IMG/VR virus record: IMGVR_UViG_3300023053_000001
Coordinates: 64,001 to 128,000 of that record
DNA length: 64,000 bases
Reading direction: 5' to 3' (one strand)
From: a virus
Lineage: Duplodnaviria; Caudoviricetes
The notes below the pieces were generated by a model, which had not been told where the DNA came from, did not search any database, and saw only the letters and a program-made list of their open reading frames with translations. The translations under genes and the position numbers were made by a program. Numbering within the stretch: position 1 is the first letter of the stretch; each line of letters starts with the position of its first letter. This document shows positions 1 to 64,000 of this stretch, piece by piece.

Positions 1-1
1 C

Positions 2-1117
2 AAGCAGCTACGGGAACAGGGTTGGTTCCGGGAAGAACTTCCGGACCTGACCACACTGTTGGATCTGGTGGCCATCGGCACAGTCGCCGACTTGGTGCCG
101 CTGGATCACAACAACCGTATTTTGGTCGAGGCGGGATTGAACAACATCCGCAATGGCCGTACCAGTCAAGGTGTGCTGGCACTGATCACCTCGGCCGGTA
201 AGAATTACCAAACGCTCACTGCTACCGACATCGGGTTCTCCGTCGCCCCGCGGCTCAATGCCGCAGGACGATTGGAGAACATGGCATTGGGCGTTATTGC
301 TTTGCTTTGCGATGAGAAGGAACGGGCAGAGGCGTTGGTCCATCAGCTGGAAAAGATCAATACCGATCGCCGTGAGAAACAAGCCAGCATGATCGAAGAG
401 GCCGAGCGTATCGCAGCCTCTACCGAGAAAGCTGATGGGATGGGCATTACCGTCTACGATCCGACATGGCATGCCGGTCTGGTTGGACTGGTGGCCTCAC
501 GACTGAAAGAGTCGATGTGGCGTCCGGTGTTTGCACTGGCCTCGGCCGGTGAGGACCATCCCGATGAAGTACGTGGCTCCGGTCGTTCCATCCCAGGATT
601 CCATTTGCGTGATGCCCTGTCCATTGTGGATGCGCGCAACCCGGGACTGATGCCCAAGTACGGTGGCCATGCAATGGCCGCAGGTCTGAGTCTGAAGACG
701 GCTGACATTCCTCGATTCACCAAAGCCTTCGATGACGCAGCTCGTGAAATGCTGACGCCAGACATGCTGGAAGTGGAGATCATCTCTGAAGGCGAATTGC
801 CGGCAGGGCAGATCAACCTTGATACCGGTTGGCTGTTGCGTCGATCCGGTCCGTGGGGTCAGTTGTTCCCCGAACCTGTGTTTGATGGCGTCTTCGACGT
901 GGTCAATTTCAAGATCATGGGGAAAGACCAGACCCATCTGAAACTTACGTTGGCCGATGTCCGCGATGGGTCCACTGTGGATGCCATCTGGTTCGGCGGT
1001 TACGCCAAGGGCGAAGATCCGCCCAAGCGTTGCCGTGTCGGGTACACCCTCGACGTCAACATCTACTATAGCCGACAAACGCCCCAGCTGATGGTGCGTT
1101 TCTTAGAGGGAGTTTGA
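2..1117 (+). CDS. recJ: RecJ/DHH-family ssDNA exonuclease, 5'-truncated by the window edge
   Basis: DLVAIGTVADLVPL..NR, PRLNAAGRL, WHAGLVGLVASRL, RGSGRSI, GGHAMAAGL and FGQLFPEP-like motifs. The frame is open from base 2. Confidence 0.9.
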   Translation, partial: KQLREQGWFREELPDLTTLLDLVAIGTVADLVPLDHNNRILVEAGLNNIRNGRTSQGVLALITSAGKNYQTLTATDIGFSVAPRLNAAGRLENMALGVIALLCDEKERAEALVHQLEKINTDRREKQASMIEEAERIAASTEKADGMGITVYDPTWHAGLVGLVASRLKESMWRPVFALASAGEDHPDEVRGSGRSIPGFHLRDALSIVDARNPGLMPKYGGHAMAAGLSLKTADIPRFTKAFDDAAREMLTPDMLEVEIISEGELPAGQINLDTGWLLRRSGPWGQLFPEPVFDGVFDVVNFKIMGKDQTHLKLTLADVRDGSTVDAIWFGGYAKGEDPPKRCRVGYTLDVNIYYSRQTPQLMVRFLEGV

Positions 1118-1118
1118 C

Positions 1119-1409
1119 ATGAACACCATTCCGATCCCCGGACCCGACGCCGTCCGACTGATCGATGAACAGAAGGTCAGTTCCGCCTCCGGTGAAATCG
1201 CATCGTTCCTGATCGACCCGGAGAAACTGAAAGGCTTTATCATCAGTCGCAGTCCGCGTCGCTTCCAGTTCCACCTCAACCGCTACCAGCTCAACAGCGA
1301 TGAGCAGGACAAGTTGGCCCAGATCTTCCAGTCCGGCGGTTGGAAGGCCAAGATTGTCCATGGCCAGATGACCGACCAAGACTCGGTCTACCTGAACTTG
1401 GAGGGTTGA
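1119..1409 (+). CDS. hypothetical protein (96 aa)
   Basis: GAGGGAG RBS, tight packing after recJ, GC3-rich codons. Confidence 0.7.
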   Translation: MNTIPIPGPDAVRLIDEQKVSSASGEIASFLIDPEKLKGFIISRSPRRFQFHLNRYQLNSDEQDKLAQIFQSGGWKAKIVHGQMTDQDSVYLNLEG

Positions 1410-1410
1410 T

Positions 1411-1815
1411 ATGGCACGTGTAATGGACGGTAAGTTGGTGGGCGATCCACCTTCGGACAACGACCTCATTGCCAAGATGTTGGACGGCAGTCGTCCCATG
1501 TCCACGCATACCCTGCAGATCGACGATGATCGCGTACAGCACGTTCGGTTGGCCTATGAGCTGCCCGCCACCAGTCGCCGACCCTACGCTGCTCCGATCA
1601 GTCCCTGGGCCCTGCATGATGGCCTCGATGACTTCTGGGTCATCGGCAAGCGTCGCGATGGTACGGAGTTCTATCTGCAGGCGCAGGTGGATTACACCAT
1701 CGACCGGAAGGAGCGGAATGCGGTCATGACGGAGAACGGCGAGCGGTTGATCCGCACGCAGGGTCTGCAGATCGAGATCTACGCTCATTACGCCTCTATG
1801 GGAGGCCGGCACTGA
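1411..1815 (+). CDS. hypothetical protein (134 aa)
   Basis: GAGGG RBS; TGATG overlap with the next gene. Confidence 0.7.
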   Translation: MARVMDGKLVGDPPSDNDLIAKMLDGSRPMSTHTLQIDDDRVQHVRLAYELPATSRRPYAAPISPWALHDGLDDFWVIGKRRDGTEFYLQAQVDYTIDRKERNAVMTENGERLIRTQGLQIEIYAHYASMGGRH

Positions 1816-2297
1816 TGACCATGCGCATCATGGAGCCCAAGGACGTCCGGGCCATCGTCGTCCACTGTACCGCCACGCCGGTTGGTATTCCCTCGGTCGT
1901 GGAACATGTCCGGCGTATGCATGTGGTGGAGAACCAGTGGGATGCCATTGGGTACCACTTCATCATCGATCGTGCGGGCGTCAGGCACGGTTGCCGCCCC
2001 ATGATGTTCCGCGGCGCACATGCCGTGACTGCCAATGCCCACTCTTTGGGCATTGCGCTGGAAGGCGGTATCGACGGCGAGGCCAAGCCGGTCAACAACT
2101 ATACTGAGGAGCAGTTCAAAACTCTGTACACGTTGATCCGCGAACTCCGCGGTAAGTTCCCCACGATCTTGGAAACCTTCGGCCACTGTGACCTGCAGCG
2201 CGACGCGGGTTTCAAGTCATGTCCGTGCTTTGACGTGCGGGCATGGTTGACCAAGGAAGATCAGAAGTGGTGGAGCCGGCAACTGAGGCTGGCGTAA
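1815..2297 (+). CDS. N-acetylmuramoyl-L-alanine amidase (T7-lysozyme/Amidase_2 type)
   Basis: IVVHCTAT, IGYHFII, GAHA..AN..S.GI.LEGG, GHCD and KSCPCFDV zinc-amidase motifs. Confidence 0.88.
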   Translation: MTMRIMEPKDVRAIVVHCTATPVGIPSVVEHVRRMHVVENQWDAIGYHFIIDRAGVRHGCRPMMFRGAHAVTANAHSLGIALEGGIDGEAKPVNNYTEEQFKTLYTLIRELRGKFPTILETFGHCDLQRDAGFKSCPCFDVRAWLTKEDQKWWSRQLRLA

Positions 2298-2300
2298 TCA

Positions 2301-2338
2301 TCCCCCGAGTCCGTAAAGGGCTCGGGGGGCTTATGTCG
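2301..2338 (+). terminator. GC hairpin followed by TTATGTCG
   Basis: CCCCCGAGTCC-GTAA-AGGGCTCGGGGG directly after the amidase stop. Confidence 0.7.
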
Positions 2339-2427
2339 TTTTTCTTTTACCCCCTCGGGAGGGATGATATGGGGAAAGTCGTGCCCATCCACTAGATGGG
2401 TCAATTTACGCAACAGGGGTTACACCC

Positions 2428-3237
2428 ATGGCTAAGAACACAGCTGCCCGGAAAGAAAAGAAAAGTCGCGGTCGAGACAACGCACGTTTCAATACCGTGA
2501 CCGACATCAGTGAAGCTCGTCAAGCTCGTAACACGCCCAAGAGTCTGAAACACCGGGAACGTGACAACGAGCGCTTCTCTGAACAGCGAGCGCTTGTTGC
2601 ACGAAATCCGCAGCAGGCCGCCTTGATCGCCGCACTGGACAGCAACCGCATTACGGTTGCCACCGGACCGGCTGGTACGGGCAAGACTTTCGTGGGCATG
2701 ATGAAGATGTGCCAGCTGCTCCAGGCCGGGAAGATCGAGCGGATCGTCCTGACCCGCCCGATCGTCGAGGCGTGCGGTGAGAAGCTGGGGTTCCTGCCGG
2801 GCGACATCATGGAAAAGGTGATGCCCTACCTGAAGCCCTACTTCAAGGCACTGATCCAGTTCTACGGAACCCGCGAGCACGTGGAGCGTCTGGTCAAGGA
2901 AGGCAAGATCGAAGTCTCCCCGCTGGCTTACATGCGCGGTGAAACCTTCGACGACGCCGGCATCATCCTGGACGAAGCGCAGAACACCATCCCTGAGCAG
3001 ATGAAGATGTTCCTGACCCGCATGGGCCGGAACTCGCGCGTGCTCGTGGACGGTGACGTGCGCCAGTCGGACATGCGTGGCCGCGATGGTCTTTCCGACC
3101 TGATGGCCCGTGTGCATCTGATGGACAGCCTGGGCCACATCGAGCTGACCAAGATCGAGCGCGATCCGATCGTGGAAGAAGTGCTCAATGCTTACGCCGT
3201 GGACGTCTACGCCAACCCGGCGCCTGTTGCTGAATGA
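2428..3237 (+). CDS. phoH: PhoH-like ATPase
   Basis: GPAGTGKT, LTRP.VE.GE.LGFLPGD, PLAYMRG.TF, ILDEAQN, GD..QSD. Confidence 0.93.
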   Translation: MAKNTAARKEKKSRGRDNARFNTVTDISEARQARNTPKSLKHRERDNERFSEQRALVARNPQQAALIAALDSNRITVATGPAGTGKTFVGMMKMCQLLQAGKIERIVLTRPIVEACGEKLGFLPGDIMEKVMPYLKPYFKALIQFYGTREHVERLVKEGKIEVSPLAYMRGETFDDAGIILDEAQNTIPEQMKMFLTRMGRNSRVLVDGDVRQSDMRGRDGLSDLMARVHLMDSLGHIELTKIERDPIVEEVLNAYAVDVYANPAPVAE

Positions 3238-3243
3238 CCCACT

Positions 3244-3280
3244 GCCCCTCCTGCCTTCGGGCGGGAGGGGTTTGTGTCGG
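3244..3280 (+). terminator. GC hairpin with cUUCGg loop
   Basis: GCCCCTCCTGCC-TTCG-GGCGGGAGGGGT then TTGTGTCGG. Confidence 0.75.
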
Positions 3281-3325
3281 TATTTATTTGGCGTTCGATC
3301 TCACCCTATGACCAAGGAGAGAGCC

Positions 3326-3589
3326 ATGGCCACAACTACCCGTCGCAAATACGCCCATCGCCCGATCCAGCAGTGCACTGGCTGCAACTGGTTCGACAGC
3401 GGTGAAGAGTTCAATAGCGGTGAGCAATCACTGCCCTGTCCGTGCTGTGGTAAGAGCACCACTGCCCGAGTGGGTCGTTTCATCGACACCATCCGTACCT
3501 ATCTGTTCGGGCTGATCAACCTGCGCATTCGCCGTGAGGTGGAATGGTGGTTTGATCCGATCAATGAAGTTCCGCCGGGTAAAGTTTAA
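3326..3589 (+). CDS. small putative zinc-ribbon protein (87 aa)
   Basis: AGGAGA RBS before ATG 3326; CTGC...CPCC cysteine pairs. Confidence 0.6.
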   Translation: MATTTRRKYAHRPIQQCTGCNWFDSGEEFNSGEQSLPCPCCGKSTTARVGRFIDTIRTYLFGLINLRIRREVEWWFDPINEVPPGKV

Positions 3590-3688
3590 CCGCCGGCAGC
3601 GATAGTTTGTAAGAGTAGTCGTGCAACACCAGTGTGGATTCGGTTAGGGACTGAATGACCTTGCTACGGTCAACCTAACTGGTGAAAC

Positions 3689-4114
3689 ATGAATACTCTT
3701 ACTGTCAAAGATACGTCCATTGCACTTCCTGATTTCATTGTCGAACGAGCCGGCATCCATCCTACCCAGGGGGCATTCCAAATCCACTTCACGAATGGCA
3801 ACATTCTGGAGTTGATCGACAATGGTCAAGACTGTTGCGAAAACCGGTACATCACGTGCGATGATGATCTCGAAGGCCTTCAGGGTCAGCGGATTGTTTC
3901 CATTGAGGTGGCCGGTATTGCAGAGGTACTCGAAACGAACGACGGCGACAGTCATGAGCAGGTTTTCGTCCGTATCCAGTTCTCACGGTTCGCCGTGACG
4001 CTGTGTACGCACAACGAACACAACGGCTACTACGGAGGCTTCTGCCTCGAGGTACGCCTGCTGGCTCAGGACGGTCGCTGCGTCGCTCACAAAGAGCTTT
4101 CTACGGACGTCTGA
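3689..4114 (+). CDS. hypothetical phage protein with QDCCE and HNGYYGG motifs
   Basis: Clean ORF between a promoter-like AT-rich stretch and a hairpin; the motif pattern resembles conserved phage hypotheticals. Confidence 0.7.
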   Translation: MNTLTVKDTSIALPDFIVERAGIHPTQGAFQIHFTNGNILELIDNGQDCCENRYITCDDDLEGLQGQRIVSIEVAGIAEVLETNDGDSHEQVFVRIQFSRFAVTLCTHNEHNGYYGGFCLEVRLLAQDGRCVAHKELSTDV

Positions 4115-4115
4115 G

Positions 4116-4154
4116 GCATACCCGAGGCCCTCCGGGGCCTCGGTTTTTATGCCG
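4116..4154 (+). terminator. hairpin followed by TTTTTATGCCG
   Basis: CCGAGGCCC-TCCG-GGGCCTCGG + T tract. Confidence 0.75.
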
Positions 4155-4445
4155 TCTGGGCGTTTTGGCAACCTGACCAAATAGGATAAGGGTGCGGAAA
4201 AAATCACCCTCCCGATCCGACTCCATTGGTATGAGTCAGGAAGAAAAACCCGCGCCCAAAAGACCCTGCGACGCACTTCAAAGCAGGTCTATGTGGCGGG
4301 TGAAGGGGGCTATGGCCTCTGGGTGTAAAACTTGAACAGCCGATCTGACGGTATAGACGGACACCGCCTACTCACCCAAATTCCGATCATGCGTAGCGGG
4401 TGTGATCATTGTCCATTCGAATTCAGTTACAGGAACTTTTCAATC

Positions 4446-4691
4446 ATGAGCGACAACAAGAGCCCCATCATCGTCTTCTCCAAGAACGGCTGCGTCCAGT
4501 GCGACATGACCAAGCGGCGCCTGCAGGCACGTGGTCTGGACTTCGAAGTGAAGATGATCGATGCCACGGGTGACGTGGGTCAGGCCAACATGGCCGAGTT
4601 CCAGACCCACGGTCTTCGCAACATGCCTGTCGTGGTTGCCGGCGAACGCAAGTGGGCCGGTTTCCAGCCTGACCAGATCGCCGCGCTGTAA
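4446..4691 (+). CDS. nrdH: glutaredoxin-like NrdH redoxin
   Basis: CVQC redox motif, MPVVV and WAGFQPD; first gene of nrdHIEF. Confidence 0.9.
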   Translation: MSDNKSPIIVFSKNGCVQCDMTKRRLQARGLDFEVKMIDATGDVGQANMAEFQTHGLRNMPVVVAGERKWAGFQPDQIAAL

Positions 4692-4696
4692 GCTGC

Positions 4697-5137
4697 ATGA
4701 GCATCTTGGTCTACTATTCGACCAAGTCCGGCAATACCCACCGATTCGTTGAAAAGGTGGGGTTGCCGGCTCGACGCATCCCCATTTCCAAGGCGGATGG
4801 GCCGATGCTGGAGGTCGATGAGGACTACATCCTCATCTGCCCCACCTACGGTGGTGGAGAAGTCAAGGGTAGCGTTCCGATGCAGGTGAAGCGATTCCTT
4901 GCAAACGAAAACAATGCGCGACACCTCAAAGGGGTCATCGCTGCAGGTAACACCAATTTCGGCACGGCGTTCTGCCTGGCCGGCAAACTCATCTCTCAGC
5001 GCTTCGACGTTCCGCATCTCTACAACGTGGAGATCTTTGGTACGCCGGAGGATGTCGAAAAAGTCAAAACCGGAGTAATGCAATTTTGGACACGATCGCA
5101 ACCAGTACCGCAGTCGCCCAGCGCGATGATGTCATGA
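4697..5137 (+). CDS. nrdI: flavodoxin-like NrdI
   Basis: [39 protein letters not shown]. Confidence 0.95.
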
Positions 5138-7224
5138 GCTATTTCGACCTGAACGCGATGTTGGCGTTCAAGGACGCCAACGGCAAGCTGCAGCTGGGTA
5201 AGGACCGCGAGGCGGCCAAGCAGTATTTCCTCCAGTTCGTCAACCAGAACACCACCTTCTTCCACAACCTGGGCGAGAAGCTGAACTACCTGGTCGAGCA
5301 CAAGCACTACGACGAAAGCATCCTGTCGCTGTACGACTTCGAGTTCATCAAGGCGCGCTTCAAGCAGGCCTACGCCTACAAGCACCGCTTCCGCACCCTG
5401 ATGGGCGCCCTGAAGTATTACACCAGCTACAACCTGCGCACCAACGACGGCAAGCGCTTCCTGGAGCGCTTCGAAGACCGCGTGGTCATGAACGCCCTGA
5501 CCCTGGCCAACGGTGACCGTGAGCTGGCCATCGCCGTGGTCGATGAAATCATGACCGGCCGCTACCAGCCGGCCACCCCGACCTTCCTCAACGCCGGCCG
5601 CAAGCAGCGCGGTGAGCTGGTCTCCTGCTTCCTGATGCGCATGGAAGACAACATGGAGTCCATCGGTCGTGGCATCAACGGTTCCCTGCAGCTGTCCAAG
5701 CGTGGCGGCGGCGTAGCCCTGTGCCTGACCAACCTGCGTGAAGCTGGCGCTCCGATCAAGGGCATTGCCAATGCCGCCCGTGGTCCGGTGCCGGTGATGA
5801 AGATCCTGGACACCGCCTTCGCCTATGCCGACCAGCTGGGTCAGCGCCAGGGCGCCGGTGCGGTGTACATCTCGGCCGCCCATCCGGACCTGCTGAAGGT
5901 GCTGGACACCAAGCGCGAGAACGCCGACGAACTGACCCGCATCAAGATGCTCTCCCTCGGCGTGGTCGTGCCGGACATCATGATGGAGAAGGCCGCCGCT
6001 GGCGAGGACTTCTACCAGTTCTCCCCGTACGACGTGCAGCGCATCTACGGCAAGGCTCTGAGCGACATCAGCGTCACCGACATGTACGAAACCCTGCTCG
6101 ATGACGGCCGCATCCGCAAGACCAAGGCCAATGCCCGTGCCATCCTCACGCGCATCGCCGAGCTGAACATGGAATCGGGCTACCCGTACATCCTGTTCGA
6201 AGACGCCGCCAACCGCCAGAACCCGATCGCCGGCCGGATCTCCATGTCCAACCTGTGTTCGGAAATCCTGCAGGTCAGCGAGCCGTCGACCTACAACGAA
6301 GACCTGTCCTACAACCAGATGGGCAAGGACATCTCTTGCAACCTCGGTTCGATGAACGTGGCCAACGTCATCGCCGGCGGTGATCTGGACGCATCGGTGC
6401 GCATCGCAGTGCGCGCACTGACCGTGGTGGCAGCGACCTGCAACATCAGTTCGGTCCCCTCCATCCAGAAGGGTAACGATGACACCCGTGCCATCGGCCT
6501 GGGTCAGATGAACCTGCATGGCTTCCTGATGTCCAAGGGCGTGGCCTACGACAGCCCGAAGGCCCGTAGCTTTGCCCGTGCGTACTTCGCAGCGATCAAC
6601 TACTACAGCCTGAAGGCCTCGATGGAACTGGCCCGGGAAACCGGCCGTCCGTTCGCCGGCTTCGAAAACTCCGCATATGCGGACGGTTCGTACTTCACCA
6701 AGTACCTGGAGAAGGACTTCAACCCGAAGACCGACGAAGTGCGCGCCCTGTTCGGCGACTGCGCCCTGCCGACCCTGGAGAACTGGGAATGGCTGATGGG
6801 CATGGTCCAGCAGCACGGTCTGTATCACGCCTACCGTCAGGCCGTCGCGCCCAACGGTTCGATCGCCTACATCAACGACGCCACCTCTTCGATCCATCCG
6901 ACTGCCTCGGTCATCGAGCGTCGTCCGGAAGGCAAGACCGGCGAACGTTACTACCCGGCCCCGTACCTGACCGATGAGAACGCGTCGTCCTACCTGGACG
7001 CGTACCAGATCGGCTGGAAGGCGCAGATCGACATGTACGCCGAAGCGAACGTGCACGTGGATCAGGGCCTGTCCCTGACCCTGTTCATGCCGGCCTCGGT
7101 GACGACGCGCGACATCAATCAGGCCCAGATCTACGCGTGGAAGAAGGGTATCCGTACCATCTACTACGTGCGACTGGCAGAGAAACCGCTGGAAGGCACC
7201 GAGTGTGAATCCTGCAAGGCATAA
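5086..7224 (+). CDS. nrdE: class Ib ribonucleotide reductase large subunit
   Basis: [36 protein letters not shown] and C-terminal CESC; TTG start overlapping nrdI. Confidence 0.96.
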
Positions 7225-7235
7225 CGAGAAACATC

Positions 7236-8246
7236 ATGCTTGACGCAACCGCTGCAACCGAATACCCGGATGTTGAAGCCATCAACTGGAACGAGCCTGC
7301 CGACCCGAAAGACGTCGAGGTGTTCGACCGGCTGGTGAAGAACTTCTGGGTTCCTGAAAAGATCCCGATGTCGGGTGACCTGCCCTCGTGGGCAACCCTG
7401 ACCGCTGAAGAGCAGGAAACGACCGAGCAGGCCTTTGCGGGCCTGACGCTGTTGGACACCCTGCAGTCCTCGCACGGCGCCAAGATGCTGATCGACGACG
7501 CGGTGACGCAACAGGAAGAGGCGGTCTACGCCAACATCATCTTCATGGAAGCGATCCACGCCAAGTCCTACAGCAACATCTTCACCACGCTGTGCTCGAC
7601 CGAGCGCATCCGTGAGATCTTCCGCTGGGCCCGTGAGAACGAGTTCCTGCAGAAGAAGAAGAACATCGTGCTGAGCCGTTACTACGGCAGCGACCCGTTC
7701 AAGCGCAAGATCGCCTCGGTCCTGTTGGAGTCGTTCCTGTTCTACAGCGGCTTCTTCCTGCCGCTGTACTGGGATAGTCGCCAGAAGCTGCCCAACACCG
7801 CGAACATGATCAAGCTGATCATCCGCGATGAAGCAGTCCACGGCTACTACATCGGCTACAAGTACCAGACCCAGGTGGCCAACCTCTCGGCCGAGCGCCA
7901 GCAGGAACTGAAGGACTTCACCTACGAGCTGCTGATGGAGTTGTACGACAACGAGGTGCTCTACACCCAGTCGCTGTACGACAAGATCGGTCTGACCGAG
8001 CAGGTCAAGAAGTTCCTGCACTACAACGCCAACAAGGCCCTGATGAACCTGGGCTACGACGCGCTGTTCCCGGCGTCGGTGTGTGATGTCAATCCGTCCA
8101 TCCTGGCCGCGCTCGCCCCGGAAGGAGCCGTCAACCACGACTTCTTCTCGGTGCAGGGTTCGACCTACAAGATGGCCGAAGTGGCGCCCACCACCGACGA
8201 TGACTGGAAAGTCACCGTCGACGAAGACGAAGAGGAGGAAATGTGA
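7236..8246 (+). CDS. nrdF: class Ib ribonucleotide reductase small subunit
   Basis: LTLLDT, MEAIHAKSY, LESFLFYSGF and IRDEAVHG; all six metal ligands and the radical Tyr are present. Confidence 0.96.
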   Translation: MLDATAATEYPDVEAINWNEPADPKDVEVFDRLVKNFWVPEKIPMSGDLPSWATLTAEEQETTEQAFAGLTLLDTLQSSHGAKMLIDDAVTQQEEAVYANIIFMEAIHAKSYSNIFTTLCSTERIREIFRWARENEFLQKKKNIVLSRYYGSDPFKRKIASVLLESFLFYSGFFLPLYWDSRQKLPNTANMIKLIIRDEAVHGYYIGYKYQTQVANLSAERQQELKDFTYELLMELYDNEVLYTQSLYDKIGLTEQVKKFLHYNANKALMNLGYDALFPASVCDVNPSILAALAPEGAVNHDFFSVQGSTYKMAEVAPTTDDDWKVTVDEDEEEEM

Positions 8247-8247
8247 C

Positions 8248-8730
8248 ATGAAGATCATCCGCATGATCCTCGTGTATCTGGCCTCGATGGTCCTGTCCAA
8301 GGAACTGGCCGCACTGGAACGCTACCGGCTGAGCATTCAGCAGGCCGACCAGTGGCTGGCTTCGCACCCGGAGTACGTGGAACTGCTGAAGTGGCTGAAG
8401 GGCGAAGGTGAAGGTACCGACGCCCTGCACATCGGCAAGCTGCGTGCGGATCTGGTGGCCCGGCAGGAGAACCACTTCGAGCAACTGCTGCAGAAGTACC
8501 TGGACGGTTACCTGCGTGCTGATGGTTCCCGTCAGTACGTCCCGCCCATGGTGCGTGAGCGTCTGGAACAGTTCATGGCCGGTGGTCCGGTCATCGATCT
8601 GTCCAAGGGCAGTTCGGCACATCTGGAAGCCGTGGGTGAGCGCATGCGCACCGGACTGCATCTGGCACAGCTGCGTATCCCGCTGCCCGGTGAACCCGGT
8701 GCAGAGCCCACCTCCGAAGTGTCGGCATAA
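8248..8730 (+). CDS. hypothetical protein (160 aa) at the end of the nrd transcription unit
   Basis: GAGGAGG RBS inside the nrdF tail; strongly GC3-biased codons. Confidence 0.75.
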   Translation: MKIIRMILVYLASMVLSKELAALERYRLSIQQADQWLASHPEYVELLKWLKGEGEGTDALHIGKLRADLVARQENHFEQLLQKYLDGYLRADGSRQYVPPMVRERLEQFMAGGPVIDLSKGSSAHLEAVGERMRTGLHLAQLRIPLPGEPGAEPTSEVSA

Positions 8731-8735
8731 GCGTC

Positions 8736-8774
8736 ACGCCCCTCCTGCCTTCGGGCGGGAGGGGTTTTATGCCG
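8736..8774 (+). terminator. cUUCGg hairpin followed by TTTTATGCCG
   Basis: GCCCCTCCTGCC-TTCG-GGCGGGAGGGGT, the same hairpin sequence as the 3244 element. Confidence 0.8.
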
Positions 8775-8880
8775 GATCATCGTAAACAATTACAAACCTA
8801 CAACATCCATATGCTACCCATAAGGATCGAATGTTCGGTCGGCGTAGCTTTCTGTTGTTTATACCTATTGAGAGGTAGCG

Positions 8881-9747
8881 ATGAGTCAGTTTGTGAAAAC
8901 CATTGAGATGCCCGGCGAGTGGATTCAATCCAACGTTGGCAACGGCGTTAACCTGAGACCGATCCACGAGATCTATGACTGGGCCATGGAGAACATGCAG
9001 CCTGGCGAGGAAGTCGTGGGGTTCTATCCGGGTTGGACGCAGAACCACTACACGCGCAACACGTTCCGCATTCGTCGTCGCAGCTGTTACGCCGAGGGTG
9101 TCGTCTGCATGCCCAATGAAGTCATCGTACTTCGCTGCGGTGAAGTCGGTCTGTACTACCTGCCAGGGTTGATCGACGTTGGGATGATTGAATCGCGCCT
9201 GTCCGAACGTGCCAGCGCTAAACGTTTTGAACGTGACCGCGCGCAACACAAAACGTACCTGCGGGTACTGGACATGTCGACTGGCAAGCATAGCTGGCAG
9301 GATACTCGCCAGTTCCGCGTGGAGGATACCTTCTCCATGCTGCACGATCAGATACCGGCCCACATCGGCTGGGCGTCCATGACGATGCGTCGGATGTTCG
9401 CCTCGGCCAGGCCGTGGGAACTCTACACCGAAGACCTCGACGACGAACGCAGGGCCGAAGTGCTGGAAGAAGCCAAGTCCCGCGCTATCTTCCCCACAGG
9501 ACAATCGCGCGACGTACGGGATCTGCTGTACAACACTCCTTACAACGATGCGGCCCGATTCATTTTCGACGGCGGAAACACGTCCTATGAATTGGTTACG
9601 CCTGAATTCATCCAGGCCTACCGCGCAGTGCGTGACTGGGTCGACCAATTCCCGATTCATCTCAAGGTCTCGGACAAGGACGAACAGCGCGCCAGTCTTT
9701 TCGATCTCATCGAGCAGCTCCGCTCCCTTCTGAACATCAAGATCTGA
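8881..9747 (+). CDS. hypothetical protein (288 aa)
   Basis: GAGG RBS, AT-rich upstream region, long ORF. Confidence 0.75.
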   Translation: MSQFVKTIEMPGEWIQSNVGNGVNLRPIHEIYDWAMENMQPGEEVVGFYPGWTQNHYTRNTFRIRRRSCYAEGVVCMPNEVIVLRCGEVGLYYLPGLIDVGMIESRLSERASAKRFERDRAQHKTYLRVLDMSTGKHSWQDTRQFRVEDTFSMLHDQIPAHIGWASMTMRRMFASARPWELYTEDLDDERRAEVLEEAKSRAIFPTGQSRDVRDLLYNTPYNDAARFIFDGGNTSYELVTPEFIQAYRAVRDWVDQFPIHLKVSDKDEQRASLFDLIEQLRSLLNIKI

Positions 9748-9762
9748 CCACAAGAGAACCCA

Positions 9763-10227
9763 ATGAAGATCCTCGCTTCTTTCCCTGGTGTGGGTAAGTC
9801 CCACCTCGCTACCCAGCACCCGGAGCTGTACGACATCGAGCAGCACGAATGGCCGCAGTTGCGTCAGGCCAATCCGGATAAAACCGTGGCCGAACTGGCG
9901 GTGATGTTTGCCGACCGTGTGGACTCGGCCATCCAGAAGGGCTACTCGGTGTTCATCCCGGCCCACAACGAAGTGGCCGATGAACTGGTGCGCCGTGGAC
10001 ATGAAGTCATCTTCGTGTACCCGACCCGTCAGTGCAAGGATGAATACATCCGTCGCATGGCGATGCGCGGTACGCATCAGATCGCTCAGCTGTTCGCCCA
10101 ACGCTGGGATGAACTGATCGATCGTGCGCTGGTGCGTAAGTACGTCAAGCACGTGGTGATCGGTGCCGGTCAGTATCTGTCGGACATCGTGACCTTCGAC
10201 GCTGACGGCTTCGTCGTCAAAGCCTGA
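9763..10227 (+). CDS. small P-loop NTPase / nucleotide-kinase-like protein
   Basis: N-terminal FPGVGKS Walker A motif. Confidence 0.65.
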   Translation: MKILASFPGVGKSHLATQHPELYDIEQHEWPQLRQANPDKTVAELAVMFADRVDSAIQKGYSVFIPAHNEVADELVRRGHEVIFVYPTRQCKDEYIRRMAMRGTHQIAQLFAQRWDELIDRALVRKYVKHVVIGAGQYLSDIVTFDADGFVVKA

Positions 10228-10231
10228 CCCT

Positions 10232-10255
10232 AGTGGGGAGGGCAACCTCCCCACT
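10232..10255. terminator. GNRA-loop hairpin
   Basis: AGTGGGGAGG-GCAA-CCTCCCCACT perfect 10-bp stem. Confidence 0.55.
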
Positions 10256-10271
10256 CTCAGCGAGAACTGAA

Positions 10272-10535
10272 ATGAAAAACAGCATTGCCGACGCCCACTA
10301 TAAAGCCCACGTCAAGGCCCGCTGGAAAATGGTTCTGGCCACGATGATGATGGCCCTCCACGCTAGCATCGTCGCGTGGTCAGTGTGCAACTTCGCCGGT
10401 TGGATTGACGTCGTAGTCATCATGCTCAACCTGATCGGTTTCCACTACTACTTCCATATGCGCCGCCGGCTGGAGCAGACCGCATTGGCGGCGCTGCATC
10501 GTTACAAGGCCTACCAGCACGAGGTGGCGATGTGA
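10272..10535 (+). CDS. putative membrane protein (2 TM)
   Basis: Two hydrophobic segments. Confidence 0.6.
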   Translation: MKNSIADAHYKAHVKARWKMVLATMMMALHASIVAWSVCNFAGWIDVVVIMLNLIGFHYYFHMRRRLEQTALAALHRYKAYQHEVAM

Positions 10536-10804
10536 CCGCGCGCGAAGAGCATGCCAAGTACCTGAACTGGTGCTTATTCAGTAACGTCATTCAGATCGAA
10601 TGGCGAGTGCTGTTGGTGATTGCCTCCATCGCCGCCCTCATCTACCACACGTTCTGGCGCGAGTGGGACATGTTCACCCCGCTGGCATGGTGGTCCCTGG
10701 CCTACGTTGCCTATCAGCTGTGGGCAGAGATCATTCACCACCACGATGCCTTGAAGTATTACGTCAAGCATTACACCTTCTACCTCGACTCCATACCGAC
10801 ATGA
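10532..10804 (+). CDS. putative membrane protein (2 TM)
   Basis: GAGG RBS, GTGA overlap, hydrophobic segments. Confidence 0.6.
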   Translation: MTAREEHAKYLNWCLFSNVIQIEWRVLLVIASIAALIYHTFWREWDMFTPLAWWSLAYVAYQLWAEIIHHHDALKYYVKHYTFYLDSIPT

Positions 10805-11211
10805 ACTTCGAAATCAATTACCCGGAAAGCCCGCTCTTTGTCATCGCCAAGGCGGTGGATGAGGGCCTGACCCGCTTGGCGGCGCGTGAGCGTTCCGGAC
10901 AGATGGGCGCTGAATACATCGTCAACCCCAAGGAAGTGCAGTTCGCCTGCCTGACTTGGTTCGGCTTCCAGGTTGCCACCCGCACCCAGATCGATGAAGT
11001 CTTCGAAGCGCTGGAAACGGCCTTCGCATTCGTACTCGATCCCAAGAAGATGGCTGACCTGCGCGAGTTCTTGGAAGTGCTCAACAAGAAGCTGCCTGGC
11101 GCCGACGTGCCGGCGGTCTCGGCACAGTTGGCCGACGCCTTCGCCGTCAGTGAGAACGCTGCGGTGCTGATCCTCGCCATCCGTTTCTCCATCCTGCGCA
11201 GGAAAGGTTGA
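10801..11211 (+). CDS. hypothetical protein (136 aa)
   Basis: ATGA overlap with the upstream gene; codon bias. Confidence 0.7.
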   Translation: MNFEINYPESPLFVIAKAVDEGLTRLAARERSGQMGAEYIVNPKEVQFACLTWFGFQVATRTQIDEVFEALETAFAFVLDPKKMADLREFLEVLNKKLPGADVPAVSAQLADAFAVSENAAVLILAIRFSILRRKG

Positions 11212-11212
11212 C

Positions 11213-11815
11213 ATGATCGGAAACCTGAAAGAACTGGTCACGATGTTCGCCAACTTCGACCAGATGGAACGTGCATTGGTCCGCGACCTGCAGGCCACGC
11301 AGCCCGATACCCAGGAACGCGCCAGTGCGCAGGTCTGGGTGGACCACATGCGCAACTCGCTGTTCACCCTCAACCGCGTTTTCGGCACCCCCACCAATAC
11401 CGCCGCCGACAACGAGCTGTTGATGCGCACCCTCCATGAGAAGGTGCAGCAGATCCTCAGTGCCATCGAGACCACGCACGGCATCCTGTGTAAGGCCAGT
11501 GCTGGTGGTCCGCTGGCCTTCAACCACGATCATCTCGAGCGTATCCTCTCGGCCGATGTGACTACGGCCCTGACGACCCAGCATGAAGGGTCGATCGATC
11601 GCAACCATTCGGTGCTGCTGGACAACCTGAACTACCTGCTGGCTTTCGTCTCGGACGTGGAGCACTTCAGCTGGTTGATCGGTCAGCGTGTCAATGTCGA
11701 GCGCACGCTGTTCTCCACCTGTCAGGAAATCCGTCGGCGGATGCAGTCGCCTTCAGTCATGCCGGCCACCACCCTTTCTCGCATCCTGCGCCGCATGTGC
11801 GCAGACTATCGTTAA
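11213..11815 (+). CDS. hypothetical helical protein (200 aa)
   Basis: GGAAAGG RBS; codon bias. Confidence 0.7.
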   Translation: MIGNLKELVTMFANFDQMERALVRDLQATQPDTQERASAQVWVDHMRNSLFTLNRVFGTPTNTAADNELLMRTLHEKVQQILSAIETTHGILCKASAGGPLAFNHDHLERILSADVTTALTTQHEGSIDRNHSVLLDNLNYLLAFVSDVEHFSWLIGQRVNVERTLFSTCQEIRRRMQSPSVMPATTLSRILRRMCADYR

Positions 11816-11827
11816 CGAGGTATCTCC

Positions 11828-12214
11828 GTGAGCAAAGAAGTCAAGTACATCGTCGGACTGGACCTGTCTGACATCAACAAGCGCAAGCTCGAAGCCATCG
11901 TCTTCGCCACGTCCATGACCCACAAGGATGCCGCCAAGATGTTCGGCTTCGGCGACAACGTCGTCGGCGCCGGCTTTGCCCGTCTGGGCCTGAGCGATGG
12001 CAAGATCGAAGTGTCCGTGTACGGTCGCTCCGAATCGCTGGGTATCGAACGCCATCCGCTGGATGGTAAGTACGTGCGTCGTGCGCTGGGTCTGCAGGAT
12101 GCGGACATGTCCAATGAAGAGCGCATCGCCGACTACCAGGCCGGCGTTGATGTGGTCAGCCCGCGTAAGCGCGCTGCCGCGCAGGGCCGTACCCTGTCGG
12201 GTCGTGCTGGCTGA
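11828..12214 (+). CDS. hypothetical phage protein (128 aa)
   Basis: GAGG RBS; H..AA / VGAGF / YGRSESL pattern. Confidence 0.75.
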   Translation: MSKEVKYIVGLDLSDINKRKLEAIVFATSMTHKDAAKMFGFGDNVVGAGFARLGLSDGKIEVSVYGRSESLGIERHPLDGKYVRRALGLQDADMSNEERIADYQAGVDVVSPRKRAAAQGRTLSGRAG

Positions 12215-12495
12215 TGTTAGCCCATGAAATCGAACGCGCCCGTCTGAACGAGCGCATCCGGTCGATCAGTGACGATGAGCTGCGCAGGAACCTGCGCGAC
12301 TACCGTCGTGACATCAATAAGCGCGAGAACATCCTCAAGCGTGGTGCTAAAGCAGTCATGGCTCCGCCCAAGGCTGACGGCAGTTACGTGAAAGGCAATC
12401 GCGCTTACCGTGCCCATGATGAACTGGAACTGTGTCACAAGTTCCTCGATGAGCGCGGCGTCCCGCGTTGCGACTGGCACGTCCAGTTGTCCTGA
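12214..12495 (+). CDS. hypothetical protein (93 aa)
   Basis: TGATG coupling to the upstream gene. Confidence 0.65.
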   Translation: MLAHEIERARLNERIRSISDDELRRNLRDYRRDINKRENILKRGAKAVMAPPKADGSYVKGNRAYRAHDELELCHKFLDERGVPRCDWHVQLS

Positions 12496-12500
12496 TCCCT

Positions 12501-12531
12501 AACCCCACTCCTTAACCGGGGTGGGGTTTTA
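12501..12531 (+). terminator. hairpin with T tract
   Basis: AACCCCACTCC-TTAACC-GGGGTGGGGTT. Confidence 0.7.
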
Positions 12532-12551
12532 TTCCCTCTGTGAGAACCCCG

Positions 12552-13256
12552 ATGAGCACCCGATCCAATTCCTACTATCACCTCGCCATTGCTCAGCAGT
12601 TCTATCTGGCCATGCGCGGCACGCCCGTGCCGGCCCAGCTGCCGCTGTACCAGCCCCACCAGAACCCCGACACCGGCCTGTACCGCTACGATGATAACGG
12701 CCTGCTGGCAGTTTACCTGGAGTCGTCCATTGCCGATACGCTGCTGGCCGTGTTCGAACGCACCGACGAAGCTGCGGTGAACTACTGCAGCGTGGCGTTG
12801 ATCATCAACGGCCAGATCATCGAAGACGTGCGTGATCCCAAGTACCGCACCGGTTCCAGCGAACGCCTGGCGGCGCTGGACAACGACATGATGCGGCGCT
12901 TTGCCGAACAGGCGCGCGATGAGATCACTGGTCCGTCGATGGATCAGGAGATCGTGTACCTGTGCGGGTACGTGCACCAGTATCCGGATCGTCCCTCCCA
13001 GATCTTCTTCTGGACGGGTAACCCGGAACATCCCTTCGTCATCGACAAGGAAGTGGAACTGGCTCTGCCGTTCCTGAACTTCAATGCCGCCACGATCATG
13101 GGCAACATCCTGGATTCGGCCCGTGAAGTGCTGGGCGTCACCGATCCGGACTGCGTGTTCACCGGCATGACGGTGCAGCTGAAAGAGCAGATCAGCAATC
13201 ACGCTGAGCCCACCCCGGAAGAGCTGATTGCCTCGGCGGATAAGCAGCTGCGCTGA
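12552..13256 (+). CDS. hypothetical protein (234 aa)
   Basis: Long ORF with strong codon bias. Confidence 0.75.
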   Translation: MSTRSNSYYHLAIAQQFYLAMRGTPVPAQLPLYQPHQNPDTGLYRYDDNGLLAVYLESSIADTLLAVFERTDEAAVNYCSVALIINGQIIEDVRDPKYRTGSSERLAALDNDMMRRFAEQARDEITGPSMDQEIVYLCGYVHQYPDRPSQIFFWTGNPEHPFVIDKEVELALPFLNFNAATIMGNILDSAREVLGVTDPDCVFTGMTVQLKEQISNHAEPTPEELIASADKQLR

Positions 13257-13454
13257 GGTAAAAAATAGTCGTGAAGGCTATGTGTATGGACGGGGTCTGT
13301 GAAAATAGACCCCGGTTTCATACCTAGATATTCTGCCACACTTCCGGAGATGCTTTACAACCTGGCAATACCCACACTCACCGTCACATTCCGCGCATGA
13401 GAAACCGCAGACTTCTGTACGACGTTGGGCACAGTTCTTCCAGAGATAACGATC

Positions 13455-14081
13455 GTGTTCAAGATTTCCACTCAGATTTTCCTGCTCTTTGTTGCGTTGA
13501 TGTTGTCGGCGTGTGCCAACCTGGCTGATCGCTCCTCCACCTACATCGCAACCGCTCCTGTCGGCGTACCGGAATTCCCGGTCATTGCAGTTCTGGACAT
13601 TCCGCCGATGGAAGTCAAGGAACTGCCGATCCCGATCGTCCCATTGAACGAGCGTGCGCGCATCGTCATGAGTGAGGCCGAGATCCAATGCATGGCTCGC
13701 AACATGTACCACGAAGCACGTGGTGAAGGCGATACCGGCATGATTGCCGTTGGGTACGTGGTACTCAACCGCATGGGTTCCAAACGGTTTGACACGCGCA
13801 CCGTGTGCGCTACGGTCAACAAATCTGGCATCGTCAAAAAGACCGGTAAGCGGTCGTGCCAGTTCAGCTGGGTCTGTGCAGGGCGTACTGTCGCCTCCGG
13901 AGCCAAATCACAAGCGTCGTATGAGCGTGCACTGACGCTCGCACGGCAGGTTATGCTGCGATCGGTAGAGAACCCGATTGATGACAGCGTCTACTTCCAC
14001 AACAAAACAGTGCGCCCCTCCTACGCCCGAGAAGCGTATCGTGGGATCATAGGAGCACATCGCTTCTACGCATCTATCTGA
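13455..14081 (+). CDS. SleB/Hydrolase_2 cell-wall hydrolase with predicted lipoprotein signal
   Basis: CMARNMYHEARGE, AVGYVVLNR, CQFSW and HRFY; hydrophobic leader ending in LSAC. The start codon is uncertain (13425 TTG or 13455 GTG). Confidence 0.85.
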   Translation: MFKISTQIFLLFVALMLSACANLADRSSTYIATAPVGVPEFPVIAVLDIPPMEVKELPIPIVPLNERARIVMSEAEIQCMARNMYHEARGEGDTGMIAVGYVVLNRMGSKRFDTRTVCATVNKSGIVKKTGKRSCQFSWVCAGRTVASGAKSQASYERALTLARQVMLRSVENPIDDSVYFHNKTVRPSYAREAYRGIIGAHRFYASI

Positions 14082-14155
14082 CAGGAGTCAGGTAAACCTT
14101 CACCCGAATGAACCTTCTTGGCGGAAGGGTACATTCAATAGTTTGCGAGGTAGCT

Positions 14156-14404
14156 ATGAATACCCCGAGGCTGTCCCGGCTGCGTGAGCGCTTGGACAGT
14201 TTGAGTGAAGTGGGCCGAGCACGTGTGCTGTCCACTATTGGTTTTACGATCGGTCTGCTGACGACCCTGTTCCTGTGGTTCTACTACGACCACACCCAGG
14301 CGCTGTTCTGGTCCTCCAACGAGGGCCTGACGTTCATGCAGAGCGTACTTGCCTCCGTGCTGCTGTTGATCGTGATGATCTTTTCATACCTGATCCCCAG
14401 CTAG
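14156..14404 (+). CDS. small 2-TM membrane protein (holin-like candidate)
   Basis: GAGG RBS, basic N-terminus, two hydrophobic helices. Confidence 0.6.
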   Translation: MNTPRLSRLRERLDSLSEVGRARVLSTIGFTIGLLTTLFLWFYYDHTQALFWSSNEGLTFMQSVLASVLLLIVMIFSYLIPS

Positions 14405-14415
14405 ATCCCATTCAC

Positions 14416-14440
14416 GCCCCTCCTTCGGGAGGGGCTTTTT
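14416..14440 (+). terminator. rho-independent terminator
   Basis: GCCCCTCC-TTCG-GGAGGGGC-TTTTT. Confidence 0.85.
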
Positions 14441-14453
14441 GACGCCTACCCAC

Positions 14454-14840
14454 ATGAACAAGAACGAACAGATCCAGGCTGCCATCCTCAATATCCGTAA
14501 AGAAGGCAGTCGTCGTGCAATGGCCTATAGCGAGGCCATGCGTCGTCATCGGGAAGAACAGAGCAAACGCCGTGGTGAACGCGACGGTCGATTCATGGCT
14601 GTCCTGCTGCGTAACATTCCCACGATGTTGTTGCTCTTCGTAATCGCTGCATGGTGTTTCAACGCTGCGTGGCTGTTGCTGGTGACGGTGGAGCCCAGCT
14701 TCGGGGCATGGTTCACAGGTGCCGTTCATGCGGCCGCTGGTATCCTCGCAGTGTGCGCAGCCATCTTGCGAGTGGCCTTCGAGTATCTGGACCTCAATCC
14801 GGAGATTCTCCCCCGTAAGTCCGAAGCTGCCAGTACCTGA
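14454..14840 (+). CDS. membrane protein (2 TM, basic N-terminal helix)
   Basis: Hydrophobic segments MLLLFVIAAWCFNAAWLLLV and AAAGILAVCAAIL. Confidence 0.6.
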   Translation: MNKNEQIQAAILNIRKEGSRRAMAYSEAMRRHREEQSKRRGERDGRFMAVLLRNIPTMLLLFVIAAWCFNAAWLLLVTVEPSFGAWFTGAVHAAAGILAVCAAILRVAFEYLDLNPEILPRKSEAAST

Positions 14841-14842
14841 TG

Positions 14843-14890
14843 ACATAAGCCCCTCCTCCCGCAATGGGAGGAGGGGCTCTATGCTTTTTC
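14843..14890. terminator. bidirectional hairpin between convergent genes
   Basis: ACATAAGCCCCTCCTCCC-GCAAT-GGGAGGAGGGGCTCTATGC. Confidence 0.8.
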
Positions 14891-14898
14891 TTTTGGCT

Positions 14899-15447
14899 TT
14901 ACGCCGGCAGTTCGTAGGTCAGGCCCGGCAGCACGTTGTTCACGATGACTGCGGCCAGATCGACGGTCGCCGACTTGATGGTCAGCAGCACGGTGCCGAT
15001 GTACTTCTCGGAGGTGGCCAGGATGGTCACCAGTTCTTCGCGCTCTTCGCCCGGTGCGCCGGTGAATTCTTCCAGATCGCGATCGGTGTAATCGCGACCG
15101 GCGGTCAGGTCGGTAGCGAACTTGACATTGAAGTCAGCAACCGCGTCAGAAAGCTTGAGCTTGCCCACCGAGTCGATCAGCAGGTCAGCCTTGGCGCCGA
15201 TGTCATCGCCGATGTGCAGGCGGGTGTAGCGCAGGGTCTGGCTACCGACGTAGGCAGTGCTACCTTCGGCGGCAGTCACGACGATTTCGGTGTTGGCCAG
15301 CGGGTTGGCCGGATCGGCGGCGCCGGAGTACACGGTGGGTGCTGCGTGGGTGTAGTCGGTCTGCTTCAGATTGGCAGCAGTATCCGGATTCACTGCCACG
15401 ACCATGTCATGCAGCAGCGTCTTGAAAGGAAGGGTCAGATTGCTCAT
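14899..15447 (-). CDS. virion structural protein of the dispersed paralog family (YTRL-type domain), C-terminal VLPGLTY motif
   Basis: GAGG RBS; NTEIVVTA / LRYTRLHI / KYIGTV pattern shared with 19484, 20625, 46442 and 46930. Confidence 0.7.
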   Translation of the reverse strand: MSNLTLPFKTLLHDMVVAVNPDTAANLKQTDYTHAAPTVYSGAADPANPLANTEIVVTAAEGSTAYVGSQTLRYTRLHIGDDIGAKADLLIDSVGKLKLSDAVADFNVKFATDLTAGRDYTDRDLEEFTGAPGEEREELVTILATSEKYIGTVLLTIKSATVDLAAVIVNNVLPGLTYELPA

Positions 15448-15530
15448 GGCACGTACCTCTTGGTGTGAACAGGGGGATTTTTGGGAAGTCCCATAGTATG
15501 TCGACTCAAAAAACACAAGAGGTAAAGACC

Positions 15531-16697
15531 ATGTCCGTCCGGACATTCTTCAATTTCGATGGGGTCGGTGCCGAAGTGCAGGGTCCGACCGGCGAGGCGG
15601 CATTCGCTCCCAAGGTAAATGTGGGCATTGCCAATACCCGTAATTCTGACATTCAGGTTCTGCTTTACGTCCCCACCGCGCCGCAGTACAACGCGATTGG
15701 TGTCACGGGCCTGGAGCGTCACAAGGTCGGTTCAGGCGCAGACCGTCGCAATGCGTTGGTCCTGCACCGCAGTTCGAATCTGGCCAGTATCACCAACGGA
15801 GCACGCATCGGTCTGGGCAAAGACATTGATGCGCGTACCAATCGTTCATGGCGACAGATCTACGGTTTCACCTACGTGGACTTCTCCGACCGTGAACCCA
15901 CGCTGGCATACGGCACGGTGTTTGCCATGCGCAACGCGTCCCGGTTGGCGCTGATCACCCGTCGTAACAACAACACGCTGCTGATCGGTAGTGAATCCTT
16001 CCCGTTTGAACGGGGTCGGGAGTATTACATCGAGGTGGAGCTGTTCTGCGACCTGCCCGAGCGTCCGGCCAGCGCCAATCCCATCTCCGCCCGTGTGCTG
16101 ATTGACGGTCAGGTGATCTACACCTGGAATCAGACGTTGGGTTCGATCGCCGCCAGTGGCGTCAACACTGCCGGTATCGAAATCGGGTTTGCCGATCAGT
16201 CCTCCAATCCCTTCCCGTTGCAAATTGGTGTCTCAGACATCTACGTGGCCGACGGTGAAGGTGAAGCGCCTTACAATGCACCGCTGGGCGCGCAGAAGGT
16301 TCAGGTCAAGCAGGTCGTGTTGGCAGATTCGCCGAACTGGAAAGTGGTAGGTGCCGATGATCCTCAAGAAGCGCTCAGTGATGACTCCGACGCTTCCTAC
16401 ATCGAAAGCCCCTTGAGTGACGCCGATGCCCTGCTGATGTTTGATCTGGATCTCAACCAAGGTTCGGTCGTCAACGGCATCCAGGTCTACGCGCGCGGCA
16501 GTCGCGGTAGCGGCGCCGTACGTTCCCTGTCCAGTGTCATCCACGTGGGTTCAGAAGAACTCAATCCCAAGACCGTAACTTTCCCTAGCGTTACCGCACC
16601 CCGTACGTTGAGTGGCATCCTGCCCTCGAAAACGGAACAGATGGCGCTGCTGGAAGGTACGGCCCTGAGCGACCTTCTCATCAAGATCGAAGCTTGA
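15531..16697 (+). CDS. putative virion protein, paralog 1 of a tandem triplet (concanavalin/LamG-like beta-rich)
   Basis: GAGG RBS before ATG 15531; motif blocks shared with the next two genes. Confidence 0.75.
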   Translation: MSVRTFFNFDGVGAEVQGPTGEAAFAPKVNVGIANTRNSDIQVLLYVPTAPQYNAIGVTGLERHKVGSGADRRNALVLHRSSNLASITNGARIGLGKDIDARTNRSWRQIYGFTYVDFSDREPTLAYGTVFAMRNASRLALITRRNNNTLLIGSESFPFERGREYYIEVELFCDLPERPASANPISARVLIDGQVIYTWNQTLGSIAASGVNTAGIEIGFADQSSNPFPLQIGVSDIYVADGEGEAPYNAPLGAQKVQVKQVVLADSPNWKVVGADDPQEALSDDSDASYIESPLSDADALLMFDLDLNQGSVVNGIQVYARGSRGSGAVRSLSSVIHVGSEELNPKTVTFPSVTAPRTLSGILPSKTEQMALLEGTALSDLLIKIEA

Positions 16698-16712
16698 CCA
16701 AAGGAACTTCAT

Positions 16713-17927
16713 ATGTCCATTCTTTTCTTCGCAGGCTTTGACTGCTTCGATACCGGCGTTAAGGGCGGTTCCGGTGTCGATAAAAACGACCCGATTGATG
16801 TGGGTATCAAAGACACCCCGTTGGCGGATTGGCTGACCGTCAACTACGGCAGCTCCTATCCGACCAACGCCATGATCAACACCTCTGGTGTCACGGGTGA
16901 GGAAGGGTACAAGGTCGGTTCGGGCAAGGAACGTCGTAATACGTTCATCCTGCAGGCCGGGCGTATCAACAACAGCGTGGCTTCGGCTCGCCTGAACCTC
17001 AAGAATCTGCCCAGCGCAGGTGTGGTCGGTAAGGAGTGGATCTATCGCGTCGGGTTCAACCTGACCGATTTCACCACGGTGGCTGATACGGCCTCTTCCG
17101 GCGCCGGTATCGTGTACATGATGGCCAACGGATCGGGCGTCAATAACATCATCATCCGCGCTAAGGATGCCCAGGGCGTTTACTACTCGTTCAACGGTAC
17201 GATCTTTGCCCGCCCGGTTCGCGGGGAGCCCATGCATATCGAATTGGAGTTCGGTATGTTTGCCCCGACCATGGCCAGCACGTTCAACGTCTCTGTGCGC
17301 CTGTACGTGAACGGCGACTACATCGGCTTCTTCCAGCCGTGGAGCAGCTCGCAGAGTACCGTTACTCAATACTCCGTGATCTGGAATACGCTGGCCCAAG
17401 CATCCGCCACCAGTCAGATGACGCTCGGTCTGTCCGACATCGTGGTCTCTGACAACCTCGGCCCCGGCGGCGTGGACCCCGGTCCGCTCGGCCCGCAGCT
17501 GGTACTGCCGGTGGAAATCAGCGAAGTGTCTGCTCCGAACTGGACCGCCACGGGCGGCACAGCGGTTGAAGTGTTGAAGGACAGTAGCGACGCTACGTTC
17601 ATCACTTCGCCGCTGGCATCGGGTAAAATGGATGTTGCCCTGAACATGGGTCTGCCGGTGGGTGCGGATCTGAACGGCCTGAAGCTCTTCGCTCGTACTC
17701 GCCGCGACATCGGTGCAGCATCGGTACTGTACTACGATGCCATCGTCAAGCGTAAGAGTGATGATGGCATCTTGGCCACCACCTCCAACATCCCGCTCAC
17801 TTCCAACGCGTTGAATCGGACGCTGTTGGACATCGGTAAGGATCGTGCCGATTACGCCGGTCAGCTGGCGTTTGCAGACACTGGTCTGTTCAACCTCAAC
17901 CTCAACATCAAGAAGAACGGAGCCTGA
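16713..17927 (+). CDS. putative virion protein, paralog 2 of the triplet
   Basis: F.GFD N-terminus, KVGSG.ERRN, DIVVSD..GPLGP, SD..FITSP. Confidence 0.75.
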   Translation: MSILFFAGFDCFDTGVKGGSGVDKNDPIDVGIKDTPLADWLTVNYGSSYPTNAMINTSGVTGEEGYKVGSGKERRNTFILQAGRINNSVASARLNLKNLPSAGVVGKEWIYRVGFNLTDFTTVADTASSGAGIVYMMANGSGVNNIIIRAKDAQGVYYSFNGTIFARPVRGEPMHIELEFGMFAPTMASTFNVSVRLYVNGDYIGFFQPWSSSQSTVTQYSVIWNTLAQASATSQMTLGLSDIVVSDNLGPGGVDPGPLGPQLVLPVEISEVSAPNWTATGGTAVEVLKDSSDATFITSPLASGKMDVALNMGLPVGADLNGLKLFARTRRDIGAASVLYYDAIVKRKSDDGILATTSNIPLTSNALNRTLLDIGKDRADYAGQLAFADTGLFNLNLNIKKNGA

Positions 17928-17929
17928 TC

Positions 17930-19084
17930 ATGGCACTTCTCAATATGTTCGGCTTCGACATGTTCGCAGCGAAGGCCGAAAATGGCCAGCCGGTTCTGCG
18001 CGCTGGCATCGATGGTACGCCCTACCAGACGTTGCTGCGCGCCATCCGTTCGGCCGATGCGCGTCTGTTTGCAGGCGTCTCCGGATTGCCCGAACACAAG
18101 CTCGGCTTCGGCGCCACCGAGCGTAACGGTTTGCTGTTCCGCCGCCTCGGCACGGGCAGCACTGGCAATCTGAACAACAGCATGGCCACCCCGTCTCGTC
18201 TGGCCGTCGGTACGGCCGGCACCGCGTGGCATTCCATCGTCGCGTTCACGTTGAAGATTTTGCCCGATACGGATCTGAAGGGCAATTCGATCAACGTACT
18301 GGGTTTGGCTGACAGTGGCGGTTCGCTGCTGTACCCCATGCTGGCTATCCGTCCTCACACGGTGGCCGGACAGTACGCTTTCACGGCAGTGAACGTTACC
18401 GTTCCTGCAACGACGATGGTGCTGCAGGCCGGTCGGGAATACCACATCGAAGCCAAGATTTATCACACCGCCGCTCACGCTGCCAACATGTACGGCTTTG
18501 AGCTGCGCATCGATGGCGAAGTGGTTGCGGATGTGGCCAGCTACGCCCAGAACGCCAATCTGGCAGCATCGGGCTTCAGCTGGAACATCGGTTCGTGGTT
18601 GCTCAATGCCCTGCTCGGTTACAGCTTGCTGTACGGCGATCTGGTCCTGGCTGACAGCACCGGTACGTCGTTCAATACCACCATCGGTCCGACGATGATT
18701 CTGCCCAACCGCGTCACTGCAGTCAACGCAGGCGACTGGCAGAAGGAAGGTGGCGCTCTGCCAGTGCCGTCGATGAACGACAACGACGACACCAGCTTCT
18801 TCACCTCACCGCTGGACGATTCGGCCTTCACCGCGCGACTGGAAGGTCAGCCCATTCCGTACAAGTCGCTGTCCACCGAAGTCTACGTACGCGCCTCGCG
18901 TGATCGTGACGCCGGCCGCGCTCTGCGCGTGGGATTGCGCGGCACTGGCGATGCTCAGCTGATCGCCGATCAGGATGTGGCCGCACAGACGACGCTGGCT
19001 GACATTCGTCTGCCGCGACTGGAAGGCGTTGCCGAAGCCGACATGCGCTCCAACACGGTTCGCATCAAAGCCGTCACCCCGTAA
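17930..19084 (+). CDS. putative virion protein, paralog 3 of the triplet
   Basis: MFGFD, GREYHIE, DLVLAD..IGP, DDTSFFTSP. Confidence 0.75.
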   Translation: MALLNMFGFDMFAAKAENGQPVLRAGIDGTPYQTLLRAIRSADARLFAGVSGLPEHKLGFGATERNGLLFRRLGTGSTGNLNNSMATPSRLAVGTAGTAWHSIVAFTLKILPDTDLKGNSINVLGLADSGGSLLYPMLAIRPHTVAGQYAFTAVNVTVPATTMVLQAGREYHIEAKIYHTAAHAANMYGFELRIDGEVVADVASYAQNANLAASGFSWNIGSWLLNALLGYSLLYGDLVLADSTGTSFNTTIGPTMILPNRVTAVNAGDWQKEGGALPVPSMNDNDDTSFFTSPLDDSAFTARLEGQPIPYKSLSTEVYVRASRDRDAGRALRVGLRGTGDAQLIADQDVAAQTTLADIRLPRLEGVAEADMRSNTVRIKAVTP

Positions 19085-19096
19085 TAGGAGACGACC

Positions 19097-19474
19097 ATGA
19101 GCGAATACAAAGTCCCAGAGGTACGAGCCCAAACGTTGATGCGTTTGGACCAGACCTACTCTGTGCGGGAAGTGCGCTCTCAAACGCTGGTGGCACCTGT
19201 TGCCAGCGGGCAGCTTAACCGCCTCATGGGCATGGGTCTGTGCAGCGTGGCCACACCGGCGCGCATGACTGGTCTCAAGGGAATGTATCTGCGGTCGGCA
19301 CGTCTGAAGGACATGTCCAAACCGCTGTTCGTCTCCGAGGCACGGTCACAGTCACTGGTGCAGATTACCACGGATGTGAAGTTGGCCAAGGTCGAAGCAG
19401 TTGTCATGCAGTCGCAAGTCGACAAGGTGATCTCTGACGAAGCCGACGGCACGCTTCAGTCCCACATCTACTAA
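19097..19474 (+). CDS. small repeat protein, probably structural
   Basis: GGAG RBS; three V.E[VA]R[AS]Q[TS]L repeats. Confidence 0.7.
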   Translation: MSEYKVPEVRAQTLMRLDQTYSVREVRSQTLVAPVASGQLNRLMGMGLCSVATPARMTGLKGMYLRSARLKDMSKPLFVSEARSQSLVQITTDVKLAKVEAVVMQSQVDKVISDEADGTLQSHIY

Positions 19475-19483
19475 GGTGTTCCA

Positions 19484-20035
19484 ATGAGCGTAGATTTCAG
19501 CAAGACTCCATTGGACAACCTGATGGAGATGCTCAATGCCAAAAGTTCGGTGGTCGCTAAGGCCACCGACTTCATTGAGATTGATCGCCTGACTGTTCTC
19601 ACGGACGACGTCGATGGCCGCAATACGCAGCTGTCGTTGCGTACGAACATGGAGTTCAGTCACGCCGGCCGTGTCAATCCCAAGTTCAACCGTTTGCCGC
19701 TCAATAGCGTGATTACCCCTCGTGTCAACGTCACGGTGGAAGATTACGCAACCTTCGAGCAGGTGCTGGAAACCTACCGCCGTAAGTACGGCGTGTATGT
19801 GGACGTGCTCGATGTACAGCCCGACCAGCCCTTCGATGTGTCCGGTGGTGATCTGAGCTATGCGGTGGCAGTGACCTCACCGGCCACGTCCTTCGGTTAC
19901 AAAGGCACGGCTGTACTGAACGTCAATGTGAACTGGCGTTTCGACGACCCGGAAAAGGTGGAGATGGACATGAACCAGCTGCGACAGCTGGTGCAGTTTG
20001 ATCTCCCCCTTGCCCTCAACTCACTTTCCTTCTGA
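19484..20035 (+). CDS. virion protein of the dispersed paralog family
   Basis: RNTQL..., KFNRLPL, FGYKGTA pattern. Confidence 0.7.
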   Translation: MSVDFSKTPLDNLMEMLNAKSSVVAKATDFIEIDRLTVLTDDVDGRNTQLSLRTNMEFSHAGRVNPKFNRLPLNSVITPRVNVTVEDYATFEQVLETYRRKYGVYVDVLDVQPDQPFDVSGGDLSYAVAVTSPATSFGYKGTAVLNVNVNWRFDDPEKVEMDMNQLRQLVQFDLPLALNSLSF

Positions 20036-20046
20036 GGTAGACGGCC

Positions 20047-20613
20047 ATGGCCGAAGAAACTCCCCTGACCCAGCAAGCCCTGCTGGAAGAACAGCAGCGC
20101 CTGGTGGGCGTGCTCAATGACCAGGTTGCCACGCTGCACGGCTTCCTGAACAAGCCGGCCGGTGAGACGGTACAGACCGAGTCCGGCTCGATCCCCTCCC
20201 TGCGTGGTGTGATCGAACAGATCCGCCTGCAGTCCGGGTATCGTACCTACACGGTGGACATCAATCGCGAAACGCTCGGCCGTTACGCCGGCGGTGCCGA
20301 AGCACTGGGTCGCATCGTCCATCTGATCCCGGTCTACGTCAGTCCCGGCTTGCCTGGTGCAGCGTTCCGTCTGGGCACCACCACTGCACAGGCAGTGGAT
20401 CTGGACATCACCTGGGGCTCGGCCACCTTCAAGGTGCGCTTTGCTGCCAACTCCGATACCGGTGTAGTGGTGGATTCGTCCATCTCCGAACCGACCCTGA
20501 TGCCAGCTGGCACCATGGTGACCGTCAAGGTCAACGGGGCGGTATGGACTGCCGCAGGTCTGGTGATGGCCATCCCGGCCCAGATCGATCTGCTGCCTGA
20601 CGTTGCAGGTTGA
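20047..20613 (+). CDS. putative virion/tail-associated protein
   Basis: GAGG RBS; TESGSIPSLRG motif typical of tail-fibre N-termini. Confidence 0.65.
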   Translation: MAEETPLTQQALLEEQQRLVGVLNDQVATLHGFLNKPAGETVQTESGSIPSLRGVIEQIRLQSGYRTYTVDINRETLGRYAGGAEALGRIVHLIPVYVSPGLPGAAFRLGTTTAQAVDLDITWGSATFKVRFAANSDTGVVVDSSISEPTLMPAGTMVTVKVNGAVWTAAGLVMAIPAQIDLLPDVAG

Positions 20614-20624
20614 GGAGGTGATCT

Positions 20625-21755
20625 ATGGGTCATCTCACCAAACCCAGTAACGAGCTGATCTACGATCTGATCCTGAAAGCCAACCCCGACCTGATGGGTA
20701 AGCTGCAGATCGGTCACCTGAGCTTTGATGCCCCCATCCCGCAGCAGCCTGGTTCGTCCACCAATTCCAGCGTGGTGGCCCGTGGTTTGGCCAATGCGCA
20801 AGGCATCGGTTACCGCGGCGCTCGCACCTTCCGCTACGACCGTCTGAACATGGCAGTCAAGATGCCGCCAGACGATGCTCAGACGTTGGAAGTGATGGTG
20901 CCCAACGACGGCTTTGAAACCAAGCTGGAAGTGGTCGATCGCCTCAACAAGAAGTACGATCTGATGATCGGTGCTGCCGACATTGTCGATGGCCCGGTGG
21001 ATGTCAGCGTGCTTCCGGCCAAGACCACAATCGTGGCCAAGGCATCGTCTCTGGCATGGACCGGTCAACTCACCATCAACTTCGTGCCGGATCGTCCGTT
21101 CTACAAGGACACCTTCAGCACGCAAGTGCTCGATGGTCTGCCGATGCCGGAAGTAACTGATCCGGCACTGGACACCCCGGTGGCCTCCTCCAACCTGTCC
21201 CCGACGTTCGCCGTGGACGGTAAGCTGTACCAGCCTGGTGATGGCGCCTACCCGGCCGATCACTTTGCGGTATCGCGCAACCCGGAGGTAGAAGTTGCAC
21301 TGGCTCCCAGGATCGGAACCGGTGAAGTAGCCACGGCACCCACGGCTGGCTTTGAGTACGCACTGACCCTGGCCGGCGCTGCCGACTGGATGCTTTGCTA
21401 CAGCGTTGGTTCACGCGAAGAACCGGCAGTGGATGTGTTGCAACGCTATCGCATCATCGCCCAGATCACCGGTCCGGATGGTAGTGAGCTGATGCTCACC
21501 GTCACCTCGATCGATGATGCCCTGTGGTTTGCCAACGCAGACCAGAGCATCAAGATTGCCGTCACCACGGCAGTGGGTGATCTGGTACTGCAGGGTGCGT
21601 TGAGCATGAATGAGCTGTCTGCAAAGTTGGGTGAGGTTATGCGCAATGGAGCTGGTGCTCCGCTGGGCAAGTACACCTTGCGTCTGATGGCGCGACGCAT
21701 CAACTCGGTGGTGCCGCGCGTGCTGGCCTCTTGCGCAGCCCGTGTGATCAATTGA
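20625..21755 (+). CDS. two-domain virion protein (paralog-family N-domain, VLDGL motif, C-domain)
   Basis: GGAGG RBS; NSSVV, FRYDRLN, SLAWTGQ. Confidence 0.72.
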   Translation: MGHLTKPSNELIYDLILKANPDLMGKLQIGHLSFDAPIPQQPGSSTNSSVVARGLANAQGIGYRGARTFRYDRLNMAVKMPPDDAQTLEVMVPNDGFETKLEVVDRLNKKYDLMIGAADIVDGPVDVSVLPAKTTIVAKASSLAWTGQLTINFVPDRPFYKDTFSTQVLDGLPMPEVTDPALDTPVASSNLSPTFAVDGKLYQPGDGAYPADHFAVSRNPEVEVALAPRIGTGEVATAPTAGFEYALTLAGAADWMLCYSVGSREEPAVDVLQRYRIIAQITGPDGSELMLTVTSIDDALWFANADQSIKIAVTTAVGDLVLQGALSMNELSAKLGEVMRNGAGAPLGKYTLRLMARRINSVVPRVLASCAARVIN

Positions 21756-21797
21756 CATAAGCCCCTCCTCCTTCACGGGAGGAGGGGTTCTATGCCG
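21754..21797 (+). terminator. hairpin followed by TTCTATGCCG
   Basis: GACATAAGCCCCTCCTCC-TTCACG-GGAGGAGGGGTT. Confidence 0.8.
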
Positions 21798-21887
21798 TGT
21801 TTTAAAACAGATCGGGTATATGCATTGGAACTTATTTCACCCACACATTACTCCCTTGTTCAACCACCCTCAATGACATAGCCAACC

Positions 21888-22334
21888 ATGAACAACATCC
21901 CGCTCACCACCGTCCACCTCGATCAGACCTTCAGCGATTTGGTTCGTTTTGCCAAGGGCCATTACGGTACCTACTACGCCGACAACCAAGCGCTCAAGCT
22001 GGCAGTGCTGCTTCGCCATTACTTCCTGATGGACGCTGATCCCAAGCTGGATGCCAATGGTCTGGTCACTAGCCGTCTCTACCGGGAGGCGCTGATCAGC
22101 ATGTCCATCGCCACTTTCAAGGCGTTGGGCAACAAGATCAACAATCATGAAAAGCTCTTCGAAGAGTTGTTGATCAAGTGCGCCGGCCAGCCCATCGAGA
22201 AGTACATGGAGGAGATGCTCGGCATTTTCTCCAACGTCGTGGTGTTCCAGGGTGAGGGTGAGTTGCGGCACGAACGTGTGCGTCTGAGCGAACTCAACCT
22301 GAAGCTCAAGGCTGAACTCGAAGCCATCGGGTAG
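21888..22334 (+). CDS. hypothetical protein (148 aa)
   Basis: ORF after an AT-rich promoter-like stretch. Confidence 0.7.
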   Translation: MNNIPLTTVHLDQTFSDLVRFAKGHYGTYYADNQALKLAVLLRHYFLMDADPKLDANGLVTSRLYREALISMSIATFKALGNKINNHEKLFEELLIKCAGQPIEKYMEEMLGIFSNVVVFQGEGELRHERVRLSELNLKLKAELEAIG

Positions 22335-22338
22335 GATA

Positions 22339-22773
22339 ATGTTCAAGCGCAAGATTCGCATCAGCGAGCAGATTTTTGACTCCATTGCTGATGCTGCCCG
22401 GTTCCTCAACGTATGTCCCTTGTCGCTGCGTAACTGGATCAAGTCCTCCAATCCGAAGTGGGCGCACATCCGTTACGAAGACCAAGAAAAAGTCAGCGTA
22501 GTGACCCGCACCAAAAACGTGCGGGTTTGCTATCGCGGCAAGCTGTATGATTCGTTGTCTATCGCCGCTCGCGCCAACCAACTCACCGCGCCGGCCATTG
22601 CCCACGCCATCAACAGCGAACACCATCCGGACTGTTACTACCTCAAGTCCAATGGTGAGCGTATCAAGCACGTCGAAAAGCCGAAGTACCGTATCTCCGA
22701 GCAGACCCGGCAGCGTGCCGTGAAAGCTCAGCAAAGGCGCCAGTTCTTCCAAGAGCTGAACGCCATCCCCTAA
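22339..22773 (+). CDS. protein with two NUMOD1/IENR1-like helix-turn-helix repeats and no nuclease domain
   Basis: IFDSIADAARFLNV and LYDSLSIAARANQL repeats. Confidence 0.6.
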   Translation: MFKRKIRISEQIFDSIADAARFLNVCPLSLRNWIKSSNPKWAHIRYEDQEKVSVVTRTKNVRVCYRGKLYDSLSIAARANQLTAPAIAHAINSEHHPDCYYLKSNGERIKHVEKPKYRISEQTRQRAVKAQQRRQFFQELNAIP

Positions 22774-22797
22774 CCTCCTCTATCCAAAGTGAAGACC

Positions 22798-23508
22798 ATG
22801 TCCAAGCATGACCATCTGCCTGTCAACGTTTCCTCCGTCATCGAATACCCGCAGCAGTGGGCCGATGAAACCGGCCCCTTCGGCGGCGCATTCCAATGGG
22901 CGCTGGACCATCTGGCCCCCAATGCGGAAGTCCAAGGCTTCCGTCAGGCGATCAACAGCTACGGTCGCCTGGAGCTGTTCAAGTTCCGTCTGATCCGCGG
23001 TCACGACGATGACGTGCGCGGTAAGATGGAAGCCGAAGGCGGCACCAACTTCAGCATGAAGAACGGCAACCTCGGCCTGGTTCAGCGCAACGAGGAGTGG
23101 ACCCGCCGCTATGTGTTGGTCGAAGCCGACGGCAAGCTGAAGTGGAAGCTGGAATGGGAACGTGTCATGTACCACCAGCCGGTGGATGCGGACATGCCGA
23201 CCATGGCAGCGGCCCTGATCAGCAAGTGCTCGGAGATGGCCAACCTGATCTCCCGTCACCTCAAGCGCAGCTGGTGCCGTGAGGTGTTTGGTTGCAGCTT
23301 TGAGAAGCTGCGCGATCATCGCCTCTACCGTCACCTGCTGACCGGCCGTGTCACCGACACCCACCGCGCTCTGTACACCCACTTCGTGGAAGAGTACGGT
23401 CAGGTCATCAACCTGCACGTGCGTCGCGCTGAAGGGCGCGAAGCCAGCTTCACTGACGCCGATATGGATGCGCTGGTGGCTGCCACCAAGATCATCCTCA
23501 ACGCCTAA
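22798..23508 (+). CDS. hypothetical protein (~236 aa)
   Basis: Strong codon bias; start at 22789 or 22798. Confidence 0.75.
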   Translation: MSKHDHLPVNVSSVIEYPQQWADETGPFGGAFQWALDHLAPNAEVQGFRQAINSYGRLELFKFRLIRGHDDDVRGKMEAEGGTNFSMKNGNLGLVQRNEEWTRRYVLVEADGKLKWKLEWERVMYHQPVDADMPTMAAALISKCSEMANLISRHLKRSWCREVFGCSFEKLRDHRLYRHLLTGRVTDTHRALYTHFVEEYGQVINLHVRRAEGREASFTDADMDALVAATKIILNA

Positions 23509-23541
23509 CCACAACCTCCTCAATGCTCAGGTATATCCCCA

Positions 23542-24156
23542 ATGAATGACCTCACCCTGCATAAGAACTTCACCCTGCACGTCTACCGCGATGCCGGTGA
23601 AGACCAGCGTGTCCGTTCCACCACCATGAACATGCTGGACATGCCCACCGCGCAGGAACTGTCGGCGGTGATGGACACGCTCAAGCTGCCCAAGGACGGT
23701 TACGCCAAGGTCACCGCGCTCGGTGACTGGAAGGCACTGTCGGGAAACCGTCAGGTGCTGTACCGTGCCTATCGCATCGATGTGGTGGGCGACGATCGCG
23801 ACATCGAGAACGTGGTGCTGTACCAGAACAACCGCAACGTTGCTGGCCGCTACCTGCTGCCGTACGTGGCCGTCCATCTGGACAGCGACTGGAACGATGC
23901 GGAAGTGCTGCGTGAAGCGGTCGATGCGATCCTGTGGCGCTGGGGCGTTGATGCAGCCAGCGGCTTCGACATCGACTTCACCACCCGCCACGACGTCGGC
24001 GAAGACATCAAGCACATCGATCGCCTGCTGTCCCGCCACGAGTATCCCTTCGGCGCCGGTGCGCGTTCGGTCCGCTACGATCGCCGCAACAACGCCATCA
24101 TCGCCGAACTGACCAGCGACAAGGAGGCCAAGGATGTCGCATACCCCCGCCTCTGA
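23542..24156 (+). CDS. hypothetical protein (204 aa)
   Basis: Strong codon bias. Confidence 0.75.
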   Translation: MNDLTLHKNFTLHVYRDAGEDQRVRSTTMNMLDMPTAQELSAVMDTLKLPKDGYAKVTALGDWKALSGNRQVLYRAYRIDVVGDDRDIENVVLYQNNRNVAGRYLLPYVAVHLDSDWNDAEVLREAVDAILWRWGVDAASGFDIDFTTRHDVGEDIKHIDRLLSRHEYPFGAGARSVRYDRRNNAIIAELTSDKEAKDVAYPRL

Positions 24157-24769
24157 CCAGACGGGCTTGCCCAAGGTGCGCATTTATCCCAAGCTCAAGG
24201 CTTGGGACAATGCCATCCGGGCAGTGCTGGGACAACTGAACGGCTCGGCGCTGCATGACGCTCTCCGCGCCGCGGCGATCTATGCCACTAAGAACCATCC
24301 GCAGGGGATCTATTGGCTCAACCCCACGCACGTGATGTTGAGCTACAAGGACCACAGCTTGGTGTTCTTCGGCAATGTGGCTGGCGGGATCGAACAGGCA
24401 GCCGGGCAGTTCATGGCCATCAGCGAGACCAATCATCGGTATCGCTGGTTCAGTCCCTCGTACTGGATAGCGCGCAAGCAGCGCAAGCGGTTGACGAAGG
24501 TGGGTGAGCCGTCCAACATCACCCCACCCATCGTCGATCTGCTGCATTTCCGCCGACCATCCGAGTTCCCACCGGAGATGGACATCGTCTACGAATTCCT
24601 CCGGCAGTTGAGCCTGAGGGTCGGTGGCGATGACGTGTACTACAACACCTACAACATCTACAATGAGTTGGAAATCATGATCTGCACCGATCGGGCAACC
24701 TATTGGGCAGTGATTGATTTCACGGTGTTCGGCAACGAGAATGATGGGAAATTCCCAGTGGAACTGTAA
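24134..24769 (+). CDS. hypothetical protein (211 aa)
   Basis: AAGGAGG RBS inside the upstream gene. Confidence 0.7.
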   Translation: MSHTPASDQTGLPKVRIYPKLKAWDNAIRAVLGQLNGSALHDALRAAAIYATKNHPQGIYWLNPTHVMLSYKDHSLVFFGNVAGGIEQAAGQFMAISETNHRYRWFSPSYWIARKQRKRLTKVGEPSNITPPIVDLLHFRRPSEFPPEMDIVYEFLRQLSLRVGGDDVYYNTYNIYNELEIMICTDRATYWAVIDFTVFGNENDGKFPVEL

Positions 24770-24774
24770 TTTTC

Positions 24775-25575
24775 TACAGACCAAACTGATCTGATAGAGA
24801 GAGTTGTTGCAGTTGTCTGTGGAACGTGCCTGCGCTTCGGCGCTGCTGCCATACCCATTACCTTGACCGCCCAAGGTAGCAGACCCCCGGGTAAGCTGGG
24901 AAAGCCCGGTTTTCATCGACCCTTCGTGTGGTACCTGCCGTCCTCGCCAGGTATTGCGTGTTGGGTCGACCTTCTTCCATGTCATGCTGCACGGTGTACT
25001 TTTCCCTAAACGGGGGATGTCGTCTAGAACCGTAGCAGCGTGGCGCCTCTACGCCCTTGCCCATTGCCGCCAGCGTCGTCTACGGACTAACGCCGGCGCG
25101 TTGGGCCGGGCACCCTCCATGTTCGCCTCCGCGCGCTTTAGGCCACCGCGGTTACGCGCCGGCCAGTGCCGGAGGCGGACGCCATCGTTCGATCTTGCAA
25201 GCCCTCAGACAGGCTCAGCCGAATAGTAGAGCAGCAATGTTGTCCATCCTCGATCGTCCCGTTGCAACCACGCCTACTGGTGAGTTGCTAGGTGTGCGTC
25301 CTCATCTCCCCAGAGGGACGTGCGACCTGCTAACGGTAATAGACGGCACTCCTCCCTCCCCAGGGGCTGTGCAAACCCCAATCGAGTCGGGCGTCCGCGC
25401 CTAAGAATGGATGGTCGCAGCTGCACGGTACCAGTGAGCATTCGCACTGGTCGAGTCGTGGGTAAAAATTGCAAGGTTCCCGTACCTCTTACTGATAATG
25501 AAGCTGGTCCGCACACGCGGATGGGTGGAGTCGACCTGAGGGGAATCAGCCGGTAAACGGGATAGCCGGTTTTTA
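24775..25575 (+). ncRNA. candidate large structured non-coding RNA, family not recognised
   Basis: About 800 nt with no credible CDS between a stop codon and a terminator; more than 10 stems, including crossing 10-bp and 11-bp stems, a cUUCGg tetraloop and G-U pairs that work only on the + strand. Confidence 0.5.
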
Positions 25576-25619
25576 CATATAAGCCCCTCCTACCTTCGGG
25601 TGGGAGGGGCTTTATGCCG
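25576..25619 (+). terminator. cUUCGg hairpin followed by TTTATGCCG
   Basis: AAGCCCCTCCTACC-TTCG-GGTGGGAGGGGCTT. Confidence 0.8.
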
Positions 25620-25672
25620 CTGTATTTTATTGCTCCACATACCCATCTAATAACTACCAGGGGGCCACCAAC

Positions 25673-26416
25673 ATGTACGAAGCATCAGATGTACTGCAAG
25701 AAGAGCGCGTCCATCACATGAACGCACTCACCAAAGGTTTGACCCAGGCATCGCACGAAGTACCCCACCTCGATCCTGTGATCGATGTCCTGCACCACAG
25801 CTTCCGTACCGCCCTCAAGAACGTCTCCAGCCGACTGGGCCTGATGTCCATGGACGTCTCCTCCCATGTCGTGGATGACAACGCATTCCTCTTCAACCTG
25901 CGCGACCACCGCAAGTTGATTCGCAACCGGCATACCGGCAGGACCGAGCACGCTGCGCAGCATTCCCACGCCCATCGTCCGCTGCTGCGTGTGTACGCCC
26001 GCAAGGCGTCGGTGTTCTCGCGCATCCGTCGCCTCAGCCGCCGACTGACAGCGACGGCCACTGCGGCCAAGCCCGTCGAGATCCTGCAGTATCTGGTGGA
26101 TCTGGAAAAGAACGCAATGGCAGCGCCCATGGCCTGTCCCGAACAGTGCCGCTTCCTGGCCACCGTGTTCCAGGAACTGCTGGCCCACGGTTTCTTGCCT
26201 GAGGCAGTGAGTGCTCACCAAGGGCACTTTGACCAGAGCGACGCAGAACAGGCGGTGGGCCATCGCACGTGGGCCGGTCCCGATACCTACCAAGTCATGC
26301 TGGCCAATCGTGACATCGAAGTGTTCTTCAACGTACGTCCGAGGGGGCTGTACGAATTCGGCGAGATGCCGGAGATGAACCATTACGTCGAGGAACGGCA
26401 AACGGCCGTGGCCTAA
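25673..26416 (+). CDS. hypothetical protein (247 aa; alternative start 25718)
   Basis: Long ORF with codon bias. Confidence 0.7.
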   Translation: MYEASDVLQEERVHHMNALTKGLTQASHEVPHLDPVIDVLHHSFRTALKNVSSRLGLMSMDVSSHVVDDNAFLFNLRDHRKLIRNRHTGRTEHAAQHSHAHRPLLRVYARKASVFSRIRRLSRRLTATATAAKPVEILQYLVDLEKNAMAAPMACPEQCRFLATVFQELLAHGFLPEAVSAHQGHFDQSDAEQAVGHRTWAGPDTYQVMLANRDIEVFFNVRPRGLYEFGEMPEMNHYVEERQTAVA

Positions 26417-26443
26417 TGGTTTGGACAACCCTTTAAGGATCGT

Positions 26444-27067
26444 GTGATGAGTCTTGCAGAAGCATTTGCCGCCGTGATGTCGGTGGAGGAACTGCCGGCT
26501 GACGGTAAAGCGCGCGTGGAGCGTGAGTTTACCTACTACGCCAAACTGGTCGATGAATCGCAGTTGGACAAAGCCAACTCGCGCGAAGATCAGGAACAGT
26601 GGTCGATTCGTGTCGCCCCCAGTGACACGATTACCTACGCCGGTGAACTGCGCGTACGCCGCTGTGAGAAACCAGGCGAGGAACCGCGCTTCATCCTCAC
26701 CAGCAAGACCTTCAAGATCGGGGACTTCGGTAAGGTTGAGTCGGAAACGGAAGTGAGCGAGGACATGTTCCTCCAGTTCCGCAAGCTGTCCAACTCGGGC
26801 ATGATCAAGACTCGCTACTGCTTCGAGCGCACCGATGGTCTGGTGTGGGAAGTGGACGTGTACAAGTCCCCGGATGGTCAGCGCATCGACTGGGTCAAGG
26901 TCGATCTGGAAGTCAAGGACGATCGTGAACCGCCGCGTGACTTCCCGGTGGAGCTGACCGATGTCATTGGCGGTGATCCGCGCACGCGCACTGAAGTTGA
27001 GCGCAAGCAGGTGGCCGACATCTTGGACAATCACTTCGTGCTGAAGAACCAATACCCCAAGGGGTAA
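26444..27067 (+). CDS. CYTH / triphosphate tunnel metalloenzyme-like protein
   Basis: ERE near the N-terminus, RVR, LTSK, E.ETEV, IKTRY, WEVDVY, DLEV. Confidence 0.75.
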   Translation: MMSLAEAFAAVMSVEELPADGKARVEREFTYYAKLVDESQLDKANSREDQEQWSIRVAPSDTITYAGELRVRRCEKPGEEPRFILTSKTFKIGDFGKVESETEVSEDMFLQFRKLSNSGMIKTRYCFERTDGLVWEVDVYKSPDGQRIDWVKVDLEVKDDREPPRDFPVELTDVIGGDPRTRTEVERKQVADILDNHFVLKNQYPKG

Positions 27068-27078
27068 GAGGAACGGTA

Positions 27079-27255
27079 ATGGAAGAGTTGCTGAAGCAAG
27101 CCAAAGTGAGCCAGCAACGTCCACCGGCGGGGCTGGGCGGATACCAACAGGTGTCCTGCCCATGCTGCCGCGGTTACGCGCTGGAAAGTAGCTGGTGTGA
27201 TCATTGCAATCGCACCGGCGTAATTGCTGTATTCAGAGCCCCTGCCGCAAGGTAG
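27079..27255 (+). CDS. 58-aa ORF with CPCCRG...CDHCNRTG (DnaJ-type zinc-finger-like)
   Basis: GAGG RBS; read directly from the sequence (not in the ORF track); the stop lies within the hairpin. Confidence 0.55.
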   Translation: MEELLKQAKVSQQRPPAGLGGYQQVSCPCCRGYALESSWCDHCNRTGVIAVFRAPAAR

Positions 27256-27268
27256 GGGCTTTATGTCC
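27236..27268 (+). terminator. GNRA hairpin followed by TTTATGTC
   Basis: AGCCCCTGCC-GCAA-GGTAGGGGCT. Confidence 0.7.
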
Positions 27269-27284
27269 CCCTAGAGAGAAAACC

Positions 27285-27608
27285 ATGAGCAATGATTTCG
27301 ACGCCATCCTCGGCACTGACCCGGAAGACCCCGCCCTGATCACCACTGCCGGGCACGCTGTTCGCATTACCAGTGCACCCTTCCAGACGAAGGAGGTGGC
27401 CGCACAGGAGCTGTTGACCCTGTCCTTGACGCCGAAGTACCTGTTCGGCTACATCGACCCTGACACGCTGCGTGTGATCGCGTTCTTTGAAGATGAGAAT
27501 CCGGGCTATGGTTCGGATGCCAAGTTCAAGGAAGTGATCTACGTCGATTCGCCCACCAAGGATCAGCGCCGCAACGCTGGTCTGCCTGATGAAGAGGACA
27601 CCGAGTAA
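27285..27608 (+). CDS. hypothetical acidic protein (107 aa), coupled to DHFR
   Basis: TAATG stop/start overlap with folA. Confidence 0.7.
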   Translation: MSNDFDAILGTDPEDPALITTAGHAVRITSAPFQTKEVAAQELLTLSLTPKYLFGYIDPDTLRVIAFFEDENPGYGSDAKFKEVIYVDSPTKDQRRNAGLPDEEDTE

Positions 27609-28111
27609 TGGACATGAAGTTGATTGCCATCGCCGCCATGAACGATCGCAACATCATCGGCAGTGATAACAAGATCCCGTGGAAGTGCAAGGAAGACATG
27701 CGCTTCTTCAAGGAGATGACTTCCGGCCATGCGGTGGTGATGGGTCGCAAGACGGCCGAGTCGCTGGGCAAGCCCCTGCCCAACCGCTACAACCTGGTGC
27801 TCAGCTCCTCCGGTCCGAAGGTCGTGGAAGTGGGCGATGACAAGTTCTACTACTTCCCCACGGTCGATGACCTGATCTTCGCAGCCGAAGCTACGGGCCA
27901 GAAGAAGCTGTTCATCATCGGCGGCGCCGAGATCTACTCGCTGTTTGCCGACTCGGTCGATGAACTGCTGCTCACGCGTATCCGCAACGACAGCAAGGGC
28001 GATACCCTGTTCCCGCTGCATGCCTACCAGCAGCTTTTCGCAGTGGGTGATCGTGAGCAGATCCAGCTCAGCGAGCAGGCCATCGTTACGCGTTACCACT
28101 ACCGCAAGTAA
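27608..28111 (+). CDS. folA: dihydrofolate reductase
   Basis: IAAM..RNIIG.DNKIPW..KED..FF, VMGRKT.ES, PLPNR.N.V, IIGGAEIY, GDT.FP. Confidence 0.95.
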   Translation: MDMKLIAIAAMNDRNIIGSDNKIPWKCKEDMRFFKEMTSGHAVVMGRKTAESLGKPLPNRYNLVLSSSGPKVVEVGDDKFYYFPTVDDLIFAAEATGQKKLFIIGGAEIYSLFADSVDELLLTRIRNDSKGDTLFPLHAYQQLFAVGDREQIQLSEQAIVTRYHYRK

Positions 28112-28112
28112 C

Positions 28113-28160
28113 GGCATATGCCCCTCCCGCCCCGTCAAGGGCGGGAGGGGCAGTGTGACG
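28113..28160. terminator. bidirectional hairpin between convergent genes
   Basis: GCCCCTCCCGCCC-CGTCAA-GGGCGGGAGGGGC. Confidence 0.75.
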
Positions 28161-28175
28161 CTTTTGCTTTGGCGA

Positions 28176-28958
28176 TTACTCGCCGTCGCCCGCATCGGCA
28201 GCGGTGACTTCCACCAGCACTTCGGTGGTGATGGCACCGATGGTACCGGTGACCACCACGCCAGCGTTGGCGACCAGGCCCTTGATGCTCACGCCGCCGC
28301 TCGGCAGGCCGGTCACTTCGACATCGGCGCTGTCAGCAGTCCAGACGATGCCGTCCAGCTTGGCATCGGCCGGGACCGGGGCAGCATTGACGGTGGTGGT
28401 TTCACCCACGGCCACCGAGACGCTGTCCGGGGTGGCGGTGATGGCGGTCAGTACGGCATCTTCCGGTTCCGGTTCCGGAGCGGTGGCGGTGCCGGTCAGC
28501 ACCACTGCCAGCGTGCCGTTCCAGAACAGGCCCTTCGGGTTGGTCTGGATGGCCAGCGAACGCGGGTAGTCGCCGGTGGTCGGCAGGGCCACGTTCAGCA
28601 GGTCGTCGGCGACCAGGATGGGGAAGCCGGCCGCGGCGTTGATCTTGGCGACCAGGTCATGCGAGGAGGTTTCGCCTTCATGCGCGACCGTCAGCGAACC
28701 GAGCAGTTCGTGGGAGGCGATGTCCTTGGACTTGACGTACACCGGGTAGCTGGTATCGGTGGCCTTGACCAGCACCTTCAGCTCACGGTCCGGGTCGTCC
28801 GGGTACTGGCCGGTCGGGATGGGAGCTTCCCAGGCGATTTCGAGATCTTCCGGCTTGAAGTTGCGTGCGGTGTTGCCCAGGTTGATCAGGGCAGTGACGA
28901 TGGCCTTGCTGGTCCGGTTCAGATCGAAGTCATCCGGGACGGTCTTCTGCGTCGACAT
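28176..28958 (-). CDS. virion protein with C-terminal Ig-like (Big_2-type) domain
   Basis: GGAG RBS; LTAITATPDSVSVAVGET....VPADA....VWT Ig signature; paralog-family-like N-domain. Confidence 0.7.
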   Translation of the reverse strand: MSTQKTVPDDFDLNRTSKAIVTALINLGNTARNFKPEDLEIAWEAPIPTGQYPDDPDRELKVLVKATDTSYPVYVKSKDIASHELLGSLTVAHEGETSSHDLVAKINAAAGFPILVADDLLNVALPTTGDYPRSLAIQTNPKGLFWNGTLAVVLTGTATAPEPEPEDAVLTAITATPDSVSVAVGETTTVNAAPVPADAKLDGIVWTADSADVEVTGLPSGGVSIKGLVANAGVVVTGTIGAITTEVLVEVTAADAGDGE

Positions 28959-29047
28959 GGTTAAAGCTCCAGAGTAATTATTTGATCGCGGGATCACTGC
29001 TATGAAGCAGGCCCTCATATCCTGATGGCCATACTAGGAAATTAACG

Positions 29048-29662
29048 ATGAACACGGAAACCGATTCGGCCCCTGAGCAAAACAAGCTGGTCCCCATGCG
29101 GCTGTATCGTGATGCCCCGGCCTCGGAGCACGATCACTCCTACCGACGCGGGGACGTTTTCGTTGATCGGCTGCAACACATCCACCAGTTGCGTGGTGCA
29201 TTCATTCGCAGCCCGGAGTCCATTCGCCGACTGGCGGACATGATCATCGCCCCGCTCGTGGAGTGGGAGCGTGAGTACGGCATCTTGCCTGACCAACTGA
29301 CTTTCCGTGAGTTCACCGACGGTCAGGGGCACATGCTGGTGCGTTCGGAATACGACCATAACCTGGGCGTTTCCCATGTCGCTGTCAAGTTGGAACATCG
29401 GCGCTTTGCCGGTGAGATGGCGCGCGATCTGGAGGAGGATGAAACCCGCCCGGTCTTCAACGTCCTGCAGCCCGACGGGGGCTTCAGCCAGCGCTTGGCC
29501 AAACATTTGAGCGTCATCTTTGTGAGGGAGAACATGACGCCTCGAGCGGTCGTCTGTGACGATCGTTGTCGCACCATCATCTTCCGCTGGGAAGTGGAGG
29601 ATGAGGAGTTCCGCGTCTCCCTCAGCCTGCGCCAAGCGGTCAAGGCGCCGGTCCTGATGTGA
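29048..29662 (+). CDS. hypothetical protein (204 aa)
   Basis: AGGA RBS; long ORF. Confidence 0.7.
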   Translation: MNTETDSAPEQNKLVPMRLYRDAPASEHDHSYRRGDVFVDRLQHIHQLRGAFIRSPESIRRLADMIIAPLVEWEREYGILPDQLTFREFTDGQGHMLVRSEYDHNLGVSHVAVKLEHRRFAGEMARDLEEDETRPVFNVLQPDGGFSQRLAKHLSVIFVRENMTPRAVVCDDRCRTIIFRWEVEDEEFRVSLSLRQAVKAPVLM

Positions 29663-29740
29663 TTGGATAGGGATCTAACCCATTCTTTTTCAGACACATA
29701 ACACCGTAGTGGAATGACCGTTGTATAAGGAGAAGCGACG

Positions 29741-30118
29741 ATGCCCAACGCCATCCGCAAGTGTGGCTTGGTAGCGGTGCTGGTTATTTCACTCACCGGC
29801 TGCTGGTTGACACCGGCCGTGGAGGAGAAAGAATCCAACGCCAACCTGCTGCAGACGGCTAGGGAAGAAAGTCTGGGACCGGATGTTTGTAAGATCCAGT
29901 TCTGGGCTGCCCAAGCCATGGCCCAAGCAAACGGCCGCACCAGTGAGCAAGCCGTCTATGATCGTGCTGCATGGAATCTGGCCCAAGTCCGGGTCGCAGC
30001 GATTTTGGACAAATCCCCTGACGTACCTGAAGAACAGGCCACAGCTGAAGTAGCCAAGGCCCTCCAGGAGCTGTACAACAGTTCCGACCCACCTGTCGAA
30101 TGTAAGACCGGCAAGTGA
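29741..30118 (+). CDS. predicted lipoprotein
   Basis: AAGGAG RBS; basic N-terminus, hydrophobic stretch and LTGC lipobox. Confidence 0.7.
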   Translation: MPNAIRKCGLVAVLVISLTGCWLTPAVEEKESNANLLQTAREESLGPDVCKIQFWAAQAMAQANGRTSEQAVYDRAAWNLAQVRVAAILDKSPDVPEEQATAEVAKALQELYNSSDPPVECKTGK

Positions 30119-30119
30119 T

Positions 30120-30156
30120 GGCAGTGCCGGGTAACACCGGCACTGCTTTTATGCCC
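30120..30156 (+). terminator. hairpin followed by TTTTATGCC
   Basis: GCAGTGCCGG-GTAACA-CCGGCACTGC perfect 10-bp stem. Confidence 0.8.
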
Positions 30157-30179
30157 ACCCCTCTATCTGGACTGACCAC

Positions 30180-30635
30180 ATGAAAATCTCTGCACTGCTG
30201 ACCACCCTCCTCAATTTCCTGCGTGCGATCATCGATGATCGCATGAACGCCGTGTTCGGCCGCCACAGTCTGGTGGGCGACATCTACTTCAACGTCGCAC
30301 GCGACGAAGCCCACGGCATGTTGGAGGTGCGTCGTAACGCCGCCAGCGGCGGTCACAGCTTCATCTCCTTCCGTGTCGGCCGCCCCTATCAGGTCGACCC
30401 GCGACGGATCTCTGGGCGCGCCATACAGGCCATCATGACCCATGCCATGCTGGAGGGTTACGATCCGGTCCGACTGACCATCATGGGTAAGGAAGTCAAC
30501 ACCTACCGCAAGGTGGTGCGTATCGTGCAGCAGGACATCCGCGAGCACGAGTTCGGTCAGACGTACTTCCCCCAGCGCATCGTCTCCCCAGCCGATGCTG
30601 GCCTGTGCCTGACGCAGATTCCTGAAGCGGCATAA
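30180..30635 (+). CDS. hypothetical protein (151 aa)
   Basis: Codon bias; bounded by hairpins. Confidence 0.7.
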   Translation: MKISALLTTLLNFLRAIIDDRMNAVFGRHSLVGDIYFNVARDEAHGMLEVRRNAASGGHSFISFRVGRPYQVDPRRISGRAIQAIMTHAMLEGYDPVRLTIMGKEVNTYRKVVRIVQQDIREHEFGQTYFPQRIVSPADAGLCLTQIPEAA

Positions 30636-30643
30636 ACGCCACA

Positions 30644-30680
30644 AGCCCCCTCCCTGCCCAATCGGCAGGGAGGGGGTGTA
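30644..30680. terminator. bidirectional hairpin between convergent genes
   Basis: CCCCCTCCCTGCC-CAATC-GGCAGGGAGGGGG. Confidence 0.75.
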
Positions 30681-30701
30681 TCTTCCTTTCTTTTTTCCTT
30701 C

Positions 30702-31136
30702 CTACGTGTTATGCACCATCAACCCCATGGTGCAGTAGGAAAGAAGAACCAGCAGTTCGCCAAACACGTGAGTTCTTATCAGCTTGCTGTAGGTTGCCTG
30801 CCGTTCCAGAACACACGCCACGCAAAGCATGGCCAGCTCCAGCAACAGTCCAACCGTAATTTCAGGAATCCAAAAGGCCCAGATGATCACCACACTCGCC
30901 GCCAATTCTAACAAGCAGTGACAGAGAAGACCGAGATACCACAAACGTTGCCTTTTGGACCTGCTGCGGCTATAGCCGTAATCAACTACATGAACGAGCA
31001 AGCCGTGCTTCAGGAGGAAGAGTCCTACGAGCGCCAAGAAAGACATGTCGGAACCCTCGCAAAGGTACAACGCCAGCCACGTCAAACAGCCCGCACTCAA
31101 CAACGTGCTGTTAACTGTGACCATAAAATAGCGCAT
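30702..31136 (-). CDS. multi-pass membrane protein; true start probably downstream of 31136
   Basis: About four hydrophobic segments with KH..VH.VD and CHC polar motifs. Confidence 0.55.
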   Translation of the reverse strand: MRYFMVTVNSTLLSAGCLTWLALYLCEGSDMSFLALVGLFLLKHGLLVHVVDYGYSRSRSKRQRLWYLGLLCHCLLELAASVVIIWAFWIPEITVGLLLELAMLCVACVLERQATYSKLIRTHVFGELLVLLSYCTMGLMVHNT

Positions 31137-31180
31137 AAAACCCTACCACCCCTTCACAGGGTGGTAGGGCTCATATGCCG
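31132..31180. terminator. hairpin flanked by CATA and TATG
   Basis: CCCTACCACCC-CTTCACA-GGGTGGTAGGG; ends the helicase transcript on the - strand. Confidence 0.75.
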
Positions 31181-31182
31181 GT

Positions 31183-32712
31183 TTAGGCAAACCAAGGCGT
31201 TTCTTCACCACTGCCGATCGCACCACCACCTGGCTGACGCAAGGTGATCTCTTTCTTACCCCAGTCATCGGGGATGTCGGCGATGTCTTCGAAGGGCAGC
31301 ACGATGTAACGATCACGTTCCTTGGTGGCGGTGATCTTACGATGCTTACCGCGCTGGATGGTCAGGTAGGAGCGTCCTGCGACCTTGACGATGTGGATGA
31401 AGATCTCCAGATCCACTTCCTGATCCACCGTCGAGCAGCTGTCGTAGTAGCCCTTGCCTTCAATCTCCTTGACGAAGTCCTCCACGTTCTGTCGCACCAG
31501 TGCCTTGGCACCGGGAGACAGCTGATGGGGCGAGATGAAGAGGATACCGCGCGGTGCATGGAAGTTACGCATGCGACGCCACAGGTCACGCACCTCAAAG
31601 CCCATCGCGCCCTGCACGCAGCCCTTCTTGTTGTACATGTTGAGGTAGTCGCCTACCACGGCATGTACTTCGTAGCCTTGCGCTTCGAGCTGGTTGATGA
31701 AATCGAAGTGGCTCTGGAAGGTCGTTTCCGACGGGTCCCAGCGGGTCATGATGATCTCATAGCCGGTGGCCGTGAGCTTCTCATGGACGTACTTGGCAGC
31801 CTCGTTGAAATCGACCTCGGCCAGAATGACGCGCTCGCCGGTTTCGTTTTCCTTGATGTTGCGGTACAGCCACAGGATGTTCGACTTCAGTTCGTTCTCA
31901 GTGGAGATGTGGACCAGCACCGGTTTCTTGGTCGGGTCTTTCATGTACGGCTTGTTGTACATCGCCAACTGCTTGAAGACCGTCAGCGTGAAGCCGGTCT
32001 TGTAGTTGTGCTGCAATGCACCGACCACCACACACTCACCGCGACGCAGGCCGTCATGATCGCCCATCATGCGATTCATGCCCTGCCAACCCATCTTCAT
32101 GATGCCCTCGGTGGAGATCTCCTCCTGGGCCATGCGGATCAGTTGAGCGGTGCCCTCAATGTCGTTGAGGTTGATCTCTGCCAGCATGCCTTCCACGCGC
32201 TGACCTTCCGCGGTGGAGCCGTAGGTTTCAAACTGACCCATCAACTCACGAGAGAAGGCGCGGACATCAAAACCATCATGTGAGAAGAAAGCCTGCTGGT
32301 AATACTTCTTGATCAGCGCCTTGACGGCGACCGTATCGATATGGTTGCGCAACTCACCGCGCAACAGCAGCGTCTGCATCTTCAGATGCTCACTGGTCTC
32401 TTCAACGGTCAGTCCGTCTTCGCAGGCGAGGTAGATGTGCTCATCCTCACCCACATTGACACGTATCCTTTGAAGCAACGCACTGCGATCCAGTGCCTCC
32501 CCTGTCGGCAGATCTGCCATCCACAGGGCGGTGGCACGAAGGGAATGAATCGCTTCACGACCACGATCGAACTCACCGCCGGTGTCCGGCAGCTTGATAG
32601 TCCCCACAGCCATCTTGACCACGTCGGTCGAGCGGCCACCCGGGTCCTTCAGCTGATGCTCCTTGTAGAGCAGCGTGATAACTTTGACGAGTAGAAGTTT
32701 CGGGTCCATCAA
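31183..32712 (-). CDS. dnaB: DnaB-like replicative helicase (phiKZ-like type)
   Basis: GWQGMNRM.G...GLRRGE, variant Walker A ALQHNYKT, V.GDYL Walker B, SPHQLS, RGKHR; position upstream of and divergent from the capsid gene. Confidence 0.8.
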   Translation of the reverse strand: MMDPKLLLVKVITLLYKEHQLKDPGGRSTDVVKMAVGTIKLPDTGGEFDRGREAIHSLRATALWMADLPTGEALDRSALLQRIRVNVGEDEHIYLACEDGLTVEETSEHLKMQTLLLRGELRNHIDTVAVKALIKKYYQQAFFSHDGFDVRAFSRELMGQFETYGSTAEGQRVEGMLAEINLNDIEGTAQLIRMAQEEISTEGIMKMGWQGMNRMMGDHDGLRRGECVVVGALQHNYKTGFTLTVFKQLAMYNKPYMKDPTKKPVLVHISTENELKSNILWLYRNIKENETGERVILAEVDFNEAAKYVHEKLTATGYEIIMTRWDPSETTFQSHFDFINQLEAQGYEVHAVVGDYLNMYNKKGCVQGAMGFEVRDLWRRMRNFHAPRGILFISPHQLSPGAKALVRQNVEDFVKEIEGKGYYDSCSTVDQEVDLEIFIHIVKVAGRSYLTIQRGKHRKITATKERDRYIVLPFEDIADIPDDWGKKEITLRQPGGGAIGSGEETPWFA

Positions 32713-32736
32713 TTTCCGCCTAAAAGGGTTTACGCC

Positions 32737-33282
32737 ATGAAATACGTGTACATTCCCGAGTCGATGGTGCCTGCGCTGCGAGCGGCGGGCCTGACGCTTA
32801 CGGGGGCCGAGGATGTGAAGAAGTTGACTTCGGTCGATTTCCTCGCTGGCATACTATCGCCAGCTGACGTCGCTTTTTACTGGTACGCCAATATGTACAA
32901 CGCCACCTACATCCCGCTGCCGATCACGGCATCGCTGGAGTCGGCGGTGAAGGAAGTGTTGGACCCCACCTCCGCTGTCAACGCAACCGATGCCCGCTGG
33001 GCGGCCATCCGTGCCAAATTCCAGGACTACGTGCTCAACGAGAGCGCGCCGTTCGTGCCCTTGGAGGGCAAGCGCCTGTTCGTGTCGCTGCTGGATGAAA
33101 ACACGATCCTGCTCACTCACGTTGACGGAGCAGTTGAATCCGAGCGTGATATGTATGACCGCGTCATCCGTACGCTGCACGCGCTCATCCCTTTCGAGGC
33201 CCTCGCCAACTTCCCACTGTTCGGCGCGTACCTCACTGCAACTCAGACTGCTCTTCATGATGAGTCTGCACAAACCCCGTAA
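32737..33282 (+). CDS. hypothetical protein between helicase and capsid genes
   Basis: Clean ORF at the syntenic position expected in phiKZ-like phages. Confidence 0.7.
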   Translation: MKYVYIPESMVPALRAAGLTLTGAEDVKKLTSVDFLAGILSPADVAFYWYANMYNATYIPLPITASLESAVKEVLDPTSAVNATDARWAAIRAKFQDYVLNESAPFVPLEGKRLFVSLLDENTILLTHVDGAVESERDMYDRVIRTLHALIPFEALANFPLFGAYLTATQTALHDESAQTP

Positions 33283-33502
33283 TTAGGTATAATGATTTGG
33301 TAGATGTGATTCTACCCTTTCAGTTTTGGCGGCATGGTGGTCTCACCTGAAACCAGGACGTTCCTAGTTATATGGTTTGTGGGTAAAGTCGACTCAGCGT
33401 ATTTGGGTTCGACCTACTGCTGTGTAGAAATACTATAGCGGTCAGCGTCAATCTGGATCGCTGCCCACGGATCTTCAACACCCTTCGAAGGAAATATTTC
33501 CC

Positions 33503-35731
33503 ATGTGGAACCATCAGAACAAGCAGCGCAGCGCGCACACTGCTTTCGCGTCCAATGTCAAGTCCCTGACCGGCCAGGCCGGCTCCGCCCTGGTCAACGC
33601 CGATGACACCGCCGGCCTGCTCTCGTTCGAGTCGATGTCCGGCGAACGCCAGGAAAGCGTCAAGCAGACCCTGAGCGACGTCCAGTCCAAGATGAAGGGC
33701 TTCCTCTCCGGCATGGTCGGCGACGCCGGCCTCGGTTTCGAAGGCTTCGGCGGCAAGACCCCGGCCGAGCAGGACGCCCGTCTGGACATCGCTGCCCAGG
33801 CAGCCGCCGTGGTCGTGATGGCCGCCGGTGACGTCACCGGTTACGCCCGCAAGGCCTACACCGTCGAGCAGCACGAGAAGGGCGTCAACCGCCTGATCGG
33901 CTTCGACAGCGCCGGCACCGACCACCGCCTGGAGACCGCCTTCGAGGCGTTCGACAGCAAGGAACTGACCAACCACCTGCCGTACTCGGCCACCTTCGCA
34001 GCCTTCGGCTCGCGCCAGGACGAGTTCTGCGAAACCTTCTTCAACACCGCGGTCGTGACCCCGGACCAGGCCGGCCTGGACATCGAGATCACCATCCCGA
34101 AGGTGTTCACCAACAGCACCCACCCGACCAACGGCAACCCGACCAACTTCGACAAGAAGAACCTGATCGACGCCGTGGTGGACGCCTCCATCCTGAAGGA
34201 TCACGCCACCCGCCTGATCCCGCATGCCAACCCGGACAACAGCAACGCCGACAAGTTCGTGCCGGTGGCCAACCACGCCAGCGTGTTCGAGCGTCAGCAG
34301 GGCTTCGACATCCCGACCCGTCCGCTGAAGGCCGGCGTCGACATCGGCCTGATCGGCGTTGCCGCGTACGCCCCGATCCTGGCTGGCGGCGTGCTGTCCA
34401 ACACCGACGCCGTCGATGCTTCGATCGAGCTGGAATCGGTGTGGCTGGCCTTCGACGCCACCACCCCGGCGATCGGCTTCGACACCAGCTACATGCCGCG
34501 CAACCGCTTCACCAAGACCGTGGAAGGCAACTTCAAGGCCATGCAGCTGACCTTCAGCTCGCGTGACCTGGTCATCGATGGCACGAAGAAGAACTCGGCC
34601 AACCTGGTGCCGGCGCAGTTCCAGGCGATCATCGACAACGAGTGGAAGGTCTACCTGAAGGTCCAGGTGCACGGCGAGTTCAACGTCGAGTTCGGCTCGG
34701 TGAACCTGACCGGCTTCCCGGTCAAGGTCGACCTGATCCAGACCAAGGCTGGCGTGAGCATCGGCCTGACCGACGGCGTGGGCAAGACCCTGGTCGACGC
34801 CCTGGAAGAGCTGTACGTGGCCGGCTACACCCTGAAGGCCAACCGTACCAACTCGAACCTGCGTACCCGCGGCCACGTGGTCGACGTCACCGTCGAGCGC
34901 GAGCGTCACACCCTGCCCCTGGGTTCGCCGATCACCTTCCCGAGCCCGGTGCATGAAACCAATCGCGATGGCGACATCAAGATTGCGATCAACGCATCGC
35001 GCATCCGCAACAGCAACCTGGGCGTCACCGTCCTGCTGACCTACGCGGATACCCTGGAGAAGGTCGTCAAGGGTCCGAAGCGCGACGACGGCGTCGTGCC
35101 GGCCATCGCCGGTGCCGCCCGCTGGGTGGTGCAGCCGTGGTTCGAGCGTCGCAAGCTCGACGTCTCGGCCAGCATGACCTCCGAGAAGTCGATCGAACGT
35201 GCCGGCGACATCGCGCTGACCCTGGTCAACGCCATCCGCGACATGGCCTACCGCGCCTACCGCGACTCGCGCTACCAGGCTGCCCTGGACGCCGCGTCGC
35301 AGGGTTCGGGTGAGAAGCCGACCCTGATCATCGGTACCGACAGCATCATCGAGCGTCACCTGATGCTGGCCGGCGACGACCGTACCTTCGGTACCGTCTT
35401 CGAGAAGTTCAAGATCGTCTCCTCGCAGGACAGCCGCGTCTACGGCAAGATCTTCATCACCTTCAGCCGCGGTTCCAGCGATCCGTCCGACGTCCTGTCG
35501 TTCGGTACCCACGCCTGGATGCCGGAACTGACCGGTGCTCTGCCGATCAACCGTGCTGGCGCGACCTACCACGAAGCGATGGTGCAGCCGCGCAACCTGC
35601 ACGTGCCGAAGCTGCCGATCCTGGGCATCATCGAAGTCGCCGGTCTGTCGAAGGCGCTGGTCGAGAAGACCCCGGTCCTCATGGTCGGCCCGTCCGACAT
35701 CGTCAACCCGTGGCTGCCGGTCGTTCCGTGA
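33503..35731 (+). CDS. major capsid protein (phiKZ gp120-like)
   Basis: 742 aa, extreme C-ending codon bias, A[FS]EAFD maturation-type site, RQDEFCE.FF..VV.PD, NLRTRG; synteny. Confidence 0.85.
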   Translation: MWNHQNKQRSAHTAFASNVKSLTGQAGSALVNADDTAGLLSFESMSGERQESVKQTLSDVQSKMKGFLSGMVGDAGLGFEGFGGKTPAEQDARLDIAAQAAAVVVMAAGDVTGYARKAYTVEQHEKGVNRLIGFDSAGTDHRLETAFEAFDSKELTNHLPYSATFAAFGSRQDEFCETFFNTAVVTPDQAGLDIEITIPKVFTNSTHPTNGNPTNFDKKNLIDAVVDASILKDHATRLIPHANPDNSNADKFVPVANHASVFERQQGFDIPTRPLKAGVDIGLIGVAAYAPILAGGVLSNTDAVDASIELESVWLAFDATTPAIGFDTSYMPRNRFTKTVEGNFKAMQLTFSSRDLVIDGTKKNSANLVPAQFQAIIDNEWKVYLKVQVHGEFNVEFGSVNLTGFPVKVDLIQTKAGVSIGLTDGVGKTLVDALEELYVAGYTLKANRTNSNLRTRGHVVDVTVERERHTLPLGSPITFPSPVHETNRDGDIKIAINASRIRNSNLGVTVLLTYADTLEKVVKGPKRDDGVVPAIAGAARWVVQPWFERRKLDVSASMTSEKSIERAGDIALTLVNAIRDMAYRAYRDSRYQAALDAASQGSGEKPTLIIGTDSIIERHLMLAGDDRTFGTVFEKFKIVSSQDSRVYGKIFITFSRGSSDPSDVLSFGTHAWMPELTGALPINRAGATYHEAMVQPRNLHVPKLPILGIIEVAGLSKALVEKTPVLMVGPSDIVNPWLPVVP

Positions 35732-35794
35732 AAACGCGAACGTCTCGCCGAGGTGGTTGCTAACACCGTACTGCCGGGGCTTACGTACCCGTAA
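35732..35794 (+). other. in-frame 20-codon extension behind the capsid UGA (candidate readthrough segment)
   Basis: TGA-AAA CGC GAA CGT CTC GCC GAG GTG GTT GCT AAC ACC GTA CTG CCG GGG CTT ACG TAC CCG TAA = KRERLAEVVANTVLPGLTYP. Confidence 0.6.
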
Positions 35795-35831
35795 GGAAAG
35801 TGAAAGCACATCTCACGGATGACGTGTAACA

Positions 35832-35873
35832 AGCATAGGCCCACACCCCTCCGGGGGTGTGGGCTTTATGCCG
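35832..35873 (+). terminator. hairpin flanked by CATA and TTTATGCCG
   Basis: GGCCCACACCCC-TCC-GGGGGTGTGGGCT. Confidence 0.8.
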
Positions 35874-35944
35874 TCTATTTGAAAGGTATTTCAGACATAC
35901 ATCATCCAAGAGTAACTCCTGAAAGTGCAACAACGGTACTCACC

Positions 35945-37129
35945 ATGAATCCATCTTCTCGCGCTACTGAATTTGTCCCAAGCGCGATTGAGCTTGGTGC
36001 CAGATCAGAGAACCTGAGAATCACTCCCCAGTCGATCACCTCGATCCAGATCTTCAATGGTCTGGGTCGGCCGGTGTGTGCGGCATTCCGGACCGGAATC
36101 CGCCAGCAGATCCCCAACCTGATCACGGCCTCTCGCCAGGCCGTTCTCATCCGGTTGTCCTATTACACTCACCACGGAGTAAATGTTGACACAGCACTCC
36201 TATTGAATGACGATGGAAGCGAGGGGTCGAAAAGCAGTCAGCTGCTGCATGCTGCACAAGCCAGAAAGCTCACCGAGTACCAATCCGGTGTAGGCCATAT
36301 GGACGTTGCGCATGTGGACTACTTTGTCTCATTGGCTGATTTCCAGGCCAGCGGTTCATCGATCTACATTGATGAGCTGGACATTGTCCTCAGTCTGAAT
36401 AGCATCGACCAAACGCCTTTCCATCCTCACTCCCTCCACGGAGTGAGAGATCGACTTATGCCGTCTCCCATGGATGAGCTGGGGCAGGCTTTCAACTACA
36501 GGGTGGAAATCCACGATTGCGATGGTGTGTTCGGCGATCGGTTTGTGAATGTAGGTGGGGAAGTGTTCCCGATTAAGCGTCGGACTGACCAGCGTGGTCG
36601 GGCAGGCGTTTACGTGATCAGTTCCTACCCGTCCAACACCATCACCGGAGTCACCAGCCAGCGTGCTCGACATTACACCTTCATCGAGGCCGACGCTAAG
36701 CTCCATCTGTATCACAGTGCCCTAGAGGCGCAAACCCATGGCAATCCCAGTGACGTGTACAAGCGGGAACTGGAAACCATTGCCCATCAGAACAAGCTGG
36801 ATGAGAATCGAATGAAGGCAGAGGCCCGGCAACAGGCAGCTGACCTCGAGGATCGTAAGCGCATATGGGAACGGGAGAGGGAAGAGGCAAAGCAGGACCA
36901 GCTCCGTGAGGAGCGTAGACTGCGTGAACGCGCAGCAGAGCTGGATGCTCTAGCCAACAATTACCGCTTGCAGGAACATCAGCTCAAGGTTGATAAACTG
37001 TATCGCACGGAAATGTACGAGCAACGCTCTGACCAACGTAAGAACTGGTCTGAGTCGCTCAAGCTTTTCCCGGTGTTGCTAACTCTGGTGGCGGCCGGAA
37101 TTGCAGCATACAAGAAATTCTCTGACTAA
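35945..37129 (+). CDS. conserved-position protein with long coiled coil and C-terminal TM anchor
   Basis: E/R/Q-rich heptads, then LFPVLLTLVAAGIAAYKK; lies between the capsid and RNAP genes. Confidence 0.7.
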   Translation: MNPSSRATEFVPSAIELGARSENLRITPQSITSIQIFNGLGRPVCAAFRTGIRQQIPNLITASRQAVLIRLSYYTHHGVNVDTALLLNDDGSEGSKSSQLLHAAQARKLTEYQSGVGHMDVAHVDYFVSLADFQASGSSIYIDELDIVLSLNSIDQTPFHPHSLHGVRDRLMPSPMDELGQAFNYRVEIHDCDGVFGDRFVNVGGEVFPIKRRTDQRGRAGVYVISSYPSNTITGVTSQRARHYTFIEADAKLHLYHSALEAQTHGNPSDVYKRELETIAHQNKLDENRMKAEARQQAADLEDRKRIWEREREEAKQDQLREERRLRERAAELDALANNYRLQEHQLKVDKLYRTEMYEQRSDQRKNWSESLKLFPVLLTLVAAGIAAYKKFSD

Positions 37130-37148
37130 AGTCGGCGAGGACTTATTT

Positions 37149-38783
37149 GTGGACAAACGTCTTTTTGATCTGGTTCATCAGCGCACGCCCAAGTTCAACG
37201 ACCGAATCGCTGAGGGCTATGCAGTCAAGGCCATGCGTTTCGTCGAAGACAGCGTGAATCGCTACTTCGAAACAGCTGCCGCGGAGTTTCCGCCGGAGCT
37301 GACGTATGAGGGGTACGATCGTCGTACCCCGTTCGAAGAGTACAACGAAGTTACCAAGCGCATCACCAAGCAGCAGAGCAACACCACGCGCAGTACGTTC
37401 GAACTGGCCCCCAGCTGGCTGTACATGGTGGTCTACAAGTTCAAGTTCAACGGCGAAGACATGGAGCTGCGTCCGCTGTACCTGCCGTTCGTCGGTCAGG
37501 CCGGCACCATCGTCTTGCGTGGTAGTACGTTCAGCATCTGCCCGGTTGCAGCCGACAACGGTTTCAGCGTCGGACCGGACAACCTGTACATCCCGCTGAA
37601 CAAGCTCAAGCTCACCTTCAAGCGCATTCCGCATCACTTCCTCAAGGACGGTGAACGCGAGACGGCGCAGGTGGTGTGGGCCCGTGTGCATCAGGCGTCC
37701 CCGCCTAAGGGATTCCGTATGATGGTCCAGGGTCACACCACCATCCCGCATTACATCTTCGCCGAGTACGGTGTGCGTGAAGCATTCCGTCGCTATCTCG
37801 GCGCTGAGGTGGATGTGGGAGATCCCTTGGCCATCAACGAGAACACCCATCCTGCCAGTGAGTGGATCATCTGCTCCACCCAGCACTCTGCGATGCTGCG
37901 CCCGCGCGGTGTCAAGGACAAGGCGTACGTGGCCAGCAACATCCGTCTGGCCATCCGTAAGGAGCATTACAACCTCACGGCACGGGAGATGATCGGTGGG
38001 TTCTTCTACGTGGTGGATCACTTCCCGGATCGGGTACTGCCCGATTACGTGGACCAGCCGCGCCTGTGGGCCAACCTGATCGGGTCGTTCCTGTTCGGTA
38101 CGAGCAAGAGCGAAGGCAAGATCGCTGAAGAGATGATGCATCACATGGCCTCGGTGCGAGGCTATACCGATGCCGAGAGCCGCCTGTCCTTCCAGACCGC
38201 CGGCATCGAAGCTGAAACCATCCACGACTTCTTCTTCCATGTGGTCGAGTCGTTCAACCAGCGCATCACCCAGTCGCAAAGCGATGTGTCCAGCCTGTAT
38301 GGAAAGCGCCTGATGGTGCTGTACTACGTGCTCAAGGACATTCGTGAAGCGATCAACAGCTTCACCCTGAAGGTCGTGTCGCCTCGCAAGAAGCCGCTGA
38401 CCAAGAAGGACATGGAGAAGATGCTGCGTGACTACATCAAGCCCCTGTTGATCATGGGCCTGAACAAGGAACACGTGGAGGTCAACTCCGTGGCGGTGCC
38501 TGGGGACAACATGATCCCCAAGATCACCAGCCAGATGGCGCTGCAGACCGACACTCGCATGGGTCGCGGTCGTGGCGGTGGGTCGGTCAACGATGCCACC
38601 AAGCACTTGCACGTTTCGGTTGCCGAAGTCGGCAGCTACTCGACCATGAACAAGTCCGATGCCACCGGACGTCGCAAGATCAATCCCTTCGCTAAGACGG
38701 ATGAGAACGACACCATCATCCGCAACCCTGCACTCGTGGAAATGCTCGACGAAGTCCAAGGCAAAATCCAGCGTCGTCAGTAA
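37149..38783 (+). CDS. non-virion RNA polymerase beta-type subunit (phiKZ gp123-like, inferred)
   Basis: GAGGA RBS + GTG; L.LPFVG..G.IVLRGS.F.I.PV, HVSVAEVGSY, GRRKINPF resemble RNAP beta motifs; synteny. Confidence 0.7.
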   Translation: MDKRLFDLVHQRTPKFNDRIAEGYAVKAMRFVEDSVNRYFETAAAEFPPELTYEGYDRRTPFEEYNEVTKRITKQQSNTTRSTFELAPSWLYMVVYKFKFNGEDMELRPLYLPFVGQAGTIVLRGSTFSICPVAADNGFSVGPDNLYIPLNKLKLTFKRIPHHFLKDGERETAQVVWARVHQASPPKGFRMMVQGHTTIPHYIFAEYGVREAFRRYLGAEVDVGDPLAINENTHPASEWIICSTQHSAMLRPRGVKDKAYVASNIRLAIRKEHYNLTAREMIGGFFYVVDHFPDRVLPDYVDQPRLWANLIGSFLFGTSKSEGKIAEEMMHHMASVRGYTDAESRLSFQTAGIEAETIHDFFFHVVESFNQRITQSQSDVSSLYGKRLMVLYYVLKDIREAINSFTLKVVSPRKKPLTKKDMEKMLRDYIKPLLIMGLNKEHVEVNSVAVPGDNMIPKITSQMALQTDTRMGRGRGGGSVNDATKHLHVSVAEVGSYSTMNKSDATGRRKINPFAKTDENDTIIRNPALVEMLDEVQGKIQRRQ

Positions 38784-38810
38784 TCCACCAATCTTGTCCC
38801 CGGAGAAATC

Positions 38811-41045
38811 ATGTCCGCTTATTCCCAAGCACCCGGCCAGTTGCCTTATCAGCCGGCCGTTGTCCTTCGCTCCAACGTCAGTCCGCAGTTCCAGCAGTTC
38901 ATTCCCATCATCAACGGGTATGCGCAGCTGGAAGTGCTCAACAGCGCCCAGCGGACGCCGTTGCGGGGCATCTACGCACAGCAGGTCAGCCAGAACAACT
39001 GGCAGAACCCGATGTACCAGATGTTGGTCAATGCCGTCGGTCAGCTCGGCGAGATGTTGCACCGTACCCGCAACGTCCAGCCCGAGCAGGCCATCCAGGC
39101 AGCAGCCGGTGAAATCGTAGCCTGTTTGGTTGCGGTCTTCGCGGTCGAGAACTCGCAGCAGCTGGGCCAGTACCTGCAGTCCCAAGAAGCACGGCAGCAG
39201 GTCAATGCGCTGGTGACCAAGTTCCAGCAGTACGATCGCGAGATCACCGCCTTCTTCAATGGCGGTATGGCTGCACCGGTCCAGACGCCGCAGCAGATCT
39301 ACGGTCAGGCAGCCTACGGCGGTGGTGGGTACCAGAACGCCGGTTACACGGGCGTCAGCATGCCCTCCGGCCCCAATCCGCTGTTGGCCGGTACGACCAA
39401 GCATGCGGCTGCACAGGTCTTCCCGGATGCGTCCGTGGGTGTGCCCACGGCCACCAGCACCATGGGTCTGGGTAGCTTGACCATGGGCATGAAGAGCGGC
39501 GATGCCAATGCCGGTTCGCCGGCTGGACTGAAGGAGCTGTTCCACATGGATTCGCTGGGCACCCAGCACCATGAAACGCCGCCGGACGTCAAGCCGTTGA
39601 ACATCCCGGCTATGAACCATGCCGCAAACCTGGCCCCGGCCAACGCAGCCTTCAAGCTGCAGGAAATCGGCCTGCCCGATGCAGCGCCGAGCTTGCCGGA
39701 AGTTCCGGCAGAACCGGTGAACGTCCAGCCCCTGCCGCTGAACGAAGTTGCAGACTCGCCGGTGGACACCGGTTGGGTGACGTTGGATGACACCCTGGAC
39801 TGGCCGAAGGTGCGCGATCGCAATCGGCCGTTCGACGCCATGCTGTTGGAAGATGGTACGGAAATCCGTCCCTACTTCCTGGCTGGCGACTGGAAGGTGA
39901 AGTTCGATGCTGAGCATCCCTTCCTCCGTGCGTACGATCCGATCACGCATGTGCGCATGCTGCGGAAGGATCGTGAAGGCAAGATCACCGAAGAACTGGT
40001 CACGAGGAAAGAAGAGATGAACTACGAGGACCATGAGCTGAACTCGGCGGACCGTGCGGCCTACGACAAGGCTCGTCGTCGCGACGAACTTCGTCCGGTG
40101 GACATGTCGGTCATCAGCAAGTTGCAGCCGGTTCCCGAATCGCCGCTGTCCACCCAGCTGCTGCCGGTTGAAGGCGAAGCCGTCAATCCGGAAGAGGTGG
40201 TCGAGGTCAAGCCGGTGGTGGGTCTGGACAAGGCCATCATCGTCAAGGAAATGACCGACTCCCACAACAAGCTGCGGGTGGAGCTGTCCAAGAACGGCGT
40301 CGAGCGCGATTCCAACGCCGCCTTCGAGTATTACGTTGATGTGGTCAATGCTCGCCTGGTGACCCAGGACGATCTGGCCGTCATCGAACTGATGCTCGAA
40401 TGCGAAAGCCTGGAAGGGGTCGTGGACCTGCAGTCCCGCATCGGCGAGGACAAGCTGGCCAACGTGCTGGATGATCGCCTGACCGCAGCGGTCAACGACG
40501 CCCTGCACAAGAACCTGGGCTTCACCCAGTGGACCATCTCCAGCTTCGGTGAGGACTACCTCAACCTCATCACCGAGCTGAACGCTGAAGGCTACGAAGT
40601 CGTGGCCGAACGCCTGCAGAACTACGCAGAAGAGATCGCCACCCGGGCCCTGCAGTTCAGCACGCAGGACGAAGTCATGACCTTCGGCAAGAACGCGCTG
40701 GGGATCACTGACGATGATCTGAAGGGCACCGATCTGAAGGTACTGTGCCTGACCGAGCGCAACTCGGTTACGGTCTTGCCGTGGACGATGTCCCAGCTGC
40801 GGGTCCATCTGGAACCGGGCATCGCTTCGCTGGTGCCGGAAAGCACCCTGCCGAAGTTGCACGAAATGCTGACGGCGATCCTGACCCGTACGGTGGACGT
40901 GCCCAAGCTGTACAACCATCGCTACCTGCTCACCCGCAATGATGAAGTGCTGGGTGGTTCGGAGCTGCTGGAAATCTACCGGGGTTACTACGTCGACGAT
41001 GCCATTCTGCTCGGCTTCTCGACGACTCCGGCTGACAGCGTGTAA
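38811..41045 (+). CDS. conserved-position hypothetical protein (744 aa) with low-complexity Q/A/G/P region
   Basis: GGAG RBS; strong codon bias. Confidence 0.8.
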   Translation: MSAYSQAPGQLPYQPAVVLRSNVSPQFQQFIPIINGYAQLEVLNSAQRTPLRGIYAQQVSQNNWQNPMYQMLVNAVGQLGEMLHRTRNVQPEQAIQAAAGEIVACLVAVFAVENSQQLGQYLQSQEARQQVNALVTKFQQYDREITAFFNGGMAAPVQTPQQIYGQAAYGGGGYQNAGYTGVSMPSGPNPLLAGTTKHAAAQVFPDASVGVPTATSTMGLGSLTMGMKSGDANAGSPAGLKELFHMDSLGTQHHETPPDVKPLNIPAMNHAANLAPANAAFKLQEIGLPDAAPSLPEVPAEPVNVQPLPLNEVADSPVDTGWVTLDDTLDWPKVRDRNRPFDAMLLEDGTEIRPYFLAGDWKVKFDAEHPFLRAYDPITHVRMLRKDREGKITEELVTRKEEMNYEDHELNSADRAAYDKARRRDELRPVDMSVISKLQPVPESPLSTQLLPVEGEAVNPEEVVEVKPVVGLDKAIIVKEMTDSHNKLRVELSKNGVERDSNAAFEYYVDVVNARLVTQDDLAVIELMLECESLEGVVDLQSRIGEDKLANVLDDRLTAAVNDALHKNLGFTQWTISSFGEDYLNLITELNAEGYEVVAERLQNYAEEIATRALQFSTQDEVMTFGKNALGITDDDLKGTDLKVLCLTERNSVTVLPWTMSQLRVHLEPGIASLVPESTLPKLHEMLTAILTRTVDVPKLYNHRYLLTRNDEVLGGSELLEIYRGYYVDDAILLGFSTTPADSV

Positions 41046-41052
41046 GGGGACG

Positions 41053-41099
41053 GCACATGGACTACCACCGGGCATTGCGCCCGGTGGTAGTCTTGTGTC
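41053..41099. terminator. bidirectional hairpin between convergent genes
   Basis: GACTACCACCGGG-CATTGCG-CCCGGTGGTAGTC perfect 13-bp stem. Confidence 0.8.
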
Positions 41100-41114
41100 T
41101 TTTCTTTTTGCCCT

Positions 41115-44036
41115 TTATTCAGCCGGTGGAGCTTCGGACGTGGGCTGTGCCTCGTCCTCTTCTTCCGTGGCTGCAGCCTCATCGGTACCAGTGCCAGTAT
41201 CAGCACCCGTATCGGCCCCGGTATCCATACCGAGATCATCGTCGAAGTTCAAACCATCGCCACCGGTATCACCACCGGTGTCCATGCCCGTGTCCGTACC
41301 ACCGCTGGTTGCGGCGGGACCAGCATCCAGTTCAGTGGCCTGACCGGCTGCCTTGAGCGATTCGATACGTGCCGCGTACTTGCGACGACGCATCAACACG
41401 GCGGTGATGTAACCACCCATGGAGGCGCGGATGTTCTCCACGTGAGCTGCGTTGGCTTCCTGCATGTTCAGCGCCGGACCATCTTCGTCGGCCTGGGTGA
41501 GGATTTCCAGTTCCGGGAAGATACGGTTGGTGCGCATGTAGTCGCGCATGAAGAACGCCTTGGTTGCTTCGATCAGGGCATTGAGATCTTCCTCGCCGCC
41601 TGCGATTTCCATTTCGCGCAAGAAGTCCGGCGTCATGTACGCCTTCAGCGCCGTTTCCAGCGCGCTGTTGTACTTCTCGAAAGCTTCCATCTGCAGTGCC
41701 TGCGAACCCTGCTCGGGCTTGGGCAGTTCCACACGCAGGGCGTGGATGAAGTCCAGGATGATCGCATCGACCGGATCGTCATTGTCATGACGCTGGAGGA
41801 AGCTGTCGATCATGTCGTCCTGCAAGTTCTGGACGTTCTCCTTCTTCTCATCCTTGTCCTCACCCTTGCGCTGCAGATCCGACTGGCGCATCTCCAAGAT
41901 CTTCTTGACCTCATCACGCATGCGGTCGAGCAAGATGCCCGAGTTCAGCGTGAAGCGTGCCACGAAGTCCTGCAGGTGACCGGTGTAGATCTTCTGCCAC
42001 ATCAACACGCGCTTGGCCATCAACAGGTTGTTGGCCACCACCGACGTGGCAAAGTCCGGACCCTGTGCAGCATCGACCGTTTCCGGCGCCAGACCGAACG
42101 AGTTCAGGTGACGCTTCTTCAGGTCGTCCTGCAGCTTGTCATCCGGACGCACGCGGTTGTTCTGACGATCTTCCACGTTGACGGCCGTGGACGGATAACG
42201 GGGGTTGCCCGAGATCACGTATTCCACCGAGGCCTGCTGCATGTAGTTGACGATGTCACGCGGACTGGTTGCACCCAGCGGCATCAAACCGTTGGAGCGC
42301 GCATAAGCGAACTCATGCATCAGTCCTTCCACCGTCGACGCCGGATCGGGGTCCTGTTCGTCCAGCGTGATCGACACGATGGTACGACCCACCGAGTTCT
42401 TGATCGCCGCCATGGTGTCAGCAAACAGCAGCATCGCACGCAGACCGCCGATGACCTTGGACTTCTGCATCAGCGACACACCCACACCGTACTGGTTGTA
42501 GTCGAACGCGATGTAGGTCATCAGTTCGGCCGGCACGTACAGCAGCTGGGTGTGCATACCTGCCAGCGCACGGGCCAGCATGATGCGGTAGATTTCCTGC
42601 GGGTTGGCTACCTGCACGCCTTCGCGGTACAGACCGTTCTGCAGACGCTGCGCCAGACCGACCTGTACCATGTCCGAGTAGATGCGCGTCATTTCATCGA
42701 CGTCCATCTGACGGCTGTACCAGTCGCTGCCGTAAGTGCCACGCTTGACGTTGGCCGTGAGCTGGCTGACCAGTTCGCGGTTGGACTTCAAGTTGTTGGA
42801 CATCTCATGGTAGTAGTCCTGCTCCTGCGACTTGACCAGCGGATTACCCTGTCGGTCCAACAGCACGAAGTAACCCAGGTGCTTCTCCGGCGAGGAGGGC
42901 ACGTGGACAGGAATCACACACTCGCTGGGCAGATGCATGTCCAGCGGATGGCCGACGGACTCACGCTGCAACTGGGAGGGCTTGTCAATGGTCAGGATCT
43001 GGCGCAGCTGGAACTGACGATCGCGGTAGAGCGAGCCACGTTCCTTGGCCTGCGTCAGCGCATCTTGGTTCTGCTGCTTCTGATCCATCTTGGCCGCCAT
43101 GCGATCCACACCCACGAAGGCTTCCGTAGCCAGACCGTTGGGACGGATCACATCGTTGAGGCGATCGCGGCGCGACTTCTCCAGCAGTGCCGGAATGCGC
43201 AGCACCTGCGGGTTATCGGTCACCGTCAGCAGCGGATCGAAACTGACCTTGCGCTTGACATGTTCCAGCGGATCGGTCGGCTTGTCCGGGCGGAAAGTAA
43301 CGTCCATTTCCCACTGGAGGTTTTCGAAGGCGGGCAGATACTTTGGCTTCTCCCCCAACGCTTCGCTGAACCACGACTCCATGGTAGGCAGCACGTTCTT
43401 ATCGGGCGCACCGGGATTGCCGAGGATGCCCTGCGAGCGCGGCATCTTGGTTTCCACGTCGATGATGTCACCGATCGATTCGTGGCTGACCCGGCTATTG
43501 GAGTTGATGGCATGATCGATGGAAGACTCCGGCAAAACCATGATGGCGTAGCTGCCCGTTTTGAACAGGGCATCGCGCAGATGGTCCGGAGCTTTCTCGC
43601 TCATTTTATAGACATTGTCGAAGTGTTCCGTGATGACGTCCAGACACGGCTTTGCCAGCTCCGAGGGGAAGGCAGTTTTGTCCACCGTGTAAGTGATCTT
43701 GGTTTCCACCAGATCCTTCGGCGACAGGATCGAACTGACCACCACTTCCTTGGCCAGCTCGGTATCAGGCAGCAGCTGGAAGAGGCTTTCCGAGTCGACG
43801 ATGTTGGAGGCGGTTTGTTCGCTGATGCGGTCCAGGAGATTCATGTCCGGTCCCTGCACCATCGGGCGGACGCGACCCTGACGATCCACCACGCTCTGTG
43901 CAGCGCTGGTGTGGGTCGGGGCAATCAGCTTGCTGACCACCACATCGACCGTCCGGTCTGGGCGCGTGAGCCCGAAGCGCGGGAAGCCGCGCGCTCGCTT
44001 GGACAGCAGCGAGTCGTTGTAACTACTGTTGTTCAT
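41115..44036 (-). CDS. putative portal protein (phiKZ gp129-like, inferred from size and synteny)
   Basis: 973 aa, GGAG RBS; ELAKEVVVSSILSPKD, LPSECVIPVHVP, GYFVLLD..GNP; acidic disordered tail. Confidence 0.6.
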   Translation of the reverse strand: MNNSSYNDSLLSKRARGFPRFGLTRPDRTVDVVVSKLIAPTHTSAAQSVVDRQGRVRPMVQGPDMNLLDRISEQTASNIVDSESLFQLLPDTELAKEVVVSSILSPKDLVETKITYTVDKTAFPSELAKPCLDVITEHFDNVYKMSEKAPDHLRDALFKTGSYAIMVLPESSIDHAINSNSRVSHESIGDIIDVETKMPRSQGILGNPGAPDKNVLPTMESWFSEALGEKPKYLPAFENLQWEMDVTFRPDKPTDPLEHVKRKVSFDPLLTVTDNPQVLRIPALLEKSRRDRLNDVIRPNGLATEAFVGVDRMAAKMDQKQQNQDALTQAKERGSLYRDRQFQLRQILTIDKPSQLQRESVGHPLDMHLPSECVIPVHVPSSPEKHLGYFVLLDRQGNPLVKSQEQDYYHEMSNNLKSNRELVSQLTANVKRGTYGSDWYSRQMDVDEMTRIYSDMVQVGLAQRLQNGLYREGVQVANPQEIYRIMLARALAGMHTQLLYVPAELMTYIAFDYNQYGVGVSLMQKSKVIGGLRAMLLFADTMAAIKNSVGRTIVSITLDEQDPDPASTVEGLMHEFAYARSNGLMPLGATSPRDIVNYMQQASVEYVISGNPRYPSTAVNVEDRQNNRVRPDDKLQDDLKKRHLNSFGLAPETVDAAQGPDFATSVVANNLLMAKRVLMWQKIYTGHLQDFVARFTLNSGILLDRMRDEVKKILEMRQSDLQRKGEDKDEKKENVQNLQDDMIDSFLQRHDNDDPVDAIILDFIHALRVELPKPEQGSQALQMEAFEKYNSALETALKAYMTPDFLREMEIAGGEEDLNALIEATKAFFMRDYMRTNRIFPELEILTQADEDGPALNMQEANAAHVENIRASMGGYITAVLMRRRKYAARIESLKAAGQATELDAGPAATSGGTDTGMDTGGDTGGDGLNFDDDLGMDTGADTGADTGTGTDEAAATEEEDEAQPTSEAPPAE

Positions 44037-44086
44037 GGAAACTCCTTCAAACCTTTTTCATTAACGTTGTCATGGGAGGCCGCCTC

Positions 44087-46435
44087 GTGTCTCAGGCGCA
44101 ATACAACATTTACCGCAAGAACGTGATGGCGCTGGTGCGGTCGCTGGTCTTTAAGTACAGCGCCACAGCCGATGCGATCAATGCGGCGCAGGAGAGCCTC
44201 GGCCGTAGGGTCAACATGGCGGACCCCGCCAGTTGGAAATACTACATGAATCTGAACGGTCAGTACCACGGTACTGATCGGAAGATGACGGTCATCTCTC
44301 TGGACACGCTGCAAACCATCGAGTTCACCAAGGAGACGCTTGCCGAGCACCTGACCACGTTGAGTGAGTACCGGTCTTCGGATAACAAGCGTTACTACAA
44401 CGCGCTGGTCGATCGTTACCCGGATCAGGAAATCCTGATCCAAGGCATCCTCAATCCGGTGGACATTGCCAAGGCAATTGCTGCTAAGGACGGAGAGATT
44501 CTCTACTATGACCCGACCCTGGTCGAGGAGAACGAAACCAACCTGATTCCCAAGCTCAGCCAGTGGCTGCGCCTGCAGATCCAGCGTTGGAACGTGCCTG
44601 CGTACACGGTTGTCGATGACCTTTATGCCGGCGTCATGCTGGCAAATGTGGTCTCACTTTTGCCGATCACAGTGGAAAACCTGCGATTGGCAAACTGTCA
44701 TACTCTCTATGCGCACAGCTACCACATCCGTGAATTCTTGGCCAGTAACGGTCGTCTGGACTACTATGTCGACTACCTGACCAAGAAGCAGATGCTCTGG
44801 CTGTACCGCAATGCGCGCTACCTGCGACGCAACGCAGGCATGCGGGAAACCTTTGAAGTTTTGATGCAAAACATCCTGACCGATCGAGGGTTGCCGTTGG
44901 CCGAATGGCGTATGCGCCATAACGTAAAAGATCTCGCTGAAAATGTACGCGCCTTGCCGGAGTTCTCGCGCAAGCCGCTGAATCTGGAGTACAGTAGCGC
45001 CGGTAGCGATACCCGCTCGATCCAGACCATGCTCGACCGCGAAGTGGATGAGGCCCCGGACAATCTGTTCGTCCAGGACCAAGCGGAAGTGGACATGGAA
45101 AGCGAGATGGCTAACTCGATCACGAACCGACTGCGCACCAAGGTGCTCGAATCGTCGATTCTGGATCTGACTGACGCCTCACCCTTTACGCTGGCTGACA
45201 ACCTGCTCAACCATTGGCTGTACCTGTCCAACCAAGGCCGGTACAACTCGGTGGTCACCGTGGACAACCCCAAGACGGGTGGTCAGATCTCGTTGACCAT
45301 GGAGGAAGCCTTCTTGGTGTTCCTGTACGCTTACAACCTCTCGGTAGGGATTGAGCTGAAGGAACTGCCCTTGCTGCAGGCCATGAATGTGCGACGCTTG
45401 CCGTTGCCCACCGTGGCTCAGGTGCACAGCATCGTCGACCCCAATCTGGTACCGCGTTCGATCATCGAGCAAATGATGAACGGCATGGTGCCGCTGACCA
45501 CGTACATCTCCATCCCGGCCTTCTACGAGACCGTGGTGAAGATCCACAGTGAGAAGCTGAATCAGCGTCTGATCTACTCCAACGTCGAACACTACCTGGC
45601 CCGCGGTCAGGCAGAAGCGGCGATGCGTTACCTCTACGGTGACTATCCGATCCAGATCGGTAAGAGTAGTGGGTTCACTACTTACACGCAGTGGTTCACC
45701 GATAAGGGTCTGGATGTCCCCACCTACACCATGCTCGAAGCGGACCTGCTGGCCAATCAGCTGTATGCGCGTTGCACTGGCCAGAACCTGAAGGTTGCTC
45801 GCAGCCTGAAGGAACTCCAGGCGGCCATGCTGCGTTTGATGAAGCAGCTGTCTTCGTACTCGATCCAGTTCCTGCAGTCGATCAACTCCAACCCCATCTC
45901 GGTGGTGGAATGGCCCTTGATCCGACCCGGCGATCACACCGGTTATGTGCGCCACGCCGATTACATCCAGACCATCGACATTGACCTGCAGTCCACGCGC
46001 ACGCGTCGCCGCAGTTTGTTGCCGATTGACTTGGCTGAAATCTCGGCCGGGTTGGAATCCAATCTCTTCTGGCGCAGTGATGCGTGCTTGGACATTGGAC
46101 TGGACGTGGAGAAGGCGGGCAATAGCAGCCACACCATCCGCATGGTGCAAGGCTCCACTGACGTGCTGTCTGTACGCAATAACTTCCCTGAGTTGGGCCC
46201 GGATACGCCCATTCTGTCCAGCTACGATTACGTGGCTCCCGGCAGCAATGCGCTGTCCACGGCGTTTGAATTCTTGGACTCCCCGCACTACCGGTTGGAC
46301 GACGCCGATCGTACCGCGGTGGCTGCACGCTACGCTGCCTACGCAGATAGCAAGGGTCCGTTCAAGCGCATGCTGATCGATGTTGCACCGATCATGCGAC
46401 TGCCCGGTCTTACCATCAACCTTCTGCAAGGATAA
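44087..46435 (+). CDS. virion structural / baseplate-like protein (phiKZ gp128-like, inferred)
   Basis: GGAGG RBS + GTG; WKYYMNLNGQYH.TD..M.V.SLDT, YP.QE.LI.GIL.PVDI; divergent from the portal-like gene. Confidence 0.65.
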   Translation: MSQAQYNIYRKNVMALVRSLVFKYSATADAINAAQESLGRRVNMADPASWKYYMNLNGQYHGTDRKMTVISLDTLQTIEFTKETLAEHLTTLSEYRSSDNKRYYNALVDRYPDQEILIQGILNPVDIAKAIAAKDGEILYYDPTLVEENETNLIPKLSQWLRLQIQRWNVPAYTVVDDLYAGVMLANVVSLLPITVENLRLANCHTLYAHSYHIREFLASNGRLDYYVDYLTKKQMLWLYRNARYLRRNAGMRETFEVLMQNILTDRGLPLAEWRMRHNVKDLAENVRALPEFSRKPLNLEYSSAGSDTRSIQTMLDREVDEAPDNLFVQDQAEVDMESEMANSITNRLRTKVLESSILDLTDASPFTLADNLLNHWLYLSNQGRYNSVVTVDNPKTGGQISLTMEEAFLVFLYAYNLSVGIELKELPLLQAMNVRRLPLPTVAQVHSIVDPNLVPRSIIEQMMNGMVPLTTYISIPAFYETVVKIHSEKLNQRLIYSNVEHYLARGQAEAAMRYLYGDYPIQIGKSSGFTTYTQWFTDKGLDVPTYTMLEADLLANQLYARCTGQNLKVARSLKELQAAMLRLMKQLSSYSIQFLQSINSNPISVVEWPLIRPGDHTGYVRHADYIQTIDIDLQSTRTRRRSLLPIDLAEISAGLESNLFWRSDACLDIGLDVEKAGNSSHTIRMVQGSTDVLSVRNNFPELGPDTPILSSYDYVAPGSNALSTAFEFLDSPHYRLDDADRTAVAARYAAYADSKGPFKRMLIDVAPIMRLPGLTINLLQG

Positions 46436-46441
46436 GTCCCC

Positions 46442-46918
46442 ATGAGTCAGTCCCTGCGATTGCTGGGCTTGCCGATCAAGACGGCCCACCAAAGCATGGT
46501 CGCTGAAGCGTTGACGGATAGTGACAATGTGAATCTGCTCCAGATCGGCGACCCGTTTACCCGTGGAGACGGGCGGGTCGGCCTTCTGGTGTCTGTTGCC
46601 GATGAAGCTTACGACGACCCGGACATGAAGTGGTATGGGACCGTCGACTTCTCCGTGCGCAAAATGCCACTGGAGGAGTTTTTTGCCGGCATCACGCTGA
46701 AGATCAAACTGCCGGCCACCCCGGCCGGCGGTCTCAACACCAACACCGATGACGTGGTGGATAAGTTGAGTGAGATCTTCGGTATTCGCTTTGACCCCGT
46801 CGACTATTTCAGCGATGCCATCGTTTCTGCCGGCTCTGCCGATTACATGCTCCGTACCACGGTCGTCAGTCCGCGCTGGTCGGGGCAGGTCATGGTTCAG
46901 ATTTATCCTGACGTGTAA
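46442..46918 (+). CDS. virion protein of the dispersed paralog family
   Basis: WYGTVDFSVRKMPL, IFGIRF, SPRWSGQ. Confidence 0.68.
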   Translation: MSQSLRLLGLPIKTAHQSMVAEALTDSDNVNLLQIGDPFTRGDGRVGLLVSVADEAYDDPDMKWYGTVDFSVRKMPLEEFFAGITLKIKLPATPAGGLNTNTDDVVDKLSEIFGIRFDPVDYFSDAIVSAGSADYMLRTTVVSPRWSGQVMVQIYPDV

Positions 46919-46929
46919 GGACCAAGACC

Positions 46930-49900
46930 ATGGCCGATAAAGAAACCAAATACCTGAAAACCCTCAAGCCGAAAGACGCGCTGAGCGTCATGTTGACCGA
47001 GGCCAACCACCTGCGTTACCCGCTGTACGATCTGGTGCCCAGTCTGCCGCGTAAAGTGGCCGGCACCCGCACACAGGTCGACCTCAAGGCGCGTGACCAG
47101 GTGGCCAAGGATGACTTCTATCCTTACACCGGTGAGGTCAAGGACTTCACGTTCAACCGCGTGGACCTCAAGCAGGAATACGGCGGTAAGATGGAAGGCT
47201 TCCGGCTGACCCTGCCCAGCTCTACCAAGGAACTGACCGATGAACTGACCCGGCGCTTCGGCACCGAGTTTGAAATCGATGACGTGGTCTTTGAGACCAT
47301 CCATTCGCGCAACTCGGTCCCGTACACGCTCAAGGCCAAGGTGGAATCCCTGCGCTTTGTGGGTCAGGTCGACTTTGTCCTGTCTGACGTGCGCGATCTT
47401 TCCGAGATTGCTCGCGACAGTCTGGGCAATCCGGCCTACACCAAGTTCATGGCCGAACTGCCGCTGGCCTCGCCGTATGCGAATGCCACCGGCTGGATGG
47501 ATCGACTCAACAGTCTGTGGCCGGGCAGTGATGCACAAACCCAGGCGGAGTTCTTGAACCTGTTCAAGGGCACGATCGCTCCGTTGAATGTCCACGCCAA
47601 ACTGGTCAGTCCCTCCCCGTGGGTGATCTCACCCGCGCCGGCACCGTTCAACCTGTACAACGCACAGCTGGTGACCCAAGACGCAGGTGTGGTGAACTAC
47701 CCTGCATTGGCCAACTCGAAGCTGAACCACGTCGCTGAGTTTGCTCTGTCCAAGGAGTATTGTACCAACATCTCCGAGGCCCGGGCCCTGCTGTGGTATG
47801 CCGATGAGGAAAGCAAGGACACCCAGATCCGCATGACCCCACGACTGCGTCAAAGCGGGACGCTCAATACCACCGATGCGACTGCTTACGCCGAATGGCT
47901 GGGTACGCTCAAGGTATCGGATGTGATCACCGCCTCGCCTCACGCGTCGATGACGATGGAGCCGGGCGTGAACTGGACCGTGGGTACGACTAAGTCCCCA
48001 ACGAACCTCTACGGGGCTGTGGTGCAGTATAACGGCCTGCGTCGTGGGCAGGACAGCACCAGCATCTATAACGACCTCACGCATGTACTGGTGGTGTCGA
48101 TGGATGAACGCTACAATAGCCTGTGGCGCGGCAACCTGTCCTTCTTCTACAGTGAAGCGGCGGTCCAGCCCAAGGGCTTTACCGTGGAAGTCTTCCGTGG
48201 CAGTAAGGTGGGTGAAACCATCACGCTGATCCCGCAGGAGACGCCGGAATGGATGAAGCACGGCAACCCGGTAGTGGGTGACACCACCCGTCCGGGCGGT
48301 AAGGTGACGCTGGATGGTTCCAGCTACCTGCAAGCTGCTGTGCATGAGGCCTTCAACTTTGGCACTGACGACTTCACCTTCGAGTTCACGGTGGAGTTTG
48401 CCAATCTGCCAGCCACCATTGCGGTGGGTCTGGTGGGTACGGCCAATGTGCAGCTGGGTGATGAGAACACGGGCCTGGTCTACATGTACGGTGCTGAACC
48501 GAGTCTGCCGCCAGGCTATGCAGGCACGTTCCTGTTTGGCACTACCGATGTGGGCCTGAATGCACTGACCTCTGAGCGGGTTCTGACCGCCGGTCGGACC
48601 AAGGTGTCCATCACCCGTCGCAATGGGTCGATGTTCCACCTGTTCTACAACGAACAGCAGTCTGGTCAGGGTAACGGCTTCGTCGACCCGGGCGCGGTTG
48701 TGAATCTGGCCAAGGCCGATGGCGTGACCATCGGTGCGATTACCTCCAGTTCGGATATTGCCAAGTTCACCGGTGAGATTTCGGACATGCGTATCATCAA
48801 GGGTCTGGCGCTGTACGAGCCGGCTCCGCGGATCTACTTCGCTGACGCCAATGGTTCGGAGACCGACGATGGTCGCACGTTGTATGAAAACGGTACGTTG
48901 GATCTGACGGTCATCATCGATCCGCCGTTGTCGCAAGCCCGCACTGTCCAGCTCAGCTTCACTGGCGATGCGCGGGTGGGCCGTGAGTACAACTTGGCAC
49001 AGGGTGGCACAAGCATCACGATACCGGCAGGTGCGGGGGAGTTTACCTTCACATTGCGCGGCATCGAGACCTCAGCCTTCAATGGCGCACGTTCGTTCAA
49101 TGTTGGCCTGACCTCCGGTGAAGGCTACATGGCCGCCGAACCGAAGACCGCGTACTGCACCTTGCGTGACGCAGTGTACATCGCACCGGTATGGCCGCGA
49201 CAAACGGCGGGCCGTGTGCGTTCGGGCCGTGATGTTGACATTGTGGTCGATCCGGGACTGTTCTACGTTCCGCAGTGGCAGCGTATGCTCGGCCAGCACG
49301 TGGATGGTCTGTACATGTATCGACATGCGCACGATGTAACGCGCATTGCAAACGGCGGGTTCATCCGCGGCCATGCGCCGTGGGCGGCCTATTCGCCTAA
49401 GCACGATGCGGTGCTGATCATGTACGCTGGTGGTGCTCGCATGATCTACGGACCGAAGACCAATTACCGCGTGGTGGAATCCACCTCCGGCTTGGCCTCG
49501 CGTGTATCGCCCACGTCGCCGATGTGGATTGCCGAGTGGGATGTGTTTGTGGCCTTTGACCTGTACACCAGTACGGTCATCAAATCGGCTGACGGTCTGA
49601 CGTGGTCGGCGATGCCGGCTATGGCAGGAGTGACCAACACCCAGAGTAACTGGATGTATGGCATGGTGTGGGACAAGGTCAATCAGCGCCTGTTGGTGTT
49701 GGGTAACTTGGGTCTGACATCCAACACCGGCAGTCAGGTGGGTGGTCGCATTCTCGCCTACACCGCGGTGGATCAAAGCGCTGCACCGACTGTCGTTGCT
49801 ACGGTTCCGTACTACCTGCTGGAGAACTGCTTCTTCTACTCCGAGGTATGGGGCAAGTACGTAATGACGGTCTGGGCCAACCTGCCGAACCTGGGCTTGA

Positions 49901-51072
49901 CACCGGGCTTCTACCTGTCCGATGACTTGTCCAACTGGACCCGCATGGAAATGCCTCCGGGCAATACCTCGCTGATGACTCACTTCAATGACGTACCGCA
50001 ACGCCAGATGGTGTACGCACGTCAGAACGATGGGAAGCTGTGGGCGTGGAAGGAAGGGGAATGGCGTGAAGCCACCTCGGCCAACAATTCCACCGATCCT
50101 GGCGCTCATCTGGCTTATCACCAAGTGGAGGATCAGCTCTGGTCCAACCTGTCCAACGGTGATGAGCAAGCAGTGGACATCTACGTGGACAAGGCGACAG
50201 CTTTGATTGGCTGGGACGGTACGTGGGAAACGCTGCGTAACAGTGGTCCGGGTGTGGGTGAAACGCGTTACGTATCCCATCTGGATAAGCTGTTGGTGGC
50301 CAACACCTCTGCTGAAGTAACTGCCGACGGTTTGACGTGGGCCAGTGCTGGCATCAGTGGTGCGGTTATCAGCGCAGGGTTCATCCCAGACTTTGCTACG
50401 TTGATCGTGCAGAGCACGGGTACGTTGGTGGATACCGGTTCTGGTTATGGGGCGCAGATCCAACAGACCAATCGACCGACGGGTAACGTGTTCCATGGCG
50501 ATGACATCGTCCTGGGCTTTACTGCCGGTGCCGCCCGTTGGCAGTATAAGGCTGACTTGACCAATCCAAACGCAGCGTGGAGCAACATGACCCGCGCTGA
50601 ATTTGGCGAGCAGTCTCGCGCAGCCTTTGCCGATCGTGAAGGTATCTGGACCACGATTGCATTCCCGTCGCGCCAACTCTGGTATGCCAACGCTAACCCG
50701 AGTCTGGCCAGTGCCAGTTGGACTCGCATCGGTACGACCACCAACAAGTGGAATGACCTGTGCTACGCCAACGGCATGAACATGATGTTCTTTGCAGCCA
50801 GCGATGGTATCTACAGCACTCCCGCCCGTTATGAGCCTGTCAAGCAGATCTCGACGACGGTGGCGGTGCAAGGTGTCATCTACGTCCCTGAGGCCAATAG
50901 CGTTGTGGCATGGACGACCGATTCGGTCTACGTGTACAACGGTCAGGAATGGAAAACCTACGCAGCACCGTTCACTGGTACTTACGTGATTGCATGGATG
51001 CCAAACGTCAAACGTTTGGTGGCTTTCAGTAAGAACCGCTCGCGTCGAACGGCCGCGTTCTTGGACGTGTAA
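46930..51072 (+). CDS. large modular tail/baseplate protein (paralog-family N-domain, LamG-like, Calx-beta-like, Asp-box repeats)
   Basis: FTFNRVDL, FGTDDFTFEF..., FTGEISDMRIIKG.ALY, SADGLTW and TADGLTW. Confidence 0.78.
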   Translation: MADKETKYLKTLKPKDALSVMLTEANHLRYPLYDLVPSLPRKVAGTRTQVDLKARDQVAKDDFYPYTGEVKDFTFNRVDLKQEYGGKMEGFRLTLPSSTKELTDELTRRFGTEFEIDDVVFETIHSRNSVPYTLKAKVESLRFVGQVDFVLSDVRDLSEIARDSLGNPAYTKFMAELPLASPYANATGWMDRLNSLWPGSDAQTQAEFLNLFKGTIAPLNVHAKLVSPSPWVISPAPAPFNLYNAQLVTQDAGVVNYPALANSKLNHVAEFALSKEYCTNISEARALLWYADEESKDTQIRMTPRLRQSGTLNTTDATAYAEWLGTLKVSDVITASPHASMTMEPGVNWTVGTTKSPTNLYGAVVQYNGLRRGQDSTSIYNDLTHVLVVSMDERYNSLWRGNLSFFYSEAAVQPKGFTVEVFRGSKVGETITLIPQETPEWMKHGNPVVGDTTRPGGKVTLDGSSYLQAAVHEAFNFGTDDFTFEFTVEFANLPATIAVGLVGTANVQLGDENTGLVYMYGAEPSLPPGYAGTFLFGTTDVGLNALTSERVLTAGRTKVSITRRNGSMFHLFYNEQQSGQGNGFVDPGAVVNLAKADGVTIGAITSSSDIAKFTGEISDMRIIKGLALYEPAPRIYFADANGSETDDGRTLYENGTLDLTVIIDPPLSQARTVQLSFTGDARVGREYNLAQGGTSITIPAGAGEFTFTLRGIETSAFNGARSFNVGLTSGEGYMAAEPKTAYCTLRDAVYIAPVWPRQTAGRVRSGRDVDIVVDPGLFYVPQWQRMLGQHVDGLYMYRHAHDVTRIANGGFIRGHAPWAAYSPKHDAVLIMYAGGARMIYGPKTNYRVVESTSGLASRVSPTSPMWIAEWDVFVAFDLYTSTVIKSADGLTWSAMPAMAGVTNTQSNWMYGMVWDKVNQRLLVLGNLGLTSNTGSQVGGRILAYTAVDQSAAPTVVATVPYYLLENCFFYSEVWGKYVMTVWANLPNLGLTPGFYLSDDLSNWTRMEMPPGNTSLMTHFNDVPQRQMVYARQNDGKLWAWKEGEWREATSANNSTDPGAHLAYHQVEDQLWSNLSNGDEQAVDIYVDKATALIGWDGTWETLRNSGPGVGETRYVSHLDKLLVANTSAEVTADGLTWASAGISGAVISAGFIPDFATLIVQSTGTLVDTGSGYGAQIQQTNRPTGNVFHGDDIVLGFTAGAARWQYKADLTNPNAAWSNMTRAEFGEQSRAAFADREGIWTTIAFPSRQLWYANANPSLASASWTRIGTTTNKWNDLCYANGMNMMFFAASDGIYSTPARYEPVKQISTTVAVQGVIYVPEANSVVAWTTDSVYVYNGQEWKTYAAPFTGTYVIAWMPNVKRLVAFSKNRSRRTAAFLDV

Positions 51073-51074
51073 TA

Positions 51075-51115
51075 AGCATGCCCCTCCTCCCTTCGGGGAG
51101 GAGGGGTTTATGCCG
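51075..51115 (+). terminator. cUUCGg hairpin followed by TTTATGCCG
   Basis: GCCCCTCCTCCC-TTCG-GGGAGGAGGGGT. Confidence 0.8.
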
Positions 51116-51161
51116 ATCTTTATCTTGTGATTCTTTGAGTGCACTAGCCAGGAGCTATGCG

Positions 51162-54100
51162 ATGACCACTCCAACCGATAGCCCTGCCCGTTTGACGGGC
51201 CAGCAGTACATCGATCTGTATCTCGATCCGATCCTGCAAGAACTGGGTATCCAGCGTACGCATCTGGATGTCAGCTACTTTCCGGCCGAAAACCGGATTC
51301 ACCTGAAAGCCCGTGAGTTTGCCACCACGGGCGAGCCGGGTAACCTCATCAACGAAAAGTCCTTCAGTTACCTGCGTCAGGATCTGACGAAGCTGTTCCC
51401 GGCCCCGTTGCTGTACAAGGGCGAGTGGCCGATCAAGTACCGTGCATTGGCGCAGTACATGCTCACTACCTACGGCATCGTCATGGAGGAAGGAGAGTTC
51501 TTCGTCGGCAATGAAAATGTCGGTATGACGCCGGGCATGGAAGATGAGATCGCCCTGACCCCACCAGTTACCACTGGCCTGATCACCTTTTTTGCTAATG
51601 ACAAGTCGCTGCGTTTTGCCACCGACAGCTGGTTCAACATCATCGTCCATGACACGGTGGGGCGTACGCGCCTGAATGCGCTTTATGACGTGGCCTTGCG
51701 CGGGGACATGAATTCCCTGCACACCGACGCGGACCTGATCTCCATCGACAGTACGCTGTTCCTGAGCACCGGTCATGCGTGCGTGCGCGATCTGTTCCGC
51801 CGTCTCTACGGCATGGTGCCCGATGATTCGCAGGTCAGTTGGACCTACGCTGTCAATGGCCAGTACATGCGTGCTTCGATGCAGGCTCGGACCACCGAGA
51901 CCGGTACCGGTGCAACCGGTAAGTATTCCGGCGGTGCGTACATGGACTACACCCGTGCCAATTTGAATACGGTCATCCCGATGCCGTTGAACATCGACGG
52001 TACCAACGAGATGTCCTATGAGGTGTTCTCCCGCTTCATGCTCAACAGCTACGGGCTGCTGATGGAAGAGGGCGAGTTCTATCTCCTGTCTGATCCGACC
52101 AAGAAGCCGCTGGTGCCGGGAGACATCGTCAAGTTCGTCCCGGACAACGGTGAAGCCGATGCGCTGGTGGCTACGGTCAACTCTCGCCGCTTCCAGCCTG
52201 GCTCATCGGTCAACCTCAAGTTGATCTTCCCCAGCCTGCTGGTGGTGTTGGGTAAAGTACCTACCGTTGCTCCGGGTGAAACCATCGCCTATCGTTATCA
52301 GCTGCGTGGCGGTTTTGTGCCGTACATTCTGCTGGATACCTCCGGTCTGCCGAGCACCGTTACGCTCTCCGCCGATGGTTGGTTGCGCGGTACGGCGCCT
52401 TCGGGCAGCTATCCGTTCACGGCACGCTGGCGCGATAACGCCGGTACCATCGCCTATCTGGAAGACACGATTCTGGTGGAGACGCCGGAATTGAAAGCGC
52501 CACTGGAAGTGAGTCTGACCATCGACCACACCCCGGTTGTTCACTACTCGGTAGTGGCACCAAAGGTACTGATGACCATCAAGGTTCCCGAAGATGGCGC
52601 AGCCGATGGCGTGGTGTTCTCTTGGGGTGATACGACCGATACCAATGGTCCGCCGTACCTGATGGCCGTCGGTCCGGAAATGGAATATGCAGGTTCCGGT
52701 TCGAGTAAGTGGGTTCGCCCGGAGTGGGTGAACTGGGGTCTGGATCTGGCTGAGATGGGCATGGATCAATCCACGGTGACGACGGTGCCGATTCAGGCAT
52801 GGCCCAATCAGAAGTTCCGCTTCTCGTTGCGCGATGACCTGCCTGCTGGGACGTACGTCATCGAAGTGCCGGTGTTCGCCCTGAGTCTGCAGCCGGGACG
52901 TACCCACAAGCTGAATATGGGCTTCACCAACAACGACGGTAATGAAGAGCTGCTGGCGCTGGATGTGCCGATCGTAGCCTATCAGGCCCCGACGTTGGAA
53001 TGGAGTACCGTACCTGCTCAACCGATGGCTGCCACGAAGATTCGCATCAACGGCAAACTGACCTTCCCGTCACCTTACGTACCGGATCAGATGGATCGGA
53101 TGGACTTTGACTTCCAGGACACTGGCGCAGTCATCGTCAGTAACATCACTTCCGATTCGCCGCTGGTGGGCCGCACCGGTGATGTGGCTGAACCTTCGCG
53201 ATTGATCTTCGAAGGATTGACCCCGTTCAGTCCGGCCGGCGAGTACAACTTCAGCTTCGATCTTCAGTTGACCGAGGATATGCCGTACCTGGAGACGTAC
53301 TACGTGGGCGGGATCTTCTACCCCGGTGGTCAGAACCGTGCTCCGGTATCCAACACGAAGCAGTTGCAGCTGACGCCGCAGGCTCGCCCTGAAGTGACCA
53401 TCAGCGCGCAGCCGGCCACGGTCGTTGAGGGCACCTCGACGGTGGTACGCATTGACCTGAACATCCCGGCGCCGAAGGCACTGACCATTCCGATCAGCTA
53501 CGAAGAATCCACTGCGACGCTGGGGGTTGATTTCACGGGTCGTGACAGCGTGTCGATCCCGGAAGGGTATCAGTCCACGACGTTTGTAATCGATACCGTG
53601 GAGAACAACTCGCAGAGTAGCGACTCGCGGATTCGTGTCTGGGCTGGTGGCGGTCCCAACCATTCGGTGGTAGGTTCCGGTTACACGGACATCAATGTGG
53701 CCAAAGCCATCGTGACCTCGGGATGGTACATCACCTCTGACCAGAAGCTCTACAGCGCTGAGTTCGACAAGTTCGCCAGTACGGTCGGTAAAGGCGTGCC
53801 GATGCCCTTGGCACAGATCCTGAGTAATGAGTACATCGAGCTGAACTACAGTCCGTCCTATGCTGGCGCCTACTGGCGTCCGTTGGGTGAGTCGGCATGG
53901 CGTTCGATCCCGCTGCAGGCCCATGGTCGCTGCATCGTGGGGACGAAGATCTGGTCAACGGCAGTGAGCGATGCAGTGCAGTATTTGGATACTGCGACGG
54001 GGCAGACGGTACAGACCACGGCAGCCCGCGGTAACTTGCTGCAGGGCTGTAAGAAGCTGATGGTCAAGTACAACGCCAGTAACAACAGTTGGGACACCTC

Positions 54101-56237
54101 GCAGATCTCCATTGACGAAGGTGCGACGTGGACTGAACGTGGGGACTTCATCGGCTTCCCGAACAATCCGTGTAGTGCCACCGACGGTCAGGTAGTCATG
54201 ATCGGTGGCGCCGACGGCGGTAACCTCAACTTGGCCATGATCGACCAGACCGGTACGATCTACACACGTCAGCTGACCGGCGCTGGGGCAGGTACCGCGA
54301 TGGTGGCCATCGTGCCGCTGGAAACGGGTTGGATGGTCATCACGCAGGAAGGGAAGGTCTACACGTCCCCAGCTGCTGATCCGTTGAACTTCACTGCCGC
54401 TACGGGCTTTACCACGACCGAACAACCGTGGGCAGCCCGTGGTGACGGCACTCGTGTCATGCTGATTACCCGAGAAGGTTCGGTGTGGACCAACGCGGAC
54501 TCGGCACAAGGACCGTGGTCGAAGGTCGGCTCGCCTGTCACCAACACCACGCTCACTGACGTCATGCTGCGCGGTTTGCAGTACAAGCGTTACAACGTGG
54601 TCGATGACATCATCGGTACGGTCACTCCGACTGTGTGGTATCGTCTCAACGATGTGGCGCCCAACGGTATCGCCCGTGACTCCAGCGGTAATGGGTATCA
54701 TGGTGCGTACTCGGCTACCGCAGCGGTGGGCGTTGGATTGAGCAACACCGGTAAGTCACTGGCCCCGCAGGGCAACACAACTGAAGGTGGCTTCACGATC
54801 CCGGGTACGGGCTTTACGCTCAATGCAGCTAACCTGCAGAAGGGTCAGTTCTGGAACGTGTTCCTCAAGCGCGATCCGACCAAGGCCGTGGGTAGTCAGT
54901 ACCAGCACATCGTGGGCGACAGTCAGGACGCGGGCTTGGCTTGCGGCTTCCAGGTGTCCGGGGGTGATGAGGAAGTGCAGTGGAACATGAACCGTCAGCA
55001 CCAAGCGACGGCCTCGCGACCGCGTACGCCCATGCCTGACACTGAGGCGCACATGTACACGATCGTCTTCCGTCCGCAGGGCGGTCGTGATCGGTACAGC
55101 TCCTACGTGGACGGTAAGCGAGTGACGACGCTGCTGCCGAACTCTGGCATTGAACCGCTGACCAGTTCGGCCATGCTCTACGGCGGTAGTCCCAATCGCT
55201 ATAGTTCGTCGTATGGGAATGCGACGTTCATGTCCGAGCTGATGGCAGGTCCGGGCTGGGCCACCGATGCAGAGGAAGCCTCGGCCATTGCCAAGTTGTA
55301 CGATCTGCTCAAGCCAGCACCGGTTGTGTGGAATGACGACTGGACAGTGCGGAGCAACATCGGTGGCGGTCACACGGTAGGTTACAGTCCGAAGTTGAAC
55401 CGCATGGTGGTGGGTGACTTCACCTCGGCCAAGATCTCCTACAGTGACGATGTGGGTCAGACATGGACGGCTGCTACGGTTCCCAGCGGCACCAAGTTCG
55501 AACAGTTCATCTGGAGTGATCGACTGCAGCTGTTCATTGGTTGCGGTTTGTCCTCTGCGAAGGTCTGGTCGGTTGACGGTATCACCTGGACTCAAGGTGG
55601 CGGTAGTAGCGAGTACGGAGTCATCCTGATCGATACGCCCACCAAGGTGCTGGCTTTCAATAGCGATGGTGCGGCCATGGTCAGTCAGTCTGCTGACGGT
55701 AAAACTTGGAGTTGGAGCGGACAAAACATCCCCAGTGACATGGGGTCACCGAATGCGGTTGCCTACAGTCCCGAGGAAGATCGGGTCGTGGTGGCTTACA
55801 GTTCGGGGCGCTTCCTCTACAACAACAACGCCCTGCCGACCAACACTGTGTGGACGCGTACCGGTCAGTTCTCCGCAGCGATCAAGGACATTTTGTGGTC
55901 TTCGGATCATCAGGCGTTCTTTGCGTTGGTGGCGACCACTCCGGCGACGGTCATGCGGAGTGCCAACGGCCGTACGGACTGGGAGGTCGTATACACCGCA
56001 CCGGCTGCACACGGCGCTGCCGGCCGGATGGCGTACTCACTGCAGCACGGCTTCTTGCTGATCAATACCAGTAATACGCACATGGTTCGCGCTGATCGAG
56101 ATTGGGTGCAAACGTCTGCCAAGGCGGTGTCGCTGGATCTGGGTAGCGTCAACTATGGTCTGGAATGGATTCCTAAGCTGCAACGCTTTGTCCTCTCGGG
56201 TTATACCAAGACGGCATTGAGTAACAGCGCGCCATAA
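51162..56237 (+). CDS. very large modular tail protein (duplicated N-domain, Ig-like, Calx-beta-like, LamG-like, Asp-box propeller)
   Basis: GGAG RBS; two YG..MEEGEF repeats; LRGGFVPY....GLPS..TLS..G; VWYRLND; SIDEGATW, SDDVGQTW and SADGKTW. Confidence 0.8.
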   Translation: MTTPTDSPARLTGQQYIDLYLDPILQELGIQRTHLDVSYFPAENRIHLKAREFATTGEPGNLINEKSFSYLRQDLTKLFPAPLLYKGEWPIKYRALAQYMLTTYGIVMEEGEFFVGNENVGMTPGMEDEIALTPPVTTGLITFFANDKSLRFATDSWFNIIVHDTVGRTRLNALYDVALRGDMNSLHTDADLISIDSTLFLSTGHACVRDLFRRLYGMVPDDSQVSWTYAVNGQYMRASMQARTTETGTGATGKYSGGAYMDYTRANLNTVIPMPLNIDGTNEMSYEVFSRFMLNSYGLLMEEGEFYLLSDPTKKPLVPGDIVKFVPDNGEADALVATVNSRRFQPGSSVNLKLIFPSLLVVLGKVPTVAPGETIAYRYQLRGGFVPYILLDTSGLPSTVTLSADGWLRGTAPSGSYPFTARWRDNAGTIAYLEDTILVETPELKAPLEVSLTIDHTPVVHYSVVAPKVLMTIKVPEDGAADGVVFSWGDTTDTNGPPYLMAVGPEMEYAGSGSSKWVRPEWVNWGLDLAEMGMDQSTVTTVPIQAWPNQKFRFSLRDDLPAGTYVIEVPVFALSLQPGRTHKLNMGFTNNDGNEELLALDVPIVAYQAPTLEWSTVPAQPMAATKIRINGKLTFPSPYVPDQMDRMDFDFQDTGAVIVSNITSDSPLVGRTGDVAEPSRLIFEGLTPFSPAGEYNFSFDLQLTEDMPYLETYYVGGIFYPGGQNRAPVSNTKQLQLTPQARPEVTISAQPATVVEGTSTVVRIDLNIPAPKALTIPISYEESTATLGVDFTGRDSVSIPEGYQSTTFVIDTVENNSQSSDSRIRVWAGGGPNHSVVGSGYTDINVAKAIVTSGWYITSDQKLYSAEFDKFASTVGKGVPMPLAQILSNEYIELNYSPSYAGAYWRPLGESAWRSIPLQAHGRCIVGTKIWSTAVSDAVQYLDTATGQTVQTTAARGNLLQGCKKLMVKYNASNNSWDTSQISIDEGATWTERGDFIGFPNNPCSATDGQVVMIGGADGGNLNLAMIDQTGTIYTRQLTGAGAGTAMVAIVPLETGWMVITQEGKVYTSPAADPLNFTAATGFTTTEQPWAARGDGTRVMLITREGSVWTNADSAQGPWSKVGSPVTNTTLTDVMLRGLQYKRYNVVDDIIGTVTPTVWYRLNDVAPNGIARDSSGNGYHGAYSATAAVGVGLSNTGKSLAPQGNTTEGGFTIPGTGFTLNAANLQKGQFWNVFLKRDPTKAVGSQYQHIVGDSQDAGLACGFQVSGGDEEVQWNMNRQHQATASRPRTPMPDTEAHMYTIVFRPQGGRDRYSSYVDGKRVTTLLPNSGIEPLTSSAMLYGGSPNRYSSSYGNATFMSELMAGPGWATDAEEASAIAKLYDLLKPAPVVWNDDWTVRSNIGGGHTVGYSPKLNRMVVGDFTSAKISYSDDVGQTWTAATVPSGTKFEQFIWSDRLQLFIGCGLSSAKVWSVDGITWTQGGGSSEYGVILIDTPTKVLAFNSDGAAMVSQSADGKTWSWSGQNIPSDMGSPNAVAYSPEEDRVVVAYSSGRFLYNNNALPTNTVWTRTGQFSAAIKDILWSSDHQAFFALVATTPATVMRSANGRTDWEVVYTAPAAHGAAGRMAYSLQHGFLLINTSNTHMVRADRDWVQTSAKAVSLDLGSVNYGLEWIPKLQRFVLSGYTKTALSNSAP

Positions 56238-56277
56238 GCAATCCCCCTCCTCCCTTCGGGGAGGAGGGTTTTATGCT
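56233..56277 (+). terminator. cUUCGg hairpin followed by TTTTATGC
   Basis: CCCTCCTCCC-TTCG-GGGAGGAGGG. Confidence 0.8.
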
Positions 56278-56349
56278 CTTTGTTTTTGTTCCTTTATCTT
56301 GTGTAAAAATCTACACTTTCCCCATTTTCACTATCTCAGAGGTGTTCTC

Positions 56350-58437
56350 ATGTCTGGAGAACTGCAAGCCAAATCGTGGTCTCCGGCCCACGTCACTGTG
56401 CCGCTGCGTATGGTCGGACAGGGTGTGGGTACGGACGGTCTGTCACTGTCTGTCCAGCCCTCGCTCGGCTATTCCGCCAACGGTAAAGTCAAGGGCATGG
56501 TTCGTCCTCAGGGTCGCCATTGGTTCGTGGTCACCGTACCCCAGCCGCTGACTGGTAACAATGATGCCAGTAGCCTGCAGTTGGATTTCGGCCAACATTC
56601 TCGACTGGGCCATGTCTCGGTACGCGGTAACGTTATCAGTGATGGTACCAACGAGATCTACATCCCCTCTGGTCCGTTCAAGCTGTTGGTCCTGATCGAT
56701 TTCACCGATACCACCAATCTGGCCACCGTGCGCGTGTTGGGTCTGTCCAACGGCAGTGAGACCACGCTGGCAACGCTGAACCTGCCCGTGGAGTCCACGG
56801 ATCTGGGTCTGATGATGGGCCTGTCGCTGCACTCGCTGCGCAACGACGCACTGACCGCTTCCATCGATGCAACCAAGCCGGCCTTGGCGCCGGTGCAAAT
56901 CCCGATCGGCTACGAGCCGCTGGTCATGGTGGGCGCTACCATTGATAGCTCCATCGCCACACCGGCAATGCTCCAGGCTGATCGCGATGGCGTTTATGAC
57001 GACTACGTGTTCCGCAAGGGTAGCCAGTTCATGTGGCTGACCACCGGTCTGCATGCACTGCAGCCGGTCAGCGTGTATCCCACCTCCAAGGACAATGCCG
57101 TCGTTGACGGCAAGCGCGAGTTCACCAAACCGGTGATTGTCCAGGGCATGGAGATCCGCGCGGACCTGCGTAATCTGGCGGTTCGTCGCCCCACCACCGT
57201 TGCGGCACCGGGTCCGAGTTTCACTCTGCTCAACACAGGGAACTTGCCCGTCTTCGCCAACGGTCACGTGATTGGCCCGATCATGGACAACGCCCTGAAG
57301 ATCCGCAATACCGTTGCGATGGGTGAAGGTTTCGGTGGTGCGCTCAACGTATCCGAATCGGCCTTGATGACCATGGCCTCTGGTGCAGCTGCTACTGTGG
57401 ATCGCTCCTCGATCTTCGGTACCAACTTGCTGCCGCAGGTGGTTGCCATCAAGCGTGCCACGGTGTTGGGTAATGACATCGGTAAGGTCGCCACGCAGTT
57501 GGAAGACACGGTCGCCGCCGGTAATGACCTGCTTGCTGCGATGACGGAGATCTTCAACTCGGTCGTGATCGGCGCGCGGGCGCACAATGCCCAGCAACGT
57601 ATTGAACGAGCCGTCACCATCGGCCATGGCGCGGCCCACACGGCCATCGCAGATGGCGCTGTGGTGTTGGGCTATCGTGCAGGCTATACGGGCACAGCGC
57701 TCAATGCAGTGGCTCTGGGCAGCGATGCTGGTACGACGCTGTTTGACTACTCTGTCGCGCTGGGCGCTGAAGCGCAGGCTCCGGGTAAGCGCGCCGTGCA
57801 GCTGGGTCGCTTCGATAACCGAGTGGTGGGACATCACGGCTACAACACTCGCGCCGATGAGCGTGATGTGGGTCGCCGGCAGATGGCCACCAGCCTGGGT
57901 CTGGCATTCATCCGGGAGTTGAAGGTCGAAGAGATCGGTTGGAACTACCGCGATGCCTACATCGATGCATTGCCTGTCCCACCGCGTCCGTTGTCCGCTG
58001 AACCGACGGTCCCCACCATCCAACCCAATGAATCGGGTTACCAGGATGCATTGGTGGCTTATCAGGAAGCCAGCCGCCTGTGGTTGATTGATCGTGATCG
58101 CTACAGCGCCGAATCACTCAAGTACGCTACGGCTATTGAACGTTGCATGCGTCAGCGCATGTTGCGGGAAAAGCAGCCCGATGCCAGCAAGACTGACCAG
58201 CGGTTGGAACTGACGGTACTGGCCGACTCCATTGAACTGGCTGCCCGGAAGGTGGGTGCCCCGCAGTCGATCGTCACCGACTACAGCGCAGGCGGCCAGC
58301 AGGTCAAGACCCGCGATGATGGCCAGATGATCGCAGCGCTGGTGCTCTCGGTCCAGCAACTGGACGCCTACGTGCACAGTGATGAATTCGCCGAACGTGT
58401 GGCCGCGCAACAGCTCAAGCTGATGCACGGTCTGTAA
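56350..58437 (+). CDS. tail fibre/spike with YadA-head-like repeats and chaperone-like C-terminus
   Basis: GAGG RBS; SVVIG / AVTIG / AVVLG / AVALG / SVALG repeats; LGLAFIRELK. Confidence 0.72.
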   Translation: MSGELQAKSWSPAHVTVPLRMVGQGVGTDGLSLSVQPSLGYSANGKVKGMVRPQGRHWFVVTVPQPLTGNNDASSLQLDFGQHSRLGHVSVRGNVISDGTNEIYIPSGPFKLLVLIDFTDTTNLATVRVLGLSNGSETTLATLNLPVESTDLGLMMGLSLHSLRNDALTASIDATKPALAPVQIPIGYEPLVMVGATIDSSIATPAMLQADRDGVYDDYVFRKGSQFMWLTTGLHALQPVSVYPTSKDNAVVDGKREFTKPVIVQGMEIRADLRNLAVRRPTTVAAPGPSFTLLNTGNLPVFANGHVIGPIMDNALKIRNTVAMGEGFGGALNVSESALMTMASGAAATVDRSSIFGTNLLPQVVAIKRATVLGNDIGKVATQLEDTVAAGNDLLAAMTEIFNSVVIGARAHNAQQRIERAVTIGHGAAHTAIADGAVVLGYRAGYTGTALNAVALGSDAGTTLFDYSVALGAEAQAPGKRAVQLGRFDNRVVGHHGYNTRADERDVGRRQMATSLGLAFIRELKVEEIGWNYRDAYIDALPVPPRPLSAEPTVPTIQPNESGYQDALVAYQEASRLWLIDRDRYSAESLKYATAIERCMRQRMLREKQPDASKTDQRLELTVLADSIELAARKVGAPQSIVTDYSAGGQQVKTRDDGQMIAALVLSVQQLDAYVHSDEFAERVAAQQLKLMHGL

Positions 58438-58459
58438 CCTGAACCTAGAGGTATTCGCG

Positions 58460-60451
58460 ATGTATTTGACACTCGACGCACTGATGCGACTGCCGCTGGC
58501 TGAGAAAGCGGAGTTGTTTCAGAAAGTGTTGGTTCAGCACGCCGGTAAGTTCTATCAACTCGAACTGAACGCGCTGGGCCAAACCCTGCTCGGGGAGATC
58601 CCCGAACAAATCCGTCAGTTGCAGAACAGCCCGCAGCCCTCGCCTTGGGCGCGGCCGATGGTTCTGCGTGTGACTGGTGATGCTGAAGGTAACGTGGTGT
58701 TCGACGGTACCCAAGACGTGGAAATGGAGCTGAAGTTCAACTACGGCAATCTCTCGGTAGATGACGTAGAAGGACTGGCTCCGATCCTGCTGAGCCTGAC
58801 CCGTCAGGTCAAGGCAGCCGTGGAGGCGTCTGGTGCCGAGGGCGCTGCCAAGCTCCTCACCCCGATCACCATCAAGCTCGAAGGCGATGTCACCGGCTCC
58901 CTGGAGAAGTTCGATGGCAGTAAGGACGTCTCGGTACGTCTGGCGCTGTCTGAGACGCTGCGTAACCAGCTGAAGAACTCCTTCCTGGGTACCATTGCCA
59001 TTCCCGACGTAAACGCCGACACGGTGGCTTACACGGGCGCTGTGGCCGTCACGGGTGGTACGAACTTCCCGGCCGGCACTGGCTTGCTGTGGAATGTCGC
59101 CGGCGCTGCCAAGGTCGGCGGTCAGTTCTTCCAGAGTCCGGAAGGTCGCCTGTGGCACCGCATGACCGGTGGGGACAAGAAAGTTGCCTTCACTGAAATC
59201 CACACCACTGCCAGCTTCAATCCGGACAGTAAGGCTGAGAAAGCCGACGCTCTGGGATTGGTGCGTGAGTCCAAGGATCTGCACGCTCAGTCCCTGGCGG
59301 CACTGAACCGCTGGCAGAAGGGCGCCGCTAACGCTCCGTCTGATCGTGGCGTGTATCTGGAAACCGTTTCGGCTTCCGGTCGCCGCGATGCGCTGTTGGG
59401 TAACCAGTTGGACCGCCTGATGTTCAGTGCGGACGGTCGGGTGTTCCATCAGCAGAACGTGGACAACGGTGATTGGACTCGACGTGAGTTCTATCACACC
59501 GACAACTTCACTCCGGCTGATAAAGCGGATCTGCGCAATCCGAAGTTCCTGACTGGCGTAGGTATCTACCCCGGTTCGGCGAGTACCTCGCAGAACCTGC
59601 TGCACCTGGGTTGGGAGTCGGGTAAACACCGCTGGAAACTGGATCTGGAATCTGATGCCAGTCTCACCCTGAACGCCTATAGCGCCGATCGCAAGGAACA
59701 GCATCGCCTGATGCGCCTGCGTTCACGACTGGCCGGCGGTAAGAGTGAGCTGGAACTGCTGGCCAATCGTACTCGCATCGGTGTGGGTACGCTGACGGCC
59801 ATCTACGGGTTCAATCAGGATGATTGGGGTCTGTTCAATACCGCCACCACCATCGGCTTCACCGACGGCAAGGAAGCGATTACGTACGTGACCAAGCATG
59901 ACCGCACGCTGATCCATGAAGGTTCACTGGAAGTGGACAGTCGCATCGAAGCACGGCGCGTGTACGCGCAGTGGGATGCGGGTATGGATGGCGGCATGTC
60001 CTGCGACAACTGGTTCCGTTCGGCCGGTAACACCGGTTGGATGAATGCCACCTACGGGGGTGGTTGGTACATGACCGATGAGAAGTACATCCGCTCCTAC
60101 AACGACAAGCGCGTTCTGGCCGGTGGCTTCTCCATGTCCTTCCGTCACGTCAACCGTTCCAGTATCCGCAAGCTGGACTACAACGGTGCCCTGACCCCCA
60201 TCCGGTTCTACAACATCGAAGAAGGCGTCAACGACTACGGGTTTGATTTGGCGCAGTTGGCCGAAGCGTATCCGGAAGCAGTCGAAACACGCAACGGTGC
60301 CACCTGTGTCAGCGTCAACGCTGTCGGTGCCATCTTGTCCGCCCAAAACAATAAGATCGAAAGCGACATCGGCGACACCAATTCGGAAGTGGAGCAATTG
60401 AAGGAACGCGTTCGTGTTCTGGAAGAGCGCTTCGCGGAGTTGGGCCTTTAA
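58460..60451 (+). CDS. tail fibre with knob-like repeats and C-terminal chaperone/coiled coil
   Basis: GAGG RBS; V.FDG..DV repeats, NWFRS.G.TGW....YGGG.YM, YGF.LAQL.E.YPEAV. Confidence 0.78.
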   Translation: MYLTLDALMRLPLAEKAELFQKVLVQHAGKFYQLELNALGQTLLGEIPEQIRQLQNSPQPSPWARPMVLRVTGDAEGNVVFDGTQDVEMELKFNYGNLSVDDVEGLAPILLSLTRQVKAAVEASGAEGAAKLLTPITIKLEGDVTGSLEKFDGSKDVSVRLALSETLRNQLKNSFLGTIAIPDVNADTVAYTGAVAVTGGTNFPAGTGLLWNVAGAAKVGGQFFQSPEGRLWHRMTGGDKKVAFTEIHTTASFNPDSKAEKADALGLVRESKDLHAQSLAALNRWQKGAANAPSDRGVYLETVSASGRRDALLGNQLDRLMFSADGRVFHQQNVDNGDWTRREFYHTDNFTPADKADLRNPKFLTGVGIYPGSASTSQNLLHLGWESGKHRWKLDLESDASLTLNAYSADRKEQHRLMRLRSRLAGGKSELELLANRTRIGVGTLTAIYGFNQDDWGLFNTATTIGFTDGKEAITYVTKHDRTLIHEGSLEVDSRIEARRVYAQWDAGMDGGMSCDNWFRSAGNTGWMNATYGGGWYMTDEKYIRSYNDKRVLAGGFSMSFRHVNRSSIRKLDYNGALTPIRFYNIEEGVNDYGFDLAQLAEAYPEAVETRNGATCVSVNAVGAILSAQNNKIESDIGDTNSEVEQLKERVRVLEERFAELGL

Positions 60452-60476
60452 GTCAGACGCAATTTAGGAATTCACC

Positions 60477-62414
60477 ATGGCTCTCTCCTTTACCAGCTTG
60501 CGATTGCTGGATTCACAGGCGACGCCGACGGACTCCCTCTTCTCCCTGGTCTGGGATGGTAGTGGCGAGTTCAAACGCTCTAGCCTGTCTTCGTTGCGCC
60601 AGTACATGGTGGGAACCCTGCAGCAGGAAGTGGACCAGATCAAATCCGACGGCGTGCCGTCGGTCTGGCCTGCTAACCGGACGTTGTCGTTGACCGGACT
60701 GGTTACCGGTTCGGTTGCCTTCAACGGCTCGGGCAACATGTCGATCACCACAGCGATTGCGGACAACGCACTGTCCATCGCTAAGGTCAATGGGCTGCAG
60801 GGGGCCCTGGATGGGAAGTTGGCCAGTACCGGTACGGCAGCTGCCGCCACCAAGCTGGCCGCGTCCCGCAACTTCTCGATGACCGGACCTGTCACTGCCG
60901 CGGCGGTGGGATTCGATGGTTCCGGTAACGTTGCACTGGCATCGGCCATTGCCGATGCGGCATTGACCATTGCCAAGACCAACGGTCTGCAGACGGCGTT
61001 GAACGCGAAGGCACCCATTGCCGATCCGACGTTCACTGGCATTGTCTACTTCGACGTGGACAACGGTTCCACCGGTAAGGGTCGCATCATGCCCGCCGGT
61101 ACGACCGGTGTGAACTACGATGCGGTCACCCACGATGCTTCGGCGTTTGCCCCGTTGAATCTGCGCGGTACGGCGGTGACGATCAACGATCAGACGGTCT
61201 GGCATGCCGGTAACTTCAATCCGGCCGGTAAGCTGGACTCATCGGTTCTGTCCACGCTGTTCCAAGATCGTGGTGATCTGGGCGGTGCAGTGGATCTGAA
61301 TACGGTGGTTAGTGCCGGTCTGTACGCACAGCGACTGAATGCGGGTGCGCAGGGCGGGTCGAACTACCCGGTGGCATTGGCAGGTAAGTTGGAAGTGTAC
61401 CTCACCTCCAACAATGACATGGTCTACCAGACCTATCACGTCTACCAGTCCAGTCGCATCTTCGCACGTGGCCGCTACGGCGGCACGTGGTCGGCGTGGA
61501 ATGAGATGCTGACCACTGCATCGATCAATCCCAGCGAGTATGCCAAGCTCGGCGCCAACGTCGCTTTCAACTCGATGTCTACCGCAGAACGCATCACTGC
61601 TGTCGGTACCAATTTGGTATTGGCCGCTACGGGTGCTGCCAACGCAGGCGCAATCATCTTGCGTCCTCAAGGCGGTAATTCGGAAGTCAATCAGTTCCAG
61701 TTCAACTATGCCGGTAACGCGTTCATCCCGGAAGGGATTTTCGCCAAGGTGTTTGTCAGCGCCAATGGTTCGGACGGTGAGAAGTACCGGGTTGGCGATG
61801 ACGTCGCCTTGTGGGATGTGGGTGCAGCCAATACCCTCGGTCTGCGCGGTCAGCAAGACGGTAACCAGGCGCAATTGCAGTTCGGTGCCGGCGGCCCGAT
61901 GCTTCGTCGCAATGGCAGTACGTTGTGGTCGGACAGTCCCGGCCATTTCGCCACCGTGACCATCGGTGCCGATGACGATCTGTTGATGTATGAAACCGGT
62001 GCCAATAACGGCAGTCTGGGTATTCGCTACGGCAACAACCCCGGTTACTCGTATGCTTCATTCAGCGCTGATGGCACGTTGTACGCACCTGACTTTGCCA
62101 TGTCTTCGGATGAGCGCCTGAAGAAGAACATCGTCAATCTGGTCTACAACGGCCGTCTGACTCCGCGTCAGTACCAGTGGATTGCCAACGGTAAGTGGGA
62201 CATCGGTTTCATTGCACAGGAAGTGCGCAGGCTCTATCCGTGGCTGGTGCGCCGTAACGAGCGAGGGGAACTGACCATCGCCTACGACAAGCTGTCAGCA
62301 ATTTTGTCTCACCAGATCAACGCTCTGGAAGATCGCGAAGTCAAGCGTGACCGTAAGGTGGCTCGACTGCAGCGTGAAGTCCGTGAGCTGCGAAAGCTGG
62401 TTCAGGGGAAATAG
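60477..62414 (+). CDS. tail fibre with knob domain and Peptidase_S74-type intramolecular chaperone
   Basis: VWHAGNFNP, DLNTVVSAGLY...WSAWNE, SDERLKKNI, IGFIAQEV..LYP. Confidence 0.85.
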   Translation: MALSFTSLRLLDSQATPTDSLFSLVWDGSGEFKRSSLSSLRQYMVGTLQQEVDQIKSDGVPSVWPANRTLSLTGLVTGSVAFNGSGNMSITTAIADNALSIAKVNGLQGALDGKLASTGTAAAATKLAASRNFSMTGPVTAAAVGFDGSGNVALASAIADAALTIAKTNGLQTALNAKAPIADPTFTGIVYFDVDNGSTGKGRIMPAGTTGVNYDAVTHDASAFAPLNLRGTAVTINDQTVWHAGNFNPAGKLDSSVLSTLFQDRGDLGGAVDLNTVVSAGLYAQRLNAGAQGGSNYPVALAGKLEVYLTSNNDMVYQTYHVYQSSRIFARGRYGGTWSAWNEMLTTASINPSEYAKLGANVAFNSMSTAERITAVGTNLVLAATGAANAGAIILRPQGGNSEVNQFQFNYAGNAFIPEGIFAKVFVSANGSDGEKYRVGDDVALWDVGAANTLGLRGQQDGNQAQLQFGAGGPMLRRNGSTLWSDSPGHFATVTIGADDDLLMYETGANNGSLGIRYGNNPGYSYASFSADGTLYAPDFAMSSDERLKKNIVNLVYNGRLTPRQYQWIANGKWDIGFIAQEVRRLYPWLVRRNERGELTIAYDKLSAILSHQINALEDREVKRDRKVARLQREVRELRKLVQGK

Positions 62415-62424
62415 ATGTAAACGT

Positions 62425-62457
62425 CGAGGGGCCCCTACATTGGGGGCCCCTCGTTTT
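62425..62457 (+). terminator. hairpin with T tract
   Basis: CGAGGGGCCCC...GGGGCCCCTCG-TTTT. Confidence 0.7.
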
Positions 62458-62471
62458 AAAGGATCTTCACC

Positions 62472-64000
62472 ATGGCTCTTACTTACGCAAAAATTTCGGG
62501 CCTACAGGGACTGCCGGAGGTTACCGGCGATCCGCTGTTGATGGTCCAGTCAGGAGACAACTTTTACAACGCACGCCTTTCGCTGCTGACGGCCCACATC
62601 ACCAAGGCCCTGAGCGATGAGGTGGCAGCAGCCAAGCTGGACATTGCCGATCTGGATCAGCGATTGGATTCGCTGGAGTTGTCCCCGGCCGGTAAGTCGT
62701 TGTGGCCGCAGGAGCGCGGCATTTCGCTGGGCGGTATCCTTTCCGGTACCGTGCGCATGGACGGCTCCAAGGATGTGACCATCGAGGCAGTGGCACTGCC
62801 GCAGTCGATTCCGCAATCGGCTGTGCTGCATTTGGAAAGTGACCTGATGGATCTGGACGCTGCCAAGGCAGATGTCAACCACAACCATCGGGTCGCAATC
62901 GGTGATCTGATGGGGCCGGTTGCCAATATGCCGTTGGGTCCGACCTCGGCAGCAGCAACGCTGGAAGCGCCGCCTGAAGGGGCTACCATCCTCAACGTCA
63001 ACGCCGGTGGCGATAACGTTGCGCAGATGGCCTTCGGTCGTGATTCCGGTGAGGTGTATTGGCGGAGCTATGGTGAAGATGCTTTCGGGGGTTGGATCAA
63101 ACTGCTGGTGGAAGGGTCGATTGACCTGAGTAACTACCAGCAGAAAAACACCACCGCGCAGTTCACTGATCTGAACATCCGCACCACCAGTACCAACGGT
63201 CTGATCGATCTGGATTTCCTCAACAGCGCAGGTACGCGTGTCAGTTCGCTGGTGTACAACCAGGCAGACAAATCGCTGGCCCTGCAGCGCTGGAAGGATG
63301 GGGTAGTCACCGATGAGCTGAAGCTCACCGATACCGGTCTGTTCTACGGCGAGAACGAAGTCTGGCACGCTGGGAATTTCACTCCCGCCAACAAAGTCAA
63401 TGTGGGCGGTGCGGCTGCGGACTACATGTCCAAGACCAATGTGGAATACGGTCCGGGCGCATCGTTCAACGTCAACGATCTGGCGGTGGGTGTACGTGCT
63501 TACGTGGCGCGTGAGAACACCAACTCGCCCGGCTCGACCTCGGCCTATTACTACATCGAAACCCTGCTGGTGGGTACGGGAACCGATCGCCTGCAACGGG
63601 CATGGTCGACGACTACCGCAGAGGTACTCGCCCGCGTCCGTGTGGCCAATGCGTGGTCGCCGTGGCGTCTGGCGTGGGATAGCGTTTCGTTTGACCCGAC
63701 GTCCAAGCTGGACAAGACCGCTGCCGCTGCCAGTGCAACCAAGTTGGTGACCTCGCGCAACTTCTCGATGACAGGCGTCATCAAGGCCGCTGCGGTGGGT
63801 TTCAATGGTACGGCCAATGTGGCATTCACCACGACCATCGACGATGGCGCGCTGAGTATCGCTAAGGTCAGCGGGTTGCAGACGGCACTGGATGGTAAGG
63901 CCAACGCTCAGAATGCCAGCTTCACTGGCAACATGACGATGTCCGGTGACATCATCCCCGATGTGGACAACGTGCACTCGTTGGGTTCGCCCACCAAGAT
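62472..64000 (+). CDS. tail fibre protein, 3'-truncated by the window edge
   Basis: Read from the sequence (not in the ORF track): MALTYAKISGLQGLPE..., VWHAGNFTP, WSPWR, ATKLVTSRNFSMTG shared with the 60477 gene. Confidence 0.8.
   Translation, partial: MALTYAKISGLQGLPEVTGDPLLMVQSGDNFYNARLSLLTAHITKALSDEVAAAKLDIADLDQRLDSLELSPAGKSLWPQERGISLGGILSGTVRMDGSKDVTIEAVALPQSIPQSAVLHLESDLMDLDAAKADVNHNHRVAIGDLMGPVANMPLGPTSAAATLEAPPEGATILNVNAGGDNVAQMAFGRDSGEVYWRSYGEDAFGGWIKLLVEGSIDLSNYQQKNTTAQFTDLNIRTTSTNGLIDLDFLNSAGTRVSSLVYNQADKSLALQRWKDGVVTDELKLTDTGLFYGENEVWHAGNFTPANKVNVGGAAADYMSKTNVEYGPGASFNVNDLAVGVRAYVARENTNSPGSTSAYYYIETLLVGTGTDRLQRAWSTTTAEVLARVRVANAWSPWRLAWDSVSFDPTSKLDKTAAAASATKLVTSRNFSMTGVIKAAAVGFNGTANVAFTTTIDDGALSIAKVSGLQTALDGKANAQNASFTGNMTMSGDIIPDVDNVHSLGSPTK

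What the first reader, a model, noticed from the sequence alone, without database searches (positions are those of the whole stretch)
35702..35830. Hidden C-terminal extension of the major capsid protein behind a UGA stop, carrying a motif shared with other virion proteins
Seen: the capsid ORF ends ...VVP-TGA, and the same frame continues for 20 sense codons (KRERLAEVVANTVLPGLTYP) to TAA at 35792-35794. LAEVVANTVLPGLTY matches LAAVIVNNVLPGLTY at the C-terminus of the 14899-15447 protein at 11 of 15 residues. Six of the identical residues use different codons (ctc/ctg, gtg/gtc, gta/gtg, ggg/ggc, ctt/ctg, acg/acc), so the similarity is at the protein level rather than a DNA copy. The extension uses codons that are rare in the capsid body (gta, ggg, ctt), which argues against a very recent nonsense mutation. 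Small hairpins follow the stop (35752-35767, 35780-35795), and the terminator comes only after the extension. Established: UGA followed by A is a leaky context, and Q-beta makes a minor capsid protein (A1) by coat-gene UGA readthrough. Inference: programmed readthrough gives a sub-stoichiometric capsid isoform with a docking peptide for decoration or accessory virion proteins.
Basis: partly seen in the sequence, partly recalled or inferred. Interest (0 to 1): 0.9.

Follow-up and report, generated by a model that had tools for sequence, protein, structure and literature searches.

The report
Leaky-stop tail tag on jumbo-phage capsid
The main capsid gene of this uncultured soil giant phage ends in a weak UGA stop followed by 20 in-frame codons that copy the end piece of the phage's own baseplate-type proteins; the same layout recurs in distant relatives including Goslar and phiKZ, so a small share of capsid subunits probably carries a hidden tail tag made by stop-codon readthrough.

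Summary
The phiKZ-type capsid gene (33503-35731) ends in TGA. Twenty sense codons (KRERLAEVVANTVLPGLTYP) then run to TAA at 35792-35794. The TGA appears unchanged in an independent contig and in contigs of four sequencing runs.

The peptide is not a chance match. It scores 25 bits against a profile of the C-terminal element of DUF7941 virion proteins, which are relatives of the phiKZ baseplate protein gp127. It matches two paralogues in this genome at 11 of 15 residues.

Comparison is the key evidence. Of 35 related capsid genes, 16 end in TGA. Thirteen of those are followed by 15-28 in-frame codons carrying this element or a second tail motif (RxLExG). None of the 13 has T as the next base. 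The 19 TAA-ending genes have no motif behind the stop, and eight carry the element in frame instead. The window's extension is significantly similar to the post-UGA peptides of L002, Burkholderia phage FLC9 and Serratia phage 2050HW.

Best reading (about 0.6): leaky UGA readthrough makes a minor tagged capsid isoform. The tag's function is unknown. The hairpins are not supported.

This scan noted the same layout earlier on other DNA (Goslar, phiKZ). I found no published report.

The parts
33503..35731 (+). Major capsid protein gene, phiKZ type (PF25620), 742 aa, including its TGA stop
   Evidence: Pfam PF25620. PDB matches to jumbo-phage major capsid proteins, including phiKZ gp120 (8y6v, E 2e-64).
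35726..35732 (+). Stop context CCG-TGA-A (Pro, UGA, then A)
   Evidence: The same context occurs in L002. TGA-A is the rarest TGA context in this genome: 5 of 142 large ORFs. All 13 extension-bearing relatives have A, C or G after TGA; the 3 TGA genes without an extension have T.
35732..35791 (+). 20-codon in-frame extension KRERLAEVVANTVLPGLTYP
   Evidence: It scores 25.4 bits against a 24-position profile of DUF7941 C-terminal elements. Pfam DUF7941 matches positions 154-176. It is homologous to the post-UGA peptides of L002, FLC9 and 2050HW.
35744..35788 (+). Core motif LAEVVANTVLPGLTY
   Evidence: 11/15 identity to each of two DUF7941 paralogues in this genome. 12/15 identity to the tail of P0123, read by eye.
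35792..35794 (+). TAA that ends the extension
35780..35795 (+). Small perfect hairpin cttacg-tacc-cgtaag overlapping codons LTYP and the TAA
   Evidence: Relatives also have a small hairpin between stop and terminator. The overall fold is not significant.
35834..35871 (+). Terminator-like GC-rich hairpin followed by TTTATGCCG
   Evidence: fold. It is conserved in L002, L003, L005 and L006.
14899..15447 (-). Short DUF7941 protein (182 aa) ending ...LAAVIVNNVLPGLTYELPA
   Evidence: phrog_1037, virion structural protein; PF25613, E 3.6e-19; AF2 model, pLDDT 94.9.
28179..28958 (-). DUF7941 paralogue that lacks the tail element (match ends at profile position 151) and continues with about 100 further residues
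46442..46918 (+). 158-aa DUF7941 paralogue that ends just before the tail element (profile position 153)

Best explanation
The capsid mRNA ends in a weak terminator, Pro-UGA-A. Most ribosomes stop there and make the 742-aa capsid protein. A small share decode UGA with a near-cognate tRNA (Trp in known bacterial cases) and add W plus KRERLAEVVANTVLPGLTYP, giving a minor isoform of 763 aa.

The added peptide is a copy of the C-terminal element of the phage's short DUF7941 virion proteins, which are relatives of phiKZ baseplate protein gp127. By analogy with phiKZ gp120, the C-terminal arms meet at the capsomer centre and face outward, so the tag would be displayed there on a few subunits per capsid.

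Shown: the sequence layout, its homology, and its conservation in frame behind TGA across distant relatives.

Inferred: that it is translated, the level of readthrough, the inserted residue and the position of the tag. What the tag binds is unknown.
For: 1. The TGA is real. It lies where close relatives also stop, after NP[WY]LPxx.

2. The extension is a bona fide DUF7941 tail element. It scores 25.4 bits against a tail profile, while no control-frame peptide exceeds 1.9 bits. It gives a Pfam hit to positions 154-176. It matches two own paralogues at 11/15, against a maximum of 9/15 for shuffled queries.

3. L002 (71% capsid identity) keeps CCG-TGA-A and a 25-codon open frame. Ten of 19 residues are identical, and 9 of those 10 codons differ only at the third base. 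Mismatches by codon position are 9/7/16 (Fisher p = 0.0055).

4. Residue-shuffle tests of the window's extension give p about 0.002-0.005 against L002, about 0.0005 against Burkholderia phage FLC9 (RTRLVEVTDLDGFKVYPG) and about 0.003-0.005 against Serratia phage 2050HW. FLC9 has 35% capsid identity and 2050HW about 30% over the C-terminal 206 residues.

5. Among 35 capsid genes, 13 of the 16 TGA-ending genes carry 15-28 in-frame codons with a tail motif. None of the 19 TAA-ending genes does. The base after TGA is never T in the 13 and is T in the other 3.

6. In Goslar the extension shares DNVADGF with a short DUF7941 paralogue of the same genome.

7. The extension's codon usage is unbiased, as expected for a rarely translated stretch.

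8. Established knowledge: UGA is the leakiest stop in bacteria; Q-beta A1 is made by readthrough of the coat-gene UGA; C-terminal Pro weakens termination.
Against: - There is no direct evidence of translation. The 'RNA' libraries that hold the locus assemble contigs of 138-234 kb, so they contain DNA and show nothing about expression.
- Only one close relative (L002) shares the extension. Seven others in the same subclade lack it.
- In L002 the core of the motif has drifted (DLDGLRL) and the length differs.
- The comparison set is small, phylogenetically clumped and chosen by me. Pairwise tests built on protein-guided alignments favour third-position mismatches.
- In the AF2 model the element packs on its own domain, so a free 20-mer has no demonstrated function.
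- There is no suppressor tRNA and no significant downstream structure.
- Some TAA-ending genes in GC-rich genomes also have long open frames behind the stop, so openness alone means nothing.
Confidence: 0.6

Rival explanations
1. Untranslated relic. The stretch is a leftover 3' end of a DUF7941 gene, or a product of recombination between similar terminator cassettes, that happens to lie in frame behind the capsid stop and has no protein-level function there.
For: The fragment covers only the last 23 or so positions of a 175-position domain. It is absent from seven of eight close relatives. The L002 copy has drifted. Terminator cassettes ending in TTTATGCCG recur through the genome and could drive recombination. 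DUF7941 is a large, recombining paralogue family with 3-20 matches per genome.
Against: A relic should decay evenly over codon positions, but mismatches to L002 fall mainly on third positions. It would have to land in frame, behind TGA and not TAA, with a non-T next base, in at least five separate lineages. The shared R-x-R-L prefix of the window, L002 and FLC9 is not part of the DUF7941 consensus, which points to common descent of the extension itself over deep divergence.
Confidence: 0.2
2. Incidental readthrough with a tolerated product. UGA leaks because it is UGA, and selection only keeps the unavoidable extended product short and harmless. The tag has no role of its own.
For: Extension lengths vary (15-28 codons), sequences drift quickly, and several close relatives do without any extension.
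Against: This does not explain why the peptide copies a specific conserved element of other virion proteins in several lineages. It also does not explain why the most highly expressed gene keeps the rarest and weakest stop context instead of TAA, or why no early second stop evolves.
Confidence: 0.12
3. RNA-level element. The post-stop stretch is conserved as 3'-UTR structure (small hairpin plus terminator), and the coding-like look is secondary.
For: A small hairpin sits between stop and terminator in most relatives. 35780-35795 is a perfect palindrome.
Against: The fold is no better than shuffles (z = -1.14). There is no Rfam match. The hairpin sequences are not homologous between relatives. 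Structure cannot explain protein-level similarity with different codons.
Confidence: 0.04
4. Other decoding of the stretch: an antisense small ORF, TGA reassigned to an amino acid, selenocysteine insertion, or an assembly error.
For: The antisense frame 35566-35844 is open in the window and has its wobble at the same positions.
Against: That antisense frame has a stop beside the conserved block in L002. TGA ends 50 of 142 large ORFs. The genome encodes only tRNA-Leu. No SECIS-like match was found. The TGA is present in five independent assemblies.
Confidence: 0.02

Closest known systems
Q-beta (Qubevirus) A1 readthrough protein
   Same: The coat gene ends in a leaky UGA. A minority of ribosomes read through and add a C-terminal extension, and the minor isoform is built into the capsid.
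   Different: Q-beta is an ssRNA phage with a T=3 coat, and its extension is about 200 aa and a folded domain. Here the phage is a dsDNA jumbo phage with an HK97-fold capsid, and the tag is 20 aa copied from baseplate-type proteins. The readthrough product has not been demonstrated.
T7 capsid proteins 10A/10B (and the Listeria phage PSA/A118 capsid and tail variants)
   Same: A tailed dsDNA phage makes a sub-stoichiometric, C-terminally extended major capsid protein by recoding at the end of the gene.
   Different: Those use programmed -1 or +1 frameshifting into another frame. Here the extension is in frame 0 behind a stop codon, and no slippery site is needed.
phiKZ gp120 C-terminal arm (PMC11297242)
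   Same: The capsid protein family is the same. In phiKZ the C-terminal arms form a six-helix bundle at hexamer centres and bind the vertex protein gp244 at pentons, which shows that the C-terminus is a partner-binding, outward-facing region.
   Different: The published structure models only the annotated 747 residues and mentions no readthrough form. The tail sequence in this window is unrelated to the phiKZ arm.
DUF7941 (PF25613) / phiKZ gp127 baseplate star-lobe protein (PMC13250141; PDB 9xqd)
   Same: The extension matches profile positions 154-176 of this family and the C-termini of two short paralogues in this genome.
   Different: It is a 20-residue fragment and not a domain. It scores 10.3 bits against a Pfam cut-off of 27, and it is attached to the capsid gene rather than to a DUF7941 fold.

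Membership tests
Programmed stop-codon readthrough of a coat gene (Q-beta A1 type) | The coat or capsid gene ends in a leaky stop (UGA in a weak context) | tested here: met
   CCG-TGA-A. Non-T next base in all 13 extension-bearing relatives. That this context is leaky rests on established E. coli data and was not measured here.
Programmed stop-codon readthrough of a coat gene (Q-beta A1 type) | The in-frame downstream sequence is conserved at the protein level | tested here: met
   L002, FLC9 and 2050HW permutation tests. Third-position bias against L002. Tail profile above 3 bits only in frame 0 or in-frame tails, and 0 of 70 control frames.
Programmed stop-codon readthrough of a coat gene (Q-beta A1 type) | The readthrough protein is detected and incorporated into virions | not testable with these tools
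   The phage is uncultured. The available runs are contigs only and contain DNA.
Programmed frameshift capsid extension (T7 10B type) | The extension is encoded in the -1 or +1 frame and reached via a slippery site | tested here: not met
   The extension is in frame 0 directly behind the stop. The other two frames score below 0 bits on the tail profile.
DUF7941 (PF25613) | Match to the Pfam model above the gathering score | tested here: not met
   The extension scores 10.3 bits, E 0.04, positions 154-176 only, against a cut-off of 27. It is a fragment homologous to one element of the family, not a family member.
PhiKZ_MCP (PF25620) | Full-length match of the upstream ORF to the phiKZ-type capsid family | tested here: met
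   Precomputed PF25620 on P0001. PDB capsid matches with E 2e-92 to 2e-52.
Stop-codon reassignment (TGA = Trp or Gly codes) or suppressor-tRNA recoding | TGA occurs inside genes genome-wide, or the phage encodes a suppressor tRNA | tested here: not met
   TGA ends 50 of 142 large ORFs. The capsid length equals that of relatives. Only tRNA-Leu(CAA) is encoded.
Selenocysteine recoding | A SECIS hairpin immediately 3' of the UGA | tested here: inconclusive
   No Rfam match and no significant or conserved hairpin next to the UGA. No dedicated bacterial SECIS model was run.

The most novel reading that the evidence does not exclude
The readthrough tag is the missing last element of 'tail-less' DUF7941 proteins. 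This genome encodes two DUF7941 paralogues that stop exactly before the element (28179-28958, which continues into about 100 further beta-rich residues, and 46442-46915). The capsid-borne copy would complete their fold in trans. This would pin a baseplate-type or adhesin-like protein to the centre of a few capsomers. The result would resemble a Hoc-like decoration whose copy number is set by the leakiness of a stop codon. The same logic would hold across Chimalliviridae, including phiKZ and Goslar.
Probability: 0.08. Interest if true: 0.88.

Novelty: new variant of a known kind. Interest (0 to 1): 0.72.

Why it matters
Programmed stop-codon readthrough that makes a minor capsid protein is textbook for the RNA phage Q-beta. 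Tailed dsDNA phages are known to use frameshifting for this purpose instead.

If the layout seen here is translated, the nucleus-forming jumbo phages carry an unannotated capsid isoform. That group includes the model phages phiKZ and Goslar. Virion proteomics and cryo-EM models built on the annotated ORF would have missed such an isoform.

The finding also links the capsid to the large DUF7941 baseplate paralogue family through a shared peptide. That gives a concrete, testable handle on how these very complex virions are assembled or decorated.

For annotation, it argues for checking the frame behind TGA in capsid genes of this family.

Tried and rejected
**Searches for closer relatives**
- The search for related loci found none in viral contigs or metagenome contigs.
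- A degenerate DNA pattern for TGA plus the first extension codons gave 1 viral and more than 118 metagenome hits. None lay next to a capsid gene.
- A search with a C-terminal capsid fragment, meant to catch partial genes, found only a 54% fragment.
- The L002 record could not be searched for its own DUF7941 genes.
- The word-based homologue search for the 182-aa protein found only one relative.
- tblastn with the 28-aa Goslar extension found only Goslar itself.

**Expression**
- The runs labelled RNA hold contigs of 138-234 kb of this phage, so they cannot show transcription or a 3' end.

**Ideas rejected**
- Antisense ORF 35566-35844: rejected.
- Tandem duplication of the capsid's own tail: rejected, because the extension is much closer to DUF7941 tails (11-12 of 15) than to the capsid's own last 20 residues (about 4-5 of 20, by eye).
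- Suppressor tRNA: none found.
- Rfam families: none found.
- The simple terminator scan did not call the main hairpin because its T-run is short.
- Open-frame length alone does not separate TGA from TAA genes (Mann-Whitney p = 0.058).

**Not attempted**
- Complex prediction was not sent. It takes only code-11 proteins of 30 residues or more, and the readthrough form needs TGA read as a residue.
Full report
**What is there**

The window is bases 64001-128000 of a 268,458-bp viral record with terminal repeats. The record comes from soil metagenomes. ORF 33503-35731 (+) encodes a 742-aa phiKZ-type major capsid protein. It carries Pfam PF25620 and matches solved jumbo-phage capsid proteins, including phiKZ gp120.

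The ORF ends ...NPWLPVVP-TGA. The same frame then reads KRERLAEVVANTVLPGLTYP up to TAA at 35792-35794. A strong terminator-like hairpin follows at about 35834-35871. The next gene starts at 35945.

- There are 11 of 15 identities to the C-terminus of the 14899-15447(-) protein.
- Six of those identical residues use different codons.
- Four extension codons (aaa, gta, ggg, ctt) are never used in the capsid gene.

**The stop is not an error**

An independent 4,133-bp JGI contig (L008) differs at one base and has the same TGA and extension. Contigs from one DNA run and three further runs show no difference over 33300-37300.

Those further runs are labelled RNA but assemble contigs of 138-234 kb of the phage. 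They therefore contain DNA, and I draw no conclusion about expression from them.

**The motif is not chance, and it has a name**

A six-frame scan of the whole genome finds exactly two other copies at 11/15 and nothing at 8-10. Three hundred shuffled queries reached at most 9/15.

Both copies are the C-terminal ends of short proteins of about 180 aa. One is in the window (14899-15447). The other is outside it (genome 22600-23130). Both belong to Pfam DUF7941 and PHROG 1037, 'virion structural protein'.

A search of the genome with the Pfam model found six matches in paralogous genes. It also hit the post-stop stretch itself at profile positions 154-176.

A profile search of 1.84 billion proteins found 537 family members. 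Their tails show that the element is family-wide, of the type [DI]-L-[AS]-x-V-[IV]-...-[LM]-[DNPS]-G-[LF]-x-[YL]-..-P. One member, P0123, ends RDLAEVIANNVLDGLTYEPPV, which by eye is 12/15 to the extension.

A 24-position profile built from 86 tails scores the extension at 25.4 bits.

A profile of the family also matches PDB 9xqd chain 0, PHIKZ127. gp127 sits in the outer 'star lobe' of the phiKZ baseplate (PMC13250141). The motif-sharing proteins are therefore baseplate-type proteins and not known capsid decorations.

An AlphaFold model of the 182-aa protein is confident (pLDDT 94.9). It shows the element as a short helix followed by an extended chain, modelled with high confidence, so it probably packs on its own domain.

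**Close relatives**

The protein database holds capsid proteins at 80% down to 57% identity over the C-terminal half. I fetched the DNA of eight of them. All stop at the same place, after NP[WY]LP plus 2-4 residues.

L002 is the only one that shares the extension. Its capsid is 71% identical overall and 89% identical over the last 100 residues. It has CCG-TGA-A followed by KRRLAEVYPERDLDGLRLEQVQSGP.

Aligned codon by codon with one codon gap, the two extensions compare as follows:
- Ten of 19 residues are identical.
- Nine of those ten codons differ only at the third base.
- Mismatches per codon position are 9/7/16 (Fisher p = 0.0055).

The L002 peptide scores 6.3 bits on the tail profile. The remaining intergenic sequence between the extension and the terminator looks poorly alignable between the two phages.

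The other seven relatives have TAA, or TGA followed by T. They have no related peptide behind the stop.

The antisense frame with the same wobble positions is interrupted in L002.

**The wider family changed my reading**

Before this step I put an untranslated relic at about 50%. Earlier notes of this scan claimed similar post-UGA extensions in Goslar and phiKZ.

Sixteen genes end in TGA. Thirteen of these are followed by 15-28 in-frame sense codons carrying one of two motifs.
- DUF7941-type element: the window, L002, Burkholderia phage FLC9 (RTRLVEVTDLDGFKVYPG), Ralstonia phages FLC1-1B and RP12, Erwinia phage pEa_SNUABM_54, Goslar (…SLDDILDDNVADGFIAP…) and Serratia phage 2050HW (TLAEAFEETLPGFDPA).
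- RxLExG repeats: phiKZ, PS119XW, Phabio, Psa21 and Noxifer. The same repeats end some DUF7941-family proteins (P0219 and P0253).

The base after TGA is A, C or G in all 13. It is T in the three TGA genes that have no extension.

None of the 19 TAA-ending genes has a motif behind the stop. Eight capsid genes carry the element in frame as their normal C-terminus. Examples are LucasX ...VYLDGLKYPTP, RTH11, Proteus phage 10 and Simmy50.

The tail profile behaves as follows:
- It scores above 3 bits in 6 of 35 frame-0 post-stop peptides, all behind TGA.
- It scores above 3 bits in 8 of 35 in-frame tails.
- It scores above 3 bits in 0 of 70 control-frame peptides.

Residue-shuffle tests of the window's extension give the following:

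| Compared with | Capsid identity | p |
|---|---|---|
| FLC9 | 35% | about 0.0005 |
| 2050HW | about 30% over the C-terminal 206 residues | about 0.003-0.005 |
| L002 | 71% | about 0.002-0.005 |

The window, L002 and FLC9 also share an R-x-R-L or R-R-L prefix. This prefix is not part of the DUF7941 consensus, which argues for descent of the extension itself rather than repeated capture.

In Goslar the unusual variant DNVADGF is shared between the extension and a short DUF7941 paralogue of the same genome. This parallels the window's ANTVL-GLTY.

**Interpretation**

An untranslated stretch would not be expected to stay in frame and free of stops across capsid divergence down to 30%. It would not be expected to remain recognisable at the protein level with scrambled third positions, nor to sit only behind TGA with a non-T next base.

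The simplest account is leaky termination at UGA that produces a minor, C-terminally tagged capsid isoform. This rests in part on established knowledge that I did not test here:
- UGA is the leakiest bacterial stop.
- UGA is decoded by tRNA-Trp.
- The identity of the following base and a C-terminal proline both modulate termination.
- Q-beta makes its A1 protein this way.

In this genome TGA-A is the rarest TGA context among large ORFs, 5 of 142. Yet the most highly expressed gene uses it. The unbiased codon usage of the extension (GC3 0.65 against 0.91) fits a stretch that is translated only rarely.

In phiKZ the C-terminal arms of gp120 form a six-helix bundle at hexamer centres. At pentons they bind the external vertex protein gp244 (PMC11297242). 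By analogy, a tag would emerge at capsomer centres on the outside. That placement is inference.

**What remains weak**

- Nothing here shows translation.
- The sample of 35 genes is small, clumped by phylogeny and chosen by me.
- Protein-guided pairwise alignments inflate third-position bias.
- Most close relatives of the window lack the extension, so it is dispensable or easily lost.
- The element's known context is inside a folded domain.
- A relic or recombination by-product remains possible at about 0.2. A tolerated but functionless readthrough product remains possible at about 0.1.

**A speculative lead**

Two DUF7941 paralogues in the window end their family match at profile positions 151-153, just before the element. 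These are 28179-28958(-), which continues into about 100 further residues, and 46442-46915(+). The capsid-borne element could complete them in trans. I could not test this, because the complex predictor accepts only code-11 proteins of 30 residues or more.

**Prior knowledge**

Five full-text searches found no report of stop-codon readthrough in a jumbo-phage or other tailed-phage capsid gene. The two phiKZ structure papers model only the annotated gp120. This scan noted the same layout earlier on other DNA (Goslar, phiKZ and relatives). My checks of Goslar and phiKZ agree with what those notes saw.

**Verdict**

The readthrough reading is supported by comparison but unproven (0.6). The docking function is open. 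Relative to known systems, this is a new variant of capsid recoding: the Q-beta mechanism in a T7-like role.

Noticed in passing
window 33283-33502; L002, L003 and L005 upstream regions: The roughly 220-nt leader upstream of the capsid gene is well conserved among relatives. It contains an invariant GGTATAATGAT box and a GTCGAC.CAGC block. This is probably a late promoter plus a long leader.
   Followed up: partly
genome-wide; e.g. window 35865-35873: Terminator hairpins are followed by the box TTTATGCCG, with 16 copies in the genome. The same hairpin-plus-box layout follows the capsid gene in L002, L003, L005 and L006.
   Followed up: partly
capsid proteins P0011-P0041; LucasX L134; RTH11 L135: In a sister clade the capsid protein itself ends in frame with N-x-[YW]-[LM]-[DP]-G-[LI]-[TK]-Y-P, for example ...NPYMDGLTYP. 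This resembles the DUF7941 tail. In the window's subclade this in-frame tail is shortened and variable (NPWLPVVP, NPWLPAP, NPWLPGLGA).
   Followed up: partly
phiKZ L138:1051-1128; PS119XW L148; Phabio L151; Psa21 L157; Noxifer L147: These capsid genes end in TGA followed by 26-28 in-frame codons with RxLE[DN]G repeats. The same repeats end two DUF7941-family proteins (P0219 and P0253).
   Followed up: partly
window 28179-28958 (-) and 46442-46915 (+): Two DUF7941 paralogues end their family match at profile positions 151-153, just before the tail element. The first continues into about 100 beta-rich residues that look Ig-like by eye but gave no Pfam match.
   Followed up: partly
L005 and L006, about 30-50 nt after the capsid stop: A conserved small hairpin gggctc-tgcaaa-gagccc sits between the stop and the terminator. 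Other relatives have unrelated small hairpins at a similar place.
   Followed up: no
runs X4, X20 and X24: Soil libraries labelled metatranscriptomic assemble contigs of 138-234 kb of this phage. They therefore carry phage DNA or whole-genome transcripts and cannot be used as evidence of expression.
   Followed up: partly
window vs L002, capsid gene: Capsid divergence is very uneven. Amino-acid identity is 47-56% in the first 150 codons and 88-91% in the last 220. Few synonymous changes occur throughout (17% of identical residues), which points to strong codon bias or mosaic exchange.
   Followed up: no
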